A stretch of DNA of 32,000 bases, taken from positions 3,536,497 to 3,568,496 of the forward strand of contig NC_003902.1 of NCBI RefSeq assembly GCF_000007145.1, read 5' to 3'. This stretch comes from Xanthomonas campestris pv. campestris str. ATCC 33913. GTDB lineage: Bacteria > Pseudomonadota > Gammaproteobacteria > Xanthomonadales > Xanthomonadaceae. A program made the position numbers and the translations under genes. Every line of letters starts with the position of its first letter. Positions within the stretch are counted from its first letter, which is position 1. Shown here piece by piece: positions 1 to 32,000 of the stretch. The notes below the pieces were generated by a model, which was not told the origin of the DNA, ran no database searches, and saw only the letters and a program-made list of their open reading frames with translations.

Positions 1-135
1 GCCGATACGGGCGACGTGCTTGGCCTGGGCCGCAAGATCAACTTGGGCAACGTGCGTGCCAAGCGCTTGCCCGAAGGCCACAGCGATCGCGTCACGCGCA
101 CGCAGCGCGCCCTGCAGATCCTGGGCGTGAGCTGA
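1..135 (+). CDS. 3' end of a phage lysis gene, probably the endolysin (partial; start outside window)
   Basis: Frame 1 is open from the window edge to TGA 133-135 (..KINLGNVRAKRLPEGHSDRVTRTQRALQILGVS*). The stop overlaps the next ATG (TGATG). This is the endolysin position in P2-type lysis cassettes. Function is assigned mostly from position. Confidence 0.45.
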   Translation, partial: ADTGDVLGLGRKINLGNVRAKRLPEGHSDRVTRTQRALQILGVS

Positions 136-623
136 TGGTCACGCGCCTGATCATCCTGCTGGCGCTGATTGCAGCGCTCGTCGGTAGCTGCGTGTGGCAG
201 GAGCAGCGCGTCAGCGCCGCGCAGAAAGACCGCGATGCGGCGCTGCAGGCCAAGCGCCTGGCCGAAGCTCAACGCGACAGCGCCAAAGGCTCCACCACCG
301 TCGTGACGCAGTACGTCGACCGCGTGCAGATCGTGCGCGAAGCCGGCGCCACTATCACCCGTGAGATCCCGATCTATGTCACCCAGAAAGCCGATGCTGC
401 TTGCGCTATCCCTGCTGGTTTTGTGCGGCTGCATGACGCCGCCGCCACGGGCAACCCTGCCGGGCCGCCCACCGGAGATCCTGATGCGCCGACCGCCGGC
501 ATTACGCTCTCTGCCATCGCTGGCACCGTCGCAGACAACTACACCAGCTGCCATGCAACCGCCGCGCAGCTGAGCGCGCTGCAGGACTGGATCGACCTGC
601 AGGTACCGGAGCCGGCGCCATGA
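135..623 (+). CDS. i-spanin (LysB/Rz-like inner-membrane spanin subunit)
   Basis: 162 aa with an N-terminal TM segment (LIILLALIAALVGSCVW) followed by an Ala/Gln/Arg-rich helical stretch. It lies between a lysis gene and tail gene R and contains an embedded +1-frame lipoprotein ORF. Confidence 0.7.
   Translation: MVTRLIILLALIAALVGSCVWQEQRVSAAQKDRDAALQAKRLAEAQRDSAKGSTTVVTQYVDRVQIVREAGATITREIPIYVTQKADAACAIPAGFVRLHDAAATGNPAGPPTGDPDAPTAGITLSAIAGTVADNYTSCHATAAQLSALQDWIDLQVPEPAP
376..573 (+). CDS. o-spanin (LysC/Rz1-like outer-membrane lipoprotein), fully embedded in the +1 frame of the i-spanin gene
   Basis: Signal peptide MSPRKPMLLALSLLVLCGC has a basic n-region, a hydrophobic core and a lipobox-like L-C-G-C. 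The mature part is Pro-rich (TPPPRATLPGRPPE..), typical of Rz1. Alternative starts are GTG 361 and ATG 394. Confidence 0.6.
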   Translation: MSPRKPMLLALSLLVLCGCMTPPPRATLPGRPPEILMRRPPALRSLPSLAPSQTTTPAAMQPPRS

Positions 624-1039
624 TCAAGCCCGCCAGCCTGCGCGCGCATCTGGTCGCGGCCTTGCCGGATCTGGCACGCGATGCCGACCGGCTGCTGGTG
701 TTTATCGACGCCGGTAGCCTGGTCAGCACTTTCCAGCCGGGACTGTCGTTCGAGTACCAGTACACGCTCAATCTGATCTTGACCGACTACGCCGGCCACC
801 CGGACAGCGTGATGCTGCCGCTGCTGGAATGGGTGCAGGTCAATCAGTCCGAGCTGCTGTCCAATCCCGCGCGCCGTGGCGACATCGCCTTCGAGGCTGA
901 CATCCTCGCCAACGATGCCGTGGATCTGTCGATCAAGTTGCCGCTGACCGAGCGCGTTGTCGTGACTGCGAAGGATGGCGTCGGCTACGACATCACGCAT
1001 GCGCCCGAGCCAGTGATCGATACGACATGGATGAGCTGA
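620..1039 (+). CDS. R: tail completion protein, P2 gpR family
   Basis: 139 aa with an ATGA start/stop overlap with the spanin gene. Sequence (..RAHLVAALPDLARDADRLLVFID..YQYTLNLILTDY..) and position match the gpR family. Confidence 0.8.
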   Translation: MIKPASLRAHLVAALPDLARDADRLLVFIDAGSLVSTFQPGLSFEYQYTLNLILTDYAGHPDSVMLPLLEWVQVNQSELLSNPARRGDIAFEADILANDAVDLSIKLPLTERVVVTAKDGVGYDITHAPEPVIDTTWMS

Positions 1040-1485
1040 CCGCACTGGAGAACTGGGCCGCACCGCTGCTTGCGCGCCTGCAGCCCGGTGAACGCCGCAC
1101 GCTGGCACGCAAGATCGGAACGGAACTGCGGCGCTCGCAGAGCCAACGTATCGGCAAGCAGCAAGCGCCTGATGGCACGCCATACGCACCGCGCAAGCAG
1201 CAGCTGCGACAGAAATCCGGGCGCGTCAAACGCGCGAAGATGTTTGCCAAGCTGCGGCAAGCCAAGTTCTTCAAGGTCAGCGCAACTCCCAACGCTGTGA
1301 GCGTAGGATTCGTGGGGCGCGTGTCCCGCATTGCCCGTGTGCATCAAGAGGGGCTAACGGAACGTATCCGGGCGGGCGGACCCAAAGCGCGCTATGCCAA
1401 ACGTGGATTGATTGGAATAAGCAAGCACGACAGTAAAGAAATTGGAAATCTAATAATTTCAGCTCTTGGTGATTATCGTCTATGA
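1027..1485 (+). CDS. S: tail completion / virion morphogenesis protein, P2 gpS family; 3' ~100 nt is AT-rich (mosaic)
   Basis: 152 aa, overlapping R by 13 nt. N-terminal region (..LLARLQPGERRTLARKIGTELRRSQSQRI..QAPDGTPYAPRK..) is gpS-like. The C-terminus (RGLIGISKHDSKEIGNLIISALG) keeps the family pattern but is encoded by low-GC DNA. Confidence 0.8.
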   Translation: MDELTALENWAAPLLARLQPGERRTLARKIGTELRRSQSQRIGKQQAPDGTPYAPRKQQLRQKSGRVKRAKMFAKLRQAKFFKVSATPNAVSVGFVGRVSRIARVHQEGLTERIRAGGPKARYAKRGLIGISKHDSKEIGNLIISALGDYRL

Positions 1486-1524
1486 TCGGGGTGCATACTT
1501 CACCACTCACGCAAAGGAATAGAA

Positions 1525-1737
1525 ATGAGTCTCGAATTCAAGACGGCGATGATCTACGGGGATCTAAGTTCAGATAGCGCCTCCGAGCAATATCCGGAAG
1601 TCACGGCTTGCACAGATTGTATCGAAAAAGATAGCAAGCGCGCCGAGGATCAAGAAATCGTTCAAATCACTGGCGATTACGACTCTTCGTATGGTGAGGA
1701 ATGCCATTTTTGCGATACACCCGCCGAGCCAGATTAA
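1525..1737 (+). CDS. small, strongly acidic protein with a CxxC-x27-CxxC (zinc-ribbon-like) pattern; function unknown
   Basis: 70-aa ORF in the AT-rich island with an AAGGAA Shine-Dalgarno-like motif 7 nt upstream. Cys29/32 and Cys60/63 are paired as CxxC, and the protein is Asp/Glu-rich. Confidence 0.6.
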   Translation: MSLEFKTAMIYGDLSSDSASEQYPEVTACTDCIEKDSKRAEDQEIVQITGDYDSSYGEECHFCDTPAEPD

Positions 1738-1771
1738 TTCATTTTCAATAACTTAATGAAATTGAATTAAA

Positions 1772-2458
1772 ATGCCAAGCAAAGAAGAGACCCCGCAACC
1801 TAAACAAGGCGCGCATAATGCGGTGCCTTGGTATAGACAAAAAATAACTTTCTTGTCATTGCTTGCCCCGGTTTTTATTTTCCTCGGCTGGATCCTCCTA
1901 AGTGGACCAACTGCGCTTCAGAACTCGCGAATACTTCCAGATGAAGTAAATAAAACATGGCATGCTTTCAGTAGCTGGCTTCACGAGGATGAGGAATGGA
2001 CTGGAACATGGTCTGCCACACCTGAAGGGTATGTTGATTTTGAAGAAATGCTCCTGTCTGATACTGACCTTATAATTACACTATCTTCATCAGAAGGAAA
2101 TTTAAGTGGCACTGTAGCTAGTAAATCCATTTGCCGAGCCATGCCTTTATTTAATTTTAATTTATTAGAAGGGAGTGTTTCTGCGCTTGGCAGCAGAGCG
2201 GAAATTAAAGTATTCGATCATATTGGCGGGAAAAGATTGGATCTTGGCTCTATACAATTGCGGCGTAACGGCCCCGTTATGGATGTGATTGCCGGGGCTA
2301 TATTTTTGCAGGTTCTTCCCGTTCCAGTTCGGATAGCTCGACATCCAAACGGATCCGAATCCAGCCAACCTGAACCTATGAGTGACTACTGCGCAAAAGA
2401 ACGAGAAGCTTTGTTTGAGAAATTACGGAATGAGTCTGGCGACGAAAAAATCCAGTAA
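1772..2458 (+). CDS. single-pass membrane protein, function unknown (N-in anchor plus ~180-aa extracytoplasmic domain predicted)
   Basis: 228-aa ORF, 34 nt downstream of the previous gene and with the same AT-rich composition. It has one hydrophobic helix (ITFLSLLAPVFIFLGWILLSGP, aa ~24-45). No motif was recognised in the remainder. Confidence 0.65.
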   Translation: MPSKEETPQPKQGAHNAVPWYRQKITFLSLLAPVFIFLGWILLSGPTALQNSRILPDEVNKTWHAFSSWLHEDEEWTGTWSATPEGYVDFEEMLLSDTDLIITLSSSEGNLSGTVASKSICRAMPLFNFNLLEGSVSALGSRAEIKVFDHIGGKRLDLGSIQLRRNGPVMDVIAGAIFLQVLPVPVRIARHPNGSESSQPEPMSDYCAKEREALFEKLRNESGDEKIQ

Positions 2459-2615
2459 GCGACCATTTTATCTTTCGAATTTATGAAGGGAAAAAGGATA
2501 CAACGATTTCCGACGCACCAATTCACCTTGTAAAACCAGCTAAGACTAGCTGAGTCACTGGAAGCGGCATGCGGTCACATTGATGCTTGATGCATGTTCC
2601 TTGCAGCAAGCGGCC

Positions 2616-3506
2616 ATGGCTTCTTTTACGGCAGTTGACCTATCTAAGCTCCAAGCGCCAGATTTGATCGAGGCTCTGGACTTCGAAACGATATTCGCCG
2701 AAGCGCTGGCTCAATTCCGCCGACTGATGCCGGAGTTCTCTGCACTCACCGAAGCGGAACCGGTCTACAAGCTCGTGCAACTGTTCGCGGCCCGCGAGCT
2801 GCTGATTCGCCAGCGCGCCAACGACAAGGCGCAGCAGACGATGCTGGCCTTCGCCACTGGCACCAACCTTGATCACCTCGGCGCGCTGTTCGGTGTGGCG
2901 CGCCTGGTGCTCGCTCCGGGGCAACCTGAGACCGGCATTGCACCGACCCATGAGTCGGACGTGGACTTCCGCCGCCGCATCCAGCTGGCGCCCGAGGGCT
3001 TCAGCGTTGCCGGCCCCGAGGGCGCGTACATCTATCACGCGCTCAGCGCGGCGGCCGACGTCATGGATGCCAGCGCTACCAGCCCCGCGCCTGGGCAAGT
3101 GCTGGTCACCGTGCAATCGCGCACCGGCGACGGCACCGCACCGCAGGAACTGCTCGACGAAGTGGCCGCTGTCCTCACCGATGCCGACGTGCGCCCGTTG
3201 ACCGACGAGGTAGCTGTCCAGAGCGCACAGATCGTCCCATACGCCATTCGTGGGCGCGTCTACACCTACGCCGGGCCCGACTCGGCGGTGGTCATGCGCG
3301 AGGCGCTGCGCAGCCTGCAGGCCTATCTTGCCGAGGCGCACCGCATCGGCCGCGACGTCCCCGAGTCGGCCATCAAGGCCAAGCTGTTCGCTGATGGCGT
3401 GCAGCGTGTTGAGTTGGACTCGCCTGCAGCCGACATCCGCATTAGCCGCACGCAGGCTGCGTACTGCACTGCGATCGACATCGTGCACGCCGGCATCGAT
3501 GAGTAA
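2616..3506 (+). CDS. J: baseplate assembly protein J (P2 gpJ family)
   Basis: The MASFTAVDLSKLQAPDLIEALDFETIFAE.. N-terminus matches the gpJ family start. The ORF is open from TTG 2580/ATG 2583, so the start could be 33-36 nt further upstream. Confidence 0.9.
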   Translation: MASFTAVDLSKLQAPDLIEALDFETIFAEALAQFRRLMPEFSALTEAEPVYKLVQLFAARELLIRQRANDKAQQTMLAFATGTNLDHLGALFGVARLVLAPGQPETGIAPTHESDVDFRRRIQLAPEGFSVAGPEGAYIYHALSAAADVMDASATSPAPGQVLVTVQSRTGDGTAPQELLDEVAAVLTDADVRPLTDEVAVQSAQIVPYAIRGRVYTYAGPDSAVVMREALRSLQAYLAEAHRIGRDVPESAIKAKLFADGVQRVELDSPAADIRISRTQAAYCTAIDIVHAGIDE

Positions 3507-4047
3507 TTCTCCGCTGCCGCCCAATGCCACGCCGATGGAACGCGCCCTGGCGGCCGTCACCGAGCGCCTGGAAGCGATCCCGCTGCCGTATCCAGATCTG
3601 TGGAATCCGGACACGTGCCCAGCCGGCCATCTGCCGTGGCTGGCGTGGACGCTCTCGGTTGACGACTGGAAGGCCGACTGGAGCGATGCGGTCAAGCGTT
3701 CGCGCTTGCGTAGCGCTATGGCAATCCAACGCCGCAAGGGCACCGCCAATAGCGTGCGCATGGTGGTGGCCTCGTTCGGGGGTGCGGTGACCATCCGCGA
3801 GTGGTGGCAGCAGCAGCCACGCGGCCAGCCGCACACCTTTGAGCTGACCCTTACGCTCAATGGATCTGATGGCAGAGCCGCAAGCGCTCGATTTGTCGAT
3901 GAGGTCATCGCCGAGGTTGAGCGCACCAAGCCGGTCCGCTCGCACTTCGGCTTCGTGCAGGGGCTACAAGCCACCGGCAATGTCTCGCTGGTTACCGGTG
4001 TTCGCATCATCAACTACCGCCGTCTGTCGATGATGGCGCAGGGATAA
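3499..4047 (+). CDS. I: tail protein I (P2 gpI family)
   Basis: ATG 3499 overlaps the J stop (ATGAGTAA). Sequence MSNSPLPPNATPMERALAAV..HLPWLAWTLSVDDW..RKGT matches gpI. The upstream part of ORF 3250-4047 overlaps J and is not coding. Confidence 0.9.
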   Translation: MSNSPLPPNATPMERALAAVTERLEAIPLPYPDLWNPDTCPAGHLPWLAWTLSVDDWKADWSDAVKRSRLRSAMAIQRRKGTANSVRMVVASFGGAVTIREWWQQQPRGQPHTFELTLTLNGSDGRAASARFVDEVIAEVERTKPVRSHFGFVQGLQATGNVSLVTGVRIINYRRLSMMAQG

Positions 4048-4050
4048 GCT

Positions 4051-5256
4051 ATGGCATTACAACTCATCCTCACCACCGCCGGTCGCGCGGCGCTGATCAA
4101 CGCCGAGAAGAACGGCACCAACGCCGTCAAGGTGACCAGCATCGGTTTTACGGCGGCGGCATTCGCTGCAACGGAAGACCTGAAGACAGTCCCAGGCCAG
4201 CACCTGACGCTCTCCAGCATCTCGGGCGGCACCACGTCGTCCACCACCATCCACGTCACTGTCAGCGACACGAGCCGGGCAACCTATGAGGTTCGCGGCT
4301 TTGGGCTGTACTTGGAAAACGGCACGCTGCTGGGCAGCTATTCCCAGCCCGAGCTGATCATGGAGAAGGCCGCCGCCTCGGATCTGCTGATGTCCGCCGA
4401 CATCCTGTTTTCTGGGGTCACGGTGTCTTCGGTGACGTTTGGCAATGCCAACTTCACCAATCCGGCTGCCACCACCGAGAAGGAAGGCATTGTCGAACTC
4501 GCCACACGTGTTGAGGCCATCGCAGGCACGGATGCACAACGTGCCGTCACACCGGACGCACTGAAAGCCGCGATCGACAGCCGCAGCGGCTGTGCGCGCT
4601 TTGAGGCATCCGGCACCTTTGCGGTCCCGGCAGGGGTGACGGCGATCTACGTGAGCGCATGTGCCGGCGGAGGTGGTGGCGGTGGCGGTGGAACCCGCGC
4701 CGAGAAGTCCAATGGGTCGGGGGTCTACACCGCAACTGGCGGGGGCGGCGGAGGCGCTGGGCAGTCGATTCAGCGCGTGCGCTTTGCGGTCACACCTGGC
4801 GTCAGCCATCCGATCGTCATCGGTGCCGGTGGATCAGCTGGCGCAGGCTCACGGACGGATGGCGCATCTGGAGCCGCCGGTAGTGCCGGGGGGGCGACGG
4901 TCATCGGCAATCTCATCACCCTGGCTGGAGGTCAGGGCGGCGGCGGCGGGCTGACGGGCGCTAATCAGGTTGGCGGCGCGGCCGGCGGAGATGGCTATCC
5001 GGCCGGCGGTGACTCGGCATCTATTGCTGCGGTTTCGCCCTACGGCCCTGCCGGCACCGGAGGCTCGTGCGCGTTTGGCGGTGGCGGGCCCGGCGGTCGC
5101 AGTGCGGGCGACACCACATCGGCTAGCCGCAAGGGCTATGGGTTTGGCGCTGGCGGCGGTGGTGGCGGCGGTGTGTCCAACGGTGCTGGAGTAAGCACGT
5201 TCGGCAAGGATGGGGCCGTCGGGTGCCCTGGCTTCGTTTTCATTGAGTGGTGCTGA
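4051..5256 (+). CDS. tail fibre protein: P2 gpH-like N-terminal attachment domain plus glycine-rich C-terminal domain
   Basis: The N-terminus (MALQLILTTAGRAALINAEKNGTNAV..TTEKEGIVELATRVEAIAGTDAQRAVTPDALKAAI) is the conserved phage tail-fibre N-terminal/collar region. The C-terminal ~210 aa are Gly-rich with several poly-Gly runs. Confidence 0.85.
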   Translation: MALQLILTTAGRAALINAEKNGTNAVKVTSIGFTAAAFAATEDLKTVPGQHLTLSSISGGTTSSTTIHVTVSDTSRATYEVRGFGLYLENGTLLGSYSQPELIMEKAAASDLLMSADILFSGVTVSSVTFGNANFTNPAATTEKEGIVELATRVEAIAGTDAQRAVTPDALKAAIDSRSGCARFEASGTFAVPAGVTAIYVSACAGGGGGGGGGTRAEKSNGSGVYTATGGGGGGAGQSIQRVRFAVTPGVSHPIVIGAGGSAGAGSRTDGASGAAGSAGGATVIGNLITLAGGQGGGGGLTGANQVGGAAGGDGYPAGGDSASIAAVSPYGPAGTGGSCAFGGGGPGGRSAGDTTSASRKGYGFGAGGGGGGGVSNGAGVSTFGKDGAVGCPGFVFIEWC

Positions 5257-5257
5257 G

Positions 5258-5485
5258 ATGACGATTGGTCGTTATGCAATGATCCAGACCGGCAACGACG
5301 TGGTGGTCAACGTCATCGTTTCCGATAGCAGCTTCACCATTGACGGCTTCGAGTTTCGCGCAGTCCAAGACAAAACCGTTTGCGAGCCGGGCATGTACTT
5401 CAATCGCCGCGACGGGCTGTATTACTTCGACGCGCAGTTCACCCAGCGCGAAGTCATTACACCTGAGCCGCCTACCAATTTGTAG
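5258..5485 (+). CDS. small protein downstream of the fibre gene; possible tail-fibre assembly/chaperone protein
   Basis: 75 aa, with ATG 2 nt after the fibre stop, at the position of P2 gpG. No motif was recognised, so the call rests on position only. Confidence 0.45.
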   Translation: MTIGRYAMIQTGNDVVVNVIVSDSSFTIDGFEFRAVQDKTVCEPGMYFNRRDGLYYFDAQFTQREVITPEPPTNL

Positions 5486-5494
5486 CACCGCTGC

Positions 5495-5513
5495 GCTGCG
5501 TAGATCACGCAGC
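5495..5513 (+). other. perfect 7-bp hairpin (GCTGCGT-agatc-ACGCAGC) in the fibre-module/V spacer
   Basis: Read directly from the sequence. No T-run follows, so it is not a canonical intrinsic terminator. Confidence 0.4.
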
Positions 5514-5563
5514 TACAGCACAACTGCGGTGTCATCCTGCACGCGCGCGACGACCATGACTGC

Positions 5564-6127
5564 ATGGGCAACGCATCCTCCGCACTGAGTAACGCCATTC
5601 GCCTCGGCACCGTCGCCGAGGTGAACCTGGTCAACGCACGTTGTCGCGTGCAGGTCGGCGAGATGCTGACCGACTACCTGCCTTGGGTGGTCACGCTGGC
5701 CGGCACCACCATCATCTGGTCAGCGCCTGCAATCGGCGAGCAAGTCGTGGTGCTATCGCCTGCAGGCGACCTGGCCGATGGTCTGGTGCTACGCGGCCTG
5801 TACTCCGACCAATTCGCCGCGCCTGCCGCGTCAGACACGCTCCACGTGCTGCGCTTTGCCGATGGCGCGCAGATTCATTACGACACCGAGGCGCATGCGC
5901 TGCAGGCCACGCTACCAAGCGGCGGCACCGCGTCCATTACTGCCGATGGCGGCATCACGCTCAACGGCCCGCTGACGGTCAACGGCGCCACCCAGATCAA
6001 TGGCGAGGTCGGCATTACCGGCACCGCGACCGTCGACACCGACGTGGTGGGCGGCGGGATCAGCCTCAAGCATCACAAGACCACCGGCGTGACCGCCGGT
6101 ACCGCGCTCAGCGGGGGCCCGCAGTGA
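5564..6127 (+). CDS. V: baseplate assembly protein V / spike (P2 gpV family)
   Basis: ..IRLGTVAEVNLVNARCRVQVGEMLTDYLPWVVTLAGTTIIWSAPAIGEQVVVLSPAGDLADGLVLRGLYS.. is the typical gpV N-terminal domain. Confidence 0.9.
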   Translation: MGNASSALSNAIRLGTVAEVNLVNARCRVQVGEMLTDYLPWVVTLAGTTIIWSAPAIGEQVVVLSPAGDLADGLVLRGLYSDQFAAPAASDTLHVLRFADGAQIHYDTEAHALQATLPSGGTASITADGGITLNGPLTVNGATQINGEVGITGTATVDTDVVGGGISLKHHKTTGVTAGTALSGGPQ

Positions 6128-6483
6128 TCGGTGTCGACGCCACCACCGGGCGCGTGATCGAGGGCGAGCAGCACCTGGCCCAGTCGATCGCCTGCATCCT
6201 CACCACGCCGGTCGGAGCGCGCGTGCACCGCCGCGACTTCGGCTCGCTGCTCCCCGAGCTGATTGACCAGCCGTTCAACGGCGCCACCCGCACGCTGCTC
6301 TACGGCGCCACCGCTACCGCGCTGATGCGCTGGGAGCCGCGCCTGCGGCTGACGCGCGTCGGCCTGGTCGTCGGTGATGCACCCGGCAGCTTCGTACTGA
6401 CCATCGAAGGCCAGCGCACTGACGTTGCGCCCGCCAATGCGCGCTCGCGCCTGACCATCCCGCTCCGCTTCCGCTCGTCCTGA
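6124..6483 (+). CDS. W: baseplate wedge protein W (GPW/gp25 family)
   Basis: GTG 6124 overlaps the V stop (GTGA). VIGVDATTGRVIEGEQHLAQSIACILTTPVGARVHRRDFGSLLPELID is the GPW/gp25 signature. The longer ORF from 5641 overlaps V and is rejected. Confidence 0.85.
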   Translation: MIGVDATTGRVIEGEQHLAQSIACILTTPVGARVHRRDFGSLLPELIDQPFNGATRTLLYGATATALMRWEPRLRLTRVGLVVGDAPGSFVLTIEGQRTDVAPANARSRLTIPLRFRSS

Positions 6484-6494
6484 TCGAGGAACCT

Positions 6495-7661
6495 ATGTCC
6501 ACTGCCTACCACCACGGCGTTCGCGTCATCGAAGTCAGCGCAGGTGCGCGCGTCATCCGCACCGTCTCCACTGCCATTGTCGGCCTGGTCGCTACGGCGT
6601 CCGATGCGGATGAAAAGGTCTTCCCGCTCAACAAGGCTGTGATGCTCACCGACGTGCTGGGTGCCATCGCCAGTGCCGGCACCAAAGGCACCTTGCGCGA
6701 CACCCTGCAGGGCATCGCCGATCAGACCAATCCCGTGACCGTGGTCGTGCGTGTGGCCGAAGACGAAGACGCGGACAAGACCTCGTCCAACGTCATCGGC
6801 GAGGCCAAGTCCAGCGGTTACACCGGCCTATATGCCTTGCTCGCCGCGCAGGCACAGCTGGGCGTGCGGCCGCGCATCTTGGGCGCCCCTGGCCTGGACA
6901 CGCTGCCGGTGGCCAAGGCGCTTGCGACCATCGCCAAGAAGCTGCGCGCCATGGCCTATGTGCGACCGGTCGCCGAGACCGTCGCGGAGGCAGTCACCTA
7001 CCGCGGCCAGTTCAGCGACCGCGAGCTGATGCTGATCTGGCCGGACTTCTTGGCCTTCGATACCACCACCAGCACCACGACCGCCGCGTACGCCACCGCG
7101 CGTGCGCTCGGTCTGCGCGCCAAGATCGACACCGAACAGGGCTGGCACAAGAGTCTGTCCAACGTGCCCGTGGCCGGCGTCACCGGCATCTCCAAGGATG
7201 TGCATTGGGATCTGCAGGATCCGGCCACCGATGCCGGCGTGCTCAACGAGGGCGACATCACCACGCTGATCACCTTCAACGGCCAGCGCTTCTGGGGCTC
7301 GCGCACGTGCGCCGAAGACAACATGTTCGCCTTCGAGACGGCCACGCGCACCGCGCAGGTCCTGGCCGACACCATCGCCGAGGGCGTGGCGTTCTACGTC
7401 GACAAGCCGATGCATCCCTCGCTGGTCAAAGACATCGTCGAAGACATCAACGCCAAGTTCCGCGACCTGAAGGCATCCGGCTATCTGATCGACGCCACCG
7501 CCTGGTTCGACGGCACGGTCAATAGCGCCACCACGCTTGCCGATGGCGCGCTGCGCATTGACTACGACTACACGCCGGTGCCGCCGCTGGAGAACCTGCA
7601 GCTGTACCAGAAGATCACCACCAGCTACCTGGCCGACTTCGCCGAACGCGTCAACGCGTAA
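6495..7661 (+). CDS. FI: contractile tail sheath protein FI
   Basis: 388 aa with a GAGGAA RBS. Sequence MSTAYHHGVRVIEV..TVSTAIVGLVATA.. and the C-terminal ..IDYDYTPVPPLENL.. match P2 FI. Confidence 0.95.
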   Translation: MSTAYHHGVRVIEVSAGARVIRTVSTAIVGLVATASDADEKVFPLNKAVMLTDVLGAIASAGTKGTLRDTLQGIADQTNPVTVVVRVAEDEDADKTSSNVIGEAKSSGYTGLYALLAAQAQLGVRPRILGAPGLDTLPVAKALATIAKKLRAMAYVRPVAETVAEAVTYRGQFSDRELMLIWPDFLAFDTTTSTTTAAYATARALGLRAKIDTEQGWHKSLSNVPVAGVTGISKDVHWDLQDPATDAGVLNEGDITTLITFNGQRFWGSRTCAEDNMFAFETATRTAQVLADTIAEGVAFYVDKPMHPSLVKDIVEDINAKFRDLKASGYLIDATAWFDGTVNSATTLADGALRIDYDYTPVPPLENLQLYQKITTSYLADFAERVNA

Positions 7662-7691
7662 CGCACCCGCCTTTGATTCCCGGAGAAACGC

Positions 7692-8201
7692 ATGGCTTTG
7701 CCCAAGAAACTCAAAGCGCTCAACCTGTTCAATAACGGTGAGAGCTATCTCGGCCAGGTGGTCGAAGTGAAGCTGCCCACGCTGTCCCGCAAGATGGAGG
7801 AATATCGCGGCGGCGGCATGAATGGCCCGGTCGATATCGACTTCGGCCAGGAGAAGATCGAGCTCGAATGGAAGTGCGGCGGCATGATGCGCAGCGTGCT
7901 GAATCAGTACGGCGCCACCACGCACAATGCCGTGCAGCTGCGCTTTGCCGGCTCCTACCAGCGCGACGACAGCGGCGCGGTGGATGCCGTCGAATTTGTG
8001 GTCCGCGGCCGTCACAAAGAGATTGATCCCGGTACTGGTAAGTCCGGCGACGACACTGAGTTCTCCGTCAAGACCTCCGCCAGCTATTACAAGCTGATGA
8101 TCAATGGCTCCACCGTGATCGAGATCGATCTGATGAACATGATCGAGATCGTCAACGGCGTGGACCTGCTCGCCCCGCATCGCCGTGCCATCGGCGCCTG
8201 A
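7692..8201 (+). CDS. FII: tail tube protein FII
   Basis: 169 aa; MALPKKLKALNLFNNGESYLGQVVEVKLPTLSRKMEEYRGGGMNGPVDID.. matches P2 FII. Confidence 0.95.
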   Translation: MALPKKLKALNLFNNGESYLGQVVEVKLPTLSRKMEEYRGGGMNGPVDIDFGQEKIELEWKCGGMMRSVLNQYGATTHNAVQLRFAGSYQRDDSGAVDAVEFVVRGRHKEIDPGTGKSGDDTEFSVKTSASYYKLMINGSTVIEIDLMNMIEIVNGVDLLAPHRRAIGA

Positions 8202-8246
8202 CCCTTCCGGCCTGGCGCCGCCAGGCCTCAGACCTGAGACCTACCG

Positions 8247-8549
8247 ATGACCCCGACCTTTTCCCCAGCTATTCCCCTCGACCAGCCCATCACGCGCGGC
8301 GAGCAGACCATCACCGACCTCAAGGTGCGCAAGCCCGGTGCCGGCGAACTGCGCGGCCTTAAGCTGACCGACGTGCTGCAGCTGGATGTCACCGCCCTGG
8401 CAACACTGCTGCCGCGCATTTCCTCGCCCACGCTGACCACCGCCGACGTCAATGCAATGGATCCGGCCGACCTGCTGGCGGTCGGCCAGGAGGTGCAGGT
8501 TTTTTTCTTGCCCAAGGCACAGAGGGAAGCGGACTTCCCGACTGCGTAG
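8247..8549 (+). CDS. E: tail assembly chaperone E (0-frame product)
   Basis: 100 aa between the tube and tape-measure genes. It contains the slippery T-run near its 3' end. Confidence 0.85.
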   Translation: MTPTFSPAIPLDQPITRGEQTITDLKVRKPGAGELRGLKLTDVLQLDVTALATLLPRISSPTLTTADVNAMDPADLLAVGQEVQVFFLPKAQREADFPTA

Positions 8550-8671
8550 AGGATGCGATGGCCGACATCGCGGCCATCTTCCATTGGCCGCCGTCTGAAA
8601 TGGACGGCTGGTCGCTGCACGAACTCACGGCGTGGCGCGAGCGTGCCCGCCTGCGAAGCGGAGCCGAATGA
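8247..8671 (+). CDS. E+E': tail assembly chaperone E+E' made by programmed -1 frameshift, join(8247..8507,8507..8671)
   Basis: After the shift at T_TTT_TTC, the -1 frame is open to TGA 8669-8671. It reads LAQGTEGSGLPDCVEDAMADIAAIFHWPPSEMDGWSLHELTAWRERARLRSGAE, the GpE-family C-terminal motif. An annotation pipeline may instead call only 8558-8671 as a separate small CDS. Confidence 0.75.
8501..8507 (+). promoter_or_regulatory. -1 ribosomal frameshift slippery heptamer T_TTT_TTC (within a run of 7 T, 8500-8506)
   Basis: Zero-frame codons GTT TTT TTC TTG. Conserved position relative to the P2 E/E' and lambda G/GT paradigm. Confidence 0.75.
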
Positions 8672-8700
8672 TGCCCCACCCGAATCCCGAGGCCGCCTAA

Positions 8701-11571
8701 ATGGCGGCCTCTGACAATCTGCGCCTGCAGGTCATCCTGGCCGCAGTCGATCGCGCCACCGGTCCGTTCCGCCGCGTGCTCAATGGCAGCCGTGGCGTTG
8801 CCACGGCGCTACGCAACCAGCGTGATGCGCTGCGCCAGCTCAACAGCCAACACCGCGACATCGGCGCCTACCGCGAGCAGGTGGCTATGGCGCAGCGCGC
8901 CAAGGCCGCGCTCGATGCGCAGAGGCAGTCGGTGCGCACGCTTGCCCAACAGATGAAGGCGGCCGGCACGCCCACAGCAGCAATGAATGCCGAGTTCGAG
9001 CGCGCCGTGCGCACTGCCCGGGAGCTCAAGGCCGCCCATGGTGCACAGGAAGCCGGCCTGCAGCGGCTGCGCGGCCGGCTGGAGACGGCCGGGATCAGCA
9101 CCCGCGAGCTCGTCACCCACGAGCGCCGGCTGCGCAGCGAGATCGAGAGCACCAACACCGCCCTGCGCGCCCAGCAGCAACGCCTGGTGGCGATCGACGC
9201 CGCACAGCGCCGCAGCGCCCGCATCCAGGGCGCCGGCCTGCAAGCGAGCGCCTACGGCGCGGGTATGGCGTTCGCCGGCCAGCGCGCCTTGCGCGCCTCC
9301 GCACTGCCGATCAGCGATGCGATGGAATTCGAGTCCGCCATGGCGGACGTGCGCAAGGTCGTGGACTTCAGCACACCGCAGCAGTTCGCCCAGATGGGCC
9401 GCGATGTGGAGAACCTGTCCATGCGCCTACCGATGCTGCCGGCCGATATCGCCAAGATCGTGGCGGCCGCCGGCCAAGCGTCCATCCCGCGCCAGGAGCT
9501 GGTCCGCTTCGCTGAGGATGCGGCGAAGATGGGCGTGGCATTCGACAGCAGCGCAGAGGAAGCCGGCCAGACGATGGCGACCTGGCGCACGGCGTTTCGC
9601 ATGGGCCAGGCCGAGGTGGTCGTGCTGGCCGACAAGATCAACTACCTCGGCAACACCGGCCCGGCGAGCGTCAACAAGATCAGCGCGGTGGTGAACCGCA
9701 TCGGTGCCCTGGGCGAAGTCGCCGGCCTGCAGAGCGGCCCGCTGGCGGCCCTGGGCGCCACCGTCGCCGGTATGGGTATCGAGTCGGAGGTTTCGGCCAC
9801 CGGCATCAAGAACATGCTGCTCACCCTGGCCTCGGGCGAGTCGGCCACCAAGAGCCAGCGCGAGGCCTTCGACAAGCTGGGCATCAAGGCCACCACCATG
9901 GCCCAGGTGATGCAGAAGGACGCCGGCGGGGCAATCATGTCCGTGCTGCAGAAGCTGCGCGCACTGCCCAAAGCAGAGCAGGCAGCGACCATGACGCAGC
10001 TGTTCGGCCGCGAGTCGATCGGTGCGATCGCACCGCTGCTGACCAATCTGGAGCTCCTGCAGGGCAACTTCGCCAAGGTCGCCGACGCGCAGCGCTACGG
10101 CGGCTCGATGTCGGCCGAGTACGCATCGCGGGTGGCCACCTCGGCCAACTCGCTGCAGCTGCTGAAGAACACCGCCGTGGTGGTGTCCCAGTCGATCGGC
10201 CAGACCCTGCTGCCGCAGTTCAAGGAATTGACCGAGCGCACCGCAGCCGTGGTCGGCCAGGTCACAACGTGGATCCGCGCCAATCCAGCCCTGGTCGGCG
10301 CGATCGCAAAGGTGGCGATCGGCGCCGCTGCGCTGGTCACGATCCTGGGCGGGCTGTTGGTGGCCGGCGGCGTCGCCGCGATGGCGTTCTCGCAGATCCA
10401 CGGCGCCGTGGCGCTGCTGTCGGGCGGCGGCGGGTTCGGCGTGCTGATTCGCCAGGCGCTGTCGTTCGGCGGCCGCGTGCTGCCCATGCTCGCCAACGGC
10501 GCGCGCCTGCTGCTGCCAGTGCTCGGCGGCGTCAGCTTGCCGGTGCTGGCGATCGGTGCAGCCGTTGCGGCGGTGGCGCTGCTGGTGTGGAAGTACTGGG
10601 GGCCGATCAAGGCCTTCGCCATCGGCGTGTGGCAAGGCATCGTCGATGTGGCCGCGCCGGTGCTGGCCGAGCTGCAGACCGCGCTCGCGCCGCTGGGCCC
10701 GGTGTGGGACACGGTGGCCGCCGCGATGGGCCAGGCCTGGGCGTGGGTGAAGCAGCTGCTGACACCGTTCGAGGCCACCACCGCGCAGTTGCACGGTGCA
10801 ACCCAGGCCGGCCGCGGCTTCGGGCAGATCCTGGGCGCGGTGCTGGTCACCCAGCTGCAACTGGCGGTCAAGGCGATCGGTTGGCTCGTGCAGGCGTTCG
10901 TGTTCGTGCTGCCGGTCATCAAGCAGATCCTCGGCGGCGTGTGGCAAACCGTCCAGGGCACGTGGTCGCTGATCGTCGGCGTGTTCACCGGCAACGGCGA
11001 TCGCATCCGCCAAGGGCTTCTACAGCTGTGGGCCGGTATCAACCTGCAGTTGGCCAACTGGCCGGCCCGGATGCTGCAGGCCGGCGCGGATATGATCAGC
11101 GGCCTTGTTCAAGGCATCCGCTCCAAGCTCGGCGCCGCCAGCAATGCGATCGCCAGCGTCGGCACCGGCGTGGTCGATCGCTTCAAGGGCGTGCTGGGCA
11201 TCCACAGCCCCTCGCGCGTGTTCGCCCAGTTGGGCGACTTCACCATGCAAGGCCTCACCGTGGGCCTGCAGCGCGGCCAGGGCGCGCCTGTGCAGGCCGT
11301 CATGGCGCTTGGCAACCGGATGCGTGCGGTGGGCGCCGGCCTGGCCCTGGCGACGGCCACAGCGCCTGTGGCGGCGATCGACAGCCGGGCGCCGCTGTCG
11401 GCACCTACGCGGGCCGCCAGCGCGCCTGCAGGCAGCAACAGCTACGTCATCCATGTCCATGCCGCACCCGGAATGGATGCGAACGCACTGGCGCGCGAAG
11501 TCGCCCGCCAGATCGAAGAGCGCGAACGGCGCACGGCGGCCACTCGCCGCTCCAGCCTGCGCGACGACTGA
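8701..11571 (+). CDS. T: tail tape measure protein T
   Basis: 956 aa with an N-terminal coiled-coil-like region, a central conserved TMP core (..MEFESAMADVRKVVDF..INYLGNTGPASV..), a Gly/Ala/Leu-rich hydrophobic stretch and C-terminal ..GIHSPSRVF... Confidence 0.95.
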   Translation: MAASDNLRLQVILAAVDRATGPFRRVLNGSRGVATALRNQRDALRQLNSQHRDIGAYREQVAMAQRAKAALDAQRQSVRTLAQQMKAAGTPTAAMNAEFERAVRTARELKAAHGAQEAGLQRLRGRLETAGISTRELVTHERRLRSEIESTNTALRAQQQRLVAIDAAQRRSARIQGAGLQASAYGAGMAFAGQRALRASALPISDAMEFESAMADVRKVVDFSTPQQFAQMGRDVENLSMRLPMLPADIAKIVAAAGQASIPRQELVRFAEDAAKMGVAFDSSAEEAGQTMATWRTAFRMGQAEVVVLADKINYLGNTGPASVNKISAVVNRIGALGEVAGLQSGPLAALGATVAGMGIESEVSATGIKNMLLTLASGESATKSQREAFDKLGIKATTMAQVMQKDAGGAIMSVLQKLRALPKAEQAATMTQLFGRESIGAIAPLLTNLELLQGNFAKVADAQRYGGSMSAEYASRVATSANSLQLLKNTAVVVSQSIGQTLLPQFKELTERTAAVVGQVTTWIRANPALVGAIAKVAIGAAALVTILGGLLVAGGVAAMAFSQIHGAVALLSGGGGFGVLIRQALSFGGRVLPMLANGARLLLPVLGGVSLPVLAIGAAVAAVALLVWKYWGPIKAFAIGVWQGIVDVAAPVLAELQTALAPLGPVWDTVAAAMGQAWAWVKQLLTPFEATTAQLHGATQAGRGFGQILGAVLVTQLQLAVKAIGWLVQAFVFVLPVIKQILGGVWQTVQGTWSLIVGVFTGNGDRIRQGLLQLWAGINLQLANWPARMLQAGADMISGLVQGIRSKLGAASNAIASVGTGVVDRFKGVLGIHSPSRVFAQLGDFTMQGLTVGLQRGQGAPVQAVMALGNRMRAVGAGLALATATAPVAAIDSRAPLSAPTRAASAPAGSNSYVIHVHAAPGMDANALAREVARQIEERERRTAATRRSSLRDD

Positions 11572-11583
11572 GGATCCACCCCG

Positions 11584-11985
11584 ATGATGATGTCCTACGG
11601 CACGTTTGTGTTTGCCCTCGATAGCGCCGCATATCTGCAGCTGCAGCGGCAGATGAGTTGGCGCCACGCCACGAGCGATCGCGTTGGTGCGCGAGCGGCC
11701 AGCCAGTTCCTGGGTCCAGGCGATGAGACCATCGAGCTGTCAGGTCTGATCGCGCCGGACCTGACCGGCTCGCGTGGATCGCTGACCACGCTGCGCAGAC
11801 TCGCAGCAGCCGGCGAGCCGCTACCGCTGGTCGATGGCACGGGCTGGGTCTATGGGCCGTATGTGCTGCTGGCTGTCAACGAGACGGCCTCGCTGTTCTT
11901 CCCCGATGGCACGCCACGCCGGGTCGAGTTCCAACTGAGCCTGCGCCGCACCGACGACATTGCGCCCGAGGCGACCGCCCCATGA
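11584..11985 (+). CDS. U: tail protein U (P2 gpU family)
   Basis: 133 aa; ..YGTFVFALDSAAYLQLQRQMSWRHATSDRVGARAASQFLGPGDETIELSG.. Start is ambiguous among three tandem ATGs at 11584-11592. Confidence 0.9.
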   Translation: MMMSYGTFVFALDSAAYLQLQRQMSWRHATSDRVGARAASQFLGPGDETIELSGLIAPDLTGSRGSLTTLRRLAAAGEPLPLVDGTGWVYGPYVLLAVNETASLFFPDGTPRRVEFQLSLRRTDDIAPEATAP

Positions 11986-12968
11986 GCTACCCGATTCCGC
12001 AATGGCGCGTGGTGCTCGATGGCACCGACCTCACCGAGCGCATCGCACCGCGCCTGCTCGATCTCACCCTCACCGAATGCCGTGGCGGCGAAGCCGATCA
12101 GCTGGATCTGCGCATCCACGACCACGACGGCAAGATGGCGCTGCCCAAACGCGGCGTGCGCCTGGCCGTGGCGCTGGGCTGGAAAGCCACCGGCCTGGTC
12201 GACAAAGGCACCTTCATCGTGGACGAGGTGGAGTACAGCGGCGCGCCCGACATCATCACCGTGCGCGCGCGCAGTGCGGATCTCACCGCCGATATGCGCA
12301 CGCGGCGCGAGCGCAGCTGGCACAACACCACGTTGGGTGCAGTGCTCAACACGCTCGCTGGCGAGCATGGGCTGACGCCACGCGTGGCCGAGGCGCTGGC
12401 GCGCACCAAGCTGCCCCATCTCGACCAGGCCATCGAGAGCGACATGAATCTGCTCACCCGCTTGGGGCAGCGCTTTGATGCGGTGGCAACGGTGAAGGGA
12501 GGTGCGTTGGTCTTTGCGCCGATCGGCGCCGGCACTACAGCGGCCGGCAAGCCGTTGCCTACCGTCACCCTGACGCGGCGCGATGGTGATCAGCATCGCT
12601 ACTCAGTCGCCGACCGTGATGCTTACACCGGCGTGCGCGCGTACTGGGTGGACAAGGGCAAGGCGCGGCGGCAGTCGGTGCTGGTCGGCACAGACGACAA
12701 CGCCAAGCGCCTGCGCGAGTCTTATGCAGATGAGGCAACGGCACGCCAGCATGCGCATGCTGAGTTCGAACGCGTGAAGCGTGGGACGGCAAAGTTCGAC
12801 TACACGTTGGCGATTGGAAGGGCCGAGCTGTATCCGGAGCAGAGTGTTACGGTCGGCGGATTCAAGCCAGCGATAGATTCGCAAGGGTGGATTATCTCTC
12901 GGGCCACTCATTCCGTCAGTAGAGTCGGCTTCCAAAGCCACCTAGAGCTTGAGATATTCAGTGACTAG
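11982..12968 (+). CDS. D: tail protein D (late control gene D family)
   Basis: 328 aa with an ATGA overlap with U. Sequence ..QWRVVLDGTDLTERIAPRLLDLTLTECRGGEADQLDLRIHDHDG.. The last ~150 nt have intermediate GC (about 52%). Confidence 0.9.
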   Translation: MSYPIPQWRVVLDGTDLTERIAPRLLDLTLTECRGGEADQLDLRIHDHDGKMALPKRGVRLAVALGWKATGLVDKGTFIVDEVEYSGAPDIITVRARSADLTADMRTRRERSWHNTTLGAVLNTLAGEHGLTPRVAEALARTKLPHLDQAIESDMNLLTRLGQRFDAVATVKGGALVFAPIGAGTTAAGKPLPTVTLTRRDGDQHRYSVADRDAYTGVRAYWVDKGKARRQSVLVGTDDNAKRLRESYADEATARQHAHAEFERVKRGTAKFDYTLAIGRAELYPEQSVTVGGFKPAIDSQGWIISRATHSVSRVGFQSHLELEIFSD

Positions 12969-13053
12969 GCCGGTTGAAGTAAGAATTCCCCCTATAGTTG
13001 GCAGGCGGGAATTGTTGGTAAGCTGTTAAAAATATTTCCTATGGAGGGGTAAC

Positions 13054-14202
13054 TTGAAAAAGACCGGGCATCGAGACCCTAAGGATGGCCTTAAACACAC
13101 GGTTCGCTCCAAGGACCGTGAGCGCCGAAATATTAAAAGAAAGGATTGCAATTATATTTCTGGCAGATACGGCCAGCACATACCAACGAAGAACTATAAA
13201 TTTAAACTAAAAGGGAAAGTGCGTGGAACTGAATTTGTGCGCCTTCCCGCCACAATGGATTTGTCGTCTGACGAAAATAGAAATGATGTTCTTTCCGCAA
13301 TCGCACGCATAAAATCTGCGTCTCTATATGGCAACTATCGTAAGGTTGTGCTTGATCATACTTCAGTAACATCTATGTCTCCCGAAGTAGCGATGCTGAT
13401 GCTTGCGGAAATTCAAAGATGTAGAATTTACTGCGAACCAAGGACGCAGCTCACCGGCACTTATCCCGCAAACCATGATGTCTCTCATCTTTTGACGGAA
13501 ATAGGTTTCTATAAATCATTAGGAATAAAAGCTCCCAAGCTTCCAGCGACCTACGACTCGCGGACTTACATCAGAGTTGAGCGGCATAACAAGATCTTAG
13601 CAAAGGTAGCTGACGACCTACTCACATGCTTTGAAACTGAATTCACTTTTTCACCTCAAGATAAGCGCCGTCTCCAGATAGCGTTAGTAGAGTGTATGGA
13701 CAATGTCTTTCAGCACGCATACGTTTTTAACGAATCATGTCCAGCTGAAGCACATTTGTTTCGTGAATGGTGGATGGTCGGCTATTCAGATAGCACAGAC
13801 AAATCGATTTCATTCAGTTTCCTAGATCAAGGTAGAGGCATTGCTTCTACAATTCGGCGCAAGCTCGGCCGCAGTGTGATTGGCAAGTTGGGGGCCTGGC
13901 ATGATGGTCACTTCATTTCACGCGCCGTGCGAAAACGCATCTCTAGAATCGACTCAAAACGCCGAGGTCACGGACTGAAAAAGCTCAAAGCATTCGTAGA
14001 TAGGCTTGACTTTAACGGAACTCTTCGTGTACTGGCGAACAATGGCGATGTACAATGGACCACAGGACAGAAAAGTGTCGAACGTTCGATGCCCACGGAA
14101 CTATCAGGAACTTTGGTGGTCTGGTCTCTAAAGCCACCCCAACTGTTGCCGACCACTACAATATCTCATGCTGACTCAGACCATGAAATCCACCATGTTT
14201 AA
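13054..14202 (+). CDS. GHKL-superfamily (histidine-kinase-like / RsbW-SpoIIAB-like) ATPase with basic N-terminal tail and STAS-like middle region
   Basis: 382 aa; TTG start with GGAGGGG 6 nt upstream. N-box E213-x3-N217-x3-H221-A222 (VECMDNVFQHA), G1 D258-Q-G-R-G262, G2 G305-H-G-L308, G3 G352-T. Residues ~95-160 (VVLDHTSVTSMSPEVAMLMLAEIQR..HLLTEIGFYKSLG) resemble a STAS/anti-sigma-antagonist fold. Residues 1-60 are Lys/Arg-rich. Confidence 0.7.
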   Translation: MKKTGHRDPKDGLKHTVRSKDRERRNIKRKDCNYISGRYGQHIPTKNYKFKLKGKVRGTEFVRLPATMDLSSDENRNDVLSAIARIKSASLYGNYRKVVLDHTSVTSMSPEVAMLMLAEIQRCRIYCEPRTQLTGTYPANHDVSHLLTEIGFYKSLGIKAPKLPATYDSRTYIRVERHNKILAKVADDLLTCFETEFTFSPQDKRRLQIALVECMDNVFQHAYVFNESCPAEAHLFREWWMVGYSDSTDKSISFSFLDQGRGIASTIRRKLGRSVIGKLGAWHDGHFISRAVRKRISRIDSKRRGHGLKKLKAFVDRLDFNGTLRVLANNGDVQWTTGQKSVERSMPTELSGTLVVWSLKPPQLLPTTTISHADSDHEIHHV

Positions 14203-14506
14203 CGTAGCCAAATCTTTTTCTCGCTTCCCAGGGGGGCGAAGGAAAGATCATGGCCAGTTTTCAGGAGAAGAATTTCGTAATAAAGTCACTATTCCCCTGC
14301 TTGATAGTTACGATCATGTTACTTTTGACCTTTCCGGCACAGTCGGCTATAGCTCAGGCTTCTTAGATGAGGCTTTTGGTGAGATTGGTAAAATTCTTGG
14401 AATAAGCGAGGCAAAGCGCAGGGTAACAATCTTGGCTCAAGATGATCCTGAGGCTGTTGAAACAGTCTGGCTTCGTATAAGCGAAGCATCAGCGGAATCC
14501 CGTTAA
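14168..14506 (+). CDS. STAS-like protein (DUF4325-type)
   Basis: 112 aa. The pattern G-x-R..FSGEEFRNKV..PLL..VTFDLSGTVGYSSGFLDEAFGEI resembles the DUF4325/STAS-like family as I recall it, with a Ser pair placed as in the SpoIIAA DSSG motif. It overlaps the upstream gene; alternative starts are ATG 14183 and ATG 14195 (ATGTTTAA overlap). Confidence 0.6.
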   Translation: MLTQTMKSTMFNVAKSFSRFPGGRRKDHGQFSGEEFRNKVTIPLLDSYDHVTFDLSGTVGYSSGFLDEAFGEIGKILGISEAKRRVTILAQDDPEAVETVWLRISEASAESR

Positions 14507-14510
14507 TCTA

Positions 14511-14975
14511 ATGGTTGCGACCCCTTGGTGGTTTACAGTTATATGTATTCTACTCACAGGCCTCATCACCGACAGGCTTTCTCGCATGAGAGAGGCATCT
14601 GCACGGAAGACCGCAGATGTGAAACGCTGGCGTGAAGATTTGACAGAGGAACTCCATGAATGGTGCGCAGCTGCGAGTGAGCACTATACATCCCAAGACT
14701 CCATTAATAACACAGAAAAATCTGCAGCATTGCTAGTAGCTGGGTATCGAAGAATTCGACGCAATGCCGGCAAGTTTCCAACCATAAATATAGCTGATGG
14801 GGCTAAATGCCGAAGGTTGATGACTGATTTGGATGAGCTTGTAACAGGCGATCCTGATTTCGAAAATCAAAGCCGCGCTCTACGACCAGCAAGAGATCCA
14901 CTTTTAACTGAAATGCATAATCTTGCAGAGAAAATTGAGAATACATTTAATTTTCCGAGGAAAGAAAAATCCTGA
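14511..14975 (+). CDS. membrane-anchored helical protein, function unknown
   Basis: 154 aa, with ATG 4 nt after the previous stop. It has an N-terminal TM helix (WWFTVICILLTGLITD) followed by a charged helical region. Same AT-rich composition as the two upstream genes. Confidence 0.6.
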   Translation: MVATPWWFTVICILLTGLITDRLSRMREASARKTADVKRWREDLTEELHEWCAAASEHYTSQDSINNTEKSAALLVAGYRRIRRNAGKFPTINIADGAKCRRLMTDLDELVTGDPDFENQSRALRPARDPLLTEMHNLAEKIENTFNFPRKEKS

Positions 14976-15166
14976 ATCACTTGTTTTCTTAAGTGTTCCA
15001 CCTATTAGGTTCGCGAATTCTTATTTAACTTATTTGTTTTTAGGAGTTTTCCTACATAGATTTAGCAGTCAATGAGCCATGATTGCGCCGGGATGTCAGG
15101 CCATCTCGAACTGTCAGGATGACGGCTATTCGAACGCACGGAGCCACGCGCCGACACCTAAAGAAG

Positions 15167-15199
15167 CCACCGGTTAGAAGTCGGTGGTTTTTTCTTTGC
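15167..15199 (+). terminator. Rho-independent terminator, probably bidirectional, between the late/cargo operon and the convergent repressor gene
   Basis: CCACCG-gttagaagt-CGGTGG followed by TTTTTTCTTT. On the opposite strand the same stem is followed by CTTCTTT and preceded by an A-run. Confidence 0.7.
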
Positions 15200-15271
15200 G
15201 AGCTAGCAAGCTCTACAGTTCAGGCAGGTATAGCCGATAACGGCCAATTTCCCAAGACCATCTGTCCCACT

Positions 15272-15299
15272 AGCAGCTGCACTAGCTGCTCTTTTTTTT
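15272..15299 (+). terminator. second plus-strand terminator-like hairpin + T8, overlapping the 3' end of the minus-strand repressor CDS
   Basis: AGCAGC-tgcacta-GCTGCT then C TTTTTTTT. The T-run is the complement of the Lys codons of the repressor C-terminal KKAKKK tail. Confidence 0.4.
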
Positions 15300-15710
15300 G
15301 GCTTTCTTTCCGCCCAGGTTGATGGTCAGTCCGGGCTGACTGATATCGCCGCTTAGCGCTTGCCCAACTTCGTTGGCATGCATCACGAACTTGTGCCGGC
15401 CTGATGCTTTCACCGCCGCACCTAGCGCCGCGCTGACGGCCAACTTGATCTCTGGCGATGCAACACGATAGGCCGACAGCACCTGTGCCTCATCCGCGCT
15501 GATGCCATTGCGCTCGCCGGTGAGCACATAGAGCACATCGATCCCCAGCGTAGTAGCCGCGAGCAGGTATGCACCACCGGGCAACTGTTCGCCCTCTTCT
15601 TTTTCAAAGTTGACCTGAGCACGCTTCGTCAACCCGCAGCGTTCCGCCAACTCGGTCTGTGTCAGACCAATGCGTTTGCGCTCTTGCTTCAACCTCAAAC
15701 CAACCGACAC
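15282..15710 (-). CDS. XRE-family helix-turn-helix repressor (prophage immunity repressor, C/CI analogue)
   Basis: 142 aa; GTG start with AAGGAG 6 nt upstream. N-terminal LKQERKRIGLTQTELAERCGLTKRAQVNFEKEE is a Cro/C1-type HTH. Divergent from a cro-like gene. No S24 peptidase motif was seen. Confidence 0.85.
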   Translation of the reverse strand: MSVGLRLKQERKRIGLTQTELAERCGLTKRAQVNFEKEEGEQLPGGAYLLAATTLGIDVLYVLTGERNGISADEAQVLSAYRVASPEIKLAVSAALGAAVKASGRHKFVMHANEVGQALSGDISQPGLTINLGGKKAKKKSS

Positions 15711-15720
15711 AAAAATCTCC

Positions 15721-15749
15721 TTGAAAGGTGCACTTAAGTTCCCTATTCT
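15721..15749 (+). promoter_or_regulatory. candidate sigma70 early promoter (TTGAAA - 17 nt - TATTCT) with palindrome ACTTAAGT in the spacer
   Basis: -35 at 15721-15726 and -10 at 15744-15749, 28 nt upstream of the cro-like ATG. The 8-bp perfect palindrome at 15732-15739 is a possible operator half-pair. Confidence 0.5.
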
Positions 15750-15776
15750 TGCCGTACACCAACGTGAAGCACCGAT

Positions 15777-16031
15777 ATGCCTGCACGCCGCAAGACCACT
15801 GCCACACCTCCCACACGCACCACAGATGAAGCTCGAACCTGGCTTCGTGCCAATGGCATCACCATTGCTTCATTCGCTCGCAAACATGGCTTGAGCCGCG
15901 ATGTTGTGGGCGATTTGCTACTTGGCAGAACAGTTGGGAATTTCGGAGACACACACCGCGCAGCAGTGCTGCTGGGCCTGAAACCGAACCCGGATTCTGC
16001 CACACAATCCCCGAAATCCTCGCGGAACTAG
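15777..16031 (+). CDS. small Cro/Ner-like DNA-binding protein (first gene of early rightward operon)
   Basis: 84 aa. EARTWLRANGITIASFARKHGLSRDVVGDLLLGR..GDTHRAAVLLGLK resembles Ner/phage-associated HTH proteins. Divergent from the repressor. Confidence 0.65.
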   Translation: MPARRKTTATPPTRTTDEARTWLRANGITIASFARKHGLSRDVVGDLLLGRTVGNFGDTHRAAVLLGLKPNPDSATQSPKSSRN

Positions 16032-16037
16032 GCGGGC

Positions 16038-16349
16038 ATGTCAGCCGTCCTTCCACGACGCAAAGCGGTCTTCATTTGTGAAGGCTGTGGGTCCTCACTG
16101 CACAAGCGCAGTAGCTATCTCACACACCGATTTCTTCGCAACGACGTGTACGTCTGCGACAACCCGGTGTGCGGTGCCAGCTACACCGGTCACACCGAAC
16201 TGACGGGCCTGTGCAGCCCCAGTGGCATGCCACACGCGCACAGCGATTTGCCGCCGACACCAGGCTACCTCCGCGCGATGGCACTCAAAGCGTACCGCGA
16301 GGTTGCCAATGCCGCGCAGATGGATCTTCTAGACGCCGCAGCACCGTAG
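16038..16349 (+). CDS. ogr: Ogr/Delta-family zinc-finger late-gene activator
   Basis: 103 aa. C-x2-C-x22-C-x4-C (CEGCGSSLHKRSSYLTHRFLRNDVYVCDNPVCGASYTGHTEL) matches the P2 Ogr/P4 Delta zinc-finger layout. Confidence 0.8.
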   Translation: MSAVLPRRKAVFICEGCGSSLHKRSSYLTHRFLRNDVYVCDNPVCGASYTGHTELTGLCSPSGMPHAHSDLPPTPGYLRAMALKAYREVANAAQMDLLDAAAP

Positions 16350-16371
16350 TTTTCAGCCTCAGGGGGCATCC

Positions 16372-16653
16372 ATGATGGGCAAGATCGAGCTTGCGGACCT
16401 TACGTCCGCTCAACAGTTGTGCCTGCAATCCGCCGTTCGCTGCGGTGGTCTGACCAAAACCGGTGCCGAATACGCACCGCGTTACCACCACGAGCGCGAA
16501 GTTGGACGCACCTACGACACAGCCACCGTGGCGCAGTTGATGCTGCGCGGTCTGCTCATGAGCAGCCGCACACACTCCATGCATGCGCTGGCGACCGATG
16601 CGGCAATGGAACTGCTGGACTACGGCAGCGTTGCGCGGGAGATCAGCGCATGA
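16372..16653 (+). CDS. hypothetical phage early protein
   Basis: 93-aa ORF in the early operon. Its stop overlaps the next ATG (ATGA). Confidence 0.55.
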   Translation: MMGKIELADLTSAQQLCLQSAVRCGGLTKTGAEYAPRYHHEREVGRTYDTATVAQLMLRGLLMSSRTHSMHALATDAAMELLDYGSVAREISA

Positions 16654-16889
16654 GCCAGAGCAACGGATGGGCTACCGCCCAGGCGCCGCGCTTTGTTGAC
16701 GCGCCTTCGCAAGCCAGCCAGCAGTACGTGGCACCGCACAAGAAGCGGGAACAGGCCGATGTGCTGCGCCTGCAGGTGGAAGCGCACCTGGCGAGCGGCG
16801 GTGCTTACGAGGTGATCACCACACCGCGCCCGATCGGCAAGAGCCTGGCTGCGCTGGCGCTGCGCTCCACTGTGCGCAAGGGCGGCTGA
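16650..16889 (+). CDS. hypothetical phage early protein
   Basis: 79 aa starting at ATG 16650 (ATGA coupling). The upstream part of ORF 16419-16889 overlaps the previous gene. Confidence 0.5.
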   Translation: MSQSNGWATAQAPRFVDAPSQASQQYVAPHKKREQADVLRLQVEAHLASGGAYEVITTPRPIGKSLAALALRSTVRKGG

Positions 16890-16892
16890 TCC

Positions 16893-19580
16893 ATGCAGGA
16901 GGATCTACGGCAACTGGTGCTGCAGCGACTTGAGCGCGACTATGGCCTCAAGCATCGCAGCGGTACCAGCTACATGCGCGGCGGCGTGTGCCCAGCCTGC
17001 AGCAAGAAGGAGCTCTACACCTTCGAGCCGAAGCCGTGGGTCATCAAATGCGGCCGCGAAGCCAAGTGCGGCCACGAATTGCACGTCAAGGATCTGTACG
17101 ACGACCTGTTCGACGATTGGTCCAAGCGCTTTCCGATGACCCAGGCCTCGCCAACCGCATCGGCAGACGCCTATCTGGAATCCTCGCGCGGCTTCGCGCT
17201 GGCGCCGCTGCGTGGTCTGTACACGCAGGAAAGCTACTACGACATCAAGGTCAAGGAGGGCACCGCTACGGTGCGCTTCGCGCTCGACAAGGGCGGCTGG
17301 TGGGAACGCCTGATCGATCGGCCGCACAGGTTCGGCAAGCAGAAGGCGCGCTTCGCGCCAGGCAAGAGCTACGCGGGAGCATGGTGGTGCGCGCCGGCGG
17401 CTGCAGAATTGATGCGCACGGCGACCGAGGTGTGGATTGTCGAGGGCATCTTCGATGCGATCGCGCTGCTGCAGCACGGCGTCTGCGCCGTGTCCGCCAT
17501 GTCGTGCAATGCCTTTCCTGATGAGTCCCTGCGGCAGCTGGCGAAGCTACGCGCCGGCAATCTGCCGACGCTGGTGTGGGGCCTGGACAACGAGCCTGGC
17601 GCGCGCGACTACACCCACAAGCATGCCCGCCGCGCCGATGCACTGGGCTTCAATAGCCGTGCGGCGCTGATCGCGCAGCCGGTCACCGGCAAAAAGATCG
17701 ACTGGAACGATCTGCACCTACGTGCACAGGCAGGCGGCGACAGCCAGAAGCAATGGGACGCGGCGCTGACCGAAGCGCGCTATCAGGGCGATTTGCTCAT
17801 GGCCCGCTCGGCGATCGAGAAGGGCTTGCTCATGTACGACCACAACCAGGCTTCCGACTTCTGGCTGGAGTATCGCTCGCGCTTGTACTGGTTCGAGTTC
17901 GACACGGTGCGATTCGAGAAGCTGCTGCGCGACGTGGAGCCGGAAGAAGACAGCGAGATCGATCCGGACAAGCTGGCGAAGATCCGCCGTGCCGCGTGCT
18001 CGGTGAACAAGATCGCCAACTGCTATCCGGAAGCGCTGTATTTCCAGCGCCAGGAGGTCACCGACGAAAGCTGGTACTACTTCCGCATCGACTTCCCTCA
18101 CGACGCGAACAGTGTCAAAGGCACCTTTACAGGCGGCCATATCTCCAGCGCCAGTGAGTTCAAGAAGCGCCTGATCAGCCTGGCCGCCGGTGCGATGTTC
18201 ACCGGTAGCGGGCACCAGCTCGATCGCCTGATTGAAGAGCAGACCGAGGCAATCAAGACCGTGGAGGCCATCGACTTTGTTGGCTACTCCAAGGAACACC
18301 GTGCCTATCTGCTTGGCGACATCGCGGTGCGCGATGGTGAGGTAGTCACCGCCAACGAAGAGGATTACTTCAGCTTCAAGAAGCTACGACTGAAGAGCAC
18401 GCAGAAGTCGATCCGCTTAGAGATCCAGCGCGATCCAGAGGCGTTCCGCATGGATTGGCTGCCGTGGCTGTGGCAGTGCTTTGGCACGCACGGCATGGTC
18501 GCTATGACGTTCTGGTTCGGCTCACTGTTCGCCGAGCAGATCCGCGCCGGGCACAAGAGCTTCCCGTTCCTCGAAGCTACTGGTGAAGCTGGCGCCGGCA
18601 AGACCACGTTGCTGACCTTCCTGTGGAAGCTGCTGGGCCGTTCCGACTACGAGGGCTTCGACCCAGCAAAGTCGTCCAAGGCCGGCCGCGCACGCGCCAT
18701 GGGACAGATCTCCGGTATGCCGGTAGTGCTGCTGGAAGCGGACCGCAGCGAGCCAGACAAGGCACACGCAAAGACGTTTGAGTGGGACGAACTGAAGGAC
18801 TTCTTCGGTGGCGGCACCCTGGCGACACGCGGCGTGCGAAATGGCGGCAACGACACCTACGAGCCGCCATTTCGCGGCACGATCGTGATTAGTCAGAACG
18901 CAGCGGTCGATGCGTCAGAAGCGATCCTCACCCGCATCGTAAAGCTGCACTTCAAGCGCCCACAGGTCACCACTGAAAGCCGCATCGCGGCCGATAACCT
19001 CAACGCGCTGCAGGTCGAAGAACTAAGCCATTTCCTGATCAAGGCGGTGCGTTGCGAAGGTGCCATCCTGGAGAAGTTTGCCGAGCGGGTGAAGTTTTAC
19101 GAGGCGCGCCTGCGCGAGAAGCCGGATCTGCGCCTGGAGCGTGTCATCAAGAACCACGCACAGATGCTGGCGCTGCTGGATTGCCTGCGCATGGTGATCA
19201 CCATTCCCGAAGAGATGATCAAGGCCACGCGCGATGCGTTGCTGGAGATGGCGTTCGAGCGGCAGAAGGCGATCAGCGCCGACCACGCGCAAGTAAACGA
19301 GTTCTGGGAGGTCTACGAGTACTTGGAGGCCACCGGCAACGGCAAGCCTGTGGTGAACCATAGCCGCGATGCCAGCCGCATCGCGATCAACCTCAATCAG
19401 TTCGCAGCCAAGGCGGCGCAGTTCAGTCAGGTTGTGCCCGATCTCAAGGTGCTGCGCGGCCTGTTGGCGGATTCGCGCCGGCACAAGCTGGTGTCGGCCA
19501 ACACCGCCGTCAACAGCGCAGTGCTCACCAACGGCTTCGGCGCCGGCACAACCGTGAAGTGCTGGGTGTTCTCGAAGTGA
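16893..19580 (+). CDS. replication protein: zinc-binding N-terminus + toprim primase domain + P-loop NTPase (helicase-like) domain
   Basis: 895 aa. CPACSKKE..CGREAKCGHELH Cys cluster; toprim motifs VWIVEGIFDAIAL and LVWGLDNEPG; Walker A GEAGAGKTT and Walker B-like VVLLEAD. Confidence 0.85.
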   Translation: MQEDLRQLVLQRLERDYGLKHRSGTSYMRGGVCPACSKKELYTFEPKPWVIKCGREAKCGHELHVKDLYDDLFDDWSKRFPMTQASPTASADAYLESSRGFALAPLRGLYTQESYYDIKVKEGTATVRFALDKGGWWERLIDRPHRFGKQKARFAPGKSYAGAWWCAPAAAELMRTATEVWIVEGIFDAIALLQHGVCAVSAMSCNAFPDESLRQLAKLRAGNLPTLVWGLDNEPGARDYTHKHARRADALGFNSRAALIAQPVTGKKIDWNDLHLRAQAGGDSQKQWDAALTEARYQGDLLMARSAIEKGLLMYDHNQASDFWLEYRSRLYWFEFDTVRFEKLLRDVEPEEDSEIDPDKLAKIRRAACSVNKIANCYPEALYFQRQEVTDESWYYFRIDFPHDANSVKGTFTGGHISSASEFKKRLISLAAGAMFTGSGHQLDRLIEEQTEAIKTVEAIDFVGYSKEHRAYLLGDIAVRDGEVVTANEEDYFSFKKLRLKSTQKSIRLEIQRDPEAFRMDWLPWLWQCFGTHGMVAMTFWFGSLFAEQIRAGHKSFPFLEATGEAGAGKTTLLTFLWKLLGRSDYEGFDPAKSSKAGRARAMGQISGMPVVLLEADRSEPDKAHAKTFEWDELKDFFGGGTLATRGVRNGGNDTYEPPFRGTIVISQNAAVDASEAILTRIVKLHFKRPQVTTESRIAADNLNALQVEELSHFLIKAVRCEGAILEKFAERVKFYEARLREKPDLRLERVIKNHAQMLALLDCLRMVITIPEEMIKATRDALLEMAFERQKAISADHAQVNEFWEVYEYLEATGNGKPVVNHSRDASRIAINLNQFAAKAAQFSQVVPDLKVLRGLLADSRRHKLVSANTAVNSAVLTNGFGAGTTVKCWVFSK

Positions 19581-19696
19581 GTACCGCAGATTTCCGCATT
19601 TTCCCGTTGACACGCCCCAAGGATCGGAGCGAGTATTCCTACGTCGCCGCACAATCGGTGACCGGGCTTGGCAGCCTGAATACAAGCGGCGCAATA

Positions 19697-19730
19697 GCGC
19701 CCATCGACCGATGTCTGGCGCTTTTTTATT
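19697..19730 (+). terminator. possible intrinsic terminator after the replication gene
   Basis: GCGCC-(15 nt containing CATCGaCCGATG)-GGCGC followed by TTTTTTATT. An alternative upstream hairpin is GGCGC-aata-GCGCC (19688-19701). Confidence 0.4.
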
Positions 19731-19891
19731 GCCCGACGTCGAGTTGGGCGCATGCCTGCCAGTTCTATGGCGGGCGGTGCGTGGAGGGCTTCGGCCCTGC
19801 CGGTTCCGTTTGTCCGGTCTGCCAACCCGCACCGTCCGCCACCTTGCTTGGCAGCAAGTGGGCGGATTCCAGACCACAAACGGAATCCAAA

Positions 19892-20110
19892 ATGTCCTAC
19901 GACACCCAAGAAGCGCCCGCGTCTGCGGCGCGCCAGGTCGCACACTATTTCGGCCTGATCGCCAACACCCTTGAATGGAACCATGCCGCGTGGCTGAGCC
20001 TGATGGCTCGCCTCGAAGGCACTGGCAAGGCTATCCAAGCCCTCACGCTTGCCGACGTTGAAGCCGCGATTGCTGCCGTTGATACCGCGTTTGCGGAGGC
20101 GCAGCGATGA
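19892..20110 (+). CDS. hypothetical phage protein
   Basis: 72 aa from ATG 19892. The upstream 111 codons of ORF 19559-20110 cross terminator-like structures and are probably non-coding. Stop overlaps the next ATG (ATGA). Confidence 0.5.
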   Translation: MSYDTQEAPASAARQVAHYFGLIANTLEWNHAAWLSLMARLEGTGKAIQALTLADVEAAIAAVDTAFAEAQR

Positions 20111-20385
20111 GTGCCAACAAGCAATTTCGCGTCTGCCCAGGCGTCATCCTCAGCTTCGAGATGATGCAAGGCTATGTGCTGGCAATGCTGCATTCCGACG
20201 CGCAACACGATGTGGCGCCTGTGCTGATCGCTTGCGAAGCAACGGGCTTTGATGACGTGTTGTTGGGGGGCGATGCGCATAGCGTCGTGCTAGGCCGGCT
20301 GCATGTCTGCATGCGTGTGGATCTTGCCGTCGACGTGCTCACCTGGCTGCAGAAACAGGCGCGCGCGAATGGAGCCGCACGATGA
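20107..20385 (+). CDS. hypothetical phage protein
   Basis: 92-aa ORF, ATGA-coupled on both sides. Confidence 0.5.
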   Translation: MSANKQFRVCPGVILSFEMMQGYVLAMLHSDAQHDVAPVLIACEATGFDDVLLGGDAHSVVLGRLHVCMRVDLAVDVLTWLQKQARANGAAR

Positions 20386-20645
20386 ACAGCGTGCGTGCAA
20401 CCGCTTATCCAGAAGACGCCGACTATACGATCAGCGAAGAAGAACACGACCGCCTGTGGCGCGTGCAGCAAGCAGCCAGCTTGCTCGCCACCCTCAATCA
20501 CGACATCGCCACACGCGCAGGGATCAGTCACGACGGCATTGCCGCTGTTGCCGATTTCATGCGCGAAGAGTTGCTCGACATCGCCTGCAACGCCAGGCAC
20601 GTGCGCGAACCCACCAAGCCGCCAACCGGCGCCGATTTGATCTGA
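20382..20645 (+). CDS. hypothetical phage protein (acidic)
   Basis: 87-aa ORF, ATGA-coupled to the upstream gene. Confidence 0.5.
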   Translation: MNSVRATAYPEDADYTISEEEHDRLWRVQQAASLLATLNHDIATRAGISHDGIAAVADFMREELLDIACNARHVREPTKPPTGADLI

Positions 20646-20665
20646 CCTGTTCCAGCGGGTCCGGC

Positions 20666-20687
20666 GGGCGGTGCGTCAACACCGCCC
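20666..20687 (+). other. perfect 8-bp GC-rich hairpin (GGGCGGTG-cgtcaa-CACCGCCC) in a 78-nt intergenic gap
   Basis: Read directly from the sequence. No U-tract follows; possible attenuator or processing site. Confidence 0.35.
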
Positions 20688-20723
20688 CTGGACCTTCCAT
20701 CAACGAAGCTCGAGGAGAGCCAC

Positions 20724-21134
20724 ATGCAACAGCACGCTGTCACACGCTCGCAGATTTCCAGTGCCGGACCCGGCCAGGAGGCTACCACGCCCGTCGAAGC
20801 CGCTTTCGACTTAGCCGTAGGCAAGGATTGCAGCGCGATCGCCACGCTCTACATCACCCACGACGCAGTCGTGGTGGTAGCCGCTCTGACCATGGGGCAG
20901 CACAGCAGTGCCGCCCAGCGCTGGGAGCGCCGCCGAGGCCCTGGCAAAGGATGGAAGCTGATCAGCGGCCCACGCCTGTTCACCAGCGAGGCCCACCGGA
21001 TCAGCAATGCGCTGGCCAAATTTATGGACGATCTGGATTTTCCTTTCGACCTGGCCAACATGCTGCCGCGCCGCCCGACCGCCGCTGCCGAGGCGGCGAT
21101 CGCTGCTGCCGCGCGGGAGGTGGCGCATGCTTAA
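20724..21134 (+). CDS. hypothetical phage protein
   Basis: 136-aa ORF with a GAGGAG RBS 6 nt upstream. Confidence 0.55.
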   Translation: MQQHAVTRSQISSAGPGQEATTPVEAAFDLAVGKDCSAIATLYITHDAVVVVAALTMGQHSSAAQRWERRRGPGKGWKLISGPRLFTSEAHRISNALAKFMDDLDFPFDLANMLPRRPTAAAEAAIAAAAREVAHA

Positions 21135-21303
21135 TTTGGTCCTGATCATGATTGCGCCGACGATCGGCGGCGCGCTGCTCTACCGCCTATGGATCTCGCG
21201 CCCGACGCGTACCGCACATATCGGGCTGGCCGTAGGGCAGATCCCGCAGCGCCTGCGCCGCCGTCGCGCCATGGCCGTGCGCCGGATGGTGGCCCATGGC
21301 TGA
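21127..21303 (+). CDS. small hydrophobic protein (one predicted TM helix)
   Basis: 58 aa from ATG 21127 (ATGCTTAA overlap). Sequence MLNLVLIMIAPTIGGALLYRLWI followed by an Arg-rich tail. Confidence 0.4.
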   Translation: MLNLVLIMIAPTIGGALLYRLWISRPTRTAHIGLAVGQIPQRLRRRRAMAVRRMVAHG

Positions 21304-21571
21304 GTCAATCGTGGTCTATGGGCCGATGGCCAGCGGCAAGTCGCTCAACGCCGAGGCGATCTGCCAGGCCTACGGCCTTAAACGCGTGGTGGAGTTGGAC
21401 GAGCGACTGCAACGCAAGGGCGAGGACTGGCAACTGAGCCAGAACGATGTGGTCATGTTGACCAATGACCAGGCGCTGGCCGAACGCACTGCGCAGCGCA
21501 TGCGTGTCAAAACGGTTGCGATCACCGAGGCTCGTCTGCGGGTTGGCGCCGCGTGGAGGGCGCTGCGATGA
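21296..21571 (+). CDS. mini P-loop protein (Walker A only, 91 aa)
   Basis: VVYGPMASGKS is a G-x4-GK[ST] Walker A, and VVMLTND is a possible Walker B. It is too short for a complete NTPase fold. Confidence 0.5.
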   Translation: MAESIVVYGPMASGKSLNAEAICQAYGLKRVVELDERLQRKGEDWQLSQNDVVMLTNDQALAERTAQRMRVKTVAITEARLRVGAAWRALR

Positions 21572-21813
21572 ACCTTGATCGCGTCATTGCTGTATCCCGC
21601 GCTGCACAGCGCAACGACGGCCCCGGTCCGCTGTCTACCGGGGAAGCGTTGACCGCTGCCCTGGTGCTCAACCGGCACGACTGGCTCGCGGACATGGATT
21701 ACACCATCGCGCAGGCGCTCGATCGGATCGATGAAGACACCACTGCGCACCTACGGCAGGCAGAGCGAGCGATCCGGAACGGCGCGGGGGCAGCGGAGGA
21801 AAATACCGCATGA
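21568..21813 (+). CDS. hypothetical phage protein
   Basis: 81 aa from ATG 21568 (ATGA overlap). GTG 21553 is an alternative start. Confidence 0.5.
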   Translation: MNLDRVIAVSRAAQRNDGPGPLSTGEALTAALVLNRHDWLADMDYTIAQALDRIDEDTTAHLRQAERAIRNGAGAAEENTA

Positions 21814-22082
21814 CACAGCGCGAGATCTCGCACCCTGAGCCGCTTCCCGCCTGCAGGGCCGGTCATGTGGGCCGACACATCGTTGATAGCCGTCGCCTGC
21901 AGGCCGGCGGCGGACACGTCATTGAGTGTCGATGCGGCCGCACCAAGAAGCACTCCGCCTTCGACCAGGCACTGGCCGAATGGAAGCGGATGCACCGCAT
22001 CCGCGTACTACGACAGACGGCGCCAGCCGACAGCAACGTGGTGCAGCTGGGCCTACGCCTGCGCGGAGGCACCGGCCAATGA
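21810..22082 (+). CDS. hypothetical phage protein
   Basis: 90-aa ORF, ATGA-coupled on both sides. Confidence 0.5.
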   Translation: MTQREISHPEPLPACRAGHVGRHIVDSRRLQAGGGHVIECRCGRTKKHSAFDQALAEWKRMHRIRVLRQTAPADSNVVQLGLRLRGGTGQ

Positions 22083-22285
22083 GCGATGAGGAAACAGAAG
22101 TACACCGGCGCCAATGCGAAGCGCGTTACTGGCTGCGACAGGGGTACACCGACGCCAGATCGGTCGCCCTGTTGCAGCAACTGGTCGCCGCCAAGCGTGG
22201 CGACCAGGCGGCGCAGGATCTGCGCGACGAGATGCGCGAGCAATGGAAGAGCCGCCGGCAGTGGCAGAAGGAGCAGCTGCTATGA
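22079..22285 (+). CDS. hypothetical phage protein
   Basis: 68 aa from ATG 22079 (ATGA overlap); MSDEETEVHRRQCEARYWLRQGY.. Confidence 0.45.
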   Translation: MSDEETEVHRRQCEARYWLRQGYTDARSVALLQQLVAAKRGDQAAQDLRDEMREQWKSRRQWQKEQLL

Positions 22286-22503
22286 CCGGGCGAATCCTGC
22301 ATTTCGTCGACCTGCAGCGCATCTGTTCGCCGGACGGCCCGGCGCCACGCCTCACCGTCGTCTGCCGCTGGGCTGACCGCGAAGGCATCCGCTACCGCTA
22401 CGACCGCAAGGGTCGGATATGGACAACGATCGACGCAGTGAATGCCGCGCTTGGCATCGCCGAGCCTGCGGCCAACCAAGAAAATGCCATGGAGCTGATC
22501 TGA
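22282..22503 (+). CDS. small protein immediately upstream of int; candidate excisionase / DNA-binding accessory factor
   Basis: 73 aa from ATG 22282 (ATGA overlap). Its stop overlaps the int ATG (TGATG). The call rests on position and a loose resemblance to small integrase-associated proteins. Confidence 0.4.
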   Translation: MTGRILHFVDLQRICSPDGPAPRLTVVCRWADREGIRYRYDRKGRIWTTIDAVNAALGIAEPAANQENAMELI

Positions 22504-23702
22504 TGGGACGCGGTAGAAAACGGAAGTTCAACCCAGCCATTCCTAGCCATGTTGACCAACAAGCCCTTCCTCAAGGGCTTTATTGGGAGAGCAACCGCTG
22601 GTTCATGTATGAGCCTCATAAAGAAGGAGGGCGTCTCACGAAGCGAACGGTTGCGCTTGCCAGTGCACGTCTCTCCGAGCTGCATGCGATTGTCGAAGCG
22701 GCTAGGGGAGGTAGCGCGCAAGGGACGCTGGCCTATCTTTGCGATCATTTTCTTGGCACCCCGCCGATTGCCGCATCCAGTGAGTTCAAGGAACTCGCGG
22801 CGGGGACGCAGAAAGACTATCGCCAATGCGCTGCTGCGGCGTGCAGCTACGTGCTGAAGGACGGTTCCACCCTGGGAAAGATGCAAGTTGCGCGGATGAA
22901 TATCCCCATGATCCAGCGTCTTGTTGAGACGCTGGCAAACGGACGCTCCGCCAGTGCGTCGCAGCCATTGATTGAGCCCCGTCCAAGCAAGGCAAATCAC
23001 GTCCTGCGTTTCCTCAGAAGGTTGTTCTCTTGGGGGATGCGATTCGGGCTTTGCGCCCACAATCCTGCCAAGGGCGTGCGGCAGGCGAGGGAGCTGGCCG
23101 AGCATAAAATGCCGGAGTCCGATGCGTTTGCCACGATTTTAGACTTCGCTCGCCAGCGCGGCCGGCTCAAGGCACACAGCCTTGGCAGCGTCTCTCCCTA
23201 CTTACATGCGGTGATGCAATTGGCTTACAACCTGCGACTTCGTGGGGTTGAGGTCACCGAACTCACTGACGCACATGCTGACGAGGTCGGGATCCGGAGC
23301 AACCGGCGCAAAGGCTCTCGGGACAACATCACCACGTGGAATGACGAATTGAGGGAGGCTTGGCAGTGGCTGGTCGGCTATCGGAAAGATGCAATGTCGG
23401 CGCGCGGCCGCCCCGTGGAGCTGAAGCCCGAAAAACGTCGCCTTCTGGTCAATCAGTCAGGTACACCCCTAAGTAAAGGGGCGCTGGACAGCGCATGGCA
23501 GCGGATGATGCAGATGGCGATTCGAGAGAAGGTCATCAGGGAAGATCAGCGCTTCTCGCTGCACGGTCTCAAGCATCGCGGCATCACCGATACGGTTGGG
23601 AACCGCGCCGACAAGCAAGACGCCGCTGGGCACAAGTCGCCTCATATGACTCAACGTTACGACCACCAGGTGCCCGTCGTGAGTCCGCCGAAAAAGCAGT
23701 GA
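22503..23702 (+). CDS. int: tyrosine-type site-specific integrase
   Basis: 399 aa from ATG 22503. The C-terminal catalytic region is ..FSLHGLKHRGITDTVGN..AAGHKSPHMTQRYDH (H-x-x-R, H, Y). It lies adjacent to a tRNA 3' end. Confidence 0.9.
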   Translation: MGRGRKRKFNPAIPSHVDQQALPQGLYWESNRWFMYEPHKEGGRLTKRTVALASARLSELHAIVEAARGGSAQGTLAYLCDHFLGTPPIAASSEFKELAAGTQKDYRQCAAAACSYVLKDGSTLGKMQVARMNIPMIQRLVETLANGRSASASQPLIEPRPSKANHVLRFLRRLFSWGMRFGLCAHNPAKGVRQARELAEHKMPESDAFATILDFARQRGRLKAHSLGSVSPYLHAVMQLAYNLRLRGVEVTELTDAHADEVGIRSNRRKGSRDNITTWNDELREAWQWLVGYRKDAMSARGRPVELKPEKRRLLVNQSGTPLSKGALDSAWQRMMQMAIREKVIREDQRFSLHGLKHRGITDTVGNRADKQDAAGHKSPHMTQRYDHQVPVVSPPKKQ

Positions 23703-23709
23703 CCGCACA

Positions 23710-23742
23710 GCGCTGCAGTTGCCGAACTCGTGGCTGCAGCGC
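23710..23742 (+). other. perfect 9-bp inverted repeat GCGCTGCAG-(15 nt)-CTGCAGCGC just downstream of int, inside the att arm
   Basis: Read directly from the sequence. A T10 run follows at 23776-23785. Confidence 0.4.
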
Positions 23743-23806
23743 GACTCAGTGGGGCCGTGGAACAATGAAATTCAGTTTTTTTTTTCAACAATTTTTCCAA
23801 ACGCAC

Positions 23807-23827
23807 AAAAAAGGCGCCATCGGCGCC
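23807..23827 (-). terminator. Rho-independent terminator downstream of tRNA-Lys
   Basis: On the minus strand, GGCGCC-gat-GGCGCC is followed by TTTTTT, 20 nt after the tRNA 3' end. Confidence 0.6.
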
Positions 23828-23847
23828 ATCTAAGTCATTGAATTTAT

Positions 23848-23923
23848 TGGTGGGCCGTGATGGATTCGAACCATCGACCAAAAGATTAAAAGTCTTCTGC
23901 TCTACCGACTGAGCTAACGGCCC
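23848..23923 (-). tRNA. tRNA-Lys (anticodon UUU), CCA encoded
   Basis: The reverse complement GGGCCGTTAGCTCAGTCGGTAGAGCAGAAGACTTTTAATCTTTTGGTCGATGGTTCGAATCCATCACGGCCCACCA folds by hand into a 76-nt cloverleaf with a 7-bp acceptor stem, anticodon loop CTTTTAA and T-loop TTCGAAT. Confidence 0.95.
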
Positions 23924-23969
23924 ACTGCCCGACTGTGCGCCGGGGTGCGCATTCTACCCTACACCGGCG

Positions 23970-24644
23970 TCAAGACGAAATCGCGTAATGCGTCGGGTCC
24001 GGCACGCCGGCGTCGGCAAAGCCGGCTGCGCGCAGACGACAGGCATCGCAATGGCCGCAGGCACGTCCGTCGGCGTCGGCGTTGTAGCACGAGACGGTGA
24101 GGCCGAAGTCCACGCCCAGGCGAACGCCCGCACGCACGATGTCGGCCTTGCTGAGGAACTGCAGCGGCGCATGCACGCGCAGGCCCGCGCCTTCCACGCC
24201 GGCCTTGGTGGCCAGATTCGCCAGCACCTCGAAGGCACGCACGAACTCTGGCCGGCAGTCCGGGTAGCCGGAATAGTCGACCGCGTTGACGCCGCAGAAC
24301 AGGTCGTTGGCGCCGACCACTTCGGCCCAACCCAGGGCAAGCGACAACATGATGGTGTTGCGCGCCGGCACGTAGGTGACCGGGATTCCCGCGCCTCCTG
24401 CCTCCGGCACGTCGATGTCAGCGGTCAGCGCCGAGCCACCGATGCTGCGCAGGTCAACGTCCACCACCTTGTGCGCCACCACGCCCTGCGCGGCGGCGAC
24501 GCGCGCCGCCGCGTCCAGCTCGGAGGTATGGCGCTGCCCATAGCGCACGCTCAACGCATGCACCGCGAAGCCCTGCTCTTGCGCAAGCGCGATAACGGCG
24601 GCGGAATCCATGCCCCCGGACAACAGAACAACGGCTTTTTTCAT
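23970..24644 (-). CDS. queC: 7-cyano-7-deazaguanine synthase
   Basis: 224 aa. [17 protein letters not shown] (PP-loop SGGxDS) and the C-terminal Cys cluster C..CGHCDAC match QueC. Confidence 0.95.
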
Positions 24645-24840
24645 GACGGATCAGGCAGTAGACAACAGAAGCGGAAAGGCTAGCAGGGTCGGTCGGTGAG
24701 GCGGTAGCGCAGCGCATAAGGCAAAAGACTTTTCATCTTCTGCGCCTGACGCACCGGCGCAAGCAACACACCACACACCGCGGCGCTCACCTCAACTCAA
24801 TCCGCGCCTCCACATGCACCGCAGCGGTACGGCCGGCGTT

Positions 24841-25530
24841 TCAGCGGCCCGGTTCGTCGTCCCAGAGGATCTTGTGCAGCTGCATCTGGAAACGCACCGG
24901 CAGCCGGTCGGCGACAATCCAGTCGGCCAACTCGCGCGCGCTCACCTGCCCCTTGCTGGGCGAAAACCATACCGTGCACCGCCGATCCAGCGCCTGCGTG
25001 GCGACCACATCGCGCGACCATTCGTAGTCGGCGCGACTGCAGATGACGAACTTGATCTGGTCGCGCGCGGTCAGCAACGGAAGGTTGTCCCAGCGGTTGC
25101 GGTGGTCCTCGCCCGAGGCAGGGGTCTTGATGTCCACCACGCGCGAGACGCGCGCATCCACAGCGGACACATCCAGCGCACCGGAGGTTTCCAGCGAGAC
25201 ATCGAAGCCGGCGTCGCAGAGTTTGTGCAGCAGCGCCAGGCAGCGCTTCTGTGCCAACGGTTCGCCGCCGGTGACGCAGACGTGGCGCACGCCGTGGCTG
25301 GCGACCTCGGCCACGATCGCGTCGATGTCATGCCACTCGCCACCATGGAAGGCGTAGGCGGTATCGCAGTAGGTGCAGCGCAACGGGCAGCCGGTCAGGC
25401 GCACGAACACCGTCGGCCAGCCGGCCGCTTCGGCCTCGCCTTGCAAGGAAAGGAAAATCTCGGTGATCTTCAATCGCGGCAACGGCGACTGGACGATCTC
25501 GCTGGGGACGGCGGCGGCGTTCATGGGCAA
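24841..25530 (-). CDS. queE: 7-carboxy-7-deazaguanine synthase (radical SAM)
   Basis: 229 aa; EIFLSLQGEAEAAGWPTVFVRLTGCPLRCTYCDT carries the CxxxCxxC radical-SAM/QueE signature. Confidence 0.95.
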   Translation of the reverse strand: MPMNAAAVPSEIVQSPLPRLKITEIFLSLQGEAEAAGWPTVFVRLTGCPLRCTYCDTAYAFHGGEWHDIDAIVAEVASHGVRHVCVTGGEPLAQKRCLALLHKLCDAGFDVSLETSGALDVSAVDARVSRVVDIKTPASGEDHRNRWDNLPLLTARDQIKFVICSRADYEWSRDVVATQALDRRCTVWFSPSKGQVSARELADWIVADRLPVRFQMQLHKILWDDEPGR

Positions 25531-25568
25531 AGTATGCGCCGCGCCCGAAGGCGCCAGCGCGAAACGGC

Positions 25569-26387
25569 TCAGCGCAGTTGCTGACCGAGGCGGATGGACT
25601 GCAGACGCTCCTGGGCAACGCGTGCCGCGTCGGAGCCTGGGTACTGCGTAGCGACCTGTTGCAGGGTCTGCTGCGCTTCGGTGTTCTTGCCTTCGCCATA
25701 CTGCGACAGGCCGAGCTTCAGCAGGCCGCCAGCGGCCTTGTCATGCGTGGGGTAGCGGCTCACGAGATCGCGAAACTGCGCCTCGGCCAGCTGGAAATTT
25801 CGGGTGGCGTAATAACTTTCACCCAGCCAATACAGTGCATTGGGGGTGTAGACGCCATTGGGGTACAGCTCGAGAAAGCTGAGGAACAGCTGCGACGCAT
25901 CGTCGTACTTGCCGTTCTTCAATGCATCGAAGGCCACGTTGTAGGCAGTGCGCTCTTCGTTGCTGATGGCCAGCGTGCCAGGGTCGCCGTGGACAGTGGG
26001 CGGCTTCTCGGAAGTCGCCGCCGCTGCAGGCCGCGCGGCCGGTGCCGGGGCTGGGGTGACGCTGCCGGTGGCCGATGGCAGTGGCGGAACCGCACCACCC
26101 GCACCTTCCAGCCGATTCAGACGCCCGTCCAGATCCAGGTACTGGTCCTTGGACTGTTGCTTGAGTTGCTCGTTGTCATGCTGCAGCTGTTCCACTGTCG
26201 CCCGCAACGCCTGCAGGTCCGAACGCGCCTGCTGCAGCTGATTGAGGAGATCGTTGTTGGCCTGACTATTGGCCTGCTGCTGCTCGAGCACGGCAACACG
26301 GTCAGCGAGACTGGCCCGCTGCGCGTATGCCGGCGCGGCGACCACAAGGGCCGCCGCGACGAACAGGGATGTCACTCGAAAGCGCAT
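25569..26387 (-). CDS. cpoB: Tol-Pal system coordinator CpoB/YbgF (signal peptide, coiled coil, TPR domain)
   Basis: 272 aa with a signal peptide ..AAPAYA, an N-terminal Gln-rich coiled coil and the C-terminal TPR motif YNVAFDALKNGKYDDA..YWLGESYY. Confidence 0.9.
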   Translation of the reverse strand: MRFRVTSLFVAAALVVAAPAYAQRASLADRVAVLEQQQANSQANNDLLNQLQQARSDLQALRATVEQLQHDNEQLKQQSKDQYLDLDGRLNRLEGAGGAVPPLPSATGSVTPAPAPAARPAAAATSEKPPTVHGDPGTLAISNEERTAYNVAFDALKNGKYDDASQLFLSFLELYPNGVYTPNALYWLGESYYATRNFQLAEAQFRDLVSRYPTHDKAAGGLLKLGLSQYGEGKNTEAQQTLQQVATQYPGSDAARVAQERLQSIRLGQQLR

Positions 26388-26393
26388 CGCTTC

Positions 26394-26912
26394 TTACTGA
26401 GCCGTGTACACGATCTCGACGCGGCGGTTCTGCGACCAGCAGCTTTCGCTGGTTTCGGTGCAGACCGGACGCTCTTCGCCGTAGCTGACAACGGTCAGCT
26501 GGCTGGCCGAACCACCGGCAGCCTGCAGAGCCGACGACACGGCGTTGCCGCGACGCTCGCCCAGACCCATGTTGTATTCACGCGAACCGCGCTCGTCAGC
26601 ATTGCCCTGCAGGGTGATGCGCGAGGACGGACGGTCACGCAGGTACTTGGCGTGGCACGCCATGATGGCCTGGAATTCCGGCTTCAGGGAGTCCTGATCC
26701 AGATCGAAGTAGACAACGCGCTGGCGCAGGCAAGCATCGGTATCCAGGTCGCCCGGGCCGTACAGGCCAGAGGTGGACGGACCGGTCGGAGCGGTGGAAC
26801 CGGCGGTGGTGTCAGTTGCGGGAGGCGGAGTTTCCTTCACCTTCTTGGAGCAACCGGCCAGCACTGCAACGGACAACAGGGAGACAAGCAAGACGCGGGT
26901 GGACTTGTTCAT
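26394..26912 (-). CDS. pal: peptidoglycan-associated lipoprotein Pal
   Basis: From ATG 26912: MNKSTRVLLVSLLSVAVLAGC (lipobox LAGC) plus a C-terminal OmpA-like domain (..LQGNADERGSREYNMGLGERR..). The ORF track starts 27 nt upstream at a TTG. Confidence 0.95.
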   Translation of the reverse strand: MNKSTRVLLVSLLSVAVLAGCSKKVKETPPPATDTTAGSTAPTGPSTSGLYGPGDLDTDACLRQRVVYFDLDQDSLKPEFQAIMACHAKYLRDRPSSRITLQGNADERGSREYNMGLGERRGNAVSSALQAAGGSASQLTVVSYGEERPVCTETSESCWSQNRRVEIVYTAQ

Positions 26913-26969
26913 GGGATACCTATGGAGGCTCTGGGCCAATGAGTGGTTTAACGCAGCGAAATATTAACA

Positions 26970-28289
26970 TTAATGCGCGGTTCGGTAAGGCCCCCATGCG
27001 GGTTCTCTTACATCACCGTCGGCCAGAACCAGGCGCTGGCGGACCCGTGCGTCGGCAGACACGGCGTACAGGACGCCCCGGCCACCCTCACGTGCGGCGT
27101 ACAGCACCATGCTGGCATTCGGCGCGAAGCTCGGGGATTCGTCCAGCGAACCCGGCGACAACGTGCTCCAGCTGGGCGAACCCAGGCTGCGATCCATCAT
27201 GGCGATGCGATAGGTATTGCCGCTGCCCTGTGCCACGGCGACCTTCTTGCCGTCGAACGAGACACTGGCGGTAGCGTTGTAGTTGCCCTGGAAGGTCACG
27301 CGGTTGGCGCTGCCGCCACTGGCTGCGACCTGATAGATCTGCGGGCGGCCACCACGGTCGGAGGTGAAATAAATGCTGCCGCCGTCCGGTGCCCAGGTCG
27401 GCTCGGTATCGATGCCGAAGTGGTTGGTCAGCTGGGTCAGCTGCTTGCTGCCCAGGTCCATCACGTAGATCTCCGGGTTGCCGCTGCGCGACAGGGCCAG
27501 CGCCAAGCGACGGCCATCCGGCGAGAACGAGGGCGCGCCGTTGATGCCACGGAAGCTGGAAACCAGTTCGCGTGCGCCGCTGGCGATGTCCTGCAGATAG
27601 ATCGAGGAATTGCCACGCTCGAAGCTCACATAGGCCAGCTTCTTGCCGTCCGGGCTCCAGTTCGGCGACAGCAACGGCTCGGCCGAACGCACGATGGTCT
27701 GCGGGTTGTAGCCATCGGAGTCGGCCACCATCAGCGCATAGCGCATCGAGCCGCCGCTGCCGCTGGCGGTCACGTAAGCGATACGGGTCCAGAACGCGCC
27801 ACGCACGCCGGTGACTTTTTCATAGATGGCGTCGGCCATCTGGTGCGAGACATCGCGCATCGCATTGGCGCGTGCGGTCATTGCCAGGCCCAGCAGGCGC
27901 TCGCCCTTGGCGACGTCGAACAGCTCGTATTCGACGCGATAGGCGCCCTCACCGGCGTCCATCACGCGGCCGACCACGATGTAGTTCTGCTTGAGCGTGC
28001 GCCAGGTCTGGAACTGCACCTCGGTGCCGCGGGTCGGCTTTTCAACGATCTGCGCGGCCGGCAGGGTGCGGAACTGACCGGAACGGTCCAGGTCGGCACT
28101 GACCACGGCGGAAACGTCGGTCTGCGGCGCGGTACCGGAGCCCTGGTACGGCATGGGAACGACAGTGATCGGCGTGGCCGAGGCGCTGCCGCCGACAATA
28201 TCAATAGTGAGCCCTTGCTGTTGCGCGAACGCGCTCAGCGGCAGCAACAGGGCGGTCAAGGCAGCTAACCAACGCAGCGGTTTCTTCAT
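26970..28289 (-). CDS. tolB: Tol-Pal system beta-propeller protein TolB
   Basis: From ATG 28289: MKKPLRWLAALTALLLPLSAFA signal peptide, then repeated ..SPDG../..APDG.. propeller motifs. The upstream 22 codons of the ORF are unlikely to be coding. Confidence 0.95.
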   Translation of the reverse strand: MKKPLRWLAALTALLLPLSAFAQQQGLTIDIVGGSASATPITVVPMPYQGSGTAPQTDVSAVVSADLDRSGQFRTLPAAQIVEKPTRGTEVQFQTWRTLKQNYIVVGRVMDAGEGAYRVEYELFDVAKGERLLGLAMTARANAMRDVSHQMADAIYEKVTGVRGAFWTRIAYVTASGSGGSMRYALMVADSDGYNPQTIVRSAEPLLSPNWSPDGKKLAYVSFERGNSSIYLQDIASGARELVSSFRGINGAPSFSPDGRRLALALSRSGNPEIYVMDLGSKQLTQLTNHFGIDTEPTWAPDGGSIYFTSDRGGRPQIYQVAASGGSANRVTFQGNYNATASVSFDGKKVAVAQGSGNTYRIAMMDRSLGSPSWSTLSPGSLDESPSFAPNASMVLYAAREGGRGVLYAVSADARVRQRLVLADGDVREPAWGPYRTAH

Positions 28290-28553
28290 GGACGGCTCGG
28301 ATCGGGCAGGAAAAGTGGGCAAGGGATACCAATCAGCGAGTGAACATACTCGCAATCATGAACGAGACAACGTGAAAATGAAGCGAGTGGTGCCGGGACT
28401 GCGCAAAACCGTTGCAGGCGCTGATGCTGCCCGGCGCGGGACCTGGCTGCGGCCACCGCGTCCGGGCACATGCGCCTGCGTGCTGCGCAACTCCCGGCGC
28501 GGGATTCGCGCGTACAGCGCCACAGAGCCAGGCGCGCGGCACACACCTCCCGC

Positions 28554-29580
28554 TTACTGATCCTGCGCGGTGAACACAAAGGTCAGATTGCGCTGAAACA
28601 CCGATTCGAACCCGCGGTACGGCAATGGTTGGGCGCTCAGCACGGCGGCCTCGATCGACCGCTGGCCTGCCTCGTCGTACGGGCAGCCCGGCGCGACCTT
28701 GGCCTCCATCACCTGGCCGCCGGGGAGTTGGCGGATGTTGATGGTGCACTTCTGGCCCGGCGGGACTGACGGCGGACGCACCCACTGCGCCAGCACCTTC
28801 TGCTGGATCGCCGCGGCGTACTTGGCCGACAGGTCGGTGTTGGTGCCGCCCTGCCCTGCCGTGGGCTGGGCAGTTGCGGCAGCGGCCGAAGACGCCTGCT
28901 GCGCACGTGCCGCAGCCACCTGGCGCAGCTTCTGCTCCGCCAGCTTGGCTTCCTTGTCGGCCTGCTCGCGCTGGCGGCGGATGTCGGCGATCTTCTTTTC
29001 GCGCTCGGCCTGTGCGGCCTGCTGCGCGGCGGCCTGCTTCTTCTTGGCGTCTTCCTCTTCTTGTTGCTTGGCCAGGCGCAGCTTCTGCTCAGCTTCTTCC
29101 TGGCGCTTGCGTTCGGTGAGGTCGATCTGCTCCTGGCGGCGCTTGGCTTCCTGCTCCTGCTTGGCCTTTTCCTCGGAAATGGCCAATGCATCGACCTTGT
29201 CCTGATCGACCTTGTCGGGCTGGGCGACGCGCTCTTGCGCCTGCGCCTGCTGCTGCGTCGGCGCATCCTGCGGGCGTAGCTCGGGAATCGGCTGCGGCGG
29301 CGGCACGCTGTCTTCCGGCGCAGGCTCTGGCAAGGGGGCCGGCGGCGGAGGTGGCGCGATCGGGGTCGCGTTCAATGCCTGGCGGGCAACGCGGGCCTCG
29401 GCAGCCGACACATCCAGCGAGGCCTCCATGCTCGGGTCGCCAGCGGCTGGCTCTACCGAACGTTCGGGCGACCACAGCCAGCCGGCGATGAACACCAGCG
29501 CCACCAGAATGTGCACAGCCAAAGCCAGCATGACCGGGCGGGCCCAGCCATCCTCGCGCGCTGTCTGTTGGGGGAAAGCG

Positions 29581-29594
<14 letters not shown>
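28554..29594 (-). CDS. tolA: TolA (TM anchor, long Ala/Lys/Glu/Gln-rich helical domain, C-terminal domain III)
   Basis: 346 aa with TM helix VMLALAVHILVALVFIAGWLW and low-complexity helix EEKAKQEQEAKRRQEQ... It lies between tolR and tolB. Confidence 0.9.
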
Positions 29595-30030
<436 letters not shown>

Positions 30031-30121
30031 CGCGGAACGTTCCTAAGGGAGGCCCCGCACATGCAGGTGCGGGTGTTTGCGAGGGACTCGCCTGTCTGCT
30101 GGCACCTGCCAGCGGCGCGCA

Positions 30122-30901
30122 TTATTCGTCCGCGCCGGCCTGGCGCTGCAGGATCGAGCTGAACTCGTCGGCGAAGGTCTCATAGCGCACCGACAGCCGT
30201 TCCACGCGGGTGGTGAAACGGTTGTAAGCCCACACCGCCGGAATCGCCACGAACAGGCCGATGGCGGTGGCGAACAAGGCTTCGGAAATACCCGGCGCCA
30301 CCGCAGCAATACCGGCCTGCTCGCCGCTGCTGACCATGTCGTGCATGGTCACCATGATGCCGAACACGGTGCCGACCAAACCCACGTACGGTGCGGTGGA
30401 GCCGATGTTGGCCAGCAATTCGAGATTGCGCTCAAGCTGGTCCACTTCCCGCGTAAAGGCGGTCCGCATGGCGCGCTGGGCACCTTCCAGCTGCACGCGC
30501 GCATCCAGGCGACGGCGGTCGCGCAGCCGCGAGAACTCGCGGAAGCCACTTTCGAACATCGACTCCAGACCACCGACGGTGCGGTTGCGATCGGTTGCCG
30601 AGGCGTAGAGCTTGGCCAGGTCCGCACCGGACCAGAAGCGGTTTTCGAACTCGTCCGCCTCACGGTTGGCCTGCTTGAAGGCACGCGCCTTGCGGAAAAT
30701 GATGACCCAGCTGATGAACGAGCCGATCAGCAGCAGCAGCACGATGATCTTCACCGGGATGCTGGCCCGCAGGATCAACTCGGCGTAGTTGATGCTGCTG
30801 TTGTGCGCCACGCTGGCGGTCTGCGCCGCAGCGGCGGTGACTTCCTGCGGCAGCGCTTCCACTACCGTGTCCTGCAGGGCCAGGAGCAATGCGATCGACA
30901 T
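30122..30901 (-). CDS. tolQ: TolQ (MotA/TolQ/ExbB proton channel)
   Basis: 259 aa with three TM segments and ..LLANIGSTAPYVGLVGTVFGIM..ALFATAIGLFVAIPAV... Confidence 0.95.
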   Translation of the reverse strand: MSIALLLALQDTVVEALPQEVTAAAAQTASVAHNSSINYAELILRASIPVKIIVLLLLIGSFISWVIIFRKARAFKQANREADEFENRFWSGADLAKLYASATDRNRTVGGLESMFESGFREFSRLRDRRRLDARVQLEGAQRAMRTAFTREVDQLERNLELLANIGSTAPYVGLVGTVFGIMVTMHDMVSSGEQAGIAAVAPGISEALFATAIGLFVAIPAVWAYNRFTTRVERLSVRYETFADEFSSILQRQAGADE

Positions 30902-30912
30902 CCGTTGGTTCC

Positions 30913-31371
30913 TTAGTAATCGGATTCTGTGGTTTCTAGAGCTTTCAACGCGTCAAACAGCGCATCGTCCATGCCGCGTGGGCGGAAGTCGCTGCCACCG
31001 AGTGCGGCAATGCGCACCTCGGCGGTCAGCAGAACTTCGCCCTCGCGCCTGACCGACTGCGCAAATATCAGGCTGGCCCGCTTGCACCGGGTGAGCACCG
31101 CCGAGACCGACAGTGCATCATCCAGCCGAGCCGGCTTGAGGAAATCCAGTTGCATGGAGCGGACCGCGAACACCAGATCGTGCTGCTGGCGCAGGCGTTC
31201 CTGCCCAAAGCCCAGCGCCCGCATCCATTCCGTGCGCGCCCGTTCCATGAAAGCAACATAGCGCGCGTGGTAGACCACGCCCCCGGCGTCCGTATCTTCC
31301 CAGTACACGCGTGTCGGCCAACTGAATACAGGCGGGGATTGGGGAATCGGGAGTCGGGAATCGGCGGTCAT
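30913..31371 (-). CDS. ybgC: Tol-Pal-associated acyl-CoA thioesterase YbgC (4HBT hotdog fold)
   Basis: 152 aa; RVYWEDTDAGGVVYHARYVAFMERARTEWMRALG is the YbgC/4HBT motif. Confidence 0.9.
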   Translation of the reverse strand: MTADSRLPIPQSPPVFSWPTRVYWEDTDAGGVVYHARYVAFMERARTEWMRALGFGQERLRQQHDLVFAVRSMQLDFLKPARLDDALSVSAVLTRCKRASLIFAQSVRREGEVLLTAEVRIAALGGSDFRPRGMDDALFDALKALETTESDY

Positions 31372-31423
31372 GGGAGCATGCTTCTAGTCGAGACAGCCCA
31401 CACGCGCCTAAAGCGGGCAGCCA

Positions 31424-32000
31424 TCAGAACAGGTCTCCGGGTTCGCCGATTGCGGGCGCACTGTCGCGCGGCGGCTTCAGCCCAAGGTGCAGATAGGCTT
31501 TCGGCGTGACCATGCGGCCGCGCGCGGTGCGGATCAGGAAGCCCTGCTGGATCAGATACGGCTCGATCACGTCTTCCAGCGTGCCGCGCTCCTCGGACAA
31601 CGATGCGGCCAGCGACTCCACGCCCACCGGCCCGCCGTCGAAGTGATCGACGATGGTGCGCAGCATGCGGCGGTCGAGCTCGTCAAAGCCCTCCGGATCC
31701 ACCTTCAACATCTGCATGGCGGCCTGCGCCACCGTCAGGTCGATGTGGCCGGCGGCCTTGACCTGGGCGAAATCGCGCACCCGCCGCAACAGCCGGTTGG
31801 CAATGCGCGGCGTGCCGCGCGCGCGGCGCGCGATCTCGGCGGCGCCATCGGGCGTGCAGTCGATGCCCAGGATCGCTGCCGAGCGGATCACGATACGGGT
31901 CAGCTCCTGCGGCGAGTAGAACTCCAGGCGCTGCACGATGCCAAAGCGGTCGCGCAACGGCGCGGTCAGCAGGCCCGCGCGGGTGGTCGCGCCAATCAGC
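31424..32000 (-). CDS. ruvB: Holliday junction helicase RuvB, C-terminal part (N-terminus beyond window end)
   Basis: ..[63 protein letters not shown].. matches RuvB. Confidence 0.95.

Follow-up and report, generated by a model that had tools for sequence, protein, structure and literature searches.

Smp131-type P2-like prophages of Xanthomonas have, at the junction of tail genes S and J, a hotspot where accessory genes recombine, and the two small genes that occupy it in the prophage analysed here (genes A and B) are, with little room for doubt, horizontally acquired cargo of the moron type. The analysis covered a window of 32,000 nucleotides from X. campestris pv. campestris ATCC 33913 (NC_003902.1, positions 3,536,497 to 3,568,496). 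The conclusion draws on the variability of the S-J slot among 70 related prophages and on the occurrence of B-family genes outside phages as well. The cassette is real, yet fairly ordinary cargo made up of uncharacterised genes.

The cassette is an exchangeable low-GC insert of ~1.2 kb, with tail genes S and J on either side (Table 1). Its GC content was 0.440, compared with 0.653 and 0.651 in the two flanks. A first-pass annotation of the window had described an AT-rich island of ~1.1 kb between S and J; the island is present, while the 35–45% GC attributed to it was slightly low, as 200-bp windows across the cassette ranged from 0.405 to 0.48. GC3 was 0.51 for A and 0.37 for B, versus 0.71 for S and 0.78 for J. 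In BLASTN comparisons with relatives carrying either an empty site or other cargo, homology ended at 1361–1416 and returned exactly at 2615/2616. The left edge lies within the last ~23 codons of S, which are AT-rich and form part of the cassette (relatives with other cargo align only over S residues 1–143 to 1–149), and the right edge is the ATG of J, the position that corresponds to the J start called in relative L001. The flanking genes were identified by Pfam as P2 gpR, gpS, Baseplate_J and Tail_P2_I (E values of 1e-24 to 1e-52). Gene B follows A after 34 nt in the same orientation, both genes are co-oriented with R-S, and the lysis cassette on their 5' side is already complete. A Megablast search of window positions 1–6500 against phages produced matches of only ~70%, to the lysis/R region of Ralstonia phages.

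Table 1. Features of the S-J cassette and its surroundings (coordinates refer to the window).
Feature	Coordinates	Strand	Evidence
Tail completion gene S, left anchor of the hotspot	1027..1485	+	Pfam Phage_tail_S, E 2.5e-44
Exchangeable low-GC cargo cassette	1417..2615	.	GC dip; BLASTN homology breakpoints
Gene A, 70-aa acidic protein of an unnamed family, putative zinc ribbon	1525..1737	+	ORF, dN/dS, invariant Cys
Gene B (228 aa), predicted to be bitopic in the inner membrane; member of a broad family with no name	1772..2458	+	Hydropathy, profile search, AF2, dN/dS
B residues 25–44, predicted signal-anchor TM helix after a basic N-terminal tail	1844..1903	+	Hydropathy; modelled helix 20–43
B residues 75–228, predicted periplasmic eight-stranded antiparallel barrel	1994..2455	+	AF2 model, conserved columns
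TGTAAAACCAGCTAAGACT, copy of the TGT-N13-ACA dyad with one mismatch	2529..2547	+	87 nt 5' of J
Baseplate gene J, right anchor of the hotspot	2616..3506	+	Pfam Baseplate_J, E 1.7e-24
Prophage Ogr/Delta-type zinc-finger late activator	16038..16349	+	Pfam Ogr_Delta E 1.6e-8, 34.7 bits (cut-off 26.3)

A survey of what occupies the S-J junction in related prophages, which the first-pass annotation had recommended, was carried out on 70 related contigs. The gap measured 100 bp, i.e. was empty, in 10/70 contigs and 700–3816 bp in 60/70. All 60 fillers had low GC (0.42–0.53, versus 0.58–0.67 for their contigs), and they comprised at least 35 unrelated cargo families, counting proteins of at least 130 aa. 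Genes A and B occurred together in seven of the 70 contigs and were absent from 63. Known defence genes were found among the slot contents of relatives, which included Shedu SduA (2e-152), a retron RT-Toprim (4e-217), PDC-S15, HEPN_AbiU2, FRG and DUF3800, as well as a YopJ acetyltransferase, an MCP, IS elements and signalling proteins. This pattern of empty sites and unrelated low-GC fillers bears out the earlier view of the island as moron-type cargo rather than phage structural machinery.

Published work offers two points of comparison. The xopJ4 (AvrXv4) cassette of Xanthomonas euvesicatoria pv. perforans sits between gpS and gpJ of a P2-like prophage, i.e. in the same slot (PMC11573517); XopJ4, however, is secreted as a type III effector and its phenotype in plants is known, whereas neither a domain nor a phenotype is known for A or B. 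The phage defence hotspots of E. coli are 1–5 kb loci framed by a pair of conserved phage genes; their contents turn over fast and mix known defence systems with unknowns and some non-defence cargo (PMC9122126). The S-J slot resembles them in its small size, conserved flanking genes and fast-changing mixed contents. The gpA-gpQ hotspot of E. coli phages adjoins cos (PMC9122126), whereas the S-J slot belongs to xanthomonad phages.

The island had also been placed inside the tail operon, at a point where P2 was said to have no spacer, and neither statement was supported. The P2 annotation gives, 3' of S, a terminator, the non-essential Orf30, a pV activator site and then V, so that the next gene is V and not J. 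The slot appears instead to fall between two late transcription units, after S, with which the capsid/lysis/R-S unit ends, and before an Ogr-type dyad ahead of J. Lying between the end of S and the J dyad, it would be the positional equivalent of the P2 orf30 region, which likewise sits directly behind tail-completion gene S and ahead of the next late operon with its activator site and promoter, and which has non-essential content gained by horizontal transfer; orf30, TO and Z (Z/fun) are the three regions of P2-like phages that hold foreign genes (PMC3091744). The next operon starts with V in P2, unlike here and in Smp131, where it starts with J (Smp131 gene order R-S-J-I-H-G-V-W; PMC3931495). 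Furthermore, P2 Orf30 is one 261-aa gene on the opposite strand, unlike the co-oriented A and B, and the likeness between the two loci is positional.

An exact TGT-N13-ACA dyad was present at −82 to −87 before J in 20/57 unique cassettes (shuffle mean 2.5, maximum 7), and a dyad with at most one mismatch preceded J in ~46/57. Over the whole window the motif occurred 5 times versus 4.05 expected, i.e. without enrichment, and what supports the dyad is solely its constant placement ahead of J. In the P2 annotation an activator site occupies the equivalent place, before V. The copy ahead of J in our prophage, which also encodes an Ogr/Delta-type late activator, is listed as a putative binding site for such an activator and would represent the promoter of the J operon (Table 1). 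A classical moron is expressed from the repressed prophage by a promoter and terminator of its own. Scans of the 1300–2750 interval gave no promoter or terminator signal above shuffles (E. coli-type consensus sequences) and no Rfam match; the 157-nt spacer between B and J showed no unusual folding (z = −0.33), and no hairpin or terminator was found between S and A. Genes A and B may be transcribed only via read-through from the late R-S unit and, since no promoter or terminator signal exceeded chance, their expression in the lysogen stays a candidate property.

Gene A encodes, as described in the first-pass annotation, a strongly acidic 70-aa protein with two CxxC pairs 27 residues apart (C29, C32, C60 and C63). 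Its pI is 4.05, with 18 D/E versus 4 K/R, and with no TM segment noted it is presumed to be cytoplasmic. All four cysteines were invariant in six homologues with identity down to 49%. The dN/dS ratio against relatives was 0.04–0.05 for A and 0.30 for B, compared with 0.07–0.16 for S, B thus being the fastest evolving of the three. These ratios, together with the invariant cysteines of A, indicate that A and B are both real genes under purifying selection. No match to A was found in Pfam, PHROGs, NCBIfam or PADLOC (E ≤ 1) or in the PDB; in Pfam there was none even at E ≤ 10, and PDB sequence searches with A profiles of 4 and 6 sequences gave nothing below E 0.5. No relatives of A were recovered from the metagenome scan.

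Based on its two conserved CxxC knuckles, A is a putative zinc ribbon. It shares with the Ogr/Delta late activators a length of ~70 aa and four cysteines in two knuckles, but differs from them in being acidic, in its CxxC-27-CxxC spacing and in having no match to Pfam Ogr_Delta. A paralogous relationship to the Ogr protein of the same prophage was rejected, as BLASTP detected no similarity between the two, and assignment to the Ogr/Delta or DksA/TraR zinc fingers was likewise discarded given the cysteine spacing and the lack of any family-model match. We propose that A would be a cytoplasmic, strongly acidic zinc-ribbon mini-protein that probably binds and blocks a basic partner, which could be a protein that binds nucleic acids or else a regulator of the host or of a phage.

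Gene B encodes a 228-aa protein in which, in line with the earlier description of one TM helix, a single hydrophobic segment was found (residues ~25–44). A profile search of representative proteins retrieved 202 clusters (50% identity) at E ≤ 1e-3, constituting a family with no Pfam entry; a word-indexed search with the 62-sequence B profile returned 15 proteins. Among the 62 family members, the hydrophobic segment was present in 58, K+R were more numerous before the TM segment than after it in 45 and less numerous in 4 (positive-inside rule), and exactly two cysteines lay C-terminal to the TM segment in 58. Residues C121 and C207 were invariant over the 62 sequences and probably form a disulfide, while G78 and W80 were conserved in at least 90%. 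The AF2 model of B reached a pLDDT of 88.4, superseding an earlier model built from 9 sequences (pLDDT 65.6). In order, the modelled domain opens with a short helix and a strand bearing G78-x-W80, continues through a long first loop and eight strands, and closes with a helix at the C-terminus.

The confident model and the family statistics make it probable that B is a single-pass protein with its N-terminus inside and C-terminus outside, bearing a lipocalin-like barrel in the periplasm. These results supply the remote homology, structure and topology predictions that the first-pass annotation had called for: hydropathy and the family charge bias point to one helix, N-in and C-out, and neither A nor B matched a curated family. 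For B, searches at E ≤ 1 gave no match in Pfam, NCBIfam or PADLOC-DB v2, curated lipocalin-family models of Pfam and NCBIfam included, and PHROGs gave none either; when B profiles built from 9 and from 62 sequences were run against PDB sequences, no match fell below E 0.5, and tblastn gave no match in 50,697 phage records or 72,556 plasmids. Foldseek returned calycin-type barrels only, and these matches were weak (E 0.014 or worse, TM-score at most 0.54); they included retinol-binding protein, FABPs, nitrophorin, a pneumococcal lipocalin lipoprotein and VtrC. Secretion of B with a cleaved signal peptide is disfavoured, we infer, by the basic N-region of 24 residues and by the unbroken helix of the model.

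Outside Xanthomonas prophages, B-family genes were inspected in 14 independent contexts, a small sample with no formal background control. Members of the B family are often found as single genes within defence islands or mobile islands. Its neighbours included NACHT, AbiTii and an integrase (L010); type I R-M, an AAA_15/21 ATPase and HATPase_c_3 (L107); PAPS reductase, a BrxC-like protein and DUF4007 (L116); an integrase, Prim-Pol, DpnII and SIR2_2 (L121); AAA_15/21 (L015); DUF4062 and NarE (L014); RES (L018); and ParDE with Imm63 (L119). On a P2-like contig (L026) the B relative directly adjoins the portal gene, a place equivalent to the end of the gpA-gpQ defence hotspot nearest the portal gene gpQ (PMC9122126). 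Four of the 14 contexts were housekeeping or uninformative (L016, L017, L117/118 and L120). No neighbour of B was conserved across these contexts, and the idea of a conserved partner gene was rejected on that ground.

The distribution of the two genes also bears on whether they work together. Each is found without the other elsewhere, A alone in L115, a lambda-type viral contig that is unrelated, and B without an A-like ORF in all 14 contexts; A and B are therefore two independently mobile single-gene modules and not an obligate pair. The toxin/antitoxin or sensor/effector couple suggested in the first-pass annotation does not agree with this distribution, nor with the lack of a conserved neighbour. 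A single two-component system, either regulator plus effector or toxin plus antitoxin, in which the cytoplasmic zinc-ribbon protein A controls or is controlled by membrane protein B, would account for their adjacency, common orientation and close spacing, and for their having been kept together in the slot across Xanthomonas species despite divergence (A 71–76%, B ~50% identity). However, this joint persistence is explicable by inheritance of the whole cassette, and the cytoplasmic part of B, at ~24 residues, offers little surface for A. Taken with the separate occurrences of the two genes, we consider such a system improbable.

Our best explanation, which combines hotspot cargo, two independent morons and an envelope protective factor in B, is put forward tentatively, at somewhat short of even likelihood once its mechanism is included. 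B would be inserted N-in into the inner membrane by its one helix and display, on a helical stalk at the periplasmic side, a disulfide-braced, lipocalin-like eight-stranded barrel. It would act alone at the envelope and protect the lysogen by binding, on the periplasmic side, either a ligand or a protein entering from outside, and the likeliest form of protection would be exclusion of a superinfecting phage at or after adsorption, before its DNA reaches the cytoplasm. A role for A and B in lysogenic conversion or superinfection exclusion is plausible because the slot holds known defence genes and xopJ4 (PMC11573517) in relatives and because B relatives often reside in defence islands. A protective, phage-excluding role for B in particular is conceivable but less likely than not. 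B is prophage-encoded and has a predicted envelope location (one TM helix, N-in, two invariant Cys), traits it shares with exclusion proteins. Against a defence reading, the S-J hotspot also bears non-defence cargo (XopJ4, MCP, signalling proteins), and neither A nor B matches PADLOC, Pfam, PHROGs or NCBIfam models. Superinfection-exclusion membrane proteins such as T4 Imm and Sp or HK97 gp15 are small, phage- or prophage-encoded, envelope-located, stand-alone proteins with no enzymatic domains. B, as predicted, resembles them in all these respects, but has no homology to them and belongs to a much broader family that is also chromosomal.

Other functions of B were weighed against this explanation. 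B could be a lysogenic-conversion factor acting in host physiology or plant interaction, namely a lipocalin tethered to the membrane in the periplasm, whose binding of a small hydrophobic compound (a lipid, lysophospholipid or plant compound) would serve ligand sensing or envelope-stress buffering, in the way of VtrC/ToxS or Blc. The only recurring fold matches of B are ligand-binding calycins, its model has the lipocalin layout, some family members lie among housekeeping genes, and a virulence effector, xopJ4, occupies the same S-J slot (PMC11573517). VtrC/ToxS and Blc have the architecture predicted for B, a membrane tether and a periplasmic eight-stranded calycin-type barrel, but no sequence or fold score is significant for homology; VtrC/ToxS depend on a transmembrane transcription factor whose gene is adjacent, as in VtrA/VtrC, and none lies beside B, while Blc is an outer-membrane lipoprotein, unlike the predicted inner-membrane B. 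The fold matches are also weak, no Pfam lipocalin model was matched, and the frequent placement of the B family in defence or mobile islands is left unexplained, making this function of B unlikely.

We give still less credence to B as an orphan immunity protein against an antibacterial toxin that acts in the periplasm, by which the prophage would protect its host from competitors and not from phages. The toxin might be a bacteriocin, of the colicin M or lipid II-degrading type, or an amidase or lipase delivered as a type VI effector. Cmi, which gives immunity to colicin M, has an N-terminal anchor, a small periplasmic domain and one disulfide, an architecture that the predicted anchor, periplasmic domain and conserved disulfide of B would fit; B also evolves relatively fast and stands alone in variable islands near toxin/immunity-type genes (RES, NarE, and ParDE with Imm63). 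No cognate toxin gene, however, is adjacent in any context, no neighbour is conserved, no known immunity family matches B in sequence or fold, and four of its contexts contain recognised phage-defence systems rather than toxin loci. It is highly improbable that A and B serve the lytic cycle of the phage itself, as a tail assembly factor, lysis-timing factor or virion component, instead of the host. Being co-oriented with R-S and with no terminator found from S to A, they would be transcribed late with the structural genes, but they are missing from most close relatives, ten of which have the empty 100-bp junction, are compositionally foreign, and lie downstream of a complete lysis cassette, while B relatives occur in non-phage chromosomal islands. 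A role as structural or assembly component of the virion was rejected on their absence from 63/70 relatives, the lack of any PHROG match and the lack of a tblastn match in the phage records.

The protective explanation can be extended to a reading that we regard as unlikely when taken jointly: that B founds a new, widespread family of single-gene envelope exclusion proteins and that A separately represents a new family of acidic zinc-ribbon inhibitors. Before DNA entry, an inner-membrane-tethered periplasmic lipocalin would then intercept either a component of the phage or a receptor or precursor linked to lipid; the B family would be distributed over prophage hotspots and chromosomal defence islands across Proteobacteria, and the A family would be a mini-moron of unrelated phages.

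Whatever its function, B is an entry point to a family of 202 clusters that has no Pfam model but has a predicted fold and topology and a recurrent defence-island setting. It is also a cheap single-gene candidate for phage-challenge screens; should it have no effect on phages, it would be merely another uncharacterised moron. The S-J junction, which resembles the P2/P4 defence hotspots of E. coli and is bounded by two easily recognised anchor genes, is a convenient source of new defence and virulence cargo in plant pathogens. Phage biocontrol of Xanthomonas is being actively developed, and prophage exclusion genes, if real, would affect which phages suit which strains.

The start of the window falls among late genes of a P2-like prophage; features of the prophage are listed in the table below. 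Between tail genes S and J, the stretch 1417–2615 has a GC content of 0.44 compared with 0.65 in both flanks, and third-position GC is 0.37–0.51 in ORFs A and B versus 0.71–0.78 in S and J. The first-pass annotation, which described two ORFs in a low-GC segment at this junction, was therefore correct as to sequence. Both ORFs were called, in identical copies, on several assemblies and read sets, and diverged copies occur in Xanthomonas fragariae, X. citri/campestris, X. cannabis, X. oryzae and X. arboricola. Against closer relatives, dN/dS was 0.04–0.05 for A, 0.30 for B and 0.07–0.16 for S. A and B are both true protein-coding genes, with A under tight constraint and B evolving faster.

Features of the prophage (window coordinates)
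Feature	Position	Strand	Remarks
Spanin pair, outer ORF	135-623		162 aa, Rz-like
Spanin pair, embedded lipoprotein ORF	361-573		70 aa
gpR	620-1039		
gpS	1027-1485		
ORF A	1525-1737	+	70 aa, after gpS
ORF B	1772-2458	+	228 aa, after A
Dyad before J	2529-2547		
Baseplate_J	2616-3506		
Tail_P2_I	3499-4047		
Fibre protein	4051-5256		glycine-rich C-terminus
Small ORF	5210-5485		PHROG 18617
V	5564-6127		then W, sheath, tube
Second low-GC island	13000-15000		GC 0.44-0.47, after tail gene D
382-aa protein	13054-14202		weak histidine-kinase-like ATPase domain; second island
STAS-like DUF4325 protein	14168-14506		112 aa; second island
154-aa protein	14511-14975		N-terminal hydrophobic segment; second island
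Ogr/Delta activator	16038-16349	+	zinc finger

Several other features were recorded. The spanins are in an embedded arrangement, the Rz-like ORF enclosing in another frame an ORF with a lipobox-like LVLCGC, and neither ORF had a Pfam match. The tail fibre joins a P2 H-like N-terminus to a glycine-rich C-terminal domain (Gly_rich_2) and is followed by the PHROG 18617 ORF in place of the classical gpG; two relatives (L007, L013) carry a different fibre of 501 aa with a Collar domain, so that the receptor-binding module has been swapped too. None of the three proteins of the second low-GC island had a PADLOC match; HATPase and DUF4325 proteins were also found among the S-J cargos of relatives.

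BLASTN similarity to prophages with an empty site or other cargo ends at 1361–1416, within the last ∼23 codons of S, and similarity to related prophages returns at 2615/2616, the start codon of J. The 3′ end of S (1400–1485, last ∼23 codons), an essential gene, is itself AT-rich and moves together with the cassette; in relatives with other cargo the S C-termini differ, protein matches ending at residue 143–149, and cassette exchange thus rewrites the S tail.

The S-J junction was surveyed, as the first-pass annotation had suggested, in 80 IMG/VR contigs with an S protein 76–95% identical. J was found downstream of S in 70 of these, always in the order R-S-J-I...V-W, which has also been described for Smp131 and xanthomonad relatives (PMC3931495). 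The S-to-J distance was 100 bp in 10 of the 70 (empty sites) and 700–3816 bp in the other 60, all of whose fillers had a GC content of 0.42–0.53 on contigs of 0.58–0.67. A and B were present in just seven fillers; the remainder held at least 35 unrelated protein families, many without annotation. Defence-type cargo included Shedu SduA (2e-152), a retron-type RT-Toprim (4e-217), the PADLOC candidate PDC-S15, HEPN_AbiU2, FRG and DUF3800, alongside non-defence cargo such as a YopJ-family acetyltransferase (YopJ/XopJ), a chemoreceptor (MCP), an amidase, IS elements and histidine-kinase/response-regulator/GGDEF proteins. In the X. cannabis contig L007, a third gene encoding an FRG-domain protein lies between B and J on the opposite strand (8724–9479, minus), an addition indicating that cargos stack in the slot. 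The A+B cassette is very probably accessory cargo in a hotspot.

P2 itself was said in the first-pass annotation to have no spacer here, which its record contradicts: S (8915–9367) is followed by a putative O-operon terminator, by Orf30, which is non-essential and reads in the other direction (9439–10224), and by a pV activator-binding site (10239–10266) ahead of V. In P2-like phages, horizontally acquired genes sit in the orf30, TO and Z regions (PMC3091744). BLAST detected no similarity among the xanthomonad cassettes in the stretch before J. Of 57 unique cassettes, 20 nevertheless contain an exact TGT-N13-ACA dyad (often TGTAG-N9-CTACA) at −82 to −87 relative to the start codon of J, whereas shuffled sequences gave 2.5 on average and 7 at most; with at most one mismatch it occupied the same position in ∼46 of the 57. 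The copy in the window is TGTAAAACCAGCTAAGACT. Because this dyad is conserved and the prophage encodes an Ogr/Delta activator, it is probably a late-activator site of the Ogr type, putatively serving a J-operon promoter; the argument is one of fixed position before J, as the bare dyad was not enriched when counted across the whole window. The spacing in P2 is N12, whereas that in the xanthomonad cassettes is N13. With such a promoter, the cargo would lie between two late transcription units and not, as originally proposed, inside the tail operon.

Protein A is strongly acidic (pI 4.05; 18 acidic versus 4 basic residues; net charge about −14), with cysteines at 29, 32, 60 and 63 forming two CxxC knuckles. 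None of the four cysteines varies among six homologues, the most distant of which has 49% identity, and A is therefore probably a zinc ribbon. It has neither a signal nor a TM segment and is presumably cytoplasmic. No family or PDB match was found, relatives being limited to this handful, and there was no similarity to the prophage's Ogr. It is a fair guess that A binds or blocks a basic nucleic-acid-binding partner.

A and B are co-oriented and adjacent (gap of 34 nt), and have been kept together in the S-J slot while diverging to 71–76% (A) and ∼50% (B) identity. This could suggest a toxin/antitoxin or sensor/effector couple, as first proposed. However, an A homologue (48% identical) occurs without a B-like gene in L115, an unrelated viral contig with a large terminase-like gene (lambda-type, by ORF reading), no A-like ORF was found in 14 independent B-family contexts outside Xanthomonas prophages, and no conserved neighbour gene of the B family was found. 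A true two-component system is thus improbable, and we regard the two genes as separate single-gene modules that were passed on jointly in one cassette; A can be said to be an independently mobile mini-moron. In L115 the lone homologue (3974–4222) forms a small GC dip of its own upstream of the terminase-like gene, with a gene for an HTH/sigma-like regulator on one side and an unknown ORF of 245 aa on the other.

A word-indexed search with B returned only nine close clusters. A profile HMM run against 1.84 billion representative proteins returned 202 clusters at E≤1e-3 (65 at E≤1e-30), mostly of 200–250 aa; all source names retrieved were “hypothetical protein” except one UniProt label, “Transmembrane protein”, and B matched nothing in Pfam, NCBIfam, PHROG or PADLOC. 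Among 62 diverse members W76, G109, G113, C121 and C207 are invariant, with conservation of 90% or more at P56, W69, D73, G78, W80, E85, P125, G134 and G153. The single TM helix noted initially is borne out by one strongly hydrophobic stretch (∼residues 25–44), with an N-terminal hydrophobic segment in 58/62 members. K+R content before this segment exceeds that after it in 45 members and falls below it in 4, and 58/62 have exactly two cysteines after it.

Structure prediction, like remote homology searching recommended in the first-pass annotation, gave an AlphaFold2 model (62-sequence alignment) with pLDDT 88.4 and pTM 0.74. A helix (20–43) extends as a stalk to residue 70, followed by a short helix (73–76), a strand with G-x-W (78–81), a long loop, seven more antiparallel strands up to 190, a small helix with C121, and a C-terminal helix (208–227) starting at C207, an order of elements that we take to be that of a lipocalin. 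Foldseek returned no significant match; the best matches below significance were consistently calycin-type barrels, including retinol-binding protein (E 0.014), FABPs, CpcT lyases, the PvdP N-terminal barrel (probability 0.99) and a pneumococcal lipocalin lipoprotein (TM 0.54). Our reading is that B is an inner-membrane protein, N-in/C-out by predicted topology, whose modelled periplasmic part would be a lipocalin-like barrel braced by a putative disulfide.

B-family genes often neighbour defence, toxin or mobile-element functions: NACHT, AbiTii, IS and integrase (L010/L011); type I R-M, AAA_15/21 ATPase and HATPase_c_3 (L107); PAPS reductase, BrxC-like ATPase and DUF4007 (L116); integrase, Prim-Pol, DpnII and a 1273-aa SIR2_2 protein (L121); AAA_15/21 ATPase (L015); DUF4062 and NarE (L014); and RES (L018). 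Two members (L008, L119) lie in integrase islands, and in L026, a further P2-like contig, the gene directly adjoins the portal gene, which places it at the portal-proximal end of gpA-gpQ, a locus known as a hotspot for defence genes (PMC9122126). Another four contexts (L016, L017, L117/118, L120) looked housekeeping or uninformative. The tally is suggestive, though small and set against no formal background.

B would fit, with reasonable confidence, a stand-alone envelope protein whose periplasmic barrel binds a ligand or protein. The leading, though tentative, proposal for its benefit is lysogen protection, specifically phage exclusion at the envelope. A lysogenic-conversion factor binding a small molecule, VtrC/ToxS- or Blc-like, is rather unlikely; VtrC did appear among the weak matches of an earlier, weaker model. 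Orphan immunity against a periplasm-acting toxin is doubtful. As no promoter or terminator stands out in the cassette region and no hairpin lies between S and A, late read-through from R-S is likely in any case. A lytic-cycle role for A and B is highly improbable.

Cargo cassettes at the hotspot behind S in P2-like prophages are a known kind, xopJ4 having been reported in the same slot (PMC11573517), and this one would not surprise a specialist. The literature and libraries searched appear to contain no description of how diverse the slot is among xanthomonad prophages, of the conserved dyad of activator type that closes it, or of the A and B protein families. The observation stands and is of modest interest, chiefly for B, an inexpensive single-gene candidate to test by phage challenge.

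Follow-up and report, generated by a model that had tools for sequence, protein, structure and literature searches.

A kinase-STAS-membrane protein cassette carried as accessory cargo by a P2-like prophage of Xanthomonas campestris: a candidate relative of the CapK/VapK modules

The window analysed here is a stretch of 32,000 nucleotides from Xanthomonas campestris pv. campestris ATCC 33913, in which positions 13054-14975 hold a cassette of three closely packed open reading frames (ORFs), all on the + strand and all annotated as hypothetical. Gene 1 (13054-14202, +, 382 aa) starts with a TTG codon, and a Shine-Dalgarno-like GGAGGGG (13043..13049, +) is located 4 nt 5' of this start. Gene 2 (14168-14506, +, 112 aa) has alternative starts at 14183 and 14195; it overlaps gene 1 by 35 nt when the ATG at 14168 is used and by 8 nt with the ATG at 14195. 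A gap of 4 nt separates it from gene 3 (14511-14975, +, 154 aa). An earlier note, made from the sequence of this stretch, had described three same-strand ORFs with an overlap followed by a 4-nt gap, and the ORF coordinates agree with that description. It had also placed the ORFs after D, at the distal end of the tail operon, and before the immunity repressor, which matches the Pfam assignments of the flanking genes: GpU (11584-11985) and GPD (11982-12968) lie upstream of the cassette, and a convergent HTH repressor gene (15282-15710, - strand) lies downstream, with an Ogr/Delta protein and a Toprim primase also found by Pfam on that side.

Downstream of gene 2, only the 154-aa membrane gene precedes two terminator-like hairpins and the convergent repressor gene. 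The first hairpin, identified from its sequence and fold, is located 3' of gene 3 (15161..15199, +) and reads GCCACCGG...TCGGTGG followed by T6. The second (15272..15300, +) carries a T8 run and overlaps the stop of the repressor gene. No convincing sigma-70 promoter was found between gpD and gene 1, no direct or inverted repeats flank the cassette as insertion marks, and no Rfam family matches within 12500-16500. Neither a sigma factor nor a PP2C phosphatase is present among the ORFs and Pfam matches of the cassette and its flanks.

The cassette has a GC content of 45.4%, compared to 64.2% upstream and 61.6% downstream, and the GC3 of its genes ranges from 0.37 to 0.44, compared to 0.775 for gpD. 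The drop amounts to ~17-19 points relative to the prophage mean and to ~20-25 points relative to the neighbouring tail genes; the low GC noted previously is therefore real, but the deficit of ~25 points given for it was slightly overstated. This composition is foreign to the P2-like prophage, and we read the cassette as an accessory module of that prophage, acquired horizontally.

Judged from its sequence and its structural model, gene 1 is predicted to encode a CapK/VapK-like kinase built from a Lys/Arg-rich, conserved N-terminal extension (residues 1-56, 13054..13221, +), a STAS-like domain (residues 57-180, 13222..13593, +) and a GHKL (Bergerat-fold) kinase/ATPase domain (residues 183-360, 13600..14133, +). 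The GHKL domain contains an N-box with Asn217 (codon 13702-13704), a G1 box (D258-Q-G260) and a G2 box (G305-H-G307); none of the residues N217, D258, G260, G305 and G307 varies among 121 relatives with 19-43% identity. The GHKL boxes reported earlier are thus present and conserved, and the GHKL fold proposed along with them finds a second line of support in a Foldseek search with the AF2 model (pLDDT 77.4), which is nearest to SpoIIAB (1tid, 1l0o; prob 1.00, TM 0.60-0.67). The kinase domain also resembles SiaB, from the SiaB-SiaC structure (6kko_A), at a TM of 0.43. At the sequence level, the best PDB match of the family profile is RsbW (6m36, E 0.0094), while the profile of close relatives returned no PDB match even at E<=10. 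The HATPase_c_2 match of gene 1 itself is sub-threshold; this model is matched by 62 of the 121 family members, and HATPase_c is also matched at the family level. Gene 1 matches phrog_3364 (E 8e-32), and an hhalign comparison with a Deinococcus VapK-like protein aligns 215 columns from residue 100 (87%, E 4e-6).

The first 60 residues of gene 1 include 20 Lys or Arg. The match to the phrog family begins at residue 70, and an over-extended ORF was considered as an explanation for the tail and rejected. The tail is kept in homologues, with R29 and N47 nearly invariant (alignment A6), and is therefore not an artefact of a start placed too early. In the AF2 model it forms a helix at residues 9-30, the remainder being of low confidence. 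The region that follows is modelled with higher confidence (pLDDT 87-96), and its succession of strands and helices (E57-63, H73-92, E95-101, H110-127, E132-135, H141-150, E172-178) forms a beta-alpha topology of the STAS type. The sequence-only signal for this domain is weak: no Pfam STAS model is significant on gene 1 or its family, and the hhalign comparison with SpoIIAA is weak but in register (E 0.0019, 90 columns). When the same region was compared with the gene 2 family by hhalign, the result was not significant, which argues that the two STAS domains of the cassette are not recent duplicates. No HTH family of Pfam matches gene 1 or gene 2.

Gene 2 consists of a STAS domain only. It belongs to Pfam DUF4325 (38.6 bits, above the cut-off of 23; E 8.8e-10) and carries a 'D-L-S-G...S-S-G-F-L' motif whose Ser-containing arrangement resembles that of SpoIIAA. 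The top PDB match of its profile (A2) is VapS (9Z7O_A), at a borderline E of 0.0036, and an hhalign comparison with a Deinococcus VapS-like protein gave 90% (E 1.7e-6). Ser63 (codon 14354-14356, +) is invariant in the conservation alignment and aligns with Ser66 of the VapS chain; from the chain length of 134 residues, this Ser66 can be deduced to be native Ser48, the phospho-acceptor. The STAS-like partner announced by the earlier note can hence be retained, with a family match above threshold and VapS as its best solved relative. That note had also singled out a pair of serines, Ser62 and Ser63, as the place of phosphorylation; Ser63 keeps this candidacy, but Ser62 is not invariant. By sequence, gene 2 is presumed to be the substrate of the gene 1 kinase.

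Gene 3 is predicted to encode a single-pass, N-terminally anchored helical protein. A hydrophobic helix spans approximately residues 4-21 (14520-14573), the Kyte-Doolittle maximum of 1.92 falls at residues 1-19, and an Arg/Lys-rich stretch follows. The AF2 model is all-helical but of low confidence (pLDDT 52.6, pTM 0.35); together with the hydropathy, it is in line with the N-anchored helical membrane protein proposed before. Profile searches returned no relatives of gene 3 in Pfam, PADLOC, NCBIfam or the PDB. On purely positional grounds, it is presumed to be the effector of the cassette.

An exhaustive profile search places gene 1 in a kinase family of 3,234 representatives of 50%-identity clusters (E<=1e-3). 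A family of this size is visible with that approach but not in a word-index homology search, whose output was limited to 13 close relatives for gene 1 and a single relative for gene 3. In 42 non-redundant loci, a kinase gene and a STAS gene lie side by side. Of the 39 such loci with enough room downstream for a third ORF, 37 have one with a hydrophobic helix, which is mostly N-terminal. Because of this adjacency and the recurrence of the third ORF, we regard the three genes as real and conserved. The sequence of gene 3 evolves fast, as judged from a profile comparison of third genes, in which the Xanthomonadales type and the Marinobacter-phage type showed no significant similarity. Among 38 third-gene proteins, neither a PIN domain nor any other Pfam domain was matched.

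The cassette recurs on mobile elements, and phage AS1, three plasmids and 19 viral contigs are among these loci. Viral contigs scanned with the alignment of close gene 1 relatives (A1) gave no match; with a 22-sequence kinase alignment as seed, the cassette was located on 19 IMG/VR contigs, where its neighbours include integrases, CI/S24 repressors, CII, GpU and GPD. In Marinobacter phage AS1 it adjoins cro/cI, and in Francisella phage KIRK it directly follows the CI repressor gene (PMC7924643). Three plasmids, from Leptospira, Vibrio and Novosphingobium, carry it beside toxin-antitoxin genes, with partition genes also nearby. In P2-like phages, the cassette is replaceable cargo after gpD and is found there in either orientation. 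The earlier note had expected the interval between D and the repressor to vary among related prophages, and it does so in the nearest phage, Smp131, where the cassette is absent from this position. Hotspots of defence genes have been documented in P2-like prophages, one of them beside cI (10.1101/2021.01.21.427644). Homologues are also found in chromosomal islets that have no phage genes, and no obvious defence islands surround the chromosomal homologues that were examined.

This distribution bears on a reading in which genes 1 and 2 are a housekeeping anti-sigma/anti-anti-sigma pair of a host stress regulon that came to lie in the prophage by chance. The resemblance of gene 1 to RsbW and SpoIIAB and the STAS-like nature of gene 2 speak for such a pair; the SpoIIAB-SpoIIAA and RsbW-RsbV pairs share with the cassette a Ser kinase of the same GHKL fold and a STAS substrate with a Ser. 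They differ from it in that the Xanthomonas cassette has neither a sigma factor nor a PP2C phosphatase, its kinase has a STAS domain of its own fused to it, and it resides on mobile elements. In 18 viral loci, 126 ORFs neighbouring the cassette match 45 Pfam families, and among the 25 of these that were listed there is likewise no sigma-factor or PP2C family. The earlier note had named residence in housekeeping sigma-factor regulons as evidence against its own defence reading; the homologues lie instead on phages, plasmids and genomic islets. With the foreign composition added, we consider the housekeeping pair highly improbable.

A much closer parallel is provided by VapKSC, which consists of the VapK kinase, the VapS STAS antitoxin and the VapC PIN toxin (Chambers et al., EMBO J 2026, PMC13373217). 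VapS is an antitoxin that holds the effector directly and lets it go when Ser48 carries a phosphomimetic change; protection by vapKSC against phage Bas42 amounts to ~2 logs (PMC13373217). The Deinococcus VapK-like and VapS-like proteins compared above come from a VapKSC-type operon on plasmid P5, which encodes homologues of both gene 1 and gene 2. The two systems are three-gene operons with the same gene order, their first genes encode STAS+GHKL kinases, and their second genes encode proteins of ~110-120 aa with one fully conserved Ser; among proteins of solved structure, VapS is the best match of gene 2, and Ser63 falls on its Ser48. They differ in the third gene, which encodes a PIN nuclease in VapKSC and a single-pass helical membrane protein in the Xanthomonas cassette. 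Accordingly, an hhalign comparison of the gene 3 profile with the PIN protein that the P5 operon encodes gave a probability of 0.9%, and no VapC homology is indicated. A further difference is the conserved basic N-terminal extension of ~56 aa, which belongs to gene 1.

The second relative is CapK/CapS, in which a DNA-damage-activated kinase acts with a STAS-wHTH repressor that controls adjacent immune operons (PMC13373217). As in the cassette, its kinase has STAS and GHKL parts and its substrate a STAS domain with a conserved Ser, and mobile or immune contexts are common to both. In contrast, CapK has an N-terminal HTH and CapS a C-terminal wHTH, which genes 1 and 2 lack, and CapK/CapS sits directly upstream of a regulated immune operon, for which the Xanthomonas cassette has no counterpart. 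Both CapK and VapK respond to DNA damage, and single-stranded DNA (ssDNA) is the activating signal described for CapK, with a conserved aromatic residue of the STAS domain (F54 in VapK, W68 in CapK) serving in this activation (PMC13373217). In a weak hhalign alignment, W53 of the Deinococcus VapK-like protein falls on the column of S107 in gene 1, which is variable in the gene 1 family. The aromatic described for VapK as contacting ssDNA may therefore be absent from this family, and an ssDNA trigger may not apply to it. Taken with VapKSC, these modules qualify the description of the trio as uncharacterised: kinase-STAS modules homologous to it are now characterised.

We favour, at roughly even chances of being correct, a reading in which the cassette would be a member of the superfamily of CapK/VapK kinases and STAS substrates, with a phosphorylation switch gating a membrane effector. 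In a resting lysogen, the gene 2 STAS protein would bind the cytoplasmic helical domain of gene 3 and hold it inactive. A signal from infection or DNA damage, which may be a nucleic acid recognised in the STAS-GHKL groove or by the basic N-terminal tail of gene 1, would switch on the kinase, which would place a phosphate on Ser63 of gene 2. The phosphorylated gene 2 protein would release gene 3, and the free membrane protein would damage or depolarise the inner membrane; growth arrest and aborted infection would then protect the prophage together with the population of lysogens. Since the cassette encodes no phosphatase, the switch would work in one direction only. Phosphotransfer, the partner that gene 2 binds, the toxicity of gene 3, the kind of trigger and the action against phages are all inferred. 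The partner-switching idea of the earlier note survives in this scheme as a kinase-STAS module, but an antitoxin release of the VapKSC kind differs from the classical RsbW-type switch.

A functional analogue would be RexAB of phage lambda, in which a cytoplasmic sensor activates a membrane protein and thereby aborts infection. RexAB is also encoded by a prophage and adjoins the repressor gene. It has no sequence or fold relationship to the cassette, however; RexB is polytopic, and neither a kinase nor a STAS protein takes part.

In an alternative that we judge unlikely, the cassette would be a classical partner switch, and gene 3 would serve as a sensor or anchor that binds the kinase (cf. RsbW-sigma-B) and not the STAS protein. 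Gene 3 would then hold or control the kinase at the membrane and signal events at the envelope, for instance the entry of phage DNA. As output, gene 2 would act, according to whether it is phosphorylated, on a target that lies outside the cassette. The fold of gene 1 is nearest to that of anti-sigma kinases, and such kinases directly bind the protein they control; gene 3 lacks a toxin-like domain, and its fast evolution is often seen with sensors that face phage proteins. The SiaABCD system of Pseudomonas aeruginosa adds to these points, as a separate effector is controlled there by whether a small switch protein is phosphorylated, the STAS-like protein activating the enzyme SiaD. SiaB-SiaC resembles the cassette through the structural kinship of SiaB with the gene 1 kinase domain, but its effector is a diguanylate cyclase, a phosphatase is present, and the system is chromosomal and regulates biofilm. 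Two observations speak against a classical switch. The cassette moves as a self-contained trio among unrelated phages, plasmids and phyla, so that an external target is unlikely to be available in every host. Furthermore, in the sole characterised three-gene relative, VapKSC, it is the effector that the STAS protein binds.

The genes around the cassette raise another alternative, in which it would be an addiction or stabilisation module or a life-cycle regulator of its element, with phage exclusion absent or incidental. It could stabilise the prophage or plasmid in the manner of a toxin-antitoxin pair, or couple DNA damage to the timing of induction or lysis. Its proximity to toxin-antitoxin and partition genes on plasmids, and to cI, cII and integrase genes on phages, would be in keeping with such a role, as would the response of CapK and VapK to DNA damage, which is also a signal for prophage induction. 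A precedent is the prophage kinase module KKP, which is reported to govern both lysogeny and defence (PMC11341870). However, the cassette is also carried by chromosomal islets without phage genes, and its behaviour as replaceable cargo after gpD, in either orientation and missing from the closest phage, is unlike that of a core regulator. We hold this second alternative to be rather improbable.

The favoured reading of a kinase-STAS switch gating a membrane effector can be taken further, and here we are more tentative. The trio might be a widespread, unnamed immune family of phages and plasmids, in which phosphorylation of a STAS protein controls a single-pass membrane toxin that evolves fast. 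The membrane toxin might then represent a second class of effector for the CapK/VapK sensor kinases, with a trigger that may be read by the basic tail specific to this family and may differ from the ssDNA that activates CapK; we would put this extension as a whole at somewhat less than an even chance. If the favoured reading holds, the kinase-STAS phospho-switch would be a general modular sensor that can serve the CapS transcription factor, the VapC nuclease or a membrane effector. The recurrence of the cassette in temperate phages beside the immunity region could also account for the superinfection behaviour of P2-like and other lysogens, and the lysogens concerned include a plant pathogen of interest for phage biocontrol. 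The cassette would moreover be a compact model in which to study the control of a membrane protein by a soluble switch protein.

The favoured reading would also imply a defence module that current annotation tools have overlooked. None of the three proteins matches a PADLOC-DB v2.0.0 model at E<=1, in agreement with the earlier statement that the trio corresponds to no named defence system, and NCBIfam returned only noise for them. Among the 121 kinase relatives, one weakly matches the PADLOC model PDC-S02 (E 9e-5).

Three open reading frames on the + strand form the cassette. The earlier note had described them as a kinase-like gene, a STAS-like partner and a membrane-protein gene in the same orientation, and the ORF coordinates agree with this. 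Gene 1 (13054-14202) encodes 382 residues from a TTG start, with GGAGGGG read in the sequence 4 nt 5' of it, and is followed by gene 2 (14168-14506, 112 residues) and gene 3 (14511-14975, 154 residues). The start of gene 2 lies inside gene 1, with an overlap of 35 nt if it is ATG 14168 or 8 nt if it is ATG 14195, and gene 3 follows gene 2 after 4 nt. The GC content is 45.4%, compared with 64.2% upstream and 61.6% downstream, and GC3 is 0.37-0.44, compared with 0.775 for the tail gene gpD. Because both values lie well below those of the flanks and gpD, the cassette DNA is clearly foreign. The low-GC island recognized previously is present, but the drop of about 25 points given for it is slightly high relative to the prophage mean. 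Pfam matches place GpU (11584-11985) and GPD (11982-12968) upstream of the cassette, and a convergent HTH repressor (15282-15710), an Ogr/Delta protein and a Toprim primase downstream. The right end of the prophage (22419-24644) is marked by an integrase (22419-23702, + strand), a tRNA-Lys(ttt) gene (23848-23923, - strand), which is likely the attachment site, and host queC (23970-24644, - strand). The genome of the nearest sequenced phage, the P2-like Stenotrophomonas phage Smp131, carries no counterpart of the cassette after D; the closest protein match, by annotation, is in Xanthomonas citri pv. glycines. The 85 nt that separate the stop of gpD from the start of gene 1 (12969-13053) show neither a promoter-like nor a terminator-like site, and the cassette could be transcribed by read-through from the late tail operon or from an unrecognized promoter. 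Two terminator-like hairpins with T-runs lie 3' of gene 3 on the + strand, at 15161-15199 and 15272-15300. The latter takes in the stop codon of the convergent repressor gene and could serve both directions.

Gene 1 gives only sub-threshold Pfam matches, to HATPase_c_2 and HATPase_c, and matches phrog_3364 at 8e-32. An exhaustive search with its profile returned 3,234 cluster representatives (clustered at 50% identity) at E<=1e-3, 226 of them at 1e-30, with lengths of 280-410 aa for almost all of the best 150 of the 3,234. Across 121 relatives, 19-43% identical to gene 1, residues N217, D258, G260, G305 and G307 are invariant, and E213 and H221 nearly so; the invariant residues are those of the N, G1 and G2 boxes of GHKL ATP-binding sites, and HATPase_c_2 is detected in 62 of these relatives. 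A Foldseek search of the PDB with the AlphaFold2 model (pLDDT 77.4, pTM 0.76) returned GHKL folds, including SiaB, and the best match normalized by target length was the small anti-sigma Ser kinase SpoIIAB (prob 1.00, TM 0.60-0.67). RsbW was the top match of the family profile among PDB sequences (E 0.0094). Residues 57-180 are modelled as an alternating β-α domain of STAS-like topology (pLDDT 87-96), which aligns weakly with SpoIIAA in hhalign (E 0.0019), in register over 90 columns. Pfam STAS models stayed below significance in gene 1 and its 121-member family, so that this putative STAS domain is assigned from its predicted topology and from homology to proteins like VapK, the kinase of the VapKSC kinase-antitoxin-toxin system. 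The Lys/Arg-rich first 56 residues are kept in homologues; an ORF-calling artefact is thereby ruled out, and the basic tail is a genuine family feature.

Gene 2 passes the Pfam DUF4325 (‘STAS-like’) cut-off of 23 with 38.6 bits. Residues R24, G29, G33, F36, P43, G60, S63, F65, L66, E68, F70, G71, D93 and A107 are invariant across 12 homologues with identities as low as 30%; of the Ser pair previously proposed as the phosphorylation site, Ser63 is among them and Ser62 is not. Among solved structures, the family profile matches best the Escherichia STAS antitoxin VapS (9Z7O_A, E 0.0036), in which chain residue Ser66 aligns with Ser63. As the deposited chain has 134 residues and native VapS ends at residue 116 (PMC13373217), a difference we read as an 18-residue tag, Ser66 would correspond to the native phospho-acceptor Ser48. 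The match of gene 2 to phrog_5816 is confined to positions 338-436 of 441, so some larger phage proteins end in a DUF4325 domain, and their N-terminal part is not gene 1-like. Hydrophobicity in gene 3 peaks at residues 1-19 (Kyte-Doolittle 1.92), and since an Arg/Lys run comes next, the positive-inside rule predicts that the other ~130 residues are cytoplasmic. No relatives were found in Pfam, NCBIfam, PADLOC or the PDB, and the AlphaFold2 model is all-helical (6-60, 66-86, 94-113, 120-145) with low confidence (pLDDT 52.6).

No PADLOC v2 model matches any of the three proteins, and the 121 gene 1 relatives gave one weak match. A full-text literature search returned one directly relevant study, Chambers et al., EMBO J 2026 (PMC13373217). 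It describes CapK, an ssDNA-activated HTH-STAS-GHKL kinase; CapS, a STAS-wHTH repressor phosphorylated at a conserved Ser; and VapKSC, a three-gene toxin-antitoxin-like system in which the PIN toxin VapC is bound by VapS and thereby inhibited, a phosphomimetic change in VapS (S48E) sets VapC free, and the operon gives ~2 logs of protection against phage Bas42. Transmembrane partners and DUF4325 are not mentioned there; in an older survey, DUF4325 genes had been noted in association with PIN genes (PMC5499597). Plasmid P5 of Deinococcus gobiensis carries a VapKSC-type operon. Its kinase is homologous to gene 1 (hhalign 87%, E 4e-6) and its STAS protein to gene 2 (90%, E 1.7e-6), whereas the PIN gene shows no relationship to gene 3 (0.9%). 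The cassette falls outside VapKSC, whose defining PIN toxin is absent, outside CapK/CapS, as both DNA-binding domains and the downstream operon are missing, and outside the sigma-factor partner switches, as it has neither sigma factor nor phosphatase. Most plausibly, by analogy, its mechanism follows that of VapKSC but acts through another effector: Ser63 of gene 2 would be phosphorylated by the kinase, and gene 2 would then release or activate the membrane-anchored gene 3 protein, and the resulting membrane damage would lead to abortive infection. The analysis shows the domain-level steps; phosphotransfer, the gene 2 binding partner, gene 3 toxicity, the trigger and the phenotype we infer. 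CapK and this cassette may respond to different triggers: a basic tail stands where CapK has its N-terminal HTH, and, in a weak alignment, the column opposite a Trp in the VapK-like protein varies within the gene 1 family.

Loci were gathered from gene-context look-ups, from tblastn of plasmids and phages, and by scanning contigs of genomes, metagenomes and viruses, and their ORFs were scored with profiles built in this analysis. A gene 1 homologue directly followed by a match to A2, our gene 2 family profile, occurs at 42 non-redundant loci, a sample seeded from gene 1-like motifs and therefore uninformative on the share of PIN versus membrane effectors in the whole kinase family. The third gene could be judged in 39, the other three having too little downstream sequence. 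In 37 of the 39 it encodes a protein of 101-240 aa that includes a hydrophobic helix (Kyte-Doolittle maximum 1.1-2.5), mostly near the N-terminus with basic residues after it; the other two are L053, an ambiguous case in which the start-trimmed ORF lacks the N-terminal hydrophobic segment, and the Deinococcus operon, found through VapS, with its PIN gene. None of 38 third proteins matched a Pfam family. Their sequences diverge fast: the Xanthomonadales and Marinobacter-phage types are linked only via an intermediate profile (96.7%, 90.7%), the Leptospira type has no profile link to the others, and the third proteins may be one family or several analogous ones. On three metagenome contigs (L033 3775-4502, L038 5001-5924, L039 3632-4776) the gene 1 homologue is split into at least two ORFs, up to four in L039, with genes 2 and 3 intact; this reflects either kinase decay or assembly errors.

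The trio adjoins cro/cI in Marinobacter phage AS1 (genes 41-39), and in Francisella phage KIRK it directly follows CI (Fhv_0046-0048), as a 293-aa protein 23% identical to that of AS1, a DUF4325 protein and a 125-aa transmembrane protein (PMC7924643). With such neighbours, the trio might be an addiction or life-cycle module of its element, which we consider improbable beside the VapKSC-like defence reading. On plasmids it adjoins MNT/HepT (Leptospira), MazEF and antirestriction genes (Vibrio) and HigAB (Novosphingobium). It also occurs on 19 IMG/VR viral contigs; Pfam matches among 126 neighbouring ORFs from 18 of these include integrases (5), CII (4), S24 or CI repressors (3+2), GpU (3) and GPD (3). 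No sigma factor or PP2C phosphatase is among the 25 listed of 45 neighbour Pfam families at these 18 loci. The kinase resembles SpoIIAB and RsbW, and gene 3 might instead serve a classical partner switch, as its sensor or anchor at the membrane; this is unlikely beside VapKSC-like signalling to a membrane effector. Three of the contigs are P2-like with the cassette directly after gpD, co-oriented in L046 (5156-9774) and convergent in L052 (4552-8105) and L055 (7557-11204), which points to the end of the P2-like tail operon as a place where cargo recurs. Together with chromosomal islets of Marilutibacter, Luteimonas and Rhodanobacter, these settings are mobile contexts rather than sigma-factor regulons, as the earlier note had anticipated; its observation of the trio was confirmed, and its interpretation was supported at every point testable in silico. 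The trio, which is widespread, carried by phages and so far without annotation, is a variant of an immune signalling module that was described only very recently, and it has a putative membrane effector of its own. Toxin-antitoxin or Abi genes adjoin the cassette in unrelated replicons: AbiEii/NTP_transf_5 (L010/L011, ~3270-3885), MNT/HepT (L016, 8023-8677), MazEF (L017, 4663-5270) and HigAB (L015, 11372-11981). In Marilutibacter and Rhodanobacter (L003/L006, L007) the same large fused methylmalonyl-CoA-mutase/MeaB gene lies directly upstream of the cassette, which suggests a common chromosomal insertion site in the two genera.
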